Positions 1 to 64,000 of a stretch of DNA of 64,000 nucleotides are shown in pieces (position 1 is the first letter of the stretch; each line of letters starts with the position of its first letter). The notes under the pieces are model-generated. The model was not told the DNA's origin, did not search any database, and worked only from the letters and a program-made list of their open reading frames with translations. The position numbers and the translations under genes were made by a program. The stretch comes from an uncultured Candidatus Binatia bacterium (GTDB taxonomy: Bacteria > Desulfobacterota > Binatia > UBA9968 > CAXXLF01): assembly GCA_965218425.1 (NCBI GenBank), contig OZ244621.1, positions 3,904,001-3,968,000 of the forward strand, given 5' to 3'.

Positions 1-180
1 ATTCTCCTAATCACTTGATCGCTTTTCAACCCCTATTCTCAGTGTGTAGTCCAGTGAACGCCGTACCACAGACTCGCGTCTGTAGCCTTGGGCGCCGCCA
101 CCGTGGAGTAAGGGCCTGCTACTCAGCAAGGGGCTTCAACCCCGCGCAAACGCACAGGCCGTTCTGTACTATGGGTGCGC

Positions 181-210
181 TTGACAACCCCCAATCGGAT
201 TGGATATTGA
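181..210 (+). promoter_or_regulatory. Putative sigma70 promoter of FAH gene with palindromic operator CCAATC-G-GATTGG in the spacer
   Basis: TTGACA at 181-186; perfect inverted repeat at 191-203; weak -10 (TATTGA) at 205-210; about 70 bp upstream of ATG 283. Confidence 0.5.
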
Positions 211-282
211 TCGACTTTCTTATTGAACGATGGCGGCAAGAATCCGTATTGAATTTTCAAATAGAAAGAGGGGATCCTATTC

Positions 283-1194
283 ATGAAAATTCTTCGTTTT
301 AACGACGACCGAGTCGGAGTACTAAAAAATGGAGACCGGGTGGTAGATATCAGCGACACCATTAAATACCGCATGGATAAAGGACCCCAAAGAGTCATCG
401 AAGAAGTGATAGAGAATTTTGATTCCCGGCGTGGAGAGTATGAGAAAATCTTGAGTCGGGAATCCGGAGCCCCCTTGAGTAACGTCAAGCTCTTGGTACC
501 CATACCCCGCCCCAGCAAATGCCTTGCGGCCTTTTCAAACTACGCCGACAGCCCCGATCGAAAACCAGCCGCCATGTATAATGAGTACTTCCACAAGGCC
601 CCGGAATTGCTTGGCCCCGAGGGCACCGTTCAATTATTAGATATTCCTCCAGTAGCCGTATTCCAACCCGAAGCAGAGTTGGCCTTTGTGATAGGCGAGC
701 ACGCAAAAAACGTAAAGGAAGCAGATTCCATGAACTATGTATTCGGCTACATGCCCTTCGTGGATATCTCAGCACGGGGCTTGGTCCGGCGTACTCAGTT
801 TATTCCCAAGGGACAGGACACCTACGGTCCCTGCGGACCTTGGATCACCACCAGGGACGAGGTTCCGGACCCCCACGACGTCATAGTAAAATCCTGGGTT
901 AACGGTCAACCCAGGCAGGACTACAACACAAAGTACATGATTCACAGTATTCCCGATCAGATTGCCTGGCTCACCAAGCATATCCAGCTTCAGCCCGCAG
1001 ATGTCATCACCACCGGAACGTTCCACGTGGGTCTCGGTCCTGTTAACGACGGGGACGTGCTGGAAATTGAGATCGTAAACATGGGTAAGGCGCGATTTTT
1101 TATCAAGGGTCAAGGGGCGCGCAAAGAAACGGAATGGTTACCGGGAAAATCTCAGCCCACGAAGCCCACGGAAGGCTCCATGCACAAGGTTTAA
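283..1194 (+). CDS. Fumarylacetoacetate hydrolase (FAH) family protein
   Basis: Motifs PEAELAFVIG, DISAR, KGQDTYGPCGPWI, DVITTGT; RBS GAGGGG upstream. Confidence 0.9.
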   Translation: MKILRFNDDRVGVLKNGDRVVDISDTIKYRMDKGPQRVIEEVIENFDSRRGEYEKILSRESGAPLSNVKLLVPIPRPSKCLAAFSNYADSPDRKPAAMYNEYFHKAPELLGPEGTVQLLDIPPVAVFQPEAELAFVIGEHAKNVKEADSMNYVFGYMPFVDISARGLVRRTQFIPKGQDTYGPCGPWITTRDEVPDPHDVIVKSWVNGQPRQDYNTKYMIHSIPDQIAWLTKHIQLQPADVITTGTFHVGLGPVNDGDVLEIEIVNMGKARFFIKGQGARKETEWLPGKSQPTKPTEGSMHKV

Positions 1195-1233
1195 GAACGG
1201 ATCGCTGCTTACGAGGAATGGGATAAAAGACTA

Positions 1234-1453
1234 CTCGCGCGAATACGCAAAGTACGCCAAGGTAAGAATTTTCGCTCAACCGGGAGACGAGCATTAAGCA
1301 AAGGCCTTAGCTTTCTGAAGAGCTAAGTTTTTGTCTGTCGATGTCTCCCGACAAACAAAAACTTAATTCTCTGCGCCTCTGCGATGAATCAATAATTGTG
1401 TCCGCGTTAATCTTCGTCTAATAACTCATTGCGGGCTTGGAGTCTTGGCGCGA
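1234..1453. repeat. Composite REP/MITE-like inverted-repeat element (family A arms)
   Basis: Left arm CTCGCGCGAATACGCAAAGTACGCCAAG, right arm TTGCGGGCTTGGAGTCTTGGCGCGA; same arms at 40513-40724; internal hairpin TTTTGTCTGTCG...CGACAAACAAAA; lies between convergent genes. Confidence 0.65.
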
Positions 1454-1468
1454 AAAATCCTGTCAAAG

Positions 1469-2506
1469 TCATTCTGCCTTGGTTGGCCGCAGCTTGAGCA
1501 GCCTACTAGCATTACCACGTAGTATCAACTGCTTATCGTTATCTTTGCAATCTAACGCATCAACTTTCTCAACCCCCATCCAGTCGCCCAGAACGTAGGG
1601 ATAGTCAGTCCCAACCATTAAACGTTCGCAGCCCACGATCCGCCTCAGGTATTCGAGGGTGTCTACGCGGTAAACCAATGTATCGAAGTAGAGATTCTTC
1701 AAGTAAGCACGAGGGGCACTGGCAGCCGTTGCTTTATGGGCCTTGGATTGCACTTCAAAGCCGTGATCAAACCGGCCTAAATGATACGGAAAGAAGCCGC
1801 CACCATGCAGTACACAGATTTTTAAATTAGGAAAGCGATCAAAGACTCCACCATAAATAAGATAGCCCAATGACAACGTTGTATCTGCCGGATTGCCGCA
1901 AACCAGCCGTAACTGCATGGATCCCATTCGCTCCGTACCCGCTACATTGTCGGGGTGCATTACCACGAGGGTATCGAGTTCCTGTGCCTTGGCCCAGAAG
2001 GGTTCAAACTCTTTCCCATGGTAGTACTGACCATTACAGTTCGTGGAAATCATGGCGCCGGAGAGTCTCAAATCCCGAATGGCGGATTCTAAGACCGCGG
2101 CCGCACGGGGCGGGTCCTGCATTGGTACTGCGGCCATGGCCGTAAAGCGGTCTTTTTTTTGTTCCACAAGCTCCTTGAGTCCTTGGTTGTACAGGCGGCA
2201 CCATGACTCACCCTTTTCCCCATCAAGAGGATATCCAAGAGCGCCTGTGTTAGCTTCAGCTGCGGCCAGGGCCACCCTCCCCTTATCCATGACCGCGAGC
2301 CGCTGATCCAACTCCAAGAGACCAGGCTCGACATTTAGAACCTTTTTTCCTGAGAACGAAACTCTTACGCTCCCTCCTTCCTGAACCGACGCCTCCACCC
2401 CTAGTGCTTTTCCATGCTTGCTAACCTCGTTCACCAATCCGGGGGGAAAATAGTGATGATGAATATCGATGGCTCGGGAAATTGTTGTTATTGTTTGAGA
2501 TTCCAT
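1469..2506 (-). CDS. Amidohydrolase_2 family, ACMSD/LigW-like decarboxylase or hydratase type
   Basis: IDIHHH, VVMHP, GVFDRFPNLKICVLHGGG, LYFDT, GTDYPY motifs. Confidence 0.88.
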   Translation of the reverse strand: MESQTITTISRAIDIHHHYFPPGLVNEVSKHGKALGVEASVQEGGSVRVSFSGKKVLNVEPGLLELDQRLAVMDKGRVALAAAEANTGALGYPLDGEKGESWCRLYNQGLKELVEQKKDRFTAMAAVPMQDPPRAAAVLESAIRDLRLSGAMISTNCNGQYYHGKEFEPFWAKAQELDTLVVMHPDNVAGTERMGSMQLRLVCGNPADTTLSLGYLIYGGVFDRFPNLKICVLHGGGFFPYHLGRFDHGFEVQSKAHKATAASAPRAYLKNLYFDTLVYRVDTLEYLRRIVGCERLMVGTDYPYVLGDWMGVEKVDALDCKDNDKQLILRGNASRLLKLRPTKAE

Positions 2507-2515
2507 TTTACTCCT

Positions 2516-3667
2516 TTAACAGACAACCCATTCCCGGGGGAATTCATTTAGCGTTTCAAGGCCGTCTTTTCGCACTACCAAGGTCTCGCCAAACTGCAGA
2601 CCCATCTTTTCATCTTGAGTAATAACATTGGGTTGGATGACAATGGCCATTCCCTCACGAAAGACCATGTCGCCGCTATTATGACGCTTGCCGCTCTTTG
2701 TCTGGATGATGGGTGGATACTGGCTGGCCCCATGGAGCAAGTCATCGTAAATGTTGTAACCGAACCGGTGAATCACTTCTGAAACTTCCTCCACCTCCCG
2801 CGTAGAAGTTCCGTCTTTAATCACCTCGGCAATGGCGTCGAAAGCTGCAACTGCCGCGGCATGAAGACCAACCCACTCCTCTGTCGGACCCTCACCTAAC
2901 GAGAAGGTACGATGGATTTGCCCCGTATACCCCCAGTAGCCGCCGCTGATCTCCGTTATGAGGCAATCGCCGCGTTGAAGCCGACGTTTGGAATGGTACT
3001 GCGCCGGAACCGGGAAGTGCGGCGCTCCCATGGGCATACTGGTCATAAAGTGAATGCCTGCGTATCCACCGGCCTTTAGATAGACCGGCTCCAGCAGCGC
3101 CGGAAGCTCATCTTCCCGAATGCCCTCCTTGAGGCCTTTTGCCAACTCTCGGAGGGAATCGTCAGTAAGCTTAGAGGCAACGCGTAGACGATCGATCTCA
3201 GCCTCGCTCTTAATGGTCCGAAGCATCCTGAACTTACCGCCGACATCAATTAACTCGGCCTGGGGAAATCGCTCCCGCATCTTTAGATAATGCCGATACG
3301 GTATACTACCAACCAGGCCGATCTTCTTCCCCCCCAATCCCCGTTCCCTGACCAGCTCGATCATGGTCTCACTGGTATCAGCACCGGCCCAGCGGACATC
3401 CGGCAACACAGAAAGGACCCGTGCCATGGGCACGTGGTTGTAGAGTTGCACAAGAACCACAGGTTCTTGATCCTTTTGAAAGAGTACATAGGACTCACGC
3501 CCCCCGGGCCAGTCGGTTAGCCAGTAAACCTCAGCAGCATACTTGCTGCCGGCAGTGTAAAACAGGATGGCCTCAACACCGGCCTCGTCCATTAACGCTT
3601 TCACTTTTGTATGGCGTTGGGCCATCTCCTCATCAGTGAATCTGGGAAATTGTGAGGGGTTACGCAT
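2516..3667 (-). CDS. M24 (creatinase/Xaa-Pro peptidase) fold protein with degenerate metal ligands
   Basis: Creatinase-like N-terminal domain, RTIKSEAEI, GYWGYTGQIHRTF, IVIQPN, GETLVVRKDG. Confidence 0.82.
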   Translation of the reverse strand: MRNPSQFPRFTDEEMAQRHTKVKALMDEAGVEAILFYTAGSKYAAEVYWLTDWPGGRESYVLFQKDQEPVVLVQLYNHVPMARVLSVLPDVRWAGADTSETMIELVRERGLGGKKIGLVGSIPYRHYLKMRERFPQAELIDVGGKFRMLRTIKSEAEIDRLRVASKLTDDSLRELAKGLKEGIREDELPALLEPVYLKAGGYAGIHFMTSMPMGAPHFPVPAQYHSKRRLQRGDCLITEISGGYWGYTGQIHRTFSLGEGPTEEWVGLHAAAVAAFDAIAEVIKDGTSTREVEEVSEVIHRFGYNIYDDLLHGASQYPPIIQTKSGKRHNSGDMVFREGMAIVIQPNVITQDEKMGLQFGETLVVRKDGLETLNEFPREWVVC

Positions 3668-3811
3668 GCCAGCACCTCCGTCCAGTGAACCTATTGATTC
3701 CCCTACATGACGAATCCATCATGATCGTTAGAGATACTATGGAAAGACAGAAAACTTAGCAAGGGTGGACAATATTGTTGAGAATAGCATTCCGCACCTC
3801 CGTCATCCGCC

Positions 3812-4918
3812 TGAACTGGATCAAACACATGTGAGACAGATTTAAGCTACAAAGGAGGGGTTTTGTAAGTATAAAGAAAGGACCCCTCCATGAGCTACTT
3901 TGGACTGAACTGGCAATTTAACTGGGCTTGCCGTCATCTCCACACTAACCTCTCGCCCAAAGAGCGCGATCGACTTAGAGCCCTCCTTCTGTGGCAGGAG
4001 ACCAAAGACATAAAGCTTACCTACCGCACTTTTGACCTGAGCCGACCCACTGTTTACCTCCGGCTCCAACGCTTTGATCCCAACGACCTCGGCTCCCTTC
4101 GAGAGCGTTCTCGCAAACCGCACCGGTTCACACAGCCCCAATGGCCCCTGGCCCTCAAGCAGGCAATACTACGCTTAACAGAGCAATATCCCCGCTGGGG
4201 TAAAAACAAACTCGTAGTGCTACTTCAAAACGAAGGCTTTGAGGTCTGTGCTCCTACCGTGGGCCGTATTCTCAGCTCTGTCAGGCAGCGCGGACAACTC
4301 ATAGAGCCAAAACCCCAAGCTATCTCCACAAAAAGACGGCGTAAGCTAAGACCCTACGCTATCGGTAAACCCAAAGACTATCAGCCCCTTTACCCTGGCG
4401 ACCTGGTTCAAATCGACACCCTCGACATCGGTCCCGTGCCAGGCGTGATCCTCAAACAGTTCACTGCCCGCGATGTGGTCTCGCGCTGGGACGTACTCAA
4501 AGTTCATCGTCAAGCTAGCGCCCCCCTAGCCGCCTCGTTCATCGATACCATCAAGGCTCGTATGCCCTTTGCCGTACGTGCCTTTCAGGTCGATGGAGGC
4601 TCAGAGTTGTTCTCTGACTTTGAGACCCACTGCCAACAACATGGCATCCGGTTGTTCGTCGTGGGGCCTAAAAGTCCTAAGCTCAATGGTGCTGTGCAAC
4701 GGGCTAACCGTACTCACACTGAGGAGTTCTATGAGGTCCAACAGTGTGCTTGGACCGTTGAGGCTCTTAACCAACAACTGCTCGAATGGGAACGGACCTA
4801 CAATACGGTACGGCCCCACCAGGCACTTAATTACTTAACTCCCTTGCAATATCTCCAAGACCGAGGCATCGTATCCTCCAAAAATCCCTCCCTGTCTCAT
4901 ATGTACTGATCCACTACG
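3812..4918 (+). mobile_element. IS481-family insertion sequence (about 1.1 kb)
   Basis: Imperfect terminal IRs TGAACTGGATCAAACACATGTGAGACAG / revcomp CGTAGTGGATCAGTACATATGAGACAG; 5-bp direct repeat CCGCC at 3807-3811 and 4919-4923. Confidence 0.85.
3890..4909 (+). CDS. IS481-family transposase (HTH + rve integrase core), probably inactive
   Basis: PGDLVQID, QVDGGSE, PKLNGAVQRANRT (catalytic Glu of VER replaced by Gln), YNTVRPHQALNYLTP. Confidence 0.88.
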   Translation: MSYFGLNWQFNWACRHLHTNLSPKERDRLRALLLWQETKDIKLTYRTFDLSRPTVYLRLQRFDPNDLGSLRERSRKPHRFTQPQWPLALKQAILRLTEQYPRWGKNKLVVLLQNEGFEVCAPTVGRILSSVRQRGQLIEPKPQAISTKRRRKLRPYAIGKPKDYQPLYPGDLVQIDTLDIGPVPGVILKQFTARDVVSRWDVLKVHRQASAPLAASFIDTIKARMPFAVRAFQVDGGSELFSDFETHCQQHGIRLFVVGPKSPKLNGAVQRANRTHTEEFYEVQQCAWTVEALNQQLLEWERTYNTVRPHQALNYLTPLQYLQDRGIVSSKNPSLSHMY

Positions 4919-4923
4919 CCGCC

Positions 4924-4953
4924 TTGACAAGCTCCGCACACTTGGGCTAGTTT
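4924..4953 (+). promoter_or_regulatory. Putative sigma70 promoter for aldolase-cupin-eutA operon
   Basis: TTGACA 4924-4929, 18-bp spacer, TAGTTT 4948-4953; directly abuts IS target duplication. Confidence 0.5.
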
Positions 4954-5034
4954 CCATTGCATCGCGTCTCTAACCTGTGAAAACATGTCCTACAAACCAT
5001 AAAGTCTAGGGTTTAAAAGAATAGGAGGTTCTCT

Positions 5035-5997
5035 ATGCTATCCCCAAAAGATCTCAGCGGAGTATTGGGAATGATGCCGTCCTTTGCCACTGAAGATGCG
5101 GTGGACATTCGTGCTACCCAAACCATTGCCGTTGACAACCTCAAAGAAGGCGTGGACCGAATTATCAAAGACGGCATTGGTCTCATCGCCACCACTGGCA
5201 CCTATGGCGAATGCTACAACCTACTCTTCGAGGAATTCAAAACCCTCACGGTAGCCACTGTGCAGAGCGTCAAGAAGCGAGTTCCCCTTTTTATTGGTTG
5301 CACGAGCCCCAACCCACGCGAGGTGGTGCAGAAAATGAACTTCGTGAAAGACTCCGGGGCCGATGGAGTCCTTCTGGGCGTGCCGTATTACGAGACCCTC
5401 CCGGTTCCCGATGCCATTCAATTCTACCATGACATCGCAGAACTGTTCCCAACGCTAAATATCTTGATATACCACAACCCGGACAATCATCATTTTACGA
5501 TGCCCGTAGCAGCCTTCAAAGAGCTCACAAAAAACCCCACCATCATCGGCATGAAGGACAGCCACAGGACCACTGCGGCCTTTATGAACCTGCAGCGCAT
5601 CATCAAGGGTAAAATCAGTCACTTCGTCAACCAATCCCAACTCTATCCCTATTACAAAATGGGCGCGGTGGGATGTTGGTCTACGGACGCTTGGATGGGA
5701 CCATGGCCGCTGCTCCACCTCATAAGTCTCCTTGGGCACGGGGACGAGGAACAGGCCCAGCAAGTCCTCGCTGAAATCGTGGGCGAAGGGGCTGGTGGTA
5801 AGCCAAGACCCGGTGAGGGCACCAAACGTCCGCAACAGTATTCCGATTACTGCAAGGTGGGCCCCACCCGGGTTCCGTTCCTCCACTTTCCCGAAGCGCA
5901 AATAGAGAAGGCAAAGAGACAAGCGGCCCACTGGAAGAAATTGTGTGACAAATACCGCCCCCTGGTGGAAGCAGAGAGAGGCCGTCCCGCGGCGTAA
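5035..5997 (+). CDS. DapA/NAL-family aldolase, NahE/PhdJ (benzylidenepyruvate hydratase-aldolase)-like
   Basis: GTYGEC, KRVPLFIG, GADGVLLGVP, IYHNP, Schiff-base GMKDS; NahE-type N-terminal insertion; RBS AGGAGG. Confidence 0.82.
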   Translation: MLSPKDLSGVLGMMPSFATEDAVDIRATQTIAVDNLKEGVDRIIKDGIGLIATTGTYGECYNLLFEEFKTLTVATVQSVKKRVPLFIGCTSPNPREVVQKMNFVKDSGADGVLLGVPYYETLPVPDAIQFYHDIAELFPTLNILIYHNPDNHHFTMPVAAFKELTKNPTIIGMKDSHRTTAAFMNLQRIIKGKISHFVNQSQLYPYYKMGAVGCWSTDAWMGPWPLLHLISLLGHGDEEQAQQVLAEIVGEGAGGKPRPGEGTKRPQQYSDYCKVGPTRVPFLHFPEAQIEKAKRQAAHWKKLCDKYRPLVEAERGRPAA

Positions 5998-6012
5998 ATT
6001 GTACGGGCATCG

Positions 6013-6049
6013 CGCTCCCCCGTGCCGCTTTTCCGGGTACGGGGGGCGA
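6013..6049 (+). other. GC-rich intergenic hairpin (mRNA stabiliser/attenuator or REP)
   Basis: CGCTCCCCCGTGCC ... GGTACGGGGGGCG complementary arms. Confidence 0.4.
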
Positions 6050-6078
6050 GTCTGGACTGAGTCCAATAGGAAAGAGAG

Positions 6079-7101
6079 ATGGAAACCACCTTCTTCGGTA
6101 ACGCCATTGGTGAGGCCTATAAGCTCGGCAAACAAGAACAGGAGCGGCGAAAAAACTCGCCGGTGCTTGTGAAGTGGCCGGACATCCAAAGGCAACTCGC
6201 TGATAGCAAACATGTTTACGTGATCGATCCGCGGTTAGGCTTCAACAATAGGACCCACCGGCTGTGGTATGACCGGATACCGCCGGAAAGCGAAGACGGC
6301 CAGGAATGGAAGTACATGGGCCACCGCCACACCGTGGAGGCCGTCATTTATTTTCTCAAAGGTCACGGCCATAGTATCATCGACGGCGTTCGTTACGACT
6401 GGGAAGCGGGTGACCTGCTCTCCGTGCCCATGTTCTCATGGCATCGGCACATCAATGACGGTAAGGAGGAAGTCCTCCGCATCGCATCCACCACCAACCC
6501 TCTTTCCATTTCTCTGGGTCAGGCAGTGTACGAAGACGAGCGGCATCCCGAGTTCTGGGTGTTCGCCCAGGAAGGCGAGGACGCCCAAAAAACCTTGATC
6601 CCGGGCGGAGCCGGCGATGCCGGCACGGTGGATGGATCAACGGATACTGGAGCAGCGAAGCTCTACGCTGAACAGGTGGGCTTCGCCATGAAGGAGGAAA
6701 AACTGCGACGCGCGAGCAAGGTGTTGGTTAAAAAGGACGACGTTAAACCGCAACCCACCGCCATGGGCAACCTGGCCTACGTCGTAGACCCCCGCATCGG
6801 TTTCCACTCCAAGGCACTGGCCGTGGTGGCGGCGGAAATTCCCCCTGGCAAGCGATCGGGAGCCCACCGCCACCTGTACGATGAGATTGATCTCGTGGAA
6901 AAGGGGCAAGGACGGATCGTAGTGAACGATAAGGAGTACGAGTTCAGCGCAGGGGATGTCCTCTCAATCCCAGTCTTCGCCTGGCATCAATACTTCAATA
7001 CCGGCAAAAAGCCGTTGCGGATCGTTGGCATCAGCACCAGACCGGCACTGGAAAACCTGGGTCTGGTTCTAACACACCAGGGGGAGCTGGCGGACCATTA
7101 A
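6079..7101 (+). CDS. Bicupin protein (gentisate-dioxygenase-like fold), both domains with HxH..E..H sites
   Basis: GHRHTVEA...PMFSWHRH and AHRHLYDE...PVFAWHQY. Confidence 0.85.
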   Translation: METTFFGNAIGEAYKLGKQEQERRKNSPVLVKWPDIQRQLADSKHVYVIDPRLGFNNRTHRLWYDRIPPESEDGQEWKYMGHRHTVEAVIYFLKGHGHSIIDGVRYDWEAGDLLSVPMFSWHRHINDGKEEVLRIASTTNPLSISLGQAVYEDERHPEFWVFAQEGEDAQKTLIPGGAGDAGTVDGSTDTGAAKLYAEQVGFAMKEEKLRRASKVLVKKDDVKPQPTAMGNLAYVVDPRIGFHSKALAVVAAEIPPGKRSGAHRHLYDEIDLVEKGQGRIVVNDKEYEFSAGDVLSIPVFAWHQYFNTGKKPLRIVGISTRPALENLGLVLTHQGELADH

Positions 7102-7179
7102 ACAGCGCCATCGACAGGAACGGCAATCTACGGTTTCCACCCCCCTTGGACCCGATTGATCCGAGTGCCCCAGCAAACC

Positions 7180-8697
7180 ATGGCTCATCACGAACACGCA
7201 AACCACAAGCACACCCATGACTCGGAACATGACCATGGCGGGGACCACGAGCACCATGGGGACCATGACCACATTGATCTGACCAACGCCACGAAGCTGC
7301 GCAGCATTGGCATCGATATCGGGTCAGCTACGTCCCACTTCGTTGTATCAGACATCTTCGTGGGAAAGCGCGATCCTGTGTTGGCGCAGAAGCCCGAGGT
7401 GCTAAAACGGCAACTGGTCTACCAATCCCCTATCCTGTTTACGCCCTTTAGCGACCGGACCACCATCGATGCAAAAGAGTTGGAACGATTTCTAGTGGAT
7501 CAGTGCGCTTTGGCTAATTTAAATCTTGAAGATATGGACACGGGCGCCTTGATCTGTACAGGGGAGGCAGCCCGCAAAGAGAATGCGGGAGCTATCAGCG
7601 AGCGTCTCTCCATGATGAGTGGGAAGTTTGTATGCGCTACGGCGGGTCATCATCTGGAGGCCGTGCTGGGCGCCTACGGTTCCGGCTCGATCATGCTTAG
7701 CAAGGCTGTGCCGGGGCACGTGGTCTCCCTTGATACGGGCGGTGGGACGGCCAAGCGGACCCTCATGTACGACGGCAAGGTCCTTCATACATCCGCGCTA
7801 AACATCGGATCCCGGCTTATTGCGTGGGACCAGCACGGCAGGGTGAACCACTTGGACCACGCAGGAGCTTTGGTGGCGAGAGAAATTGGCCTGGAACCGA
7901 GATTAGGTGAGAGCCTCAACGAAAGCCATCAACAAGCCATCGCCGAACGAATGGCGGACTGTCTCATTGAGTTTATTGGCTTCGAACCCATGGGCGACCT
8001 TGCTCAGGACCTTTTTTTGACGGAGACCCCTCCTCCACCTCTTTCCTCCCAGTTTTCTCTCACGGTGGTGGGAGGGCTGTCGGAGTACTTCTACGGGCGA
8101 GAGACGTCCCCAAAGGGTGATCTGGGCCTGTGGATAAGCCAGGCCCTGCGCAAGAAGCTCCGCCAACGTATCCCGGAGAGTGCTATTTTAACGCCTGAAA
8201 ATGGAATTCGGGCAACGGTCATTGGAGCCGGGCAGTTCAGCATGCAGGTGAGCGGTGAAACCATCTGGACGGACTCGAACCTAAAGCCGCCGTTGCGCAA
8301 TATTCCGGTTTATACCGTTCCCCTAGACTGGACCGACCTCCAACCCCAATCAGTCCATAGGATTTTAACCAATGTCATGGCGAGGGTGGATCCCCAGGAG
8401 ATCTGTAGTCTTGCCTTTAGCAAAGCCCCTTACTTCGGATACGGCATCGTATACAAGCTCGCCGAAGCCCTTGCCTATTCGCTCCAGCACTTGGAACGGA
8501 AACAAGGTCTTGTGTTTGTGTTCCACGAAAACTTCGGACGTGCGGCGGGAATCACTTTTTCCCGATTCATGCCGGGTCTTCCGGTTCTGTGCGTTGATGA
8601 AATAGATGTGGGAGACCTGGATTACCTGGACATCGGCGAACCTCCTGAAGGAGATGAGTTCCTTCCAGTGGTGGTGAAGAGCCTCGTTTTTTCGTAA
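7180..8697 (+). CDS. eutA: EutA-like ASKHA-fold ATPase with His-rich N-terminal tail (orphan, no eutBC in window)
   Basis: GIDIGSATSH, YQSPILFTP, TGEAARKENA, GKFVCATAG, LDTGGGT, IRATVIGAG, GDLDYLDIG..PVVVKSLVF; 13 His in first 31 aa; start set at ATG 7180. Confidence 0.88.
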   Translation: MAHHEHANHKHTHDSEHDHGGDHEHHGDHDHIDLTNATKLRSIGIDIGSATSHFVVSDIFVGKRDPVLAQKPEVLKRQLVYQSPILFTPFSDRTTIDAKELERFLVDQCALANLNLEDMDTGALICTGEAARKENAGAISERLSMMSGKFVCATAGHHLEAVLGAYGSGSIMLSKAVPGHVVSLDTGGGTAKRTLMYDGKVLHTSALNIGSRLIAWDQHGRVNHLDHAGALVAREIGLEPRLGESLNESHQQAIAERMADCLIEFIGFEPMGDLAQDLFLTETPPPPLSSQFSLTVVGGLSEYFYGRETSPKGDLGLWISQALRKKLRQRIPESAILTPENGIRATVIGAGQFSMQVSGETIWTDSNLKPPLRNIPVYTVPLDWTDLQPQSVHRILTNVMARVDPQEICSLAFSKAPYFGYGIVYKLAEALAYSLQHLERKQGLVFVFHENFGRAAGITFSRFMPGLPVLCVDEIDVGDLDYLDIGEPPEGDEFLPVVVKSLVFS

Positions 8698-8733
8698 CCA
8701 AGTCCTGTTTACTATTGAGCTGTCAATAACAAC

Positions 8734-9930
8734 CTAATGCACAGCCATGGCGTCCCCTGCTCCCGCTTGCCTACCAAGACCTAGAGATTCGTCCAGGTGA
8801 AAAAACTTCACGGCGTTGCCGGCCAGCATGAGGTGGCGCTCCTCAGGGGACACACCGGCGAAGCACTTTTCGATGCCCTTGTGCGAGTGCGGCCATTCGC
8901 TTGCCGCATGGGCAAAATCGCTGCCCCACATAACATGGTGAACCCCCACAGCCTGGCGCGTGCTAACGCCCACCGGGTCGTACAAAAATCCCCAGAGGCT
9001 ATTCTCCCGGAGATAGTGACTCAGGGGGCGCTTAGGAAACTCAAGCCCCCACAGAGCCCTCATCATGTGACCGTAGCGCTCATGGTGGTCATCGATTTGC
9101 CACAGGGCAAAGGGCAGGCAACCGATCTGTGTTTCCGCCCAGTAAATTTGAAGATCTGGGAAACGGTCGAATACCCCGGCAAACGCCATCTGAACCGGAG
9201 CGAAGGCCGCGTCTCCACAGAAGCGGAAGAGCTGTTCGGAGAGGGGGTCGCGGACTCCACCCCGCTTCGGGTATTGGAATACCGGGCCCTGCCTTGAAAA
9301 CCTTGTGGAACCCCCGTTGGAATGGGAGGTCACCGGCATGCGAAGATCCATGGCCGCGGACCAGAACCGGTCGTCTTCCTGTGTGGGATGACCCTTACCG
9401 TTGGGAAACATGTCGAGCTGCACACCTTTCAATCCGGCGCGCGCGCAATACTCCAATTCCGCTACCGCATCATCTATGCGGGTGATGGGAATGACACCCA
9501 TGGCCATCAATCGGTCCGGGGCGGTGGCACAGTACTCCTCCGCGAGGAACTCGTTGTAAGCGTGGTTCAGGGCCAGGTAACCCGCATCCTCCCTGATCCC
9601 GCGGATGATTCCTATGCGGGAAAACATGACCTCTGCTTTCACCCCGTCCTGGTCTTGTTCCCGCAGTCGCTTCTCCGCGCTCCCAGTCCCGGCACTTTTT
9701 TCAAAAGTGGGGACCTGAAGATGAAGTTCCTCGTGGGGCACACCTACGCTCCGGGTGAGACCGATACGGGCAAGGGGCCGGTTCTCCATGATGACCGCGT
9801 CTTCTCCGCTGTCTAACCGGACGCGCCTGGGTGCCCGGTCGCGCCATTTGGTCGGAACACGGTGGGTCCAGCGGTCCGGGGAGAGGTCCAAATGCGAATC
9901 CGCGGAGATCACGTTATAGCGACGTGGCAT
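8734..9930 (-). CDS. Amidohydrolase_2 family metal-dependent hydrolase
   Basis: ISADSH, DQDGV, YNEFLAE, GVFDRFP, WAETQIG, WGSDFAH. Confidence 0.9.
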   Translation of the reverse strand: MPRRYNVISADSHLDLSPDRWTHRVPTKWRDRAPRRVRLDSGEDAVIMENRPLARIGLTRSVGVPHEELHLQVPTFEKSAGTGSAEKRLREQDQDGVKAEVMFSRIGIIRGIREDAGYLALNHAYNEFLAEEYCATAPDRLMAMGVIPITRIDDAVAELEYCARAGLKGVQLDMFPNGKGHPTQEDDRFWSAAMDLRMPVTSHSNGGSTRFSRQGPVFQYPKRGGVRDPLSEQLFRFCGDAAFAPVQMAFAGVFDRFPDLQIYWAETQIGCLPFALWQIDDHHERYGHMMRALWGLEFPKRPLSHYLRENSLWGFLYDPVGVSTRQAVGVHHVMWGSDFAHAASEWPHSHKGIEKCFAGVSPEERHLMLAGNAVKFFHLDESLGLGRQAGAGDAMAVH

Positions 9931-9971
9931 GAAAAATTCCTCCTGGTTTTAACTCCAACGCGCTTCGGGAG

Positions 9972-10925
9972 CTACACACCCGGCAGGGCGGCAGCCTCGG
10001 GATGCAAGAGAGTATTGAAGTCATACTTCGTAGGTGTGACTCCAAACTGATGAGCGAATGACATCATGGCTTCCAGCGAACGCACGTTGTTATCCACGTT
10101 ATAAGACCAGTAGTTCTCTCCCATGACCGCTCGCTGCTCGTCCATGAGGGCGGCTGCCCACGAAATGGTCAGGACCTCGGGGTCAGACCCGTAGATGCGG
10201 TTGAAGGCAACATCACGTGCCTGGCGGTACGCCTTCAGCAGGGCCACCGGCGCCTCTGGATGCTTGTTCACAAACTCCTGGGTCAACGACACCATGTGGC
10301 TGATGGGGAAGATGCCTGTTGCCTTAAAGTAGTTCTGTTCTTCCGTCTTGTAATCCCGAAAGAGGCGACGCACCCGTGGGTCGCGCCGGCTAACGGAGGG
10401 CAGGACGTTGGGGTCGATTACCGCATCCACCTCACCCTCCACCAACATGTTGTCCAGGGCGGCGTCGGCGGGCCTGGAAACCTTTGGCACGGCCTCGACC
10501 TTGATGCCTGGGGCCCAGCCATTCGCCTCTCGTCCCATCATAAACCAGTTGATCTTGGTGAGATCCACTTTGTAATAATTAAGCAGGGCGCCCCGGGCCC
10601 AGATACCGGCGGTACTGCTGACAAACACCCGCTTGCCCTCCAGGTCTTTTGGAGACTCAATCCCCGAACCGCTGTTCACATAGATATAAGCCAGGCGGAA
10701 TTTTCGGTTCGGGAACGCAGGTATGGATACATAGGGATGATCGCCCTTTGCTTTGGTTTGCATGAGTCCGCCAAAGCTCGCGTCCCATGCATCGATGAAC
10801 TCGGCCCCACGGAAGTTGCTGATCTCCAGGTCGAAGCCCTCAACTTTCACGGTCCCATCGACAAAGGGCCGGTTGGTATCGACCTCAGGTTCACGGAAAC
10901 CAAGTCGTAGCTTGGGGTTAGCCAT
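9972..10925 (-). CDS. 4,5-dihydroxyphthalate decarboxylase (OphC/Pht5)-like PBP2-fold protein
   Basis: DGTVKVEG, IPAFPNRKFR, DLEGKRV, EQNYFKATGIFPISH; no signal peptide. Confidence 0.75.
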   Translation of the reverse strand: MANPKLRLGFREPEVDTNRPFVDGTVKVEGFDLEISNFRGAEFIDAWDASFGGLMQTKAKGDHPYVSIPAFPNRKFRLAYIYVNSGSGIESPKDLEGKRVFVSSTAGIWARGALLNYYKVDLTKINWFMMGREANGWAPGIKVEAVPKVSRPADAALDNMLVEGEVDAVIDPNVLPSVSRRDPRVRRLFRDYKTEEQNYFKATGIFPISHMVSLTQEFVNKHPEAPVALLKAYRQARDVAFNRIYGSDPEVLTISWAAALMDEQRAVMGENYWSYNVDNNVRSLEAMMSFAHQFGVTPTKYDFNTLLHPEAAALPGV

Positions 10926-11005
10926 TATGGACCTCCTTGTCCTGAGGAAACAAATTCGTCATAAATTTTGTGCCTCGAAGGACAGTTTCGCTGCTGGCCT
11001 TGCGA

Positions 11006-12025
11006 TCAAGTCGCCGCCTCTTCTTTTCTATAGAATCCCAGCTTTGTCATGGCTGGCCAATCATCGATGGAAAATAGTATCGCATCGCCGTCCACGGAGT
11101 TTTCGAGACGGTGCCATTTCCACGCGGGCACCGCAAAGATATCTCCACGATGCCATTCCAACCGCTCGCCTTCGATGATGACGGCACCCTCGCCTTCAAA
11201 CGCAAAGTAAAAGGTGGTGCTATTGTGCCGGTGGGACGAGGTCTTCTGTCTTGCGGACAACAACTGCGCGTGCCAGGCAATGGTAGGCAGGGTGGGGCCT
11301 CCGTCCACGGAGCTGGCCAACATGAGGCGGATCCCTTCGTAGGGGTCCTCTTCTCCAGCTTCCCTGAGCGCTGTGAGTCCGGCCTGGGTCTCTGCCCATG
11401 GATATCGCATCGGCGGAAGAGGATAAGGAGCGTCTGCGGACATGAGGCGGGCGTGGCCACGGGTCCTGATCCCGTATCCTTCGGGTCTTTTGATCTCCTG
11501 GTAGGGGGCCTCGTTAGGAAGTCTCTCGTTTAAGTTCACGCCACCGTTGTATCCGTTGTCGTAGCCGTCAACCCAAATGGCAGGCTTCGTACCTTGATTC
11601 CAATGGTCGTGGAAGGTCCAGGATGGGCTGATAATCACATCCCCTCGCTCCATTGGAAAGGATTCGAACTCGCATACGAAGACCGCCTCCGGTGGGGCCT
11701 GGCAAACCAAGCGTGTCTCACTCCGTGTATTGCGATGGGCTTGGGTCCGCTCCCCCGGCATGAGGATCTGGGCGTTCATCCAGATGGGAAAGCTGCGCGC
11801 CTCGATGCCGGTAACCGACCGCATCCCAATCATACCGTCGGGTCCCACCGTCACAATCTCCCCTGACTTCATCAGACCTTTATAGATGCCCTCCCAGGTC
11901 CAGTGAGCGGCGGTGTTGCCTTTGCGAGGGGGGGGTTGGCCCTCACGTCTGAGCCCCGCGCCGGAGAGGTGGTGTTCCGCGAGAAATCGTTCCAGGTCTT
12001 CCTGTGCTGTGCTTACGTCACTCAC
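11006..12025 (-). CDS. Gentisate 1,2-dioxygenase-like bicupin (HRN..E variant)
   Basis: PGERTQAHRNTRSE, WTFHDH, GGPTLPT, SHRHNST, PAWKWH, DWPAMTKLGFYR. Confidence 0.85.
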   Translation of the reverse strand: MSDVSTAQEDLERFLAEHHLSGAGLRREGQPPPRKGNTAAHWTWEGIYKGLMKSGEIVTVGPDGMIGMRSVTGIEARSFPIWMNAQILMPGERTQAHRNTRSETRLVCQAPPEAVFVCEFESFPMERGDVIISPSWTFHDHWNQGTKPAIWVDGYDNGYNGGVNLNERLPNEAPYQEIKRPEGYGIRTRGHARLMSADAPYPLPPMRYPWAETQAGLTALREAGEEDPYEGIRLMLASSVDGGPTLPTIAWHAQLLSARQKTSSHRHNSTTFYFAFEGEGAVIIEGERLEWHRGDIFAVPAWKWHRLENSVDGDAILFSIDDWPAMTKLGFYRKEEAAT

Positions 12026-12062
12026 GCTTAACTCCTTATTGAGTTACTAATCACCCACCGGT

Positions 12063-13244
12063 CTATTTCCCGTCAAGGTGAAAATATTTCACCGCATTGC
12101 TCACCAACATGGCATGTTTTTCATTCTGGGGCACCTCTGCAAAGTCTTGCTCCATCACCTTGATGGAGTTTGGCCACTCGCTCGCGGCATGGGCAAAGTC
12201 AGTGCCCCACAAGAGTTTATCTGTTCCGATGCAGTCGCGGCGGCGCACCCCCACTGGATCGTGCAGGAAACCCCAGTAATTGCGGTCTTTGATATATTCG
12301 CTGGGCTTGCGCTCCAAATATTTGAGCCCCCAGTTTTCATGAATCATGGGCATGTATCGCTCATAGTGGTCATCCACCTGCCATAAACCGAACTCGAGCC
12401 ACCCGATCATGGTCTCCGCCCAGTATATCTTCAGCTTGGGGAAACGGTCCCACACGCCGGCGAAGGCCAACTGGATGACCCCAGCCATGGCATTGTTAGT
12501 GAAGCGGAAGAAAAAATTCAAGGGTTCCTGTTCGTGTACATCCGGGCCCGGTGTCTTCTCGTAAATAAGTGCGGGTTCCCGCCCGGGCGCGCCGCTAAAG
12601 GGCACAATGGGGCTCCCGAGACGGCCATTGGTGTGGTTGGTCAGCGGCATCCTGAGATCCAACGCGGCCGCCCAGAACCGATTGTCCTCCGATGTCGGAA
12701 ATCCCCTAGCGCTAGGAAACTTGTCGAGCTTCACGCCCTTCAGCCCGAGTTTAGCGCAATGCTCGATTTCCCTAATCGCGTCGTCCACCCCGGTGGTGGG
12801 GATGACGCCCATGGGAATCAGGCGATCAGGATCCGCCGCCATGTATTCATCGGCGAGGTACTCGTTGTAGGCGCGGAACAAGTCCCGATACAAATCGTCA
12901 TCCTTAGCCTGCCGCATGACAATTGTGATTTGGGAGAACAGGACCTCCGCATCGATCCCGTCACGGTCCTGTTCCCGCAATCGCTGTTCCGGAGGGCCGG
13001 ACCCGACGGTGTTTTCAAAGGTGGGGACCTCCCTGGCTATATTCTCGTGGGCCACCCCTACGCCCCGAGTGATGCCGATAGTGTTCGGCTTTCCGCCATC
13101 CACCACAATGGCGTCTGAACCGTTGGGCATTTTAACGCGTTTGGGCGCTCTATCCCTCCACTTGGCCGCAACACGGTTCCTCCAAACATCCGGGTTGAAA
13201 TCGATGTGTCCATCCCCAGAGATGACTTTATACTGGCGTGCCAT
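12063..13244 (-). CDS. Amidohydrolase_2 family metal-dependent hydrolase
   Basis: ISGDGH, DGIDAEVLF, WAETMIGW, WGTDFAH. Confidence 0.9.
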   Translation of the reverse strand: MARQYKVISGDGHIDFNPDVWRNRVAAKWRDRAPKRVKMPNGSDAIVVDGGKPNTIGITRGVGVAHENIAREVPTFENTVGSGPPEQRLREQDRDGIDAEVLFSQITIVMRQAKDDDLYRDLFRAYNEYLADEYMAADPDRLIPMGVIPTTGVDDAIREIEHCAKLGLKGVKLDKFPSARGFPTSEDNRFWAAALDLRMPLTNHTNGRLGSPIVPFSGAPGREPALIYEKTPGPDVHEQEPLNFFFRFTNNAMAGVIQLAFAGVWDRFPKLKIYWAETMIGWLEFGLWQVDDHYERYMPMIHENWGLKYLERKPSEYIKDRNYWGFLHDPVGVRRRDCIGTDKLLWGTDFAHAASEWPNSIKVMEQDFAEVPQNEKHAMLVSNAVKYFHLDGK

Positions 13245-13348
13245 ATTCGACTCCTCTCGCTGTCAGAAAGTAATATGCTGTTATGGAACTTTCAATCCCT
13301 TTCCTGTATGAGCATTTCATCTTTATCATCGTGCTCTCGCGGTATTCT

Positions 13349-15148
13349 TTACCGTCTACCTATGGCTTGCGGGGTGCGCGGCGTGGCCCCCCCGATCCCG
13401 GCCGCTATATCATGCCGCACGCCGAAGCGCAGGCCGAAGGCCCTGACGATGAGAGCTCCCCCCACCGTCATGGCGATAATAAAAATGCTTATGATGCTCG
13501 CGGCCTCCCGGTTGCTCACGGCCACCGAAGACAACTCCAGCGCCAAAAGCGACAAGGTCATGGTGTCCCGAGAAGCAAGCAAGACGATGCTGGCGGTGGT
13601 CCCAGCCGCAATAACAAAATTCATAACTGCCAACAGAATCAGGCTAGGCATCAGCAACGGAACCCAAATGCAAAAGTAAGTTCTGATCCACCCGGCTCCA
13701 GACACGCGCGCCGCCTCCTCCATGTCTGTCCCCACCTGGACGAATATGGATTTCATAAGGTTGACCCCTGTGGTTTTTCCCTGAATGATCACCACAAGGA
13801 TCAGCACCCAGATAGTCCCGAAGAGAAAGTTGAGCACCGGGGTGCTTAGGAAAAGCCACAGGAGCCCCAAGCCAGATAGGATGCCGGGGATGGACGAGGA
13901 GGTCCAAATCATCAGGTCCAGTAGCCCACGACCCGGCAACCGTGTTCGGACCAAAATATAAGCGAGGACTGAGAAAAAAAATGGGCTGGCGATGGCAGCG
14001 GTGAGACTGATAATCAATGTGGTGCGTAGCGCTTTCAGGAATACAGGATCGGCCAGGACCAGCCTCCAGTGGTCGAGGGTAAAGCCAAGCACAAAGTAAC
14101 CGAATCTGGTCATGAAGCTGCCAAATTCCAGTACGCACAATGGCCCGATGGTCAAAAGCACCAGAAGGCACCCGATGAGAGCGAAGGTAACGTAGTTCCA
14201 CGGGCCGAGATCCACAAGGCCGGGGCGAAAGCTGCCGGTAATCGTCGTGTACCGTCGCCTTTGCAGGATCCAGCGTTGCAGGGGAATGATAACGGCGATC
14301 ACAAGCATGGTAATGCTCGCCAGAACGGTTGCCTCACCATAATTGGGAATTTCATTTCGGACAAGCGCATAGATCTTCGTCGAGTAGACAAAGAAGCCAA
14401 AGGGCATCCCCAACAGGAACTCGGTCTCAAAGGAGGTGAACACCCGCAGCAGTTGAAGGGCAAAGACCAGGATCATGGGTGAAATCATCAGGGGGAGCGT
14501 GACTTTGAACATGGTCCTCAGGTTGCTGGCACCGCTCACTCGTGCGGCCTCCTCCAAACTGGCATCCATGTTGCGGAAGGCGGGGGTTAAAAGCATAACT
14601 TTGATGGCAATGCCATTGCCCATCAGGTTTGCCTAGACGATACCCGAGACGCTGAATATGTTAAATGGACCTTGCTCGATAAATGGAAGCTTGGTGAGGG
14701 CCGTGTTGATCAGACCGATGTCCGGATCCAACAGGGTGATCCATGCAATGGTGGTAGGAAGGCTAGGAATCATGTAAGCAATCCAAAACAGAAACTCCAA
14801 GGAATGACTGAAAGGAACCTTAGTTCGCGCGAGAATCCAAGCGATGCCCACCCCGACGGGAAAGCTGGTCAGCATGGTCAAGGCCCAGATGAGGATGGAG
14901 TTTCCCAGAGAACGGAGCAAACCCGGTCGCTCGAATGCGTTTTGCCAGTGGCTCAACCCCCATACCCGGGGTTCGACGAACCAATCCGTAGCCGCATTGA
15001 AGCTATTGATCAGCAGCAGCAGGATTGGCCAGACAAGAAAGTAACCCAGGGACAACAGCAAGACGACCATAACGAAATGTCCGGCCCCCGGGCGAGGGAG
15101 ACTTGCCCGTACAACTGGTATGGCTCTGGCAACAGTAGAGTGCTCCAC
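13349..15148 (-). pseudogene. FbpB-type (double-domain) ABC permease interrupted by in-frame TAG
   Basis: Two ORFs in the same frame joined by TAG at 14633-14635 where paralog 31170 has Trp (GIVW); two EAA motifs (LEEAARVSGA, MEEAARVSGA). Confidence 0.85.
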
Positions 15149-15229
15149 GGGATTCCCTCTCAGTCCTGCCCTAGCGCTTGATAGGGTCTGCTATGTGAGC
15201 TTTTGGAACGCCTCCTGCGGTCTGTTCTT

Positions 15230-16378
15230 TTAACGTTGCCGTTTCTCCCAAACCTTCATGACCCATTTTGGGACTTTTTCTTGCTGAGCACCGAAGCCAG
15301 GTTCAGCGTCTGGGAATCGGTATTTCACACCCGACTCGCGTCGCTGATCGGGTGTGACTTCGCCAAACGGGATATCATTTCGCAGGGACATTCGTTCGAG
15401 GAATGGGATCTTGGTGTGGGTCAAGGTCTGTCCTTCCTTCGACAGGAACCAGTTCACGAAGAGCTTGGCGGCGTTTGGGTGGGGGGCCTTGGTAAACACT
15501 GAAATACAGCAACCGGACCCTGTTGCCTCCAAGATGCTCCTTTGTTTTGGCAGCCATACCCTTTTGACCGGTAGTCCTTTCCTCGCCAGAAAGGTAAGTT
15601 CACGACTGTTGGAAGGAAGGGGCTGAAGCGGGAATCTCCCTCCCACGAGCCATGTTTCCAGTATTCTTCGGTTATCCGAGAAGGTCACTCCCGCCTCAAG
15701 AAGGTAGGTCTGCACCCATTTCGGTCCCCGGTCTGGCTCGAAGTAGGCATCCACCATGGACCGAATCCCTGCGGGGTCACCCATCGCTTGACCCGAGATC
15801 TTCCCTTTCCACCGTGGGTCGAAAAAGTCTCCCTATTTCTGGATGGTTGCTATCTCCCCTTCTTTAATCTTTGCGCTGTTGTACCAAAAATCGTACTTAT
15901 TCTCCTGTTTCGCGTGGTAGATAAACGTGTACTTTAATGCCTTGTCGCCGTACCAGTGTTGATTCTGGTACCATTTAGAAGCATCCAGTATCTCGGGATG
16001 AATGAGCAAGGGGCGGAGGGGAACCAAGGAATTCGAGGGGACAAGTCTCTGGTTGTTCACACGTACACTGATCAAAGCCACATCCACCGTGTATCTCCTG
16101 GCCCGCCGCTCGGCGAGCACCCGGTTTGTGGTGGAGGTTGCATTTCCCGAGGAAATCTCAACTTTAATACCATACTTCTTCTGAAAAACATCCGTGATGG
16201 GCCGGTAGGTCCGCGAGGGCTGGCCACCGGCGGCAATGGCAACCGTCCCTTCCTTCTGCGCCGCTGCAATGAGCTGGTCCCACTCCTGACCGGCACCGTT
16301 CGCTTCCAGTGGCACAAGTATTAGAAAAACAAGCCAAGAGTTGAGCGTTAAAAAACCTAAAAGTTTTTTCATTATCAT
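15230..16378 (-). pseudogene. ABC solute-binding protein (AfuA/FbpA-like) interrupted by in-frame TAG
   Basis: Signal peptide, AAQKEG, ERRAR; reads IQK*GDFFDPRWKGK across TAG at 15833-15835; APHPNAAKLFVNWFLS. Confidence 0.85.
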
Positions 16379-16559
16379 CGCCTCCTTCTGAAACTTATTT
16401 CTAAACTTCCTTTGAAACGCCTATGACCATGGACTTCATCATATGCAATGACTCTGTCATTGATATCTCGGTTGCCGGCACCGAGCCTGTTTGAAACCGA
16501 ATATCTCTTTCACCGGAATTTTCCCATAGCACCTCCGTTGCGCCGTATAGAGACAAGAG

Positions 16560-17496
16560 TCAGGTCCCAGGCAGGGCAGCCGCCTCAGGGTGGAAAAAAC
16601 TCTCGTAATCGACCCGGTCCGGTGTCACCCCCTGCTGATGGGCAAACTGGGTCATGGCTTCAAGGGCGCGCCGGTTGTTTTCGATGTTGTAGGCCCAATA
16701 GTTCTCTCCCATCAACGCCCGCTGCTGGTCCAGCAAAGCACTTGCCCAAGAGAGCAATAAAATCTGTGGATCCGATCCCTGGATCCGGTCAAAGGCCACG
16801 TTGCGTGCCGTGCGGTAGGCCTTCAGGAGGGCCACGGGTGCGTCAGGGTGCTGGTGGACGGAACTCCCGGGACAACGTCACAATGTGGCTGATGGGGAAG
16901 ATGCCAGTCTCCTTGAAGTAGGTTTGCTCTTCGGTCTTGTAATCACGAAAGAGCCGGCGCACCCGTGGATCCTTCCTGGATATGGAGGGCAACACGTTCG
17001 GTTCAATGATTGCATCCAGCGCCCCCTCCACCAGCAGGGTGTCGCTGTTCCCGCCTTTGGGCCAGTTGTCGATCCGGATGCTTGGGGCTACTGGGGTTTC
17101 CTTGGGGCTCGGTGCAAACCATTGCACACGAGTGAGGTCCACTCCATAGTAGTTCTGCAGGGCGCCTTTCGCCCACATGCAGGCGGTGTTCCCCCAACTG
17201 GAGATGCCCACACGTTTGCCTTCAAGGTCGCGTGGGGATTCGATGCCCGCCGCATCGTTGACAAAGATATAGGACAACCGGAACTTGCGGTTGGAAAAGG
17301 CAGGGATGGAGACGTAGTGAATGCCTTGCACTTTGCCCCGCACAAGCGACCCAAAGCCGGCGTCCCAGGCATCGGTGTCACCCTGGGAGACCATCTCCAA
17401 CTCGAACCCTTCCACCTTGACCGTCCCATCGGTGATGGGCATGTTAATGTCGGTGGTGGCCTCCCGGCAACGGAAGCGGAGCTTTGGATTGGCCAT
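16560..17496 (-). pseudogene. Second OphC-like protein, +1 frameshift
   Basis: Paralog of 9972-10925; removing one C near 16861 restores REFVHQHPDAPVALLKAY. Confidence 0.8.
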
Positions 17497-17531
17497 CTTT
17501 AAACAGCAATTAATTTTTGCATTGAGACATT

Positions 17532-17945
17532 TTATTTATCCAGCCATACATGGTTTAAACCACCTCCCCAGGGACGAAAGTCACCCGAACTGCTGGTAGT
17601 AAAACCCTTGACATAGTCACGAAAGGCGAAAATCCTGGGTGCATAGCCAATGGCGATTCTGGACACATCTGCATTTGCCCTGGTGACTATCTGTTTTATT
17701 AGCTTTCTTCTCTTTTCCGGGTCTATCTCAACTGCGGCAGCGTTAAGTAGTCCATCCATTTCCTCATTGCAATAACCCGACTCATATCTAACCCTCTTGA
17801 CCTTTCTTTCCGGCTCGCACCGCAAGGCCTCATAGGCTTGCAGAGGATCTATGTCAAATCCCCCACCAGTGAATTTAACGGCGTCGACCCCTGCGGTGAG
17901 CATCGAGGGCTGCGCCTGCGATTCGAAATATTCCCATTCGTATCA
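17532..17945 (-). pseudogene. C-terminal remnant of peptide/nickel-type (family 5) ABC SBP
   Basis: GGGFDIDP...GYCNEEMD...VKGFTTSSSGDFRPWGGGLNHVWLDK matches end of 46812 SBP; N-terminal two-thirds absent. Confidence 0.8.
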
Positions 17946-17982
17946 ATAGCCGTTTTGTTGTGTCTAATACGCAGACCACGAA

Positions 17983-19083
17983 TTACTTCTGCGTACAGAG
18001 GGGATGGTAGGGCATCTGGCACTTTGCTCCTGCTTTGGCAAGCGCCGCCTCAAAGTCCGGATGGATATTGGTATCCTCATCCTCATATTCGATCTGGTCA
18101 CCACCCTCTTTGACGCTTTTGTATACGTAAGCTTTGCCACCGGCCTTGGGTTTATCGCTCCCCCACCCAATGGCTAAAAATAGAACCGGCTCATTGCCGG
18201 TATTAAAATGCTCATGGAACCAGGCCTCGGGAGGAACAAACATGCTCCCCGGGCCCCAATCGATGCGCTCCACAGGCTTCCCCTCTAGCCACATGAGAGA
18301 GTAGCCCTGGCCGCGCAGAATTACGATATGAATTCCCGGTCCGTGCCGGTGGGCCTTCTTGTAGGTCCCCACAGGCCAGGAAGAACTGTGGGACTTGATT
18401 GTATTGTTGACCAAACAAAAGACTGTGCTCTTGGTCCCCTTGCCCCTCGTTTCTCCGCCACCAACCATGGCGCAGCTTTTCACGTCCGGCACAAAGTTCG
18501 TCTCCCAGCGAGACTGATTGGCTAATTGGTCTTTCATTTGAAAGTAGTTTGCCTCGCCGGTGAATCGATCTCGAAACACGAACGGGTTGTCAAAGACAAA
18601 TTCATGGTTGTTGAATGTGTCCAGTACTCGGGGGGCGCTTGTCATGGCCACATACCGGACGGGCTCACCACCGGATACGTTGAAGTGTTGATGCCAGGCG
18701 TTCATTGGAATCGCAAAAAAGCTCCCCTCTTGCCACTCAAAACTCTGCTTCTTGTTCTCGTCCAACCAGACGCTTGTGGCTCCCTGGCCCTTGAGGATAT
18801 AGATGCTCTCCTCAAAGAGATGTTTGTGGGGTTTCAGGGATTTCCCGGGAGGAATTTCACAGATATAAGTGTCGTTAAATCCCCCAGTCCCCTCCAGGTT
18901 AACGAAGGTCGCAAGCCCATCGCCGCTCGATTTCCAAGGTGTGAGCTCTACGTCCAATAGATTTTTGATGAAATATCCCCGAATGGTTGGCAACCCTTCC
19001 GACTCTTTCCATCGTTCGTAGGGAGATTTATAGGCGATAGCCTCCGTGTTGTATTCATCCACTTTCAAATTTGGTTTTGCCAT
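17983..19083 (-). CDS. Bicupin protein (SPYExW-EGLP subfamily)
   Basis: SPYERWKESEGLP, EIPPG..KPHKHLFEE, WHQHFN, WETNFVPD, AHRHGPG, FHEHFNTG, GGDQIEYEDED. Confidence 0.85.
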   Translation of the reverse strand: MAKPNLKVDEYNTEAIAYKSPYERWKESEGLPTIRGYFIKNLLDVELTPWKSSGDGLATFVNLEGTGGFNDTYICEIPPGKSLKPHKHLFEESIYILKGQGATSVWLDENKKQSFEWQEGSFFAIPMNAWHQHFNVSGGEPVRYVAMTSAPRVLDTFNNHEFVFDNPFVFRDRFTGEANYFQMKDQLANQSRWETNFVPDVKSCAMVGGGETRGKGTKSTVFCLVNNTIKSHSSSWPVGTYKKAHRHGPGIHIVILRGQGYSLMWLEGKPVERIDWGPGSMFVPPEAWFHEHFNTGNEPVLFLAIGWGSDKPKAGGKAYVYKSVKEGGDQIEYEDEDTNIHPDFEAALAKAGAKCQMPYHPLCTQK

Positions 19084-19109
19084 CCTTTCAATCCCCCTTG
19101 AATATCAGA

Positions 19110-19805
19110 TTAAGGTAAGGCCGGTCCCTCAACGGCCAACATGGCGGTGGCAATGGCGCCGCGAAACGCCCGATCCAGGACCAGACCGTCCTCTGTGGCA
19201 CGTAATACGCTCTTCGCAGTGGTTTCATCCGTCACATGCCGCTCAAAAATGGGTTCAAAAATATCTGAATGTTCGATATCGGCCACTGCGTGCACTCGGG
19301 TTCCGGAGTCAATGGTGGGCTCGGGACTCCCGAGCTCTGTTACCCGCTTCTTGACCCACCGTTCCATGAGGCCACCGCCATGAACAACCTGTCCATTGTT
19401 ACGGCGCTCCAAAATATGCGAATAAACCAGTCCTTCCAGCCAGGGTTTTTCCCGGGCGCAGTAAAGCCATGCGTAGAACAGCGCCCTCGCCCCCGGCGAG
19501 AGCTTAGATTCGTCATTGGTGGCAAGATCAGACTCAGCGACGTGGGCCTTGCCCATTCTCTCATCGAAAATGAGCTCTTCCTTTTCGTGTTCCCAGATGG
19601 CCCGCTTCACATCCAGCGGCGCTTTGGATTGAACCGCCGCCCAGCAGTCCCGGCGATTGTTTGAATAGTAGGTCATGTGCACGTTGTGAATCTCCAATCG
19701 CGCAGGGGTGAGCGGAACGGACAAGAGAAGCCTGAACTCAGGCGTCTCGAACTGCTGGTTCACCATTTCATCCAACTGCGTACGTACTTTGGGCCAAAGA
19801 CTCAC
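19110..19805 (-). CDS. Heme-oxygenase-like diiron (PqqC/CADD/TenA-fold) protein
   Basis: HEKEE..KAH, LERR, VHAVADIEH pattern of HDO iron ligands; GTG start. Confidence 0.65.
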   Translation of the reverse strand: MSLWPKVRTQLDEMVNQQFETPEFRLLLSVPLTPARLEIHNVHMTYYSNNRRDCWAAVQSKAPLDVKRAIWEHEKEELIFDERMGKAHVAESDLATNDESKLSPGARALFYAWLYCAREKPWLEGLVYSHILERRNNGQVVHGGGLMERWVKKRVTELGSPEPTIDSGTRVHAVADIEHSDIFEPIFERHVTDETTAKSVLRATEDGLVLDRAFRGAIATAMLAVEGPALP

Positions 19806-19840
19806 TCTTTCACCTCGCTAAAAATTTTGACGATACGGCT

Positions 19841-20830
19841 TTACCGCTTTTCCTCCCGATAAAGGCCCAGCGAAACCATGGAGGGCCAGTCGGTGATGGA
19901 AAAAAGGAGGCTATCCTCGTCCCTCCTGTTCCCGTGTTCGTGCCAGTTCCACGGGGGCACCATGAAAATATCCCCCTCTTCCCATTCGAATCTTTCGTCG
20001 TTAACCACGGTGGTGCCCCGTCCACGAAAGGCCTGGTAAACGGTGGTGCTCGTATGGCGGTGAGATCGGGTCTTCTCATCGGGTCTGAGCAACTGGATCT
20101 CACAGGAAAAAGTAGGCAACGTGGGCCCCCCATTGAAAGGGTTAACGTACTGCAATCGTATGCCGTCAAAAGGATCGCCTTCGCCCTCCTTGAGAGTCAA
20201 CAGGGTTGGATAGGTGTCGTCCCAACGGTAACGGAACGGGGGGGAAACGTATTCGTTCTTTATCCAGCTTGGCCGAGCGTAACCCAACGTCTTGGAGGAA
20301 TAGCCGTCCGGTTTCTCCACGGGTTGTCGATCCTGCTTATAGGGTTCCCCAAACATCCCGCCCATATAACTCACTAGACGCACGTCCAGGCCATCGAGCC
20401 AGATAATGGGCTCGTCGGAGCCGTTGAAGTGGTCGTGCCATGTCCAGTTTGGCGTGGTAATGAGATCCCCCTCTTCCATAGGGAAACACTCCCCCTCGAC
20501 AATGGTAAAGCCTTTGGGTGTTCCTTTGAGGACATACCGAATCGCCGCGGCCACATGACGATGGGCCGTGGCGATCTCCCCGGGCTTCACCAACTGGACG
20601 GAAAGGTGAATCGTATTGCTCATCCCCGCTTCCATGCTCGGATTTCGCAACTGGATGGTCCTTCTCCCGGTTTGATCCATGGGGACCACCTCCGCCGCCG
20701 TTTGCAGCCCTTCGTAGATCTCAGACCATTTCCATAAATAAGGCTTGATGGGTGTGGCGCGGTGATCTCGGTTCCAGTGACCGTTCAGGTTTCTTTCCTT
20801 AAGCCACTCATTCAAATCCGCCATGTCCAT
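19841..20830 (-). CDS. Gentisate 1,2-dioxygenase / 1-hydroxy-2-naphthoate dioxygenase-like bicupin
   Basis: PYLWKW, RRTIQLRNP, AHRHVAAAIR, WTWHDH, WLDGLD, GGPTLPT, SHRHTS. Confidence 0.88.
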   Translation of the reverse strand: MDMADLNEWLKERNLNGHWNRDHRATPIKPYLWKWSEIYEGLQTAAEVVPMDQTGRRTIQLRNPSMEAGMSNTIHLSVQLVKPGEIATAHRHVAAAIRYVLKGTPKGFTIVEGECFPMEEGDLITTPNWTWHDHFNGSDEPIIWLDGLDVRLVSYMGGMFGEPYKQDRQPVEKPDGYSSKTLGYARPSWIKNEYVSPPFRYRWDDTYPTLLTLKEGEGDPFDGIRLQYVNPFNGGPTLPTFSCEIQLLRPDEKTRSHRHTSTTVYQAFRGRGTTVVNDERFEWEEGDIFMVPPWNWHEHGNRRDEDSLLFSITDWPSMVSLGLYREEKR

Positions 20831-20878
20831 AACAATCCCCTCCCTTTCGTTGCAGCCTACGCAGTTTCCATCTGTAAA

Positions 20879-22021
20879 CTATTTACCATTTGAAATCCTG
20901 TAGAGGTTCGCCGCGTTCTCGTACAGGATCTTATGGCGCTCAGGGTCCGGCACCCCTGCAAAACTCCGAGCAATGTAGTCCCGGCTACTGGGCCAGGTGG
21001 ACGTGGCCAATGGAAAGTTTGTGGACCACATCACATTATCCGTTCCAATGAAACGCCGGGATTGAACTCCCGCACGATCATACCAACCCACCAGGTAACA
21101 CTGCCGCTTGAACATCTCTGAGGGTTTCAGCTCGTACCCCTCATTTTTCAGCCCATCTTCCCTGGCCTGATGATCGACATACTCCAGAAGGTAGGAGCCC
21201 CAGCCGAGAGTGCTCTCCACGAACACCACCTTCAGCTGGGGAAACCGCGTCAGAATACGGGAGATGAGAAAGTCCACCAGGATTGAAATACTGCTCGCCG
21301 ATCGTGTGATGGATTCAAAGGCTCCGGACAATATTGGTGAATAGCCCTCGTGGGGTTCAATCTGAATCTTACTCGATGCCCCGGCATGGAGGCACAGCGG
21401 TACTTCAAGCTCCTGACAGGTGCCCCAGATAGGGTCATAGACGGATTCGTTTAAGTGAGGGAGATCACGGAGCTCCATGGGAACTGAAGGAAACACAACC
21501 CCTCGATGCCCCTTGGCCACGGCGCGCTTGATCTCTTGAACGGCGGCCTCCACGGGGGCAAGGGGCACGATACACTGAGGTATGAAACGCTCGCTTTTGC
21601 TGGACCATTCCTCAATCAGCCAGTCATTGTATGCCCGCACGCAAGCCAACTCGAACTGCGCATCTTCGATTCGACCAAAGGTTTCACCTGCCATGCCGGC
21701 CACAGTGGGATACAAAACAGAGCAATCCACTCCGTCCGCATCCATAATCTTGAGACGTTCATCAGGCTTATAGGTTACCTCGGGTACTTCCTCCCAGCAC
21801 CGGGGCTTATGGGTCCGATCACGCATGGCAGCACCCACTGAGGCTACACCGGTCAGGGGATAGGACCGTCCGTCGACGACCCAATGCTCGGTCCCATCCG
21901 CCTGGGGTTCAACATGTGGAATGCGCCCGCCCCACTTGGTTTTCGATAAACGCTGGGTCCAAACCTCCGGGTGTTCCAGCACATGGTCATCAACGCTGAT
22001 AAAGCCGTACTTCGTCTTCAT
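20879..22021 (-). CDS. Amidohydrolase_2 family protein with degenerate C-terminal motif (STNFPL)
   Basis: ISVDDH, YNDWL, LCLHAG, FVES; WSTNFPL in place of WxxD(F/Y)PH. Confidence 0.88.
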   Translation of the reverse strand: MKTKYGFISVDDHVLEHPEVWTQRLSKTKWGGRIPHVEPQADGTEHWVVDGRSYPLTGVASVGAAMRDRTHKPRCWEEVPEVTYKPDERLKIMDADGVDCSVLYPTVAGMAGETFGRIEDAQFELACVRAYNDWLIEEWSSKSERFIPQCIVPLAPVEAAVQEIKRAVAKGHRGVVFPSVPMELRDLPHLNESVYDPIWGTCQELEVPLCLHAGASSKIQIEPHEGYSPILSGAFESITRSASSISILVDFLISRILTRFPQLKVVFVESTLGWGSYLLEYVDHQAREDGLKNEGYELKPSEMFKRQCYLVGWYDRAGVQSRRFIGTDNVMWSTNFPLATSTWPSSRDYIARSFAGVPDPERHKILYENAANLYRISNGK

Positions 22022-22095
22022 GCTTTAATGCTCCACTAAGTCACGCCTCTGGATCCGTTGAGTCGCGTTTAAGGCCTTTCAGCCTCCAGCACCGA

Positions 22096-23259
22096 CTAGA
22101 GCTTGTAAAACTTCACCGCGTTGTTAAACAGGAGTTTTTCACGCTCATCCTTGGGGACTCCCTCCATCACACGTTCCACCCACTTCCAGGAATCCGGGAA
22201 AGTGGAGCTCACGTGGGGGTAGTCCGATTCCCACATAATATTGTTGAGCCCGATTTTGTGCCGCAGCTCTAAACCCGAGAATTCAAACCAGAAATCCACG
22301 TAAATCTGGCGGCGAAACGCTTCACTGGGCCGTGTAAGAACTCCTTCGGTCCACAGGTGGCGCCGCTCCCACTCGTGATCGCAGCTTTCCAAAACAAAAT
22401 TGAACCAACCCATCCCCGTTTCGGCGCACATCCATTGGAGTCGCGGGTACCGATCCATCCTGCCCGAGAAAAAGAGATTGGGTATCAGCTGGCACGGGGT
22501 TGAGCATAGGCGCCCCGTGGATGAGGTATGAAACTGGCGCGTGGTGTACCCTTTCCAGCGAGGCACCGCTAGCTGAGTGGACAGACCGGAGGAGCCGTGC
22601 CAGTGTATGGGGAGACCGTGATCCTGGCAAGCGGCCCATAGAGGCTCCCAAGTAGGATCGTTGGAGTGTTTAATGCCCTTCAATGATTTGCTGGGCTCTG
22701 CCAGCATGACGATGCCGCGATGTCCTTTCTTCGCAGACCTTTCCACTTCGGCTACAATGGTCTCCATGGGACTGAGATAAGGGATAACCGCCAACGGAAC
22801 ATACCGATCGCTCTCTTGCCGCCACTCCGCCAGGGCATCGTTGTAGGCCTGTACGCAGGCCAGTTCGTACTCGACATCATCATAAAAAAAGGTGCCCCCT
22901 GCAGTTGGATTATTGGGGAACAGCACCTCGGCATCGATGCCGTCCTCATCGAGGGCCTTCAATCGTTCCAAAGGGTTATAGACCTTGGCGGGCACTTCTT
23001 CCCAACGCTGCGGATAGTAAGGATCGGTTGGGCCGTCCATTACGGCTGGGCAATTAACCACTGAGCCGCCAAAGGGGTCACCCTGAACTTTGCCATTGAC
23101 CTTCCACCGATCCACGTAACCTTCAGCCCCTTCAGTCTTTATCTCCACAACCTGCGGGATCCGATCTCCCCATTTGGTCTTGGACATACGGCTTGTCCAT
23201 GCGTCCCTGTCCAGCTGCGCGTGTGAGTCACAGCTGATCAATCCAAACTTGATATCCAT
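22096..23259 (-). CDS. Amidohydrolase_2 family metal-dependent hydrolase
   Basis: ISCDSH, DEDGIDAEVLFP, IHWH, CAETG, WESDYPH. Confidence 0.9.
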   Translation of the reverse strand: MDIKFGLISCDSHAQLDRDAWTSRMSKTKWGDRIPQVVEIKTEGAEGYVDRWKVNGKVQGDPFGGSVVNCPAVMDGPTDPYYPQRWEEVPAKVYNPLERLKALDEDGIDAEVLFPNNPTAGGTFFYDDVEYELACVQAYNDALAEWRQESDRYVPLAVIPYLSPMETIVAEVERSAKKGHRGIVMLAEPSKSLKGIKHSNDPTWEPLWAACQDHGLPIHWHGSSGLSTQLAVPRWKGYTTRQFHTSSTGRLCSTPCQLIPNLFFSGRMDRYPRLQWMCAETGMGWFNFVLESCDHEWERRHLWTEGVLTRPSEAFRRQIYVDFWFEFSGLELRHKIGLNNIMWESDYPHVSSTFPDSWKWVERVMEGVPKDEREKLLFNNAVKFYKL

Positions 23260-23362
23260 GGATGTTCCTCCTGGTGGCGATACCTACAAAATACCTCACC
23301 GTAACGCTCCGCACGCTCGGGCTTCAAATCATGCGCCTGTGCGCCCAGCCAATGTCGAAAGC

Positions 23363-24520
23363 CTATGCATTGTTTTCAAGATGGAAGTAATCCACCGCAT
23401 TGCTGACCGACATCTTGTATCGCTCCCTCTCCGGCACGCCTGCAAACATCTCCTCAAAGAGACGATCCGAATGCGGCCAATCGCTGATGGCATGGGGAAA
23501 ATCGCTGCCCCACATGAGCTTGTTCACATCAACTTCATTGCGGACCTTCATACCAAAAACATCGCGATTGAATCCCCACCAGCAATGGTCACGGATGTAC
23601 TCACTGGGCCGGCGCCGCAGGGGTTCCAATCCCAGCAACCGTTTCGCCCAATGGCGGTTCCGTTCGTAGGAATCGTCTAGACTCTCCAGAAAACTCGGCA
23701 CCCACGCCACCTGGGTCTCCGCCCAAAAGATTCGCAACTTGGGATAGCGGTCGAAGACACCCGCGAGAATCATCTGAACCGTGTTCTGACCTGCGGGGGC
23801 GAAACGCGCCAGCAGCCGCACCAGATTGCTGCCTCCGAAATCCATTTCGCCTGGGTCAAGCCGGTATTTAAAGCTTGGCTCCCCGGGATTCGACTGCAGC
23901 GCGACGTGCACGGTCACCGGCATATTGAGATCCAGGGCCGCCGCCCAGAAGCGGTCGTCCTCCGGAGCCGGGTAGCTCTTGCCGTTTGGGAACTTGAAAA
24001 GAACGATTCCCTTCAACCCCAGGCGGGCACAGTGCTCCAGCTCCGCTACTGCGTCACCGATGCCCGTATCCGGGATAGCGCCCATGGCAATCAACCGGTG
24101 GGGCGCCACCGCACAGTACTCTTCCCCAAGGAACTCGTTGTAGGCGTGAAATATCGCCTTGTAGGCATCGTTGTCCTTAATCCCGCGCCACAAATTTGGC
24201 CCCACCCCTCCGAGAAAGAGAACCTCCCCATCGACTCCGTCCTGCTCCTGTTCGCGCAATCGTTGTTCGGGGCTTCCGGCACCGGCTGAGTTTTCGTACC
24301 TGTGACCTCGCGGGGCGTGCTCCTCAAAGGGGCGCCCACCCAATGCCAGACCGACGATGTAAAGGGACCGGTTCTCCACCGCCACGCCGTTACCGCCGTC
24401 GGGCAGGTCGATGAGACGCGGAGCTCGTTCTCTGTACTTGATAGGGACTCGTGGCGTCCATCGTTCGGGGGAAACCTCCAGATGACCGTCAGCGGATAGG
24501 ATTCGATATTTTTGTGCCAT
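23363..24520 (-). CDS. Amidohydrolase_2 family metal-dependent hydrolase
   Basis: Start MAQKYRILSADGH (ATG 24520, RBS AAGGAAG); VTVH, WAETQ, WGSDFPH. Confidence 0.9.
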   Translation of the reverse strand: MAQKYRILSADGHLEVSPERWTPRVPIKYRERAPRLIDLPDGGNGVAVENRSLYIVGLALGGRPFEEHAPRGHRYENSAGAGSPEQRLREQEQDGVDGEVLFLGGVGPNLWRGIKDNDAYKAIFHAYNEFLGEEYCAVAPHRLIAMGAIPDTGIGDAVAELEHCARLGLKGIVLFKFPNGKSYPAPEDDRFWAAALDLNMPVTVHVALQSNPGEPSFKYRLDPGEMDFGGSNLVRLLARFAPAGQNTVQMILAGVFDRYPKLRIFWAETQVAWVPSFLESLDDSYERNRHWAKRLLGLEPLRRRPSEYIRDHCWWGFNRDVFGMKVRNEVDVNKLMWGSDFPHAISDWPHSDRLFEEMFAGVPERERYKMSVSNAVDYFHLENNA

Positions 24521-24881
24521 GATCGATACTTCCTTATTCCTTATTTTGAAAAATCCTCTTATTGCATAGGCTTCTTTCAGCACCAGTCCATGGTTTTGTC
24601 GCTCGTTGCTTCTGGTTCGCAAAAATGAAAAGGCCAACTCATTCCAAGCGATGCATCACAAAGAATGGCTGGCCTAAACCAATGACTTCTTCCCTCCGAG
24701 AAACTCCTTGAACCTCCGACAGGCCTCACGGCTCATGGCTAGCTATCGCCAACAAGTGGCAAGGCCTTCAATCAACGTTTCGCCCCAGCTTTTAGTAGAG
24801 TCTATTATACCTGTCAACCCTCTCTACGTTTGTGCTTTACCTCTAACAAACTCCAACTTTAGATCGGTGGTGTCAGGTGGT

Positions 24882-26030
24882 TCAATTCTCCAGATGGAAG
24901 AACTCCACCGCATTGCTCACCAGCATCTTATGCTGCTCGTCCTCAGGAATTCCCTCGAACATTTTCTTGATGACTTGACGGGAATGGGGCCAATCTCCGG
25001 CGGAATGGGGAAAGTCATTGCCCCACATGATCCGATCGATGTTGATATCGTGGCGCAAGCGCAACCCGATGGGATCATAGATAAAACCCCACCAGCAATG
25101 CTCCCGGATATACTCGCTGGGCTTGCGTTCCAATGGCTTGAGACCGAAATCACGTTCGATCCAATATCGACTCCGCTTGTAAATATCGTCAAGCTGCTCA
25201 TAGAAGTAAGGAAGCCAGCCCATCTGGGTCTCCGCCCAGAAGATCCTTAACTTCGGAAAACGCTCAAAGACACCGGCAAGTATCAGTTGAATGGCATTAA
25301 GGCCACTGTTTCCTCCAAACCTCGTCAGTACCCGAATGGGATCTCCCCCGAAGGCCACCTCCCCGGGGGTACGCGGGTATTTGAAGGTGGGCCCCTCTCT
25401 GCCAAGAAATCCCACGTGCACCGTCAACGGGATACCGATGTCGATGACGGACGCCCAAAACCGGTCGTCTTCCGGTGTCGGAAATCCTTTGCCACTGGGA
25501 AAGGAATTCAAGGCGACTCCTTTGAGACCTGCACGCGCACAGTACTCCATTTCTTGAATGGCATCGTCAATGCCGGAACTCGGGATCACCGCCATGGCTA
25601 ACAACCGGTCCCGGTCAACAGCACAGTACTCCTCCGCCAGGAACTCATTATAGGCATGGACCACAGCCCTGTAGGCCTCATCGTTCTTGATACCGCGCCA
25701 GAAGGAAAGGTTTCCTGCAGAGGTATATAGAACTTCGCCGTCCACCCCATCCCGGATCTGTTCCTGAATGCGCTCTTGCGGACTCCCCGCCCCGGGGCTA
25801 CCCTGGTAGTTCAAACCAAAGAGTTTGTGTTCTTCATAGGGTTTTCCGGTGATCGCAAGCCCGAGAACGTACACATCCTGACCCTCAACGATGATCCCGT
25901 CACCCCCATCGGGAAGTTTAACCAGACGTGGGGCACGGTCTCGATACTTGGCCGGCACGCGGGATGTCCAGCGATCAGGAGATATCTCCAGATGTGAATC
26001 CGCAGAGAAAAGGTTGTATTTGCTTGCCAT
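24882..26030 (-). CDS. Amidohydrolase_2 family metal-dependent hydrolase
   Basis: FSADSH, LTVH, WAETQMGW, WGNDFPH; close paralog of 23363-24520. Confidence 0.9.
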   Translation of the reverse strand: MASKYNLFSADSHLEISPDRWTSRVPAKYRDRAPRLVKLPDGGDGIIVEGQDVYVLGLAITGKPYEEHKLFGLNYQGSPGAGSPQERIQEQIRDGVDGEVLYTSAGNLSFWRGIKNDEAYRAVVHAYNEFLAEEYCAVDRDRLLAMAVIPSSGIDDAIQEMEYCARAGLKGVALNSFPSGKGFPTPEDDRFWASVIDIGIPLTVHVGFLGREGPTFKYPRTPGEVAFGGDPIRVLTRFGGNSGLNAIQLILAGVFERFPKLRIFWAETQMGWLPYFYEQLDDIYKRSRYWIERDFGLKPLERKPSEYIREHCWWGFIYDPIGLRLRHDINIDRIMWGNDFPHSAGDWPHSRQVIKKMFEGIPEDEQHKMLVSNAVEFFHLEN

Positions 26031-26095
26031 GATTATTAACTCCTTTTAACATCCTCGGAACTAGTCAACTCAATCCTGGCGCATCAAAGTATTTG

Positions 26096-27277
26096 TCAAC
26101 TCGATTTCTGAGTGCAGTGGGGTGACACATGCCCCATGTTGCAAGGGACCCCGCCCTTTGCCAACTCGGCCTCAAAATCGCGATGAATCCCGAGGTCCTC
26201 ATCCTGTATGGTGATCACATCTTCTCCTCCCCATGCCACACCACTTTCATGGCTTCCCTTGACGGTATAAACGTAGGCCCCTCCACCCCTCTTGGGCTTC
26301 TCGCTCCCCCAACCCACTGCCAGATGAAGCAGCGGCTCCGGCCCGGTATTGAAATGCTGGTGCCACCACATTTCAGGCGGAACGAATATGGAGCCCGGAC
26401 CGTAGTCCACCCGTACCACTGGGCCCCCCTGTGGCCACATCAAGGTGTAACCACGGCTTGTAAGAATAATGATATGAAGCCCCGGACCGTGACGATGGGC
26501 ATTGAGATAAGTGCCGATGGGCCATTCGGCAGAGTGGGATCTCATGGTGCTGTTGACCAGTTCGAAGACTGCCGTTGTAGCCCTTACTCCTCTAGGCCCC
26601 GACCCTTTGGGATCATCGGCTCTCGGATTGGCCTCCCTAACGTCGGCAACAAAGTTGGTCACCAACTTGAGGGCGCTGCCACCATGGGTGGTGGTGGGAG
26701 CCTGGGTTTTAAAATAGTCCTTCTCTCCCTTGAACCGATCGCTGAACACATAGGGATTGTTAAATACGAAATCCAGGTCCTTGAACGTGTTGATTACCCG
26801 CGGCGCCGCCGTCATCCCCACATACCGCGCAGGCTCCGTCCCCGATCCGTTGTGGTGCTGGTACCAAGCATTGGGCGGTATGGCGAAGAAACTCCGCTCC
26901 CCCCACTCAAAGGTCACCTTCTTTTTCTCATCCGTCCACACCGTCGTGGCCCCATGCCCCTTGAGAATAAAAGTGTTATCCTCGTAGATATGCCGAACGG
27001 GCTTTAGCGACTTGCCCGGTGGGATCTCACAAACGTAACTGTCGGTGAACCCTTCGCTCCCCTCCAGGTTGATGAAGATCCCGGACCCGCCCCGTGTTTC
27101 CCACGGGTAGAGTTTCTGGGTGTAGAGATTGTCCACGCCCCAACCTCGCAACGTAGGCAATCCCTCCTGCTCTTTCCACATCTCGTAGGGTGACTTGTAT
27201 CCCCTGCCTGTTTGACTATCCCAATAGGGTTTCTTGTCTCCGCCGTTTCCTTCAAAGGCAGCCAATGGTTCCGTCAT
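26096..27277 (-). CDS. Bicupin protein (SPYExW-EGLP subfamily), copy A
   Basis: SPYEMWKEQEGLP, AHRHGPG, WHQHFNTG; near-duplicate of 28315-29493. Confidence 0.85.
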   Translation of the reverse strand: MTEPLAAFEGNGGDKKPYWDSQTGRGYKSPYEMWKEQEGLPTLRGWGVDNLYTQKLYPWETRGGSGIFINLEGSEGFTDSYVCEIPPGKSLKPVRHIYEDNTFILKGHGATTVWTDEKKKVTFEWGERSFFAIPPNAWYQHHNGSGTEPARYVGMTAAPRVINTFKDLDFVFNNPYVFSDRFKGEKDYFKTQAPTTTHGGSALKLVTNFVADVREANPRADDPKGSGPRGVRATTAVFELVNSTMRSHSAEWPIGTYLNAHRHGPGLHIIILTSRGYTLMWPQGGPVVRVDYGPGSIFVPPEMWWHQHFNTGPEPLLHLAVGWGSEKPKRGGGAYVYTVKGSHESGVAWGGEDVITIQDEDLGIHRDFEAELAKGGVPCNMGHVSPHCTQKSS

Positions 27278-27290
27278 TTTTCCTCCCGTG

Positions 27291-28277
27291 CTATTTCTTT
27301 TCCTCTCGGTAAAGCCCCAAGGCGCGCATGGCGGGCCAATCTGTAATGGAATACAAAATCGAATCGTTAACCGAGCGGTTCTCGTGACTGTGCCATTGCC
27401 ATGGGGGGATCACCAAAATGTCTCCTTGAATCCATTCAAACGTCTGATCCTCGATCATAGTTGTCCCTTCACCCCGAAAGACGTGGTAAACGGTGGTGCT
27501 GTTGTGCCTGTGGGACCTGGTTTTTTCATTGGGCCTTAAAAGCTGAATTTCGCAAGAGTACGTTGGAAGTGTAGGACCCCCGTTTACCGGGTGGGAGTAT
27601 CGCAAGTGGATCCCGTCATGGGGATCACCGTCGCTCTCTTTCAGAGCTAAAAGGGTCGCGTAGGTGTCCGACCAACGATAGCGAGACGGCGGCGTCGGGT
27701 GCTCATGCTCGATCCAAGTGGGCTTGGCCTTGCCCAGTACCGTAGACGAGTACCCCTGGGGTTTTTCTACGGGTTGGTGACTTTGCGGGAATGGTTCATT
27801 GATGTGCTTGCCAATACTCACCAGACGAGCATCCATGCCGTCCAACCAAATGGCAGGCTCGCTGCCGCCGTTGTAGTGATCGTGCCAGGCCCAGTTGGGT
27901 GTAGTGACGAGATCCCCCTCCTCCAATGGGAAGGCCTCGCCGTCCACAATAAACTCGGCCCCGGGCGCTGCCTTGAGTACGAACCGGGTCTCCCCCGTAA
28001 GATTACGGTGGGCCTTTGTTCGCTCGCCCGGTTTCAAACATTGGACGGAGAAATGGAGAGTGCGACTCATTCCCTCAGTCAGACCGGGATTTTTGAGCTG
28101 AATGGTTCTCATTGGCACGGCACTGATGGGGACCAGCTCTGCAGCCTTTGAAATTCCTTCGTAGAGGTCAGCCCATTTCCACAGGTGTGGTTTGACCTCA
28201 CCCCCACCCCCTTCCCTCTTCCACATGCCCTTCAAATGTTTGTCCTCTAGCCAGTGATCCAATTCAGTCAAGTTCAT
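27291..28277 (-). CDS. Gentisate 1,2-dioxygenase-like bicupin (HRN..E variant)
   Basis: Start MNLTELDHWL (RBS GAGGG); KAHRNLTGE, WAWHDH, SHRHNST, WQWHSH. Confidence 0.87.
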   Translation of the reverse strand: MNLTELDHWLEDKHLKGMWKREGGGGEVKPHLWKWADLYEGISKAAELVPISAVPMRTIQLKNPGLTEGMSRTLHFSVQCLKPGERTKAHRNLTGETRFVLKAAPGAEFIVDGEAFPLEEGDLVTTPNWAWHDHYNGGSEPAIWLDGMDARLVSIGKHINEPFPQSHQPVEKPQGYSSTVLGKAKPTWIEHEHPTPPSRYRWSDTYATLLALKESDGDPHDGIHLRYSHPVNGGPTLPTYSCEIQLLRPNEKTRSHRHNSTTVYHVFRGEGTTMIEDQTFEWIQGDILVIPPWQWHSHENRSVNDSILYSITDWPAMRALGLYREEKK

Positions 28278-28314
28278 AGCGCCCTCTTCAAATGAAATAG
28301 TTGACTTCCACTTG

Positions 28315-29493
28315 CTAGGCTTTCTGTGTGCAGTGAGGAGAGACGTGACCCATGTTGCAAGGGACTCCGCCCTTTGCCAGGTCGGCTTCAAAGTCGCGAT
28401 GAATCCCGGGGTCCTCATCCTGTATGGTGATCACGTCTTCCCCACCCCATTTGGCACCGGTTCCATAGTCACCCGAAACTGTGTAAACGTAAGCGCCGCC
28501 GCCCTTCTTTGGCTTCTCGCTCCCCCAGCCGACCGCCAGATGAAGCAGCGGCTCCGGCCCGGTATTGAAATGCTGGTGCCACCACATTTCAGGCGGAACG
28601 AATATGGAGCCCGGACCGTAGTCCACACGTACCACTGGGCCCCCCTGTGGCCACATCAAGGTGTAACCACGGCTTGTAAGAATAATGATATGAAGCCCCG
28701 GACCGTGACGATGGGCATTGAGATAAGTGCCGATGGGCCATTCGGCAGAGTGGGACTTCATGGTGCTGTTGACCAGGTCAAATACCACTGACGTTCCTCT
28801 CACTCCCCTGGGTCCCTTCCCTTTGGGATCATCGGCCCTGGGAGTCACTTCCCTAACATCAGAAACAAAATTGGTCTCCATGTGGAGTGCAGTCCCACCG
28901 TGAGTCGTGGTTGGGGTTTTGGTCTTGAAATAGTCCTTCTCTCCCTTGAACCGATCGCTGAACACATAGGGATTGTTAAATACGAAATCCAGGTCCTTGA
29001 ACGTGTTGATTACCCGCGGCGCCGCCGTCATCCCCACATACCGCGCAGGCTCCGTCCCCGATCCGTTGTGGTGCTGGTACCAAGCATTGGGCGGTATGGC
29101 GAAGAAACTCCGCTCCCCCCACTCAAAGGTCACCTTCTTTTTCTCATCCGTCCACACCGTCGTGGCCCCATGCCCCTTGAGAATAAAAGTGTTATCCTCG
29201 TAGATATGCCGAACGGGCTTTAGCGACTTGCCCGGTGGGATCTCACAAACGTAACTGTCGGTGAACCCTTCGCTCCCCTCCAGGTTGATGAAGATCCCGG
29301 ACCCGCCCCGTGTTTCCCACGGGTAGAGTTTCTGGGTGTAGAGATTGTCCACGCCCCAACCTCGCAACGTAGGCAATCCCTCCTGCTCTTTCCACATCTC
29401 GTAGGGTGACTTGTATCCCCTGCCTGTTTGACTATCCCAATAGGGTTTCTTGTCTCCGCCGTTTCCTTCAAAGGCAGCCAATGGTTCCGTCAT
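28315..29493 (-). CDS. Bicupin protein (SPYExW-EGLP subfamily), copy B
   Basis: Same motifs as 26096-27277; RBS GGAGG. Confidence 0.85.
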   Translation of the reverse strand: MTEPLAAFEGNGGDKKPYWDSQTGRGYKSPYEMWKEQEGLPTLRGWGVDNLYTQKLYPWETRGGSGIFINLEGSEGFTDSYVCEIPPGKSLKPVRHIYEDNTFILKGHGATTVWTDEKKKVTFEWGERSFFAIPPNAWYQHHNGSGTEPARYVGMTAAPRVINTFKDLDFVFNNPYVFSDRFKGEKDYFKTKTPTTTHGGTALHMETNFVSDVREVTPRADDPKGKGPRGVRGTSVVFDLVNSTMKSHSAEWPIGTYLNAHRHGPGLHIIILTSRGYTLMWPQGGPVVRVDYGPGSIFVPPEMWWHQHFNTGPEPLLHLAVGWGSEKPKKGGGAYVYTVSGDYGTGAKWGGEDVITIQDEDPGIHRDFEADLAKGGVPCNMGHVSPHCTQKA

Positions 29494-29568
29494 TTATTTT
29501 TCCTCCTGCTCTCTTATTTTTCGGCAGTTAGCCGAGAGACCATTCTCTAACCCTTCAAGTTGACCTGC

Positions 29569-29588
29569 TGGAATGCATTCCAAGCGAT
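29569..29588. promoter_or_regulatory. Putative operator: palindrome TGGAATGCATTCCA overlapping motif CATTCCAAGCGAT shared with 24640-24652
   Basis: Perfect 14-bp palindrome 29569-29582; 13-mer recurs upstream of the 23363-24520 gene. Confidence 0.45.
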
Positions 29589-29643
29589 TCTTTTAAAGGT
29601 AAACAATTAATATATAAAGCAGTTCTAAGTGTTACGGTAGCCG

Positions 29644-29791
29644 ACACTATTCCAGCTTCTGTTAGGTTGTCAAGACGGTAAAGGATTTCTCGGCAATTGA
29701 TACCACGGAGCTGGAGCTCCTATAGGGTTTTGTCAATATGGATTGGCTTGGGAAACCAACCCTTGACAGGCTATCGTAGACCGAATATAGG
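29644..29791. promoter_or_regulatory. Divergent sigma70-like promoter pair
   Basis: Minus TTGACA (29668-29673)-18 bp-TAGTGT; plus TTGACA (29763-29768)-17 bp-TATAGG. Confidence 0.55.
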
Positions 29792-29907
29792 AGCCTTTGA
29801 TTCAGATCCCTATACGCCTCGACACCATTCGGATTAACGCTGAAGACGAATGTCCAGTGCATCAGTTTCTTCCAAGATTGAAATTAGCACAGAGGGAGGG
29901 TCACGCT

Positions 29908-31041
29908 ATGCTTAAAAGACCACATGCTTCATTTGGGGCGGCGATTGTTATCCTAGCGACAGTATTGTCAGCAGCCATCGCTGTGGGGGCGGAAGATTTC
30001 AGGACAAGATGGCGACAGCTCATCAAAGCCGCACAAGCCGAAGGACAGGTCAATACTTTTCTTTGTTGCCCCCTGGGCCGGGAGGGTGAGAAGACACTGA
30101 TTCCGACCTTCGAAAAGAAGTTTGGAATCAAGATTCTCAATTCCACCGGTCGCTCATCCCAACAACGACAAAAAATCGGCGCTGAGCGTCGAGCCGGGAG
30201 GTTTACCATTGACGTATGGGCCGGCGGTCCTAGCCTCGCCAACATTAAATTAGTGCAAAAAGGCATCCTTCGCCCCTTGCGGCCTTTGCTAATTCACCCT
30301 GACCTTATGGATGAATCAAAGTGGTACGGCGGCAAGATGGCCTGGTTTGACCCGGAGGAGAAATATCAAATCATGATGGTGGGAAACGGCGGGCGTTCCT
30401 ATGTCGGTTACAACACCAAGCTGGTGGACCCGGCGGAGCTGGACTCCTATTGGGACCTTCTTAATCCCAAGTGGAAAGGCAAGCTGATCATGTTCGATCC
30501 GAGAGTGGGTGGAGGGGGCGGACAAAACGTCTTCTTATACTTTAACAAACAGCTGGGACCGAAGTTCATCAAAAAGCTGCTAACCGAAATGAAGGTCTTC
30601 TATCTGACGGATGGTCGAAAGATAGCGGAGTTGGTGGCAAGTGGGGCCTTTCCTCTGGCGCCTTTTCGAGGAGGACGAGAGTTCGTTAAGCTCAAGAAAC
30701 TCGGCCTCCCTGTGGAACCCGAACTGCCGAAAGTGTTGAAAGAGGGGGTAGCATTAAGCTCGGGCGGAGCGGGACTGTTCGCCGTCAGCAACCCGCCTCA
30801 TCCCAATGCGCAGAAACTTTTCATCAATTGGTTACTGTCGCGCGAGGGCCAGTCCCTGTTGCAAAAAGATATGGGAGCCGACTCCCTCAGGATCGACATC
30901 GACAAAAGCGACGTGGATTCCGCCGATCTCAGGCGAAAAGGGGTCAAATACTTTTTGGCGGAGCAAGATCCCAACTTCTCACACAATCGCAAAAAGGCCA
31001 CTGATTACATCAAGAAGGTTATGAAGGAGGCGGGTCTTTAG
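29908..31041 (+). CDS. ABC solute-binding protein (AfuA/FbpA-like)
   Basis: Signal peptide from MLKRPH (RBS GGAGG), ERRAG, SYWDLLNPKWKGK, PHPNAQKLFINWLLSREGQ. Confidence 0.88.
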   Translation: MLKRPHASFGAAIVILATVLSAAIAVGAEDFRTRWRQLIKAAQAEGQVNTFLCCPLGREGEKTLIPTFEKKFGIKILNSTGRSSQQRQKIGAERRAGRFTIDVWAGGPSLANIKLVQKGILRPLRPLLIHPDLMDESKWYGGKMAWFDPEEKYQIMMVGNGGRSYVGYNTKLVDPAELDSYWDLLNPKWKGKLIMFDPRVGGGGGQNVFLYFNKQLGPKFIKKLLTEMKVFYLTDGRKIAELVASGAFPLAPFRGGREFVKLKKLGLPVEPELPKVLKEGVALSSGGAGLFAVSNPPHPNAQKLFINWLLSREGQSLLQKDMGADSLRIDIDKSDVDSADLRRKGVKYFLAEQDPNFSHNRKKATDYIKKVMKEAGL

Positions 31042-31169
31042 TACCGGGGCCAGACCCCTGAGGATGAGGTTGATGGGGAAAGCTATGGCACGGCAGCGGG
31101 CGATGGCATATCGCCGCGTGCAAGGCGATTCTTTGCAGACTGACCGGTGGTACCCGGGGGCTAAGGTCG

Positions 31170-32915
31170 ATGCTGCTCCTTGACAGAGTTTCGACGTTGC
31201 CGGTCCTGCACTTGCGCCCTCGTCCTTTGGCCGTTGCCCTATTCATGTCGACCCTGATCCTGCTGTTTGGATTCTATATCTTATATCCGCTATTTCTGAT
31301 TTTCATCAACAGCTTCAACGCCGCCGACATCGGCGACCCCTTTGTCTTCACCCTTGGTCATTGGCGCACGGCTTATGCAGACCCGCAGATCTTTCAGGCG
31401 CTGAAAAACACCTTTTACATTTATTTTCTATACACAGGAATTAGCTTCCCCATAGCGGTGATCATTGCCTGGGTTTTGGCGCGAACCAATATCCCGGGGA
31501 ACCGTATGCTGGAATTCATGTTCTGGATGTCTTTCATGATCCCGACCCTTTCCGTCACCGTGGCTTGGACGTTTCTACTGGATCCATTTGTCGGGGCGTT
31601 GAATTACGTTGCGCAACAATTGCCCTTCATTGAGCAGCGTCCCTTTAATATCTACAGCGTGGGGGGAATCGTTTGGGTTCACTTAATGGGCAACGCCATC
31701 TCCGTCAAGGTAATGCTTTTGACCCCGGCCTTTCGCAATATGAATCTAGCCCTGGAGGATGCCGCGGCTGTGTCCGGGGCGTCGAGGGCCATGACCCTGA
31801 CCCGCGTGACCTTGCCCTTGATGGTGCCGCCCATGACCATTGTCTTTATGTTGGATATTGTCAGAGTCTTTCAGTCCTTTGAGATCGAACAAATCCTCGG
31901 AACCCCCACCGGGTTTTTCATATACTCCACGAAAATTTTTGATTTTATTCGGAATACCGATCCACCCCAATACGGCCAGGCCACCGCGCTTGCCAGCACC
32001 ACTCTCATACTGATCGCCCTTGTGATTCCCCTGCAGCGTTGGTTGCTCCAAAGGCGACGCTACACGACGGTTTCGGGTCAGTTCAAGCCGGGGTTGATCG
32101 CCCTCGGGCAATGGCGGTGGTTTGTGTTCGGACTCGTTGTTTCCTTGGTGATCTTTCTCACCCTAGTCCCTCTCATCACCCTCGTTGGCGGGACTCTCAT
32201 GACGCGGGTTGGCTTCTTTCAGGTGGACCCGTTGTTCACACTGCAGCACTGGACGGCGGTATTCAAATCCCGATTGTTCCTGAACGCGGTGAAAACCACG
32301 TTTATTTTGGCGCTGTCCACGGCCGTGGTGAGCCCCGTGCTGTTCTCGGTGGTTGCATACGTGCTCGTGCGAACACGATGGCATGGAAGAGTCCTCCTCG
32401 ACTCGCTGTTCTGGCTATCGGCTGCCGTGCCCGGCATTCTTTCCGGTCTGGGGTTGTTGTGGCTCTTTCTCGGAACACCGCTGCTGGTGACCATTTATGG
32501 CACGATCTATGCGCTGGTTTTAGTGGTGATCCTACAAGGCAAACTTCTGAGCACGCAAATGATCAAAAGCGTGTTCCTCCAGATGGGGGCGGACCTGGAG
32601 GAAAGCGCCCTCGTATCAGGGGCAGGTTGGCTGTACACCTACTTCAGGATCTGGTTGCCCCTGTTAATGCCCACTTTGGTGTTGATCGGAATTTTCAACT
32701 TTGTGATTGCGGCCGGAGCCACTTCGAGCATCGTGCTGCTGGCGAGCAGGGGTACCGCTACCCTCTCTCTGTTGATTTTGGACATGATGGGCGGGACCCA
32801 CACGGTGGAACTGGAAAGGGCGGGTGTTATTTCGCTGGTGATGGTCGGAATGACAACCCTGATCGCACTGGTGGCAAGACCCTTCGGATTCCGCGTCGGG
32901 GTTCGGCATATCTAA
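31170..32915 (+). CDS. FbpB-type double-domain ABC permease
   Basis: Many TM segments; LEDAAAVSGA and LEESALVSGA EAA loops; start uncertain. Confidence 0.9.
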   Translation: MLLLDRVSTLPVLHLRPRPLAVALFMSTLILLFGFYILYPLFLIFINSFNAADIGDPFVFTLGHWRTAYADPQIFQALKNTFYIYFLYTGISFPIAVIIAWVLARTNIPGNRMLEFMFWMSFMIPTLSVTVAWTFLLDPFVGALNYVAQQLPFIEQRPFNIYSVGGIVWVHLMGNAISVKVMLLTPAFRNMNLALEDAAAVSGASRAMTLTRVTLPLMVPPMTIVFMLDIVRVFQSFEIEQILGTPTGFFIYSTKIFDFIRNTDPPQYGQATALASTTLILIALVIPLQRWLLQRRRYTTVSGQFKPGLIALGQWRWFVFGLVVSLVIFLTLVPLITLVGGTLMTRVGFFQVDPLFTLQHWTAVFKSRLFLNAVKTTFILALSTAVVSPVLFSVVAYVLVRTRWHGRVLLDSLFWLSAAVPGILSGLGLLWLFLGTPLLVTIYGTIYALVLVVILQGKLLSTQMIKSVFLQMGADLEESALVSGAGWLYTYFRIWLPLLMPTLVLIGIFNFVIAAGATSSIVLLASRGTATLSLLILDMMGGTHTVELERAGVISLVMVGMTTLIALVARPFGFRVGVRHI

Positions 32916-32969
32916 AGGATCTGATCTTGTTAAAGCGGCATTTGGCCAAGGACATCGAAGGTTGATCAA

Positions 32970-34148
32970 ATGTTAAAACCCAATATGGGCGAGGTAACCA
33001 AACCCAACGGCAGCGGCGTACGAGCCGTCCGACTAGAGCACCTTTCCAAGACCTACGCGGGCAACCCTATACCGGCAGTGAATGACCTTTCGCTGGAAAT
33101 TTACGACGGCCAGATTTTCACCCTTTTGGGTCCCAGCGGTTGCGGCAAGAGTACCACCCTGCGCATGGTTGCCGGCCTTGAGGTACCTGACAGCGGGGAC
33201 ATTTATTTTGGCGACCGGCCCGTGGTCATGACTTCCAAGAGCCATTTCCTTCCACCCTTTAAACGAGACGTGGGAATGGTGTTCCAGTCCTACGCCATCT
33301 GGCCGCATATGACGGTGGAACAGAACGTGGCCTTTCCTCTAAAGGCCCGGCGTTTTCCCAGCAAGGAAATCCGTGAGCGAGTTGCCCATGCTTTGGAACT
33401 TGTGGGTATGGAGGGAATGGAGGATCGCCCGGGGCCGCTGTTGAGCGGCGGCCAGCAGCAGCGAGTGGCATTGGCGCGAGCGCTGGTGAACGAGCCACGG
33501 GTGCTGCTTTTAGACGAGCCCTTCAGTAATCTGGACGCCAAGCTACGCGAGCAAATGCGCCTAGAGGTGAAGCGGATTCAGCGTCGGCTGGCGGTGGCCA
33601 TTCTTTTCGTCACCCATGACCAGATCGAAGCGCTGAGCCTGTCAAATCACATCGCGCTGATCAACCAGGGCGTGGTGCAGCAACAGGGCCACCCACAACT
33701 GCTCTACGAGGAACCAACCAACGAATTTGTCCGCGATTTTGTTGGCAGGACGATCCTGTTCAAGGGCAAGGTCCAACTCACCAATCCTTCCGGACATATC
33801 GCCGTGGCCGTGGACGGGGCGCCGGACTGTACGGTGTTTGGACGCGGGTATGACCCTGACGGGATGGAGATCCACCAACGCGTATACATCGGTGTCCGGC
33901 CGGAGGATGTGGAAATTGTGCCGGCCAATGGCTCTCGACCACCGTCAGGTACCGTGCCGGGCATGGTGGAGACCGCTCTATTCATTGGGGAGCGATACGA
34001 GTATCAGGTGGAGGTGGAGGGCCAAGGCAGCATGCTGGTCTATGGGCCAAGGCACGGCTCTGTTTCCGAGGGAAGTAAGGTATGGCTGAAGTTGCGCCCG
34101 GATGGCCACAGCATGTGGAGCACCGACTGGTCTAAAAAACAGGATTAG
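32970..34148 (+). CDS. ABC ATP-binding protein (FbpC/PotA type, TOBE domain)
   Basis: GPSGCGKS, LSGGQQQR, LLLDEP, VTHD. Confidence 0.95.
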   Translation: MLKPNMGEVTKPNGSGVRAVRLEHLSKTYAGNPIPAVNDLSLEIYDGQIFTLLGPSGCGKSTTLRMVAGLEVPDSGDIYFGDRPVVMTSKSHFLPPFKRDVGMVFQSYAIWPHMTVEQNVAFPLKARRFPSKEIRERVAHALELVGMEGMEDRPGPLLSGGQQQRVALARALVNEPRVLLLDEPFSNLDAKLREQMRLEVKRIQRRLAVAILFVTHDQIEALSLSNHIALINQGVVQQQGHPQLLYEEPTNEFVRDFVGRTILFKGKVQLTNPSGHIAVAVDGAPDCTVFGRGYDPDGMEIHQRVYIGVRPEDVEIVPANGSRPPSGTVPGMVETALFIGERYEYQVEVEGQGSMLVYGPRHGSVSEGSKVWLKLRPDGHSMWSTDWSKKQD

Positions 34149-34199
34149 GTATCTCCTTTCATCGGCGCCCAGGACCAGCCCAACTGAATCATTGCTTCA

Positions 34200-34400
34200 T
34201 AAGACTCTTGAGTACTTGAATCCCTCACGCCTATCCATGCCCGCACCCGGTCCGCCCGCATAGGCGGTCGTCTCTCCCTCTTGCTTCGCTGCTGAAACTA
34301 CCTGATCCCATTTGGATTCTCACGTTTGCGCTGCGGTTAAAGAGCACAACGCAAGCATGCACATGATTCCAAGTAATAATCCTAGAACAGATTTTGTCGT
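34200..34400 (-). pseudogene. N-terminal remnant of an AfuA-like SBP
   Basis: After RBS GAGG reads ACG(start lost)-TKSVLGLLLGIMCMLALCSLTAAQT*ESKWDQVVSAAKQEG; TGA at a probable Trp position; remainder absent. Confidence 0.65.
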
Positions 34401-35260
34401 ATCCCGTTCCTCATTTTGATCAGCCTTTATTACCCTCACTACCGGGTCCGGCTTTTCGTCGCTCGCATAAGCAGAGGTCTAATTTTGGTATCGAGTTTCC
34501 AGTACTTCTCCAGACTCACAACCATGTAATCGGCGTCCTGTTTGGGCACCGTAAATTCCCGCAGCTTTTTCTTCGATGGAGTATCGATCCGAAGCGACGG
34601 ATAGCCGATGACCTCCTCCACTGCGGTCTGCCCGTCTCGAGAAAGCAGCCGGTTCATGAATACCTGCGCGGCGTTGGGATGGGGAGCCGGGTTCATCATC
34701 AAGGCTTGCCGGCCTCCTGAGGTCACTCCATAGCCTTCTTTCATTTGCTTCGGATTCACAATCTCCACAGGCAAACCCTGTTCCCGTGCGCGGTCGACGT
34801 CTCTCAAGGTGGGAAATAGCAGGATTGCATACCGACCTCGCCCCAGCCAGTCGATCATTTGTCGCATATCACGCGAGAAAGTGATGTCCATCTCACCGTA
34901 GAGTTGTTTCAGAAACGGGGGGGCCTAGCTGTTTGTTAACATACAGATACTTCACGTTCCCCGAGCCGGGTCCACTGCCCCTGATATCGCGGCTGACGAT
35001 CTTCCCGCGCCATTTAGGGTTCAGTAAGTCGCGGTAAGACGTCAACTTTGTTGGATCGACCAAATCGGTATTGACGGCGATGTTCGTGGTGGTGGCCATG
35101 GCAAACATGAGAAGGTACTTTTCCCCCTTGTCCGCAAACCAGTGCTTGCCTTCGAACCATTGACTTGTGTTTTTGACTTCTGGAAGCACCAAAGCCGACT
35201 TTAGGGATTGGAAGGCGCTCTGTGCTCTCAGGCTTCGAAAGAGGCGCCCACCTGACATTA

Positions 35261-36349
35261 TTGATCCTCGTATAATATAATGACATCAGAAAAGGCTGGA
35301 CTGTTTCCAGAAGGCGGTAACGAGACGAGGCCTGCGGCGCATTCGGCAAAGGGCGCGACGAGCATGGTGGCTGAGTTGAGCGAAGTCCTTGGCACAGAAG
35401 TTGGGCAGTTCATGATGCTTCCAGTATCCCCAGAGGTATTCGACGGGATTCAGTTCCGGTGCATAGGCCGGCAACCGTTCCAGCACCAACGCGCCTTCGG
35501 TAGCGGCAACAAAGTCCCGAACCAACCGGCTCTGGTGGCTGGGCAGTCCGTCCCACACTACCAGCAGCGGCCCGGAAACATGACGCATCAAGTGCTTCAG
35601 GAATTCGATGATCTGGGGGCTCTTGATGGCTCCCGGATACACTCGAAAGTACAAGCGCCACCAGGTGACTCCGGCGATGGCCGACAGACTCTTCCAGTTG
35701 AAGTGATATTGCAGCACTGGCGTCTGTCCTCGGGGCGACCACGTACGATACCGATTCGGCCGCTCGCTCAGCCCGCTTTCGTCCACGAACACTATGGTTC
35801 GCCCCTCGTTTCGGGCTTTTTTTTAATCTCCGGCCAGCGCTTCTTCTTCCACTGCCGGATCGCCTCTTCATCTCGTTCCAAGGCACGTCCCGTCGGCCGC
35901 TGGCAACTCCACCCCAACTGCCGCAATATCCGCCAAACATGGCCCGGATGGTATGTGACTCCGCAGGCTTCCCCAATCAAGTGGGCCACTCGCCTTGCGG
36001 TCCACAGGCTCGTGTCGTACCCCAGCGCTTCGGGTCCCCGTTTCAAACCGCCCTCGATCTTCTTCAGATCCGCCGGGCTCAGTCGCGGCTTGCGTCCGGC
36101 ACGCCCCGCCTGCTTGAGCCCGGCTCTGCCGCTCTCGGCCAACTGCCGCGCCCATCGATTCACCGACTGGCGGTGCACTCCCACCCAACGCGCCACCTCC
36201 GCCTCCGACAGCCCTCGCTTCAACAGCCTCCCCGCCTCCATCCACCGCCGCTCCAATGCTTCAAAGTCCCGTCGCACTCCAAGTGGGTTTCCCATACCAC
36301 CACTACACATTAGTTCTTATCCAATGTTACTATATTATGCGGCTCTCAA
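35261..36349 (-). mobile_element. IS630-family insertion sequence
   Basis: TA duplicated at 35259-35260 and 36350-36351; 26-bp imperfect IRs TTGATCCTCGTATAATATAATGACAT / TTGAGAGCCGCATAATATAGTAACAT (19/26). Confidence 0.92.
35286..36295 (-). CDS. IS630 transposase in two ORFs joined by probable -1 programmed frameshift
   Basis: ORF A HTH (MGNPLGVRRDF..WTARRV..LGWS); A8G slippery run at about 35816-35824; ORF B DDE: FVDESG, VWDGL, PELNPVE. Confidence 0.9.
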
Positions 36350-36770
36350 TAGAAACAGATCCGGAAAGTATTTGCCCGCCCTGCGTTCCGCAGTAAGCCG
36401 ATGGGCAAGATCGCTCCTTCCCCCTACATAGTTCACTTTTATGCGGGGGAAGGCCTTTTGAAAGTAGTCCCTGTAGACTTTCACATACTCTGGGCACCCC
36501 GGCCGTAGATCACGACCTTGCCTTCCTTGTTCGCTGCGGCAACGAACTTAACCCATTGCTTGCCGGGAGAGGCGCCTTCATTGATTGAATAAACCCCAAA
36601 TATCAGCCACAGAGCACCGACCAGTATTCGTAGGCGTCTCATGGGTTCCTCCTGTTCGTGTTCGCTCCACCAAAATAAGATAAGGTCATGAAACTAGGCG
36701 AATCGTCAAAGCAAGGGTAGAGCTCATCTATGATCAGTTCGGGCTTTTATTAGAGTCGGTATTTATTTTA

Positions 36771-36844
36771 TGTCAAGGCTCCAAATTTGACTGATTATAA
36801 TTTTGCACTTCATGTTGACACCCAAGCTCCTTGTGGCATAGGAT
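36771..36844. promoter_or_regulatory. Divergent sigma70-like promoter pair
   Basis: TGTCAA 36771-36776 (minus -35); TTGACA 36815-36820-18 bp-TAGGAT. Confidence 0.5.
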
Positions 36845-36882
36845 CGGCCGGAATCATGGCAGTCCAGCAAGGAGGCTATTGA

Positions 36883-38064
36883 ATGGGTTCCCCACCTCTT
36901 ATCCCGCAGCAAATCTCCACCGCCATCAATGACATGTTGGACCACTGCGCCGAGCTCAAAGAAGGCCAGCAGGTTCTGATCGTTGCGGCCAAGGACGGCC
37001 TGTACGGCGGGATCAATCTGGTTGACGAGGTGACCGTTGCATGGACAGAGGCGGCGGTACAGCAGAAGGGCGGGCACCCCCAAGTCCTGTGGATGGATTT
37101 CCCTTCCAAGCCGGGGGTGATTTGGGGTGAGGGAAAGGATTCCGTCCACTCCTGGCAGCTCCCCTCGGTGTTAAAAAGAGCGGTTCAAGAGTCCGACCTG
37201 GTGATAACCCATTGCGTGGACCTGAGCTTTGAAGAGGAGTTGAAGGAGACACAGGAACTCTTTCAAAAGGCCGGGGTCCCTATGGTTCGGAACATGGCAA
37301 CCACGGCGCCCCTGCTCATGAGCCCATGGGGCCAAACTCCCTACGAACTGGTATCGGAGATACGTATTAAAACCGCGGCAGCCATTCGCCCCGGCCTACC
37401 TTGGACCATTACCCATCCCAACGGCACCCATATCCAGGGCATGGTTGGTAAACCATCAAGACCGCAAGGCTATGCCCAACGACGGCAGCCAGGGATCTAT
37501 CGACCTTTTCCCGAGGGTGTCTTTCCTTCCATTTCCACCCAGGGCGCTGAGGGGGTGGCCATCATTCACGAAACAGGAATACTGGGAGCCCGTCATATCG
37601 GTATCCCCTCCAAGTTTAGCGAACCCGTGCGCTTCACCATCGAAAAAGGTTTCATCTGCAACATTGAGGGCGGAGATGAAGCAAAAAGGCTACGGGAATT
37701 TTATCAATTTGTATCTAAGCACCTGGGAGAGTCGGCTTACGAAGTCAGAGGCTTCCACGGCGGTGTCCATCCGAGCGCGCACATTGCCCCGCATATGTGT
37801 CCAGACCAACTGTATCGTAGTTTTATTGAGCATCACCATTGGAGCAGTTTCCATGTCCATCTTGGTAACAGCCACCACTCCACTGAGTTTCCCTATAATC
37901 TGCATATCTCAGGAGAACTTCGCGGCGGGAACCTCCAGGTGGGCGATCAGTCTATTTACCAGGGAAGTCGGCTGACGGCGGCGGATGATCCCGCTGTACG
38001 CGCCATCGCCGAACGCTATGCCGACCGCCCAGGTATAGAGCCCCAACTGTGGGAGTCGCACTAG
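36883..38064 (+). CDS. M29 aminopeptidase-fold protein, possibly NicX (2,5-dihydroxypyridine dioxygenase)-like
   Basis: LKEGQQVLIV N-terminus, ITHPNGT, FPEG, PVRFTIEKG..NIEGGDEA, FHGGVHP, FHVHLG, LHIS. Confidence 0.55.
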   Translation: MGSPPLIPQQISTAINDMLDHCAELKEGQQVLIVAAKDGLYGGINLVDEVTVAWTEAAVQQKGGHPQVLWMDFPSKPGVIWGEGKDSVHSWQLPSVLKRAVQESDLVITHCVDLSFEEELKETQELFQKAGVPMVRNMATTAPLLMSPWGQTPYELVSEIRIKTAAAIRPGLPWTITHPNGTHIQGMVGKPSRPQGYAQRRQPGIYRPFPEGVFPSISTQGAEGVAIIHETGILGARHIGIPSKFSEPVRFTIEKGFICNIEGGDEAKRLREFYQFVSKHLGESAYEVRGFHGGVHPSAHIAPHMCPDQLYRSFIEHHHWSSFHVHLGNSHHSTEFPYNLHISGELRGGNLQVGDQSIYQGSRLTAADDPAVRAIAERYADRPGIEPQLWESH

Positions 38065-38150
38065 GACACGGAGAGGTGCGACTCGCCTATGTGCCGCAAG
38101 GGCGAGAAGTGGCGCAAAATTTGGAATCTGGAGAAAGGATCACGGAGCAC

Positions 38151-39311
38151 ATGAACAACGCCACAAAAAGGAATTCTCTTAACGGTCGTTCGATCATGAT
38201 TATTTCGGCTTTCTTGCTGCCTTTCCAACTTCTGCACCAGGTGCAGGACTTGCGGGCGCAGGCCAAGGATAACTGGAAAGGCAGGTGGGAACAGACCGTA
38301 GAGGCAGCCAAAAAGGAAGGGCGGGTCAACATTTACTACTGGGGCGTCCCCAATGTCCTGAATAGCGGGGTTTTCCAGAAGGCCTTTCCTGGCATCAAAG
38401 TCGTCACCACCGTCGGCGTCGGGGGTCAACTCATGCAACGCATCCTGACGGAAAAGAGGGCTGACAAGCATTTGGCGGATATTTACATCGCGGGCATCAC
38501 CACTATGCCCGTACTGCAGAAAGCAAAGGCTTTGGATCCCATCAAGCCTGGTCTGATATTGCCCGAGGTTTTGGATGAGTCGAAATGGTGGGGCGGAAAG
38601 CACCATTACGGTGATCCGGAAAGGACTTACATCCTCTCCTTTGCACTGAGCCCTACCTATGGAGGGGTTAGTTATAACACAAACCTTGTCAATCCTAAGG
38701 AATTCAAATCCTATTGGGATCTTTTGAAACCCAAGTGGAAGGGAAAAATCGGCGCCAGGGATTTGCAAAGGGGTGGTCCGGGAACGACCTCGCTCCGTTT
38801 CTTCTACTACAACAAGCTGCTTGGACCTAAATACGTCAAGCGTCTTTTCGGCGAAATGAATATTACCTTATTTCGGAATAACCGTCAGGCGCTGGACTGG
38901 CTTGGCACCGGCAGATTCGCCCTTGCCTTCTTTCCTCTAAGGGTCGCAGAAGCCAAGGCCACCGGTCTCCCGGTGGATTCACTAAAATCGGTCATGAAAG
39001 AAGGAGTAGGGCTCTCTTCACGAGTCGGTTACATTAACATTTTGAATAAAGCCCCGCATCCCAATGCGGCCAAGGTTTTTCTCAACTGGTTCCTTTCCCG
39101 GAAAGGGCAGGCTGCCTATCAACGGGCAGAGGCAAAAGCCGGTAGTCCTTCAGATTCCCTGCGAATTGACATTACAAAAGATTATATTCCCCTGGAAGAC
39201 CGACGCACCGCTGGAATTGACTATCTCGACCTTGGGGCCCCGGAGGTGTCAGATCCAGTGCCGGTTCGTAATCTTCTAAAGAAGATCCTAGCAAAACCAA
39301 AAATGAGATGA
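38151..39311 (+). CDS. ABC solute-binding protein (AfuA/FbpA-like)
   Basis: WEQTVEAAKKEG, SYWDLLKPKWKGK, APHPNAAKVFLNWFLS; start chosen at ATG 38151 (RBS GGAG). Confidence 0.88.
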   Translation: MNNATKRNSLNGRSIMIISAFLLPFQLLHQVQDLRAQAKDNWKGRWEQTVEAAKKEGRVNIYYWGVPNVLNSGVFQKAFPGIKVVTTVGVGGQLMQRILTEKRADKHLADIYIAGITTMPVLQKAKALDPIKPGLILPEVLDESKWWGGKHHYGDPERTYILSFALSPTYGGVSYNTNLVNPKEFKSYWDLLKPKWKGKIGARDLQRGGPGTTSLRFFYYNKLLGPKYVKRLFGEMNITLFRNNRQALDWLGTGRFALAFFPLRVAEAKATGLPVDSLKSVMKEGVGLSSRVGYINILNKAPHPNAAKVFLNWFLSRKGQAAYQRAEAKAGSPSDSLRIDITKDYIPLEDRRTAGIDYLDLGAPEVSDPVPVRNLLKKILAKPKMR

Positions 39312-39385
39312 GGAGAGAGTGCGGAATATTCTCCGAGTATCACGCCACCAAAGGAAAAATACACAAATTTTAAGGAGCCAAACCC

Positions 39386-40417
39386 ATGTCGCGTCCCGCT
39401 ACCGGCCCGCAATACAGCCGGCTCGAAGCATTGCATGAGAAGTACTCCCGCCACAACTTGAGGGGGATGTGGCAGCGGGGAGGTGGAAGCATCACCGGAT
39501 CGAGCTCGCCCATTTGGCGATGGACAGAAATCCTGCCAATCCTTGAGGAATCCCTAGAGGTTGTACGCCTTCCGGAAGACACCGACCAGCGCGTCGTGGG
39601 GTTGGTCAGCCCTGGAAAGGATGGAGCCGATCGCGCTCTGTCCATGGCATTTCAGCTCTTGAATCCCGGAGAAACGGTACGTTCCCACCGGCACACCCCG
39701 ACACAGATGAGGTTTATTGTGCAGGGGTGCGGGGCCTATACGACGTCGGAAGGCGAGCGGATGTCCATGGAGCCCGGCGATCTACTCGTCCAGACCAATT
39801 GGAGTTGGCACGGCAGTGCCAATTTCGGTGAAGAACCTGTGCTCTGGCTCGACCTCCAGGACCGCAGCTTGGTCAATTACCTGGGGGCCTTTCTGCGGGA
39901 ATTTTGGCCCGAAGACGCCGTCCAACCAACCACCAGGCCGGAGGAATACCACCGCAGGTTGTCAGGCGGTTTGCGTCCGTCAAAATCCATGAGTCAAAAC
40001 GATTCGCTTCCACCTTTCCAGTACAAGTGGAAGGACACTTTACGAGCCTTGGAAGACCAGCTAGAATCCCATGAAGATGATCCTTACGATGCCATTCTAT
40101 TCGATTATAGAAACCCCTTCACCGGGGGGCATACCGCCCCCACCATGAGCGCGCAAATCCAGGTCCTTCGCCCCGGGCAGACGACTCGTCTCCATAGGCA
40201 TACGGGGGCAACCATGCATCATGTGGTGGAGGGTCAAGGAAGCAGCACCGTCGGCGAGGAGGACTTAAGCTGGCAGGAGCGGGATAGTTTTTTTATTCCA
40301 CCGCTTCAATGGCATCGCCACCACAATCGCTCAAAGGATAAGCGGGCGATGCTTTTTTCCATAAGCGATCGACCCATACTGGAAGCTCTAGGATTGTATC
40401 GTGAGGAAGGCAAATAG
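39386..40417 (+). CDS. Gentisate 1,2-dioxygenase-like bicupin
   Basis: QLLNPGE, SHRHTP, WSWHG, NPFTGG, LHRHTG, WHRH. Confidence 0.88.
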   Translation: MSRPATGPQYSRLEALHEKYSRHNLRGMWQRGGGSITGSSSPIWRWTEILPILEESLEVVRLPEDTDQRVVGLVSPGKDGADRALSMAFQLLNPGETVRSHRHTPTQMRFIVQGCGAYTTSEGERMSMEPGDLLVQTNWSWHGSANFGEEPVLWLDLQDRSLVNYLGAFLREFWPEDAVQPTTRPEEYHRRLSGGLRPSKSMSQNDSLPPFQYKWKDTLRALEDQLESHEDDPYDAILFDYRNPFTGGHTAPTMSAQIQVLRPGQTTRLHRHTGATMHHVVEGQGSSTVGEEDLSWQERDSFFIPPLQWHRHHNRSKDKRAMLFSISDRPILEALGLYREEGK

Positions 40418-40512
40418 AGTTTGTGTTTCTCGACCAAACGATTCCATAAACCTGGGCAAAGATATTGGAAATTTTCGGTTGAATTATGGATTACGGATTG
40501 GGGGAAAGAAAA

Positions 40513-40724
40513 CTCGCGCAAAGACGCAAAGCACGCCATGTATAGGTAGAATAACGAATTCAAAACTCGAAATCCGAAATTCGAAACAAATCCAAATGAT
40601 CAAAAAACAAAACATTCCAAACGGTCTCCTTTTGGATTTCGATTCTTTAGTTTTGAGTATTTTGGTTTGTTCGAGATTTCGAGCTTGGGATTTCGGATTT
40701 TAAGTCTGGGGAGTCTTGGCACGA
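40513..40724. repeat. Composite inverted-repeat element: family A arms enclosing heptamer-repeat hairpin
   Basis: Arms CTCGCGCAAAGACGCAAAGCACGCCA / GGAGTCTTGGCACGA; inner AAATCCGAAATTCGAAACAAA...TTTGTTCGAGATTTCGAGCTTGGGATTTCGGATTT. Confidence 0.7.
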
Positions 40725-40791
40725 TACACGTTGTTGAAGTCGTTCCGTTGAACGTTTGAAAGATAAGAATTAATCAAGTAGGAGGATCACT

Positions 40792-41763
40792 ATGCTAACA
40801 GTGAAAGATGTGAAAGGCGTCATGGCGATGATGCCAGCGTTTGGCACGGCGGATGCCGCAGACCTCCAAGCACCGTCCACTGTGGATGTGGACAACCTCA
40901 AAGACGGCGTGGATCGGATGGTCCAGGATGGAGCCGATATCATCACCACCACCGGCAGCTTTGGCGAGTGCTACAACCTGTTTTGGGATGAGTTTCAAAC
41001 TCTGGCCAAGGCCACTGTTGAGACAGTCAAAAAACGTGTCCCATTGTTCATAGGCACAACGAGCCCGAATCCCCGGGACGTCGTACGGAAAATGAAGTTC
41101 GTCCAAGAAATCAAAGGGGATGGAGTCCTGCTTGGCATTCCCTACTATGACCCGCAGTCGCCAGATTTTATTGCCGACTTCTACAGTCAAATAGCCGAGA
41201 TGTTCCCAAACCTTGCAATCCTAATCTATCATAATCCCGTAAACCATAAGGTTAAAATCCCTCTTCAGGTGTTTCCAAAGATAGTCAAACATCCGAATAT
41301 CGTGGGAATGAAGGATAGCCACCGCGACACCAGAGAGTTTGTGCGGCTGCAAAATATCATTGAGGGTAAAATCAGCGTCCTGGTGAATCAGGCTCAGCTT
41401 TTCCCCTTTGCGCGCATGGGAGCTGCGGGTTGTTGGTCCATTGATTCTTGGATGGGGCCCTGGCCCGTGCTGCATCTCAGGAATCTTGTCCGGCAAGGCA
41501 AAGACAGGGAAGCCCAACAGGTGGTGGGTGAGTTGATGGGCGGTAGCGGTGGTGGAAGACCCGACCCCGGCGAAGGAAGCACTGGGCAGTTACCCCTTGA
41601 ATTTGCGGGCTACTGTAAGCCCGGTCCCACACGGACCCCTATCGTTAAGTTCTCACCCGCAATGATCGAACGCGCCAAAAAGAAAGCAGAACACTGGAAG
41701 GCCCTCTGTGAAAAGTATCGCCCCCTCGTGGAGGCTCAAGGACCCGTCGCGGCTGCAAGATGA
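40792..41763 (+). CDS. DapA/NAL-family aldolase, NahE-like (paralog of 5035-5997)
   Basis: GSFGEC, IYHNP, GMKDSH, GCWS.D.WMGPWP. Confidence 0.82.
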   Translation: MLTVKDVKGVMAMMPAFGTADAADLQAPSTVDVDNLKDGVDRMVQDGADIITTTGSFGECYNLFWDEFQTLAKATVETVKKRVPLFIGTTSPNPRDVVRKMKFVQEIKGDGVLLGIPYYDPQSPDFIADFYSQIAEMFPNLAILIYHNPVNHKVKIPLQVFPKIVKHPNIVGMKDSHRDTREFVRLQNIIEGKISVLVNQAQLFPFARMGAAGCWSIDSWMGPWPVLHLRNLVRQGKDREAQQVVGELMGGSGGGRPDPGEGSTGQLPLEFAGYCKPGPTRTPIVKFSPAMIERAKKKAEHWKALCEKYRPLVEAQGPVAAAR

Positions 41764-41834
41764 AAACTTCTCCGGGTTCGAATACGCATCACGCTTGAAA
41801 TATTATGAATCAGTTCCAATAAGAGGAGAATCCC

Positions 41835-43046
41835 ATGGCTCGTAAGATAAAGATGATCTCTGGAGACTCGCATCTCGATATACCTCCCGAACGTTGGACC
41901 CACCGTGTGCCGGCCCGCTGGCAGGAACGAGCTCCACGTCTGATCAAACTGGCCAACGGGGATGACGCCTTCATCGTAGAGAACCGTCGCCCCCACGCAC
42001 CGGGGCTCCAGGTGACAGGCGTGTCCTACGATCAGCATGATCTCCATGGCATCAGCTATTTTGGCGCAGGCACCGGCACACCTGAGCAACGGCTAAAGGA
42101 ACAGGACGAGGACGGTGTGGACGCCGAGATCCTCTATACCCATCCGGTTTATCTCAACTCCTGGCGGGGCATCACCGATGACGAACCGTACAAAGCAATG
42201 ATACGCGCCTACAATGGTTGGCTTGCCGAAGAATACTGCTCCTACGCGCCGGACCGACTCATCGGTATGGGGATGATTCCCGATACTGGAATTGATGATG
42301 CTATCGAGGAATTGAATTACTGTGCCCGCATGGGACTCAAAGGAGTCTGCATTTACAAGTTCCCTAACGGAAAAGGGTATCCCCAACCCGAAGATGACCG
42401 TTTTTGGGCGGCTGTATTAGACCACAATATTCCAGTGACTGCCCACACGAATGGGGGCACGACCCGATTCTCCCGCGAGGGGCCGGTATTTCAATATAGC
42501 CGCGGCCCAGGCAAAGGAGGCGCGCCGATTCCAGGACGGGACCCGGTGAACCTGATGGTCCGATTCGCCAGCGATAACGCCCTGGCCCCCTTGCAGATGG
42601 CATTTGCTGGTGTGTTCGACCGTTTTCCGGGACTACGTATCTATTGGTCGGAAACACAAATCGGTTGGTTACCCTATTGCCTTTCCCAGATTGACGACAA
42701 CTACGAACGCAACCGTCACTGGGCCTACCGGCAGTGGGGCTTGGAAAGGCTAAAACGACAACCCAGCGAGTACCTTCGGGAGTGCAATCTCTGGGGCTTC
42801 ATGAAGGACCCCTTTGGGGTGAAGCTGCGTCACGAAATCGGGGTCAAAACTCTCCTATGGGGTAGCGACTTTGCCCATGCCACGGGCGATTGGCCCCATT
42901 CGAAAAGCGTGATCGATAAAACCCTCGTGGGAGTCCCCGATGACGAGCGTTATGCTATGCTTGCTGGAAACGCCATAGGGTTCTTCAGGCTAAAGGATTC
43001 CGTACCTGAGGTACAAGAGATCAGAGGCGCATCCACCGCTGCATAA
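41835..43046 (+). CDS. Amidohydrolase_2 family metal-dependent hydrolase
   Basis: ISGDSH, VTAH, WSETQIGW, WGSDFAH; paralog of 8734-9930. Confidence 0.9.
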   Translation: MARKIKMISGDSHLDIPPERWTHRVPARWQERAPRLIKLANGDDAFIVENRRPHAPGLQVTGVSYDQHDLHGISYFGAGTGTPEQRLKEQDEDGVDAEILYTHPVYLNSWRGITDDEPYKAMIRAYNGWLAEEYCSYAPDRLIGMGMIPDTGIDDAIEELNYCARMGLKGVCIYKFPNGKGYPQPEDDRFWAAVLDHNIPVTAHTNGGTTRFSREGPVFQYSRGPGKGGAPIPGRDPVNLMVRFASDNALAPLQMAFAGVFDRFPGLRIYWSETQIGWLPYCLSQIDDNYERNRHWAYRQWGLERLKRQPSEYLRECNLWGFMKDPFGVKLRHEIGVKTLLWGSDFAHATGDWPHSKSVIDKTLVGVPDDERYAMLAGNAIGFFRLKDSVPEVQEIRGASTAA

Positions 43047-43082
43047 GCGGCTGGGGCTCATATTCCATAGATCTCTCGTTTA

Positions 43083-43101
43083 CCGGCCATAAGATGGCCG
43101 G
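43083..43101. terminator. Hairpin between convergent genes (putative bidirectional terminator)
   Basis: CCGGCCAT-AAG-ATGGCCGG perfect 8-bp stem; no strong U tract. Confidence 0.45.
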
Positions 43102-43104
43102 GCT

Positions 43105-44151
43105 TCAGAAGGGCCCAAACCAATGGTCCCGGTCGCGGCGTACCTCTTCACCTTCTATCTCCTCGCGATACCAACCAAAAGGCTGGAGAAGCGGCGCATC
43201 GCTCATGGAGAAGAGGACCGCGTCCTCGGAACCCAAGTTTTCATGGCTATGCCATGACCACGGGGGGACAACGAAAAAATCCCTTCTCCCCCATTGGAGC
43301 TCCACGTCTCTGACACGGGTAACCCCGTTTCCTTGGACCACGTGATAGTCACCTATGGAAGTATGCCGGTGAGCCTTGGTTTTCATGCCTGGTCGCAACA
43401 ATTGAACGGCACAGGAAATGACGGGTAAGGTGGCCCCAGCGGTCCGGGGATTTGTATAATGAAGGATCACACCGTCACATGGGTCTCCCTCCGAAAGCTT
43501 CAGGGCATTGAGGGTTTCTTCCGTATCAGACCATTTGTAGCGATAGGGAGCACCCGGGATTGAGGGGGCGGGTTCGAGCCAGTTGGGTCGGGTTAGGGAT
43601 GCCCGGTGCTTGCTAAATTCAGGCAACGACTCAACGGGCTGGTTGGGAGTAGGGAAATCCTCGCGAAAAGCCATCTGCAAGTGCCCCATGATGGCGGCAT
43701 TCAAACCGTCGATCCATATGGCCGGCTCTGAGGAGTCATTCACATGGTCATGCCAACTCCAGTTGGGGGTAAGGACCAAATCGCCGGATTCCATGGTGGT
43801 GGCCTCCCCATCTACGGTGCTCCAAATTTTAGGGTTCCCCTGGATGATGAATCGAATGGCCTCGGCGGTGTGGCGGTGGGCACGGGCTTTCTCCCCAGGA
43901 AGTACAAGCTGTAGACCCATGTTGATGGTCCTCGATTGTCCGGTTGGGTTTTCCAGTCCTATATTTCGTCTAAAGGCATGACTAATGTCAACGTATTTTC
44001 CGGCTCCATCCAGCGCCTCTTCGATATCCGCCCATTTCCATACATAGGGAGTAATCTCCGATGTTGGCTCGTATGATTGCGGCTCACCCCGGGTCCAGTA
44101 ACCCCGCATACGTTTTTCCTTCATGAAGCGGTTGAGTTCTTCTAAACCCAT
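43105..44151 (-). CDS. Gentisate 1,2-dioxygenase-like bicupin
   Basis: PYVWKW, QLVLPGE, AHRHTAEAIRF, WSWHDH, AHRHTS, WSWHSH. Confidence 0.9.
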   Translation of the reverse strand: MGLEELNRFMKEKRMRGYWTRGEPQSYEPTSEITPYVWKWADIEEALDGAGKYVDISHAFRRNIGLENPTGQSRTINMGLQLVLPGEKARAHRHTAEAIRFIIQGNPKIWSTVDGEATTMESGDLVLTPNWSWHDHVNDSSEPAIWIDGLNAAIMGHLQMAFREDFPTPNQPVESLPEFSKHRASLTRPNWLEPAPSIPGAPYRYKWSDTEETLNALKLSEGDPCDGVILHYTNPRTAGATLPVISCAVQLLRPGMKTKAHRHTSIGDYHVVQGNGVTRVRDVELQWGRRDFFVVPPWSWHSHENLGSEDAVLFSMSDAPLLQPFGWYREEIEGEEVRRDRDHWFGPF

Positions 44152-44181
44152 ATAGGCATCCTCCTCTCCGGGTATTACGGC

Positions 44182-45234
44182 TTACGATGATTCCTGGCGA
44201 TAGAGCCCCGTGGATTCAGCAAGGGGTCGATCGCTAACCGAAAATAGAAGCACAGGCTGGGTATGAGACTTATTACGGTGCGAATGCCATTGCCAGGACG
44301 GGATATGAAAACAATCACGCTCACCCCATTCCAGTAATTCCATTTTTCCGGTCTCTTTGCCAGCTCGAGACGCCCCATTTCCACTCACTACATAATAGAT
44401 GGTATTGGCAAGATACCTGCTGGGTGGAGTTTCTTCGTTAGGCAGGAGCCTTCGAATCTCACAGGACATGGTTTTCGTTGCTGCTCCCCCCGTCAGCGGA
44501 TTAACGTACTCCAGAATGCTACGGTGAACTGCGTCCCGTCCACCTTGGCCAGTACGCTCTTCAAAGCCGCTCATGGTATCCGCCCATCTATACTTGATGG
44601 GGTATCGAGGAGCCTCAACTTGTCCCTCCCCCTTCCACTCCTTCGGGCGAACAGGACCCAGGGTTCGAAGAAACGATCCGTCCGGTCTGGTGACAGGTTG
44701 AAGGCGTCCTTCGGCGTATCTGTCCCGGAACTCGGCGTCCAGGCTATTGACGATACCCGTGTCCTGTACGGTTAGCCAAATGGCGGGCTCGTCACCTTTA
44801 TTAATGGTACCGTGCCAGGTCCAGCCGGGTTGGATCAAGAGGTCACCCGCCTCCATTGATTGCTCCTCGCCTTCCGCGATCGTATAGGTGTTCGTTCCTT
44901 GAATCATGAAATAGAGCGATGTTCTCGTGTGGCGATGAGACTCAGTGGTTTCCCCGGGGCCCAGATGTTGAACTGACACGGTGAATGTCCGGGTGGTTCC
45001 ATAGGGGCTCGGGCGGGAACGATTCACCAGACCAACCGTACGCATCCTCATGGTGTCGTCAATGGGCACAAGGTCCCCAGCTTCCAATAGGCACGATGAA
45101 ATATCCCGCCAGCACCAGAGCCATGGTCGAATCTCGGCCTCTTTAGAATCCTGAGGCCTCATCCAGGCCCCCTTTAAAGAAGCCTTCTCCAAATTCCCGG
45201 CCAATTCCGCCAACCGATCTCTAGATGACTGCAT
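44182..45234 (-). CDS. Gentisate 1,2-dioxygenase-like bicupin, C-terminal HxH lost
   Basis: SHRHTRT, WTWHG, NPLTGG; second domain PPSRYLAN instead of HRH. Confidence 0.87.
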   Translation of the reverse strand: MQSSRDRLAELAGNLEKASLKGAWMRPQDSKEAEIRPWLWCWRDISSCLLEAGDLVPIDDTMRMRTVGLVNRSRPSPYGTTRTFTVSVQHLGPGETTESHRHTRTSLYFMIQGTNTYTIAEGEEQSMEAGDLLIQPGWTWHGTINKGDEPAIWLTVQDTGIVNSLDAEFRDRYAEGRLQPVTRPDGSFLRTLGPVRPKEWKGEGQVEAPRYPIKYRWADTMSGFEERTGQGGRDAVHRSILEYVNPLTGGAATKTMSCEIRRLLPNEETPPSRYLANTIYYVVSGNGASRAGKETGKMELLEWGERDCFHIPSWQWHSHRNKSHTQPVLLFSVSDRPLAESTGLYRQESS

Positions 45235-45365
45235 TTCTGGCTCCTCATTGGTCTATGAACCTATCCAAATTTAAATCTCCAACGTATCCATTTGATGAGT
45301 CCACGGATTGGAATACTAACGAGGCACGCCCATTTAGACACCCGCCAATGTACCACCGGTTTTGG

Positions 45366-45454
45366 CTTGTAGTAAAGTCCTCAATAAGTGTCAAGCCGTG
45401 CCGAGTTGCTGACCTGTTTGCCACTTGACAACCCATATAACCATGGAATAGGAG
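45366..45454. promoter_or_regulatory. Divergent sigma70-like promoter pair
   Basis: TGTCAA 45389-45394 and TTGACA 45425-45430; -10 elements weak. Confidence 0.45.
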
Positions 45455-45553
45455 AACTACTTGGGATCAACGCGGCTAGCTCTACGAGTCTAATCCCCTA
45501 CTAAAGCTGATTGAATGGCTGAGGAGAACCAAAAACGTAAAAGGAGACATGCT

Positions 45554-46498
45554 ATGGCAAATTATGAACCTCTTGAGATACACGGATACTACCGGTCCCA
45601 TACCCACCTTCCGGTTTGGGAGATCGTGGAAGAGACCGGCATATGGAAAGAGTTGGGTATCAAGGCAAGTTTTGAATATTGCGACAGTTCCTCCGAAGCA
45701 GAGGCGGCCCTGTTTGAAGGGAGAGTCGACTTCATTTCGGGAAATCATATCTCCCCCTATGCCCTTGTGGCCCGTGGAAAACCCATCGTCTCCCTCGCTT
45801 CCCCCAGTAACAGCGTTAGCGACAAACTCATTTCAAAGCAGCCCATTAAGTCCATTGCCGAGTTGCGCGGGAAGCGAATCGCCGACACCACCGTCACTGA
45901 CCAGGGCGGGGGGTACAACCATATCCGCGGCAACCACATGCTCTACGTCAAGCATGCGGGGATCAGCCTCGACGATGTAGAGTGGGTGGAGATTACAGAC
46001 AAGATGTCGGAAAAATTCCGTAAGACACAGTTCGAAGCCATGAAGGACAACAAGGCGGATGCCACCATGGTTACGGGAGGAGCGGCGGAGTACGAAAAGG
46101 CGGGCTTCCATGTCCTACAGCTCGAGCGTCTTCCTATGATCAACGGGCCCACGCTCACCACCACAATGGACTGCCTCAAACAGAAAGACCGGATCGGCGA
46201 GCGGCTGGTGAAGGCGCTGCTGTTGGGTATCCACTACGCCCGAACCAACCAGACCGAAACAGAGAAGATCCTGGAAAGGCTCAGGAAACGAGTACCAGAG
46301 GCTGCTTCAGTCACCTACAATAGCGTTGCTAAACTCCTGGCGAAACCTTACCCGGATATGCAAGCCATAGCCAATGCCTATGAGCTTTGTTGCATGAAGG
46401 CCCCGGAGGCCCGGGAGTTAAGCCCCATAGCCATGTGGGACATTCATTATCTGCGCGACCTGGACAACGCAGGGTTTATCGACGGACTGTACCGATAA
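45554..46498 (+). CDS. NMT1/TauA-type PBP2-fold protein lacking a signal peptide
   Basis: GIWKELGI, ALFEGRVDF, SIAELRGKRI, HAGISLDDVEWV, LRDLDNAGFIDGLY; hydrophilic N-terminus after RBS AAGGAG. Confidence 0.75.
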   Translation: MANYEPLEIHGYYRSHTHLPVWEIVEETGIWKELGIKASFEYCDSSSEAEAALFEGRVDFISGNHISPYALVARGKPIVSLASPSNSVSDKLISKQPIKSIAELRGKRIADTTVTDQGGGYNHIRGNHMLYVKHAGISLDDVEWVEITDKMSEKFRKTQFEAMKDNKADATMVTGGAAEYEKAGFHVLQLERLPMINGPTLTTTMDCLKQKDRIGERLVKALLLGIHYARTNQTETEKILERLRKRVPEAASVTYNSVAKLLAKPYPDMQAIANAYELCCMKAPEARELSPIAMWDIHYLRDLDNAGFIDGLYR

Positions 46499-46580
46499 CG
46501 GGAAGGATCTTCGTAATAGTCGCCAAGACTCCGCCGCAGGACGGCTCAGCCTTGGGCCGAGCCAAACCCGCAAAGAAGCT

Positions 46581-46809
46581 CAACCGCGGATTTACGCGGA
46601 TTATCGCAGACGAAAAACAGCAAAGAGCAGAGCACAAGGGCATAGCGTCCTAGTGGATTCGGGACCACTGACTACCGACTACTGACCTTTGACCCGGATC
46701 CGGGATTACCGACCGGGAGCGTATGGTCCATGGTCCGTTGGCTCTTTACTTTTTTCGCTCAGCACTCGTTACTCGTTACTGATGAGTCGTCTAGCGCTAT
46801 GCGCTTTGC
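46581..46809. repeat. Cluster of short-period REP-like repeats and nested inverted repeats
   Basis: CGCGGATT 9-mer repeats; arms GGGCATAGCG..CTAG / CTAGCGCTATGCGC; heptamers ACTGACT/ACCGACT and ACTCGTT; between convergent genes. Confidence 0.65.
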
Positions 46810-46811
46810 AC

Positions 46812-48370
46812 CTAGCGCATTTTATCCAGCCACGCGTGGTTTAATCCTGCGCCCCAGGGGCGGAACGCTCCTCCGGAATCCGTCGTGAATCCCTTGACGT
46901 AAGTCCGCAGGGTAAAAAACCGTGGCACATAACCCACAGGAATGAAAGGCAGATCCTCACCGACTTGGGTCAAGATCTGTTTGAATTGGGCTTTGCGTTT
47001 CGTAGGATTCAGCTCAGTCTCCGCCTTTTTTACCAGGTCCTCCACTTCTCTGTCACAGTATGCAGCCACATTGGCGATCCGCCTTTGGGGGTTTACGCAT
47101 GTCAGGTCTGGCCCGTAAACCATGGTGGGATCCGGATCATAGCCGCCGCCGAAAAACATAAAAGAGTAGTCACCTTTACGCTGGCGATCGGTGTAGCTTC
47201 CATAGTCCAACACATCGAGAGTGACCTTCAATCCAATCTTTTTGAGCTGGGCTTGGAGCACGGTTGCCTCAATTGCCTGGTCCTCCCCCTGCCGGAGCAT
47301 GATCGTGAGAGTTTTTCCCTTATAACCTGACTTCTGGACAAGGGATTTCGCTTTTTTGAGATCGCAAGAGGGTGACGGTACTCCTTCAATATACCAGGTA
47401 TGATCCTTTGGATACTTCTGATCGGTGGTCTCGCCAAACCCGAAGTAGGCGGCGCGCAGAATCTCCTTCTTGTTCATGGCGTGGGCCACTGCCTGGCGTA
47501 GCTCCTTACTGTTGAAGGGAGGATCCGCCACGTTAAAATAGAGACGCCGGAAGCCCGCGTAGGGAGCCTTCACAATGTCGATGCCTTTGATCTTCCCATT
47601 GGAAACAGCCCTGACCCACTCGTAGGGGGACCGCTCCACGATGTCCACATCACCTGAGCGAAGTGCCGTGAAACGCACCGTGGAATTGGCAATGGGCCGC
47701 AGAATCACCCTGTCCACATAGGCTTTATGGCCCCAGTAGTCGTCAAAACGGTCAAAGACCATCCGCTGTTTTGACTTCCATTCCACGAATTTGAAGGGTC
47801 CCGTCCCCGGAGGAAATGTGTCGGGTCTCATGACACCCTCCTTGAGAGATTCCTTGGGGATCACCGAAAATGCTGAGATGTTAGTGAGAGTGGTAAGGAA
47901 TGCCGGACTGGCCTTTTTGAGAGAGAGCTTTAGGGTGTATTTGTCAGGTGTTTCCACTGATTCAACTAGACTTAGCGGGTTAATCCGTGGACCCCATTTT
48001 TCGGATTCAGAGAGTAGTCGATGGCATACTTTGCGTCCTCGGCCGCCATCTCCCGGCCATCGTGGAACTTGACCCCCTTACGCAGGTGAAAGGTGATTTG
48101 CCTGCCATCCTTGGACACATCCCAGGACTCCGCCAGATAGGGTTGAATGTTTCCCTTCAAATCGATTCCGAGGAGCGGCTCGAACATTAAGTCACGTATG
48201 GATCTATCAGTGGACCTGGTCCGCACCAAAGGATTCATTAACGTCAAATCCTTCCTGGTGGCCATGGCAAGGGTACCACCCCGCTTGGGTTGATCGGCGG
48301 CGCTTGTAACTGGCAGTACCATCCCCCCCAACAAGGCGATGGCCAGCGTAATAGTCAGTACGCGTTTCAT
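46812..48370 (-). pseudogene. Peptide/nickel-type (family 5) ABC SBP, 1-bp deletion frameshift
   Basis: Signal peptide, PKRGGTL, PYLAESW, LRKGVKFHDG; adding one base near 47974 restores TRLSLVESVETPDKY..GTGPF. Confidence 0.85.
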
Positions 48371-48447
48371 CCTATCTCCTGAAAATCATCGTACGTTATG
48401 CTCAGCGAGATTTAGACGCTCTCATTTGACTCGGCTATCGCTCTTTT

Positions 48448-49617
48448 TTAGCCGTCTCCCAGTTGGAAAAATTCGACGGCATTTCCAGCCACCATCTTGT
48501 ACTTCTCATCATCCGGTACATCCGCCATTTGTGATCCCATCACTTTTAAAGAGTTGGGCCATCGGCTCACGATGTGTGGAAAGTCGGTGGACTACATAAT
48601 CCGATTCACGCCAATCTCATGGCGTAGATGCACCCCGATGAAATCCTCAAAGAATCCCCAGTAAGCGTGTTCTCTTAGGTATTCACTGGGCAAACGAGAT
48701 AGAGGTTTGAGTCCCAGGAGTTGTTCCGCCCAGTGCCGGTTGGTTTTGTACTCCTGATCCATCTGCTCAAAGCAGTAGGGAATCCACCCCAGGTTGTTCT
48801 CCGCCCAATAGATCTTCAGCTTTGGAAAGCGATCGAATACCCCTGAGAGAATGAGCTGGACGGCCTCCAGGGCCCCACAATGAAAAATCGCCTGGCGTGC
48901 AAGCCGTTGGACGAAATCCGTGGGAGCCCTCTCCTCACCTTGCAACTCAAGGGGGTACTTCAACTGGTAGACATCACGTCCCTGAACTTGGTGATGGAAA
49001 GAAGTGTGAATTGTTATGGGCATGTTCATGTCCAGCGCGGCGGCCCAAAAATTATCGTCCTCGGGGGTAGGGTAACGTTGTCCACTAGGAAAGGTCTCCA
49101 GTAAGACCGCCTTGAAGCCCATTCGGGCACATCGCTCCATTTCAGCGATATCCTCCTCAGCTCCGCAATTGGGGAGGCCCCCCCCACACCGACAAGTCGA
49201 TCCGGTGCAACCGCGCAGTACTCCTGCGCCATAAAGTCATTGAAACCCTGGACGATGACGAGACGGGCATCCCTGTCTTTGATCGAAGGTTGACGAACAC
49301 CCAGCGAATAGAGCACCTCCGCATCAATACCGTCTTTATCCTGTTCCAAAAGCCGTTGCTCCGACGTGCCGCATCCAGGAGTTCCATCAAAATCAATTTT
49401 GCTTGGATTGATCTCTTCAGGGGGCCTTCCCCCCAACCCAGCTGGTCCCCCCGTAGGTGACGGATCGGTCTTCGGTTACGATCGCATCTCTACCGTCGGA
49501 GAGCTTGATACGACGAGGCGCCCGGTCCCGGTATTTCTTCGGAACTCGATGGGTCCATCGGTCAGGGGGACATTCGAAGTGGGAGTCAGCCGAAATGCAA
49601 CGGTAACTTTTTGCCAG
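48448..49617 (-). pseudogene. Amidohydrolase_2 pseudogene
   Basis: CTG in place of ATG before AKSYRCISADSH; frameshifts at homopolymer runs near 49435 and 49180; TAG for Trp at 48592-48594 (IM*STDFPH). Confidence 0.85.
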
Positions 49618-49692
49618 AGGAACCTCCAGTTCCCTTCAATGTACAAAGCCGACCGTCCTGTGTCGGGCACCCATATTAACGTAGGTTATGAG

Positions 49693-49749
49693 TGTCAACA
49701 GGCGTAGGGTATGAATATCTTGACAACCACGGGGTCTCCATACTACTAA
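49693..49749. promoter_or_regulatory. Divergent sigma70-like promoter pair
   Basis: TGTCAA 49693-49698 and TTGACA 49720-49725. Confidence 0.45.
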
Positions 49750-49776
49750 ACGATTCAAAGGGGGGAATTCCTACCA

Positions 49777-50601
49777 ATGGCCTTGCAGGAAACGGAAAAA
49801 GAAAAAAAGTTAAGTCGTGAGGAATGCTGGAAGCTGGTCAATGAAGCCGTGGATTCTGCACTCAAGCTCGCCCACGAACGTATCTTTAACCATCCCTTTA
49901 CCCAGGAACTCAAGGCCGGGACTCTACCCATAGAGTGCATTAAAGCCTGGCTGCTCAATTCCTACGCCTGGGCGCTGGAGATCAACATGTCGCTTCCCTA
50001 CCGGTATTATCTCTTCCATAACATGTTGAGCCAGCGGCCGGACCTCTTCGAGCTCCTAGCGGATCGCTACGCAGACGAGTTCGTAACCCCCGTGCGGGGA
50101 GGCCATCAACGAACCATGGACATCCTGGGCAAGGCTCTTGGCATAGAGGAGAAAGAGCTGAACGAGTTTCAACAGATTCCTGCCATGAGGGGCATGCTGG
50201 ATGCCAACGTCTGGAATCTGGAGGTTAACACCCAGTTTGGAATTGCCAATACCACCGAAGAGTGGTTCGGCAAGTGGTGTGCACTCTGGTTTGACAGCTT
50301 GACGAAAAACTATGGCATCAGCGGAGAGAACGCCAACTATTTCGCGTTGCACGCCGAGGCGGATAACTATGGCGACCACGAGGCAGGACAGGCCATTGGC
50401 CATGAGGTGATGGGTCACGCCGAGGGGAATCGTTATATCACCGTTCGTCTTCTGGAAGACGGATTGGTACGCCCCGAAGGATTGCGAGAGACAGTCGTCC
50501 GGATGAGTAGCGTGGAACCCTATCTAAACTTCCTCGACGCCATCTACTACACCTACCACCCCGATAAAAAGGTGAGCGACCTGGAACAAACGCGACGCTA
50601 G
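49777..50601 (+). CDS. Heme-oxygenase-like diiron (PqqC/TenA-fold) protein
   Basis: HPFTQELKAGTL, ADE..GGH, TEE, YFALHAEAD..DH. Confidence 0.75.
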   Translation: MALQETEKEKKLSREECWKLVNEAVDSALKLAHERIFNHPFTQELKAGTLPIECIKAWLLNSYAWALEINMSLPYRYYLFHNMLSQRPDLFELLADRYADEFVTPVRGGHQRTMDILGKALGIEEKELNEFQQIPAMRGMLDANVWNLEVNTQFGIANTTEEWFGKWCALWFDSLTKNYGISGENANYFALHAEADNYGDHEAGQAIGHEVMGHAEGNRYITVRLLEDGLVRPEGLRETVVRMSSVEPYLNFLDAIYYTYHPDKKVSDLEQTRR

Positions 50602-50699
50602 ACTTTCTCCCTCCGCCGAGCCTGCCGATCTAATTCCATATCGTCCCGAGATGTGTCTCACCGCAAGCCAGATCCAAAGGAAGCTGGCGCACCTGAGCG

Positions 50700-50860
50700 A
50701 AAGTTTGGTTCCGAGGCGTTGGAAGCCTCTGCGAAGCTGAGGTTAAGCAGCATCGACTGTTTGAGCGCAGCGAGTTTCGAGGCTCGCCGAAGCGAGCGGC
50801 TAGGGCTTCCCGCCGAGGGGTCACTGAAGCGTGGTTCGACTCCCGAGCCTGTCGAGGGAA
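50700..50860. repeat. REP-like structured intergenic region
   Basis: CTGTTTGAGCGCAGCGAGTTT and TCGACTCCCGAGCCTGTCGA palindromic units; related CGACAGGC unit near 24716. Confidence 0.4.
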
Positions 50861-50942
50861 AGGGACGGCAGCCACAGTAAATGCACTCTCAGCGCAGCAC
50901 TAGGTCCGTGGGTTCCCAGTTCAACGAACGACACCTTTCGTA

Positions 50943-50988
50943 GGTGAGTCTCACCCGGGTTGACATCGAAGGTTGTTTTTCACATACT
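50943..50988 (+). promoter_or_regulatory. Promoter of dinB-family gene with upstream palindrome GGTGAG-T-CTCACC
   Basis: Palindrome 50943-50955; TTGACA 50960-50965-17 bp-CATACT. Confidence 0.55.
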
Positions 50989-51064
50989 CTCCGCGCTGAA
51001 GGGTTTGTCCTCAAGGCTCCACGGATGAACCGTCTGGGTCGTTATCTACAGAAAGGGTATCGCT

Positions 51065-51598
51065 ATGGAAGGTGCAGGGATTGTTTTAGACGCCATGGGA
51101 AGGATCAAGGAAACATTGCACGGAACTCTGACGGGCCTGACGGCAGAGGAACTCGCTCGGGAACCCAATCCTCCAATCGGCTGGCTTGCCTGGCGTCTTA
51201 CGCGATCTGACGACAGCCAGCTATCACGTTTGGCAGGATTGGATCAAGCCTGGATCGCCGGGGGTTGGCACGCAAAGTTTAACATGCCGCCCAATCCCAC
51301 GGACTTCGGCCCTAACCTTAGCCATACCCGGGAGCAGGTGGCTGCCTTCAAGGCACCCAATACGCAAACATTACTGGACTATTACGACACGGTTTACGAA
51401 CGGTCCAAGACCTATATCGCTACGGTAACGCCTCAAGAGCTGGACCGTGAACTCAACGAGCCCCGTTACCAGCCCTTGCCCACTCTTGCGGTGAGGCTGG
51501 TTAGCATCATCACCTCTGATATCCACATCTGCGGGCAGATTCTCTATTTACGAAGCCTCCACCGTCACGGTGGATGGTTCCCGAGAGAAGACCCCTGA
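51065..51598 (+). CDS. DinB_2/YfiT four-helix family protein
   Basis: GLTAEEL, NPPIGWLAWRL, IHICGQILYLR; first His ligand replaced by Arg. Confidence 0.8.
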   Translation: MEGAGIVLDAMGRIKETLHGTLTGLTAEELAREPNPPIGWLAWRLTRSDDSQLSRLAGLDQAWIAGGWHAKFNMPPNPTDFGPNLSHTREQVAAFKAPNTQTLLDYYDTVYERSKTYIATVTPQELDRELNEPRYQPLPTLAVRLVSIITSDIHICGQILYLRSLHRHGGWFPREDP

Positions 51599-51662
51599 AC
51601 CGCAGTTCTCCATAGTCTTCCAGGATCTCGATAACCGGGTCACTTTAACGAAGGTCTCCACC

Positions 51663-52469
51663 CTATCCCGTGGGTGGATTTTGCCGCGATCGCACCGGTT
51701 TGCCCGCACGGACATCTTCGCAGAAACTACGAACCGCTTCGTAGAAGGGTACTGCAACCGGGCCGTAGTTGGCCCGGGGCCGGTCCAACTGCTCGACACT
51801 GAAGCCGATGGTGCCATGGGTGACTCCGATATTGCCACTGCAGTCATCACCCGAGCCAAAGCCGCTGATGGTGGGGACAGTGACTTCCTCTGTGATACGC
51901 TTTGCTAAATCCGGGGGTACCCGCGTTAGCAACAGAGAAAAGGATCCCGCCGCTTGCAAGGCGCGGGCATCGTTCCAAACTTTTTCTTCTGCGACACTCG
52001 CCCCTTCCGAGCGATACCCCCCACTACCCATTGACGTCATGGGTGTCAGACCCATATGGGCCATCACGGGGATACCTGCCTTCACGATGGCTTCAACGGT
52101 GGGCGCGTACTCCGCTCCCACCTCTAACTTCACTGCCTGGCACTCACCCTCCTGAATGAGCCGGCCGGCGTTCCGGATCGCCTCCTCTTTGTTGACCTGA
52201 TAGGACATGAAGGGCATGTCTCCTATGACCAACGCGTGTTTGCTGCCCCGGCTCACGGACCGGGTCATCAGAACCATTTCATCCATGGTCACCGAATTAT
52301 TGTCGTCATGGCCCAACAGGTTCCTCCCGCCGCTGTCTCCCACAAGGATCATATCCACTTCAGCGCGGTCGATGATTTGAGCCATGGAAAAATCATAAGC
52401 GGTCATGACCACAATCTTTTTCTTTTCAGCCCTCATTCGATTTAAATCCGGAATAGTAACTCGTGCCAT
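51663..52469 (-). CDS. panB: Ketopantoate hydroxymethyltransferase-like protein (divergent PanB)
   Basis: MTAYD, ILVGDS, VTMDEM, GDMPFMSY, AVKLE, HMGLTP; LLLTRVP instead of LVLECVP. Confidence 0.8.
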   Translation of the reverse strand: MARVTIPDLNRMRAEKKKIVVMTAYDFSMAQIIDRAEVDMILVGDSGGRNLLGHDDNNSVTMDEMVLMTRSVSRGSKHALVIGDMPFMSYQVNKEEAIRNAGRLIQEGECQAVKLEVGAEYAPTVEAIVKAGIPVMAHMGLTPMTSMGSGGYRSEGASVAEEKVWNDARALQAAGSFSLLLTRVPPDLAKRITEEVTVPTISGFGSGDDCSGNIGVTHGTIGFSVEQLDRPRANYGPVAVPFYEAVRSFCEDVRAGKPVRSRQNPPTG

Positions 52470-52569
52470 GAGAACTCCTTTCCTTCTCAACCGTCCAAAT
52501 ATTCTAAGATCGATACCCGTTGCCTTTTGTCATGAGCACAATGAACGTACATTCATACTGTTGTCCAAC

Positions 52570-54003
52570 TCAACCCTTCGGCAACCACCCCGCCATATCC
52601 CACTTTTCCCAAACCTCTTTTCGTCGTTCCTTGCTAAACACATTGACGGGTGGAAAGTCCTTGATCCGATCGAAGGTCCGGCATCCGTTAAGAATCAGCC
52701 GTTTGTGCAGGATGTCTCTCTCGTTTATTCTATCCTCCATAGTGCGTAGCGGGTTAAAAAACCAATCACTCTGAGTCACGCTGACTCGCACACCGGTGGT
52801 AGGATCAAATCGCGTCCCAACCGCCCAAAGCACTTCGGAAGGATCCTCCGCGTTCACATCGTCGTCCACGAGGATAAGTAAACGACTCGGCAAATTAGTC
52901 TTGTCGAGGAATCTCATGATACGGTCCGCGTCATCCTCACTTTGCTGATCAACGGAAATGACCGTGGCCCCTAACACGGCAAGGCTCGCGATCCGTTTTA
53001 CGGGGAGTCCCAATTTTTGCATACGGGCGAGCATACCCGTGGCGGTACGCATGGAAAGGCCAAAGTGGTAAGAGCCCTTAATCGGCGCAAAGGGGGGCGC
53101 ACCGGTCAGAATTGGGTTGTTTCGGTAGTAGAGCGCCTTGACCCGAATGACTGGCTCTGCAATGGCTGTGGCCATATAGTATCCCGTCCACTCTCCAAAT
53201 GGACCCTCGGTCCTTGATTCCTCTTCAGGCGGAGGAATCTCTCCTTCAATGGCGATTTCGGAGCTTGCGGAGATGGGTAGACCGGTAACGGGACCCGCAA
53301 CGACAGGCACCGCCTCTCCGGCGAGGAATCCCACGTACTCGTACTCGGGTATATTTGATGGGCAGCCTGTTGCTCCCGACGCCGTGTGAAAGATGAGGGG
53401 TTCGGGACCGAAGGATACGGCCACGGGGCAATTCTTTCCCTCTTTCCAGTATTTGCGCATGATTTTCCAGCCGTCCTTGCCTGTACCGGGCAAGATACCG
53501 GTCGTATTGCGATCGTGGAGTTGCGCACGATAGGTCCCTACATTGGTAAAACCGGTTTCCGGATCCTTCTGGATCACGGCATGGGCGGTGCCGATGAAGG
53601 GACCTCCGTCTAGCTCATGCCAGGTGGGGACAGGGAATTGCAGCAGGTCCACATCGCTGCCCGTTTTCACGTTTTCGAAGATGGGTCCTCTGTCGACCCA
53701 AACCGGCGGAATCGGCTTGTAGGCTTCCCAGCGTTTCTGCCAGGTTGATATGAAATCGGCTTCCGGCAAATCTGGGTCGGCGCCAAGCAACAGCAGGGAC
53801 CGGCGTCTTGTGGAGCAAAGGTTGACGGCAAGCTTGTAATCAGGAGGATGACCGGCTACCCGATCAAACAGTAAGGCTGGACCTTGGTTCTCAAAGGACA
53901 GCTCGCAGATGGCACCGATCTCATGTTTTGGATTCGCCCCGCTGATACGATGGAGTTCGCCGTGCTCTTCGAGCTGTTGAAGGAACATTCTTAGATCTCT
54001 CAT
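52570..54003 (-). CDS. UbiD-family (prFMN) decarboxylase
   Basis: GPALLFD, HELDGGPFIGT, NVGTYR, EGPFGEWTGY, VDDDV. Confidence 0.9.
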   Translation of the reverse strand: MRDLRMFLQQLEEHGELHRISGANPKHEIGAICELSFENQGPALLFDRVAGHPPDYKLAVNLCSTRRRSLLLLGADPDLPEADFISTWQKRWEAYKPIPPVWVDRGPIFENVKTGSDVDLLQFPVPTWHELDGGPFIGTAHAVIQKDPETGFTNVGTYRAQLHDRNTTGILPGTGKDGWKIMRKYWKEGKNCPVAVSFGPEPLIFHTASGATGCPSNIPEYEYVGFLAGEAVPVVAGPVTGLPISASSEIAIEGEIPPPEEESRTEGPFGEWTGYYMATAIAEPVIRVKALYYRNNPILTGAPPFAPIKGSYHFGLSMRTATGMLARMQKLGLPVKRIASLAVLGATVISVDQQSEDDADRIMRFLDKTNLPSRLLILVDDDVNAEDPSEVLWAVGTRFDPTTGVRVSVTQSDWFFNPLRTMEDRINERDILHKRLILNGCRTFDRIKDFPPVNVFSKERRKEVWEKWDMAGWLPKG

Positions 54004-54069
54004 GGTACTCATCCCTTCCATTTATTATCAGTCTGTTTGAAGTGACCGTGCAAATGCAGACATCCGTTC

Positions 54070-55050
54070 TCACGATGACCCACTCGACGTGGGAGACCGT
54101 TCCGCCTCCCAATACGCCACACCCATTCCCATAATGCCGCTGTAAAAAGGTTCATAGGCCAGAACTCTGGCCGGTTGATCTCCAACCGCGCCTAGCAGGA
54201 CAATCCAACTCCTCATCTCAATATCCCCGTTATCGAGGAGATCCTTAGAGGTAAGCTCGGCAAGTTTTCCGCCCTGTCCACTGGACATTAGGTCTAGGCA
54301 TTTCCGATCAAACTCCTCGCTGATGGACCCATAGGTATAGGGGCCTGTGTAGTGCTTATAAGGATACCCCCCGGTGAAATGGGAAAGGCCGCCGGAGGCA
54401 TAAATAGCCACCCGCTCTCCCGAGGGCCGCCCCACGATAATTTGTTGCATCGCCTGACCCAACCGGTAGCACCGCGAAGGACTGGGCGCTGGCACATGAA
54501 TGGCGTTTACGAAGATAGGAACAACTGGAATATCCGCATCAGGGACAACTGTCCGCATAATGGGCGCGTGGGCATGGGCCAGGAGTTCATCGTTGGGAAA
54601 GGACCGGCAAAAGGACACATCAAACTCACGCTCGACGAGGCCGCTCAAAAGGTCTTGCGCCAATTCAGAATGGCAGCGATAACCGGGGCCTTTCTCGCGT
54701 CGCCCGTCGATTCGCTCCGTAGTATACAGGGAGTCGCCCGTGTAGATGGCAATCTGTGGCACGTTGTCGTCCTTGAAGTGTTCGTTCTGATCGTCTCCTA
54801 TAACCAGGAGCACATCCGGTTTCTTCGCCTTCAATGTCTCCCGGAGAAAGGTTAGCCCATCCCTCACCCGCTTGTACCTGGTGAGCCTCTCATCCGGAAT
54901 TTCCTGGGCAACCTTGGGATGAATGGGTGGCTCCTGGCCGTACCGGCGGGCATACATGGCCATGTTCATGTTCCGCCTCTGGTCCCAACTGCTGGGTTCA
55001 GACAAAGCAAAAGCATGAGAAGACGCCATACCCGCGACAATCTTTCCCAT
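54070..55050 (-). CDS. LigB-superfamily extradiol ring-cleavage dioxygenase (DesZ/MhpB-like)
   Basis: Start MGKIVAGMASSH; GDDQNE, AHAH, PVVPIFVN, ASGGLSH, EMRSW. Confidence 0.85.
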   Translation of the reverse strand: MGKIVAGMASSHAFALSEPSSWDQRRNMNMAMYARRYGQEPPIHPKVAQEIPDERLTRYKRVRDGLTFLRETLKAKKPDVLLVIGDDQNEHFKDDNVPQIAIYTGDSLYTTERIDGRREKGPGYRCHSELAQDLLSGLVEREFDVSFCRSFPNDELLAHAHAPIMRTVVPDADIPVVPIFVNAIHVPAPSPSRCYRLGQAMQQIIVGRPSGERVAIYASGGLSHFTGGYPYKHYTGPYTYGSISEEFDRKCLDLMSSGQGGKLAELTSKDLLDNGDIEMRSWIVLLGAVGDQPARVLAYEPFYSGIMGMGVAYWEAERSPTSSGSS

Positions 55051-55063
55051 TTTTTTCTCCTTT

Positions 55064-56305
55064 TTAATCTCGTTCCGACACCTGATGAGACATATATATT
55101 TCTTTTCTTTGCTCCGACGACTGTAAAATTCCCAAACACACCTCCAGGGTCGCCTCTCCCCATCGTCCGTCGTGGAGCATGGGCTTACCCAACACCACTC
55201 CGTTGTAAAGCTCTTCGATTTCGGCTTCCCGTCCGCGAACGCCAGGCTCGAGGGGAACCTCCTTTTTCTCATTGCCATAGATAAAAACGCCATCAGGAGA
55301 CTGCCTCATGTCTCCCTTCGTACAGGTCACCACGGTCAAGCCAAAAAACTGCTGGTGTCTTGTCTGGGACTCCGGACCGCCGCGCCCCCCGCCCTTCTCC
55401 CACCCATCGGGCATCTCTGGCCTTTCACCCACTTTGACGCTGCCGTAACGCATCTTTTCCTTCATCTCATCGAGGACTCGTTCTCTCTCACTACCGTCTG
55501 TTTCTTTTAATCTGTTGTAATTCTGCCTGGCTCTCATGTTTTTCTCGGGATATCTCGCTTGGCCCCCTTCTCCGATCCACCAAAAGAGTTCAGCCGTGTC
55601 AAAAAACCCATAGCCGTTAAATACGAGAGTCGCCGACACCCCGTCTTCAAACTCGAGGTAGCATGAGTAGCCTCCCTCACCAGGACGGGTAAGGTCCCAC
55701 CGACCCGCCATGGCACGAACGCTACGGACCTTGCCGCCGCCCAGCACCCGCACGAGGTCTACTTGATGCGGACCCTGGTTTAGAACCACTCCCCTGCTCA
55801 TTCTCAATGCATGATCGGGATAAGGCCGTACCATAAAATCGTTAAAATTCCACGTTTGGATCATGCAAAGGTCACCCAGTTCCCCGCTCCTGATGATCTC
55901 CCTCATCTTTCGAATTGGGCTATCATATCCGTGGCTGTGCCCGCACAGCAGCTTAACACCGTATTTCTCCGCGGCCGCATTCATTCGTTCACAGTCCTCA
56001 ACGGTGAGGGCCATGGGCTTTTCCACAACCACATGCTTGCGGTTTTCCAGAGCGACGAGGGCGTGCTGGGCGTGCAGTTCGTGGGGTGTAGCGATGTAGA
56101 CCACATCCACATCCGAGCATTGGCAGAGATCTTCCACGCTGTGATAGACTTTTGCCTCCAGTTCCTGCTGGACCAGTTTGAGGGAGCTCTCTCTAGTATC
56201 CGCTGCCGCAGTAATTTTAATCCTGGGACTATTGATATAAGCAGGCAGGATTTCGGTGGCCGCTTCTCCAAGGCCCAGGAGACCCAATTTCAAAACCCCA
56301 GACAT
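55064..56305 (-). CDS. Gfo/Idh/MocA oxidoreductase, phthalate 4,5-cis-dihydrodiol dehydrogenase (OphB)-like
   Basis: GLLGLG, ATPHELH, VEKPMA, QGPHQVDLVRVLGGG.VRSVRA..GRWD..RP, ATLEVCLGILQS. Confidence 0.85.
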   Translation of the reverse strand: MSGVLKLGLLGLGEAATEILPAYINSPRIKITAAADTRESSLKLVQQELEAKVYHSVEDLCQCSDVDVVYIATPHELHAQHALVALENRKHVVVEKPMALTVEDCERMNAAAEKYGVKLLCGHSHGYDSPIRKMREIIRSGELGDLCMIQTWNFNDFMVRPYPDHALRMSRGVVLNQGPHQVDLVRVLGGGKVRSVRAMAGRWDLTRPGEGGYSCYLEFEDGVSATLVFNGYGFFDTAELFWWIGEGGQARYPEKNMRARQNYNRLKETDGSERERVLDEMKEKMRYGSVKVGERPEMPDGWEKGGGRGGPESQTRHQQFFGLTVVTCTKGDMRQSPDGVFIYGNEKKEVPLEPGVRGREAEIEELYNGVVLGKPMLHDGRWGEATLEVCLGILQSSEQRKEIYMSHQVSERD

Positions 56306-56329
56306 AATCTTCCCTTTGCGGCGGCCTTT

Positions 56330-57610
56330 CTACAGGCGGACCTCAGCCTCCAAGTCCTTGGAGTGATCCTTCCACTCTTTGGAATTGGGTAGGACTCCGT
56401 TATAGGCAACGATCCGAAACCGATTGGCGTTAGGCTCGCGTACGACATTGCCGGGTTCCCGGCCCTCCATGAGGTCGTTGATTGCTTTAACCATAACCTT
56501 GCGTGCCGCTACGATCGCCATATCCATGGATGTGAGATGTTCCATGCAACGGTCCTGTACAGGACCCTGCCCTTCTGTGGCACAGAGATCCTGGATTACA
56601 AAGTCTATGCCGATGCCGGTGTAGCTCTGATTCTTCATGGCCTCTCTATCCTGCTGATACCGATTGGCCTTGTTGCGCGCCGGCTTATAATCCCGCGTTC
56701 GGTCACTAGAGCCGCGACTTGACCACGCTACGTCAACAGGTTTGTCACGGTTGAAAATGAAGGTATATTTCCAATGGTTCGTATCATCGATGGGCACGTG
56801 CCAATTGACCATGTAACCGTCTATCCCGCGTGGTACTCCCGGGAAGGCAGTAAAGTTAGGCATCACAAAGTCGGTCAAGTAGAGTTGATACTTGTCGTCT
56901 CCCATATCACGGCGAATTTTATAGCTCCTGACACCAATCCCGGTCAGTTCGGCGTCTGCCGCCTCATACTCTGCTGCCGATCCACGACCCCTAATCTGTT
57001 CCTCGGCGGGAAGCACGGCAGCGCCGACGTTCCCTCCAATGCCCCGGTTCATGCGGTTATAGTGCAAAAATGACAGATGAGATAGATCGATGTTGCCTTC
57101 GTTGGCCTGCAAATAGTTGCACTGGTGCAAGAGCTTTGTAGCAGAACGGAATTTCCCGGGACCGATCAGAAATTCATAGTTGGGGAACAGAGGAGGCTCC
57201 CCAGGCCCCAGGTATGCGAATATGGTCCCTGCCCGCTCCTCACAGGGATAGGCCGGGTGACGGATGGCCTCACGGTGTTCCCCCCCTCCAGGCTCGCCGG
57301 GCTGATCCAGACAACGCCCGTGAATGTCATAGAGCCAACCATGATAAATGCACCTCAACCCACCGTCTTGCACCCGACCGTAACTCAAATCCGCGCCCCT
57401 GTGGGAGCAGTGAATATCCAACAAACCCGGCCGACCCTGGTCATCCCGGAATAGGACTAGATCCTCCCCTAGGAGCCGAATGGGCAAGGGAGCCCCACCC
57501 GGAGGCAGTTCCTCTGAGAGAGCCGCGGGCTGCCAGTAGCGCCGCATTAGCTCCCCACAAGGTGTCCCGCGATCCGTTTGAGTTAGTAGCTCGGTCTCGT
57601 GCGTGGTCAT
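56330..57610 (-). CDS. Rieske non-heme iron oxygenase alpha subunit (phthalate 4,5-dioxygenase/LigX group)
   Basis: CSHRG..CIYHGW; EGNIDLSHLSFLH; QD..EGQG. Confidence 0.92.
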   Translation of the reverse strand: MTTHETELLTQTDRGTPCGELMRRYWQPAALSEELPPGGAPLPIRLLGEDLVLFRDDQGRPGLLDIHCSHRGADLSYGRVQDGGLRCIYHGWLYDIHGRCLDQPGEPGGGEHREAIRHPAYPCEERAGTIFAYLGPGEPPLFPNYEFLIGPGKFRSATKLLHQCNYLQANEGNIDLSHLSFLHYNRMNRGIGGNVGAAVLPAEEQIRGRGSAAEYEAADAELTGIGVRSYKIRRDMGDDKYQLYLTDFVMPNFTAFPGVPRGIDGYMVNWHVPIDDTNHWKYTFIFNRDKPVDVAWSSRGSSDRTRDYKPARNKANRYQQDREAMKNQSYTGIGIDFVIQDLCATEGQGPVQDRCMEHLTSMDMAIVAARKVMVKAINDLMEGREPGNVVREPNANRFRIVAYNGVLPNSKEWKDHSKDLEAEVRL

Positions 57611-57625
57611 AGCTCACCTCTTGGA

Positions 57626-59260
57626 TTATGAAACTTGACGCTTCCGCTTTTCAGCCTGGAACTTATCTCCTACCTCTGTGTATTTCCCTTGGCGAATCAA
57701 ATCCGCCTCTTCCTGCAAATCCGGGCTCCAATACCCCATCATGTAACCATGCCAAGGCTCCTGTAGTCTGGGAGTAGGCAGGTCATTCCGACTGCCCCAA
57801 ATCTGCAAGGCCCTCTCCATGTACTCTTTGCGGGGCAAAGCTAAAGGGGGGAATGGATACTTGCGCGTAGCATTGATCAGCGTGAGATAAAACTCCTTGC
57901 GGCCACCGGCACCTTCTTCCTCGTCACCCTTTCTTATGGGGGTAGCCGAAGGGTCAAGGCGTCCGCTTCTGTGAATCGCCGAAGGGTCAAATCGACGCTT
58001 TCCCCCAGGAACCACAAAGACATCGTCATTGGGCTGGGTACGAAAGCTCAAGGCCCACACCAAAAGCTCCGGGTCACGCAAATTAATGTCAGAGTTCACT
58101 GCAACCACATACTTGGCATCGGCATTGAGCGCGGCCTCTTGCAAAATTTCCGGTATAATCCCCTGAGGAGTTCCATCCCCGACGCGAATCAAACAAAAAT
58201 TGCTACCCCCTCCCATCTGGGGAAAATAAACCTCTTCAATGGGGAATTCGCATTCATACTTCAACCGATGGTACAGCTGGCCACTGTAGCAAAACCCAAA
58301 TACCAAATTACAATCGTTTGGTGCAAACCCCACAGGTATGGGCGTAAACATGGCGTTTTTCCGGTGCGTCACCGCCGTCACCTGCATCACAGGACACGGG
58401 TTACGGTCCACGTTGAGATGACCTGGGTACTCACCAAACGCACCCCGTGGCTCCAACTGTTCCGTTGACAGGACTCCTTCAATAACTGCTTCCGCATTGG
58501 CCGGAACCTCCAGGGGCACCGTGCGGCAACGAACCAGCTCCTCTGGCCTCCCAACGATTCCTCCCGCCACCCCCAGTTCATCCACACCGTAAGGAATCCT
58601 CGCCGAGCCCACCAACATCACAGCAGGGCTGGACCCTATCACAATGGCGATTGGCAGTCCCTCTCCGACCTTACGCGCCGCCTCCCTATGATAAAACATG
58701 GCATGCTTATTCGGACCAATGCCAGCCGCAATGCGATCCCTGCCGCGAAAAAACCCATTATAGGTCCCCACGTTTCGAACACCACTCCCGGGTTCTTTTG
58801 TGATCATCGGCAATCCCGTACGTATCATGCCACTAAACCCAGGTTCCTCCACGGGAACGGGCAACTCATCCAAACCTAACTCCTTAAGCTCGTCCCCCAC
58901 ATGGACCACCTCCTGAACCGGGCCATGGTCCACCACCACCGGAGACACCGGACGCCTGAGGCCGTCATGCCACTTCTCAAGCATCTCCACATAGGTCTCA
59001 CAACCGACTCCCAGGGCCAACACCTCCTCGGATACTCCGTATACACCCGACAGCACCGACATCTCATACTTTTTTCCGCTGGCCCCGACCACGTTGTCAA
59101 ACAAAAATATCTTCCGCTCCGATTCAGGGACACCCCTCATCTGTATTCGATAGAAGGGCATAAGTTCGGTGTCTTTGTTGATGGGCTCACGAAATCGATA
59201 GAGCTTTCCCCGCGCTTCAAGCAGTTCAACAAGTTCGCGCAGATCCCGACAGTATGCCAT
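57626..59260 (-). CDS. UbiD-family protein with non-canonical catalytic motifs
   Basis: DLRELV..LEARG, FLFDNV, LEVPANAEAVIEG; NVGTYN and PRGAFGE in place of GTYR and EGPFGE. Confidence 0.85.
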   Translation of the reverse strand: MAYCRDLRELVELLEARGKLYRFREPINKDTELMPFYRIQMRGVPESERKIFLFDNVVGASGKKYEMSVLSGVYGVSEEVLALGVGCETYVEMLEKWHDGLRRPVSPVVVDHGPVQEVVHVGDELKELGLDELPVPVEEPGFSGMIRTGLPMITKEPGSGVRNVGTYNGFFRGRDRIAAGIGPNKHAMFYHREAARKVGEGLPIAIVIGSSPAVMLVGSARIPYGVDELGVAGGIVGRPEELVRCRTVPLEVPANAEAVIEGVLSTEQLEPRGAFGEYPGHLNVDRNPCPVMQVTAVTHRKNAMFTPIPVGFAPNDCNLVFGFCYSGQLYHRLKYECEFPIEEVYFPQMGGGSNFCLIRVGDGTPQGIIPEILQEAALNADAKYVVAVNSDINLRDPELLVWALSFRTQPNDDVFVVPGGKRRFDPSAIHRSGRLDPSATPIRKGDEEEGAGGRKEFYLTLINATRKYPFPPLALPRKEYMERALQIWGSRNDLPTPRLQEPWHGYMMGYWSPDLQEEADLIRQGKYTEVGDKFQAEKRKRQVS

Positions 59261-59278
59261 ATAACCCCCTCCTATGAC

Positions 59279-60429
59279 TTACTTACCCCCCCTTCTCAAC
59301 GCCTCTTTGACTAATTTGTGGGCAGCAACGGCCGTCACCTCTGCTGAAGCCTCCAGGTATTTGACCCCCTTGATACGCCGATACTCCACCGGGATAACAT
59401 CTTTTGAAATGTCCGTTCCCATGGAGTTTCCAGAAGACGGGCTGTATGCAACAGAAATTCTCTGAAGGACCTCCTGTCCCTCACGCGAAAGCACCCAATT
59501 GATAAAAACCTTTGCCGCATTGGGGTGCGGCGCCCGATTGAGCAGGGCGATCACGCCGCGAATCGGCGTCAGGACCCCTCCTTCTTTAAATTGAGTTGGG
59601 TGAAACCCATTGACTGGGAGCCCTTGCGCCACAGCATCATCCGCACCCCGTGAGAAGAAATAAATGCCAAATTTTCCTACAGCCAGCCAATCCATCATCT
59701 GTCTATAATCCCGGCTTAACGCAACATCCATCTCGCCAAACAGTCGCCTTATAAACTTGGGTCCAAGGTTAGGGTGATGATAAAAGAGGAGAAGCCCGCT
59801 GCCACTAATGCCACGAACACGGGGATCCCTGGGATCGGGAACTATAATCTTTCCTTTCCATTTCGAGTCCACCAAGTCCCAGTAAGACTCGATTTCACCC
59901 GGATTCACGAGATTTGTGTTGTAGGCAATGTCCGCTGCCCGTACCGCCCCTTCAAAGACAAAGAAATATTTACCCTCGGCATCCGTATAGTGGTGTTTGC
60001 TCTTCCACCATTTGGACTGGTCCAAAACCTCCGGCAGGATGAAAGCAGGAGGCATGGGGTCCAGGATGCCCTTGTTCACGAAAAAACTGATTTGGGTATG
60101 ATCCTGTTGACCAAAAGAGATGTCCTTGATAAATTTGTTGGCCCGTCTTTCACTCAGCAGAACTTGAGTTCTTTGATGGACAGGACCGACGGTTCCTTCG
60201 ACGACCTTTATTCCAGGATATTTTTTTGAAATTCCCTATAGTACGCCGAAAACCCTCGCACAGTTGAAAGCACCACCCGCCCCTCTCTTGTCGCAGCTTC
60301 GACTGTTTTCCGCCATTGCGCTTGCCAGCCGGGTCTGCCCACACCCATTTGCGCACGGGACGCAGCCGGGAGCAAGTTGAATGTCGCGACTACTGCAAAC
60401 AGAAAGGAAAACTTTATAGCCTTCGTCAT
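59279..60429 (-). pseudogene. AfuA-like ABC SBP, frameshift in A7 run
   Basis: MTKAIKF signal peptide; one extra A at 60221-60227 restores FQKKYPGIKV..ERRANK..; APHPNAAKVFINW. Confidence 0.82.
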
Positions 60430-60504
60430 TGGGCACCTCACCTGATTTCTACAACCACTTGTCGGCGGCATGCGCAAATCGTAAATTTGCAAAGCGAGTG
60501 ATAT

Positions 60505-61797
60505 CTAATCTCTTACGTCGGCTTCCAACTCTTTCGCGCGAACTTTCCAATGTTTTGTCATGGGAACAAGCTCGTGTGTGGCGATGATCCGAAAACGCTT
60601 GCGCACACGCTCCCCAATCACATTTGCCGGTTCTCCACCTTCCTGGACATCTCTAATTGCCTTCAACATGACCTGCCGCGCGACGCTAATGGCCCTATCC
60701 ATAGAGACAAGGTGCTCCTTCGACCGATCTTGAATAGGACCCATCCCTTCTACAGCGCAAAGGTCCTGCGCCTGGAAGTTCATACCTATACCCGTATAAC
60801 TCTCGCTAATCATCGAATCCCTATCCTGTTGGTAGCGATTGGCTTTGTTGCGGATTGGCTTATAATCCGGCGTCATATCAGCACGACTTCTTCTTAGACG
60901 GTCCTTATCGATGGCATTTTTTCTACCGAATAGAAAGGTATACTTCCAATGGTGTGTATCGTCGATCGGCACGTGCCAATTGACCGAGTACCCGCCCATC
61001 GCGTATCCGCTTCCGGGAAAGGCTGTGAAGTTGGGAAGGACAAAGTCCGTGATATACAAGTGGTATTGGTCTGGTCCCATGTCACGCCGAATCTTGTAAC
61101 TCCTCACTCCGAAACCCGTCAATTCCGCATCGTAGGTTTCGACTGTTGGGGCGGCACCCCGACCGCACAAACCTTCGACGCGCTTTCCTTCAGCGTCTCT
61201 ATGACGTTCCTCGCCGTCGCCAATTCCTCTGTTTCTGGAATTATAATGTAGAAAAGTTAAATGAGAGAGATCGATATTGCCCTCATTGCCCTGCAAATAG
61301 TTGCATTCATGAAAGAGCTTGATGGCAAAGACATGGTCTTGCGGTACACTAAGAAATTCATAGTTGGGAAACACCGTCGGCTCTCCAGGACCCAGATACG
61401 CAAAAATGACTCCTGCTCGCTCCACACAAGGATACGCCGGATGACGAATGGACTCCCGGTGTTCGCCTCCTCGAGGCTCGCCCGGCTGATCCAGACAACG
61501 CCCGTGAATGTCATAGAGCCAACCATGATAAATGCACCTCAACCCACCGTCTTCCACCCGACCGTAGCTCAGATCAGCACCCCGGTGAGAACAGTGAAGC
61601 TCCAGAAGCCCGGGACGCCCCTGATCGTCTCGAAACAGAACGAGATCCTCACCCAGAAGCCGAACGGGCAACGGGGCCCCTCCCAAAGCAAGCTCCTCGG
61701 AAAGCGCCGCGGGCTGCCAGTACTGCCGCATCAACTCCCCACACGGGGTCCCACGATCCGTACGGGTCAAAAGCTCGCTCTCCTGTCTGGTCATCAT
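60505..61797 (-). CDS. Rieske oxygenase alpha subunit (paralog of 56330-57610)
   Basis: CSHRG..CIYHGW; EGNIDLSHLTFLH; QD..EGMG. Confidence 0.92.
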   Translation of the reverse strand: MMTRQESELLTRTDRGTPCGELMRQYWQPAALSEELALGGAPLPVRLLGEDLVLFRDDQGRPGLLELHCSHRGADLSYGRVEDGGLRCIYHGWLYDIHGRCLDQPGEPRGGEHRESIRHPAYPCVERAGVIFAYLGPGEPTVFPNYEFLSVPQDHVFAIKLFHECNYLQGNEGNIDLSHLTFLHYNSRNRGIGDGEERHRDAEGKRVEGLCGRGAAPTVETYDAELTGFGVRSYKIRRDMGPDQYHLYITDFVLPNFTAFPGSGYAMGGYSVNWHVPIDDTHHWKYTFLFGRKNAIDKDRLRRSRADMTPDYKPIRNKANRYQQDRDSMISESYTGIGMNFQAQDLCAVEGMGPIQDRSKEHLVSMDRAISVARQVMLKAIRDVQEGGEPANVIGERVRKRFRIIATHELVPMTKHWKVRAKELEADVRD

Positions 61798-61865
61798 TCC
61801 TCTATCATGGATTATTGCTTTTCCCTACCTTTACCCTCCTGTATTGAGCCTGAAACGAAGGTGTC

Positions 61866-63062
61866 TTACTTCCCACGCTCACGGAGTATTTTTTTCACAA
61901 TCTCGAGGATGGCCGGTCTGGTTTTATAGATCTGATCCGTCGCTTGCAGATAATTGACCCCTTTAACACGCCGATACTCCAGAGGGATCATGTCTTTCGA
62001 GATGTCTTCCCTCATGGAGTTACCCGAGCTGGGATTGTCTGCGGCGGATATTCGCTGGAAGGCTAGCTGGCCCTCCCGTGAAAGAACCCAGTTGATAAAA
62101 ACCTTGGCAGCATTGGGATGAGGGGCTCGATTGATCCGCGCGAGAACTCCCCGGGATGGACCCAAGAGGCCTGTTTCTTTAAACTGCGAAGGAGTAAATT
62201 CATCAACAGGAAGTCCTTGCTTTTTCGCGTCATCGGAACCGCGATTGAAAAAGTAGAGGGCAAACTTCCCTACCGCAAGCCAATCCATGGTCTGGGCGTA
62301 ACTCCTAGTGAGGGCAATATCCATTTCGCCGAATAGCCGTCTAACGTATTTGGGGCCAATGTCTGACTTATTGTAGAAAAACAGCCCCCGATACCTCCTG
62401 TCCTTGGATTTCTAGGATCAGGGATTACGATCTTTTTTTTCCACTTGGGCTTGAGAAGGTCCCAATATGACTTTATTTCACGTGGGTCCACCAGTTTGGT
62501 ATTGTAAGCAATATCCCCAGCGCGAATCGTCCCCTCAAAAGAAAAAAAGTACTGACGGTGGAAGTCAAGATACTGGTGTTTTCCGTTCCACCACTTGGAC
62601 TGATCTTTCACCTCGGGCAGAATGAATTCCGTGTCGATGGTACCCACGATTCTGCGTTTAACAAAAAATTGGATCAGTGTACCTAAGGGAGATCCAAAGT
62701 GAACATCAAATCTGTATTTACCAGCTCGCCGTTCGGTTAGAATGATCTGATTGCGTTGAGAAACCGGACAGGCGAATCCTTCGATAACCTTGATTTTGGG
62801 AAATCTTTTCTCAAACTCGGTATAAATAAGGTGAAAACCCTCTGACGGTTAGGACCACCAGTTTCCCTTCTTTTTCGGCCGCCTCTACGGTCTTTTTCCA
62901 TTGCATCTGCCCGCCAAACTCAGCCGCGCCAACCCGGATGGCAAACGGTATACACAAAATCACGGAGAATAGAAGTCCGGCGCCCACCAGCTTCCGCCAC
63001 CGTGGACATCGGTTTTTCGGATTGCGCATCCTCGCAGGGCCCCACGTAACTCTTATTATCAT
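61866..63062 (-). pseudogene. AfuA-like ABC SBP with two frameshifts (paralog of 59279-60429)
   Basis: WKKTVEAAEKEG..TVRGFS; frameshifts near 62825 and at G run near 62387; SYWDLLKPKWK, APHPNAAKVFINW. Confidence 0.82.
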
Positions 63063-63081
63063 GCTGCACCCCCTGTCAGGC

Positions 63082-64000
63082 TCAGCTCCCGCCTTGGTCC
63101 ACCGGATCCAGCCGAAGCGTGACACCCTTTTTCTCCAGTTCGCTATAGTATTCCTCTTTGATGGCCGGGTTTTCTTTGTCGTAACGGATCATAAACGAAT
63201 ACGCGTGCGGATTATCCGATCGCGCCGTTCCCACCGGATCGTATGTCCGCCCTGTACCGTATCTCGCGGGCCCGGAGTGGATTGCAAGCTGAGTGAGGCG
63301 CCCTTTACCCGTATTGAAATGTTGGTGAAATTCATTGTGCTCCGGCGCAATGACTGCATAAGGTTTTGTGAGAACTTTACGCCGATTCTTTTCCTCACCC
63401 GGCATAAAGAGCAGCTCGTATCCTTCCCCCTCCACAACGATCACGTGAGCCCCGGCGCCATGTCTGTGGGCTGTGGCGTAGGTTCCTGGCGAGACGTCCA
63501 GAATGTGAAGTCCTATGGAGCAGCTGGCCATGGAAATGCGCATAATCGAGGTCCGAACCCCCCGTTCCTCCCAGGCATCCAGGGAAAACCGTCTAATGTC
63601 CGGTATAAAGTTTGTTTCGAAGAGTCTCTTATTCCAGTGTTTTCCCTCGTCGGCAAAAAAGCTCGGCATAAAATAGGAATACCTGTCCTTCAGTGAAAAC
63701 GGGTTGTTATAAACAAACTCTTCGTTATGATACAGATTGAGTACATGAGCCATATTGGATAGGAAAACCATTCGACATGGCTGTTCAGCGGAACTGTTGA
63801 ACTCCTGATGCCATGCATTCAGAGGAACGGCTAGCATTGATCCCTCTTCCCATTCCACCGTTTGCTTGGGCTCACCTTCCTGCCATATGGTGGATGCTCC
63901 CCGTCCTTTCATGACATACATAATCGCTTCGAAGATGTGACGCTCCGGTTTCAACTCTCCCCTTGGAGGTATTTCAACGATTTGAAGGTTGTAAGTCTCC
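63082..64000 (-). CDS. Bicupin protein (SPYExW-related subfamily), 5' end outside window
   Basis: EIPP..KPERHIFE, PLNAWHQEFN, FETNFIPD, AHRHGAG, FHQHFNTG. Confidence 0.85.
   Translation of the reverse strand, partial: ETYNLQIVEIPPRGELKPERHIFEAIMYVMKGRGASTIWQEGEPKQTVEWEEGSMLAVPLNAWHQEFNSSAEQPCRMVFLSNMAHVLNLYHNEEFVYNNPFSLKDRYSYFMPSFFADEGKHWNKRLFETNFIPDIRRFSLDAWEERGVRTSIMRISMASCSIGLHILDVSPGTYATAHRHGAGAHVIVVEGEGYELLFMPGEEKNRRKVLTKPYAVIAPEHNEFHQHFNTGKGRLTQLAIHSGPARYGTGRTYDPVGTARSDNPHAYSFMIRYDKENPAIKEEYYSELEKKGVTLRLDPVDQGGS

What the first reader, a model, noticed from the sequence alone, without database searches (positions are those of the whole stretch)
5035..8697. Orphan His-tailed EutA-like ATPase co-transcribed with a bicupin: candidate metal-site maturase/reactivase for non-B12 enzymes
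Seen: a full-length EutA homolog with both ASKHA phosphate motifs follows a bicupin and a NahE-like aldolase. It has 13 His in its first 31 residues, and the window has no eutBC, microcompartment or cobalamin gene. Known: EutA reactivates AdoCbl-dependent ethanolamine ammonia-lyase, and His-rich tails mark metal chaperones such as HypB, UreE and CooJ. Inference: this ATPase is repurposed to load, exchange or repair metal centres of the many cupins, especially the SPYExW-EGLP bicupins at 17983, 26096, 28315 and 63082, forming an undescribed ATP-dependent cupin activation or catalysis system. This is the best candidate for a new system here.
Basis: partly seen in the sequence, partly recalled or inferred. 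Interest (0 to 1): 0.8.

Follow-up and report, generated by a model that had tools for sequence, protein, structure and literature searches.

The report
Clade-matched ATPase helper for bicupin enzyme
A histidine-tailed relative of the vitamin-B12-enzyme repair factor EutA sits in a bacterium that has no such B12 enzyme, and it travels across genomes with one particular family of double-barrel (bicupin) metal enzymes, so it likely uses ATP to load or exchange that enzyme's metal, possibly nickel.

Summary
In detail: aldolase, bicupin and full-length EutA-like gene lie in a row, with 13 His in the first 31 residues. The gene is not an orphan. The genome (97% complete) has nine EutA-like paralogues and no eutB or eutC, and 7 of the 9 follow a cupin gene. 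All non-eutBC relatives fall on one side of a 100/100 branch. No eutBC was found in 160 related loci.

The window protein belongs to a sub-clade tied to the bicupin family next door ('W-type'): 7 adjacent W-type and 0 SPYExW-type, against 0 and 85 in the other clade. The two occur together in 12 of 31 relatives and are both missing in 18.

Nickel genes flank 24 of 158 loci, all in the other clade. This genome has a NikR-headed metal transporter but no urease, hydrogenase, LarA or CODH.

Best reading: an ATP-driven metal loader/exchanger for the bicupin. It rests on genomic context only; the complex predictor was unavailable. The scan noted the general EutA-bicupin pairing before on other genomes.

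The parts
7180..8697 (+). EutA-like ASKHA-fold ATPase, 505 aa, non-eutBC branch, W sub-clade
   Evidence: PF06277 E 4e-103; below all four NCBIfam EutA cut-offs; AlphaFold model pLDDT 86.8 matches ASKHA folds; tree. Alternative TTG start at 7156.
7180..7272 (+). His/Asp/Glu-rich N-terminal tail (13 His in 31 aa), predicted disordered
   Evidence: pLDDT under 50 for residues 1-30
7309..7326 (+). Phosphate-1 motif GIDIGS (residues 44-49)
   Evidence: G44, I45, D46, G48 shared by eutBC-linked and non-eutBC sets
7732..7749 (+). Phosphate-2 motif DTGGGT (residues 185-190)
   Evidence: D185, G187-G189, T190 invariant in alignment A1 and shared with canonical EutA
6079..7101 (+). W-type bicupin, 340 aa, likely client; fold nearest to gentisate/salicylate 1,2-dioxygenases
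   Evidence: 14-20% identity to the solved dioxygenases; below the TIGR02272 cut-off
6322..6444 (+). N-domain metal site H82, H84, H122 (E87 also invariant)
   Evidence: Invariant or at least 90% conserved in 94 homologues; ligand role inferred from the cupin motif
6865..6987 (+). C-domain metal site H263, H265, E269, H303 (3-His-1-Glu type)
   Evidence: Invariant or at least 90% conserved in 94 homologues; ligand role inferred
5035..5997 (+). NahE/PhdJ-like hydratase-aldolase, 320 aa; likely acts on a ring-cleavage product
   Evidence: kept in the same-genus genome and a metagenome contig (L087, L167); a NahE-like gene plus a DsbA-fold NahD-like gene lie near the pair in an alphaproteobacterial locus (L088)

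Best explanation
This gene encodes an actin-fold ATPase of a large EutA-related branch that is found beside cupin genes instead of eutBC, and it likely acts as a dedicated ATP-driven helper that loads or exchanges the metal in the W-type bicupin encoded just upstream. Shown: fold, intact nucleotide motifs, absence of EutBC, and clade-specific pairing with the W-type bicupin family. Inferred: like EutA on ethanolamine ammonia-lyase, it binds the client, uses an ATP/ADP cycle to open it, lets out a wrong or oxidised metal and lets the right one in, with the disordered His tail holding the incoming ion. Inferred with less confidence: the metal is nickel (or cobalt), and the bicupin cleaves an aromatic ring whose product the NahE-like aldolase then splits.
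For: No eutB/eutC in this genome or eutB in any of 31 related genomes, all 31 of which hold EutA-like genes; no diol dehydratase hit (no positive control) and no methylmalonyl-CoA mutase. 7 of 9 paralogues directly follow a cupin gene. 160 related loci: 0 with EutB/EutC, while the same test found them in 9 of 9 control loci; of 102 genes with 1.5 kb on both sides, 59 have an adjacent cupin and 81 one within 6 kb. Tree: 50 non-eutBC against 9 eutBC rows, 100/100; W clade 99/94. Clade matching: W clade 7 adjacent W-type, 0 SPYExW-type; other clade 0 and 85. Profile: W cupin and W-clade ATPase both present in 12 of 31 genomes, both not found in 18, 1 discordant where the cupin is cut by a contig end; in 6 of the 12 they are not adjacent; genus-level 6/0/0/4, p 0.005. 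In a second genus sample, EutA-like and SPYExW-type genes occur in the same 5 of 151 genomes. Distances of 23 ATPase/W-cupin pairs correlate, rho 0.87. Metal link: NicO, HupE/UreJ, NikR or CobW within 6 kb of 24 of 158 loci; NixA/NicO plus NikR beside the ATPase in Phyllobacterium, Paraburkholderia and Limnohabitans records; two such ATPases carry 47 and 50 His; eutBC-linked EutA have 0-1 His before the first motif (8 counted of 9). This genome has nikR heading a ZnuABC-type transporter 12 kb from another paralogue and no urease, NiFe hydrogenase, LarA, CODH/HCP or ureohydrolase. A review says the bicupin MncA traps its metal at folding (PMC4192464, passages), a reason for needing a remodeller.
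Against: All evidence is genomic context; there is no biochemistry. Nickel genes lie near 0 of 13 W-clade loci and are concentrated in one sub-clade of the other branch. This genome has no NicO or CbiM gene, and nikR was found in only 12 of 31 relatives, all of which have EutA-likes. The His tail is missing in 14 of 54 close homologues. Some clusters already hold a CobW-type GTPase that could do the metal insertion. 5 of 6 W-type and 57 of 62 SPYExW-type bicupins in this genome have no adjacent ATPase. A 23-member clade has no cupin within 6 kb. The sister W sub-clade lies beside heme-oxygenase-like diiron genes in 5 of 8 loci examined.
Confidence: 0.55

Rival explanations
1. Activase-type remodeller: the ATPase binds the bicupin and releases a trapped product or dead-end inhibitor; the metal stays, and the His tail is accessory.
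For: Closest to what EutA does, removing a spent cofactor with ATP (PMC5821096, passages). Explains clade-specific pairing, tail-less members and the presence of a separate CobW GTPase.
Against: Does not explain NixA/NicO/NikR neighbours and 47-50 His tails in sister clades.
Confidence: 0.17
2. Two-component ATP-dependent enzyme: the ASKHA protein phosphorylates or otherwise activates a small substrate and the cupin finishes the reaction, as in oxoprolinase or acetone-carboxylase-type pairs (analogy recalled).
For: ASKHA folds include many small-molecule kinases. Residues conserved only in the non-eutBC branch (C152, H157, K192, E302, Q356) could form a substrate site. Gene-for-gene pairing fits subunits.
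Against: Cupins outnumber ATPases 68 to 9 in this genome, which suits a catalytic helper better than a stoichiometric subunit. The full EutA domain set is kept. The bicupin folds like stand-alone dioxygenases.
Confidence: 0.13
3. Same pathway, different client: the ATPase serves another metalloenzyme of the cluster (heme-oxygenase-like diiron protein, amidohydrolase) or acts as a general metal store, and the cupin link only reflects shared clusters.
For: Heme-oxygenase-like genes beside 5 of 8 loci of the sister W sub-clade; paralogue L017 lies beside an amidohydrolase with no cupin; a 23-member clade has no cupin neighbour.
Against: The cupin is the only neighbour shared across clades and phyla (88 of 160 loci against 17 for Rieske oxygenases), and cupin type switches exactly with ATPase clade.
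Confidence: 0.13
4. Ordinary EutA or a reactivase of some other adenosylcobalamin enzyme.
For: Pfam EutA match over the whole profile; databases name it EutA.
Against: No eutB, eutC or mutase in the genome; the three B12-binding hits read as a methionine synthase-sized protein and two CxxxCxxC radical SAM proteins (names inferred); separate branch.
Confidence: 0.02

Closest known systems
EutA, ATP-dependent reactivating factor of adenosylcobalamin-dependent ethanolamine ammonia-lyase EutBC (Pfam PF06277)
   Same: Whole-length homology (about 28-34% identity), both phosphate motifs and most glycine motifs; likely the same ATP-driven remodelling principle.
   Different: Separate 100/100 branch; never found with eutBC in the loci examined; paired with bicupins; many paralogues per genome; His-rich tails; diagnostic changes such as S49/T, C152, H157/P, K192/N.
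Diol dehydratase reactivase DdrAB (PDB 2d0o)
   Same: ASKHA fold match, Z 11.8, rmsd 4.2 over 246 residues; ATP-dependent cofactor exchange (recalled).
   Different: A middling hit among many ASKHA proteins; no DdrB-like partner gene seen; no dehydratase hit in the genome (without positive control).
Nickel insertion NTPases and chaperones HypB, UreG/UreE, CooC/CooJ, COG0523 GTPases
   Same: His-rich tails, NikR and nickel permease neighbours in sister clades, nucleotide-driven metal delivery (PMC4192464 passages for HypB; others recalled).
   Different: Those are P-loop NTPases; this is an actin fold. Proposed client is a cupin, not urease, hydrogenase or CODH.
Gentisate / salicylate 1,2-dioxygenase bicupins (PDB 3bu7, 2phd), with NahE/PhdJ hydratase-aldolases downstream
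   Same: Best fold and sequence matches of the bicupin; HxH..H site in the N-domain; NahE/PhdJ-like neighbour.
   Different: 14-20% identity, 52 bits against a cut-off of 442; both domains keep metal ligands, the C-domain with an added Glu; known members need no ATPase (recalled).

Membership tests
EutA reactivase (functional family) | Whole-length match to PF06277 | tested here: met
   346 bits, profile 2-474 of 475
EutA reactivase (functional family) | Reaches an NCBIfam EutA equivalog cut-off | tested here: not met
   284/598, 258/769, 224/799, 168/952 bits
EutA reactivase (functional family) | eutB and eutC in the locus or genome | tested here: not met
   0 hits in own genome; eutB 0 of 31 genomes; 0 of 160 loci
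EutA reactivase (functional family) | Groups with eutBC-linked EutA in a tree | tested here: not met
   9 eutBC-linked rows lie on the other side of a 100/100 branch; the control set is small
EutA reactivase (functional family) | ATP-dependent exchange of damaged cobalamin on EutBC | not testable with these tools
   Needs an assay
ASKHA ATPase superfamily | Actin-like fold with two phosphate motifs | tested here: met
   Foldseek and VIA-align top hits are all ASKHA, best Z 17.3, rmsd 3.9, 263 residues; motifs
ASKHA ATPase superfamily | ATP hydrolysis | not testable with these tools
   Inferred from motifs only
Nickel metallochaperone (works-like) | His-rich metal-binding tail | tested here: met
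   13 of 31 residues; binding itself not tested; tail missing in 14 of 54 homologues
Nickel metallochaperone (works-like) | Linkage to nickel uptake or sensing genes | tested here: inconclusive
   24 of 158 loci overall, 0 of 13 W-clade loci; nikR in own genome but 2.1 Mb away
Nickel metallochaperone (HypB/UreG/CooC family) | P-loop NTPase fold | tested here: not met
   Fold is ASKHA; no P-loop Pfam match
Gentisate 1,2-dioxygenase family (for the bicupin) | Reaches TIGR02272 cut-off | tested here: not met
   52.3 against 442.1 bits
Gentisate 1,2-dioxygenase family (for the bicupin) | Bicupin fold with HxH..H metal site | tested here: met
   TM about 0.62-0.65 to 3bu7 and 2phd; H82, H84, H122 conserved
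Gentisate 1,2-dioxygenase family (for the bicupin) | Fe(II)-dependent ring cleavage | not testable with these tools
   Needs an assay

The most novel reading that the evidence does not exclude
An actin-fold nickel insertase/exchanger: a whole branch of proteins mislabelled EutA metallates a very large, unstudied family of nickel-dependent bicupin enzymes that break down aromatic compounds, with each ATPase clade matched to its own cupin clade. In this genome these cupins (68 of the two types) would be the reason for keeping a NikR-controlled metal importer without any classical nickel enzyme.
Probability: 0.35. Interest if true: 0.87.

Novelty: new variant of a known kind. Interest (0 to 1): 0.68.

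Why it matters
EutA-type reactivases are known only as helpers of B12 enzymes, and cupin oxygenases are not known to need an ATPase (both from my own knowledge; nine searches of the held library found no paper on this pairing). If the helper reading holds, thousands of 'EutA' annotations are wrong, a new kind of metal-centre maturation exists, and a bicupin family with more than 60 copies in one genome may have stayed uncharacterised because it is inactive when expressed alone. The clade matching gives a sharp test: cognate against non-cognate pairs from one genome. Cultured carriers of the sister system exist (Phyllobacterium, Sinorhizobium, Paraburkholderia, Limnohabitans records).

Tried and rejected
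Phylum-wide search: 0 of 60 genomes held a full-length EutA-like gene, only short matches in frames of about 415 aa (probably FtsA, not checked), so it gave no neighbourhoods. PDB sequence searches: no solved EutA; the LuxU hit is a His-tag artefact. Atlas search of the C-terminal domain: no usable hit; that domain's fold was not tested alone. Atlas search of the bicupin: only uncharacterised cupin clusters. Plasmid search for W-type cupins: one distant hit only. Idea that EutA-likes avoid true gentisate-dioxygenase-type cupins: 0 of 16 against 6 of 68 adjacent, p 0.59, not supported. Invariant C126 as a metal ligand: exopolyphosphatase has Cys at the same place, rejected. Promoter and terminator scan at chance level. 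RNA runs X1 and X2: small share, contigs only. NiSOD and diol dehydratase searches had no positive control; acireductone dioxygenase and glyoxalase I were not searched, so other nickel enzymes are not fully excluded. Literature searches (listings only, except passages of PMC5821096 and PMC4192464) found nothing on the pairing; the Mori 2004 and Tsoy 2009 papers were not held, and Tsoy 2009 might mention eutA without eutBC. No supplements were read.
Full report
Observation. The window lies in a single-contig genome of 4.46 Mb, 97% complete; its same-genus relative is titled Candidatus Binatia. The three genes are as described: a NahE/PhdJ-like aldolase (5035-5997), a bicupin (6079-7101) and a 505-residue EutA-like protein (7180-8697; PF06277 E 4e-103), with gaps of 81 and 78 bases. 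The tail has 13 His in 31 residues, the densest such run among 3726 long ORFs of the genome, and is predicted disordered. The model (pLDDT 86.8) matches ASKHA folds, and both phosphate motifs are shared with true EutA. Co-transcription is plausible but not shown.

It is not EutA in function. The genome has no eutB or eutC and no methylmalonyl-CoA mutase. eutB was not found in any of 31 related genomes, yet all 31 hold two to nine EutA-like genes. The protein stays far below all four NCBIfam EutA cut-offs. In an IQ-TREE tree of 59 rows, 50 non-eutBC proteins are separated from 9 eutBC-linked ones by a 100/100 branch; the control set is small and came from the plasmid collection. None of 160 related loci holds EutB or EutC, while the same test found them in all 9 control loci.

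It is not an orphan. The genome has nine paralogues. Seven directly follow a cupin gene: five an SPYExW-type ('S') bicupin, one a pair of single cupins, and the window copy a different family that I call W-type. Among 102 related genes with enough flank, 59 have an adjacent cupin and 81 one within 6 kb. In 151 genomes of the genus of a Paraburkholderia record, EutA-like and S-type genes occur in the same five genomes, two copies each; these five are 97% alike in the cupin, so they may be one mobile cluster.

The window protein lies in a clade (99/94) whose 13 loci have 7 adjacent W-type and no S-type bicupin; the other 169 loci have 85 adjacent S-type and no W-type. Matching contig lengths between the two homologue tables gave 11 shared lengths among 45 close ATPase homologues, against about 1.2 per offset by chance, and further matches appear, including Chloroflexota. 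In 31 relatives, W cupins occur in 13 genomes and W-clade ATPases in 12 of them; both are not found in 18, which all keep other EutA-likes; the one exception has its cupin cut by a contig end. In 6 of the 12 the two genes are not adjacent, in G062 by more than 400 kb. Kin are not independent: at genus level the table is 6/0/0/4 (p 0.005). Distances of 23 pairs correlate (rho 0.87), which linkage alone could also give. So the likely client is the bicupin next door and its five W-type paralogues, not the S-type genes at 17983, 26096 and 28315.

The client. The W bicupin folds like gentisate and salicylate 1,2-dioxygenases at 14-20% identity and keeps two metal sites, H82/H84/H122 and H263/H265/E269/H303. 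Its aldolase neighbour recurs in the same-genus genome, and an alphaproteobacterial locus adds a NahE-like and a NahD-like gene and UbiD decarboxylases. This suggests cleavage of a hydroxylated aromatic ring followed by retro-aldol splitting; the substrate is unknown.

Metal link. Nickel/cobalt permeases (PF03824, a family that also holds efflux proteins), HupE/UreJ, NikR or CobW lie within 6 kb of 24 of 158 loci. In Phyllobacterium, Paraburkholderia and Limnohabitans records a permease and nikR flank the ATPase, and two of these ATPases carry 47 and 50 His, mostly in a long C-terminal tail. This genome has nikR heading a ZnuABC-type transporter 12 kb from another paralogue and lacks urease, NiFe hydrogenase, LarA, CODH/HCP and ureohydrolases. 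Against this: no nickel gene lies near any W-clade locus, 14 of 54 close homologues lack the tail, nikR was found in only 12 of 31 relatives, and some clusters already have a CobW GTPase.

Mechanism. Most likely (0.55) the ATPase binds the bicupin and uses ATP to open it so that the metal can be loaded or swapped, with the tail holding the ion. This follows from EutA's known ATP-dependent removal of a damaged cofactor (PMC5821096, passages) and from the report that a bicupin can trap its metal at folding (PMC4192464, passages). Rivals are release of a trapped product (0.17), a two-component ATP-dependent enzyme (0.13), another client such as the heme-oxygenase-like proteins beside the sister sub-clade (0.13), and ordinary EutA (0.02). 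Binding is untested; the complex predictor was not available.

Novelty. Nine searches of the held library found no description of the pairing; two older papers could not be read. This scan's own notes recorded the general EutA-bicupin pairing on at least eight other windows, and one noted a nickel/cobalt permease; I saw no note on clade-matched pairing or on NikR without classical nickel enzymes. I class it as a new variant of a known kind: a reactivase-type ATPase with a new class of client.

Noticed in passing
window:3890-4909 (+); copy at L019:12526-13464: Integrase-core transposase directly upstream of the aldolase, with a near-identical copy elsewhere in the genome; absent at this place in the same-genus locus L087.
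   Followed up: no
window:26096-27277 and 28315-29493 (-): Two SPYExW-type bicupins nearly identical over their first 190 residues, flanking a gentisate-dioxygenase-type bicupin: a recent duplication or gene conversion.
   Followed up: no
window:19110-19805 (-): No Pfam hit, but phmmer E 3e-38 to a heme-oxygenase-like diiron protein from L075; lies just upstream of the SPYExW bicupin at 17983.
   Followed up: partly
G000 whole genome: Huge cupin expansion: 62 SPYExW-type, 6 W-type and 16 gentisate-dioxygenase-type bicupins.
   Followed up: partly
L292:6845-10106 (G000:1801844-1805105): nikR heading a ZnuABC-type metal ABC transporter in a genome with no classical nickel enzyme found.
   Followed up: partly
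L013:6992-8617 and 22 related loci: A conserved Binatia clade of EutA-likes with no cupin nearby, sitting among hisI/hisG, TPR and MoxR genes; has short His patches at both ends.
   Followed up: partly
L018:7085-8589 (G000:1738887-1740286): One EutA-like paralogue is split into two frames (frameshift or assembly error).
   Followed up: no
L019:7080-8627: Very divergent paralogue (branch 2.4) with GVHIGS in place of GIDIGS, behind two single-domain cupins; possibly without ATPase activity.
   Followed up: no
L286:1831-3666 and L289:4317-6194: EutA-likes of 612 and 626 aa with 47-50 His, mostly in a C-terminal tail, beside NixA/NicO, NikR and CobW genes in cultured genera.
   Followed up: partly
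window:51663-52490, 9972-10925, 56330-57610, 60505-61797: PanB-like, 4,5-dihydroxyphthalate-decarboxylase-like (name recalled) and LigXa-type Rieske genes; the same set recurs in the Paraburkholderia cluster (L285), hinting at a shared unknown aromatic pathway.
   Followed up: no
window:13349-16378, 34439-35258, 46812-48370: Several transporter genes appear broken into pieces (pseudogenes or assembly errors).
   Followed up: no
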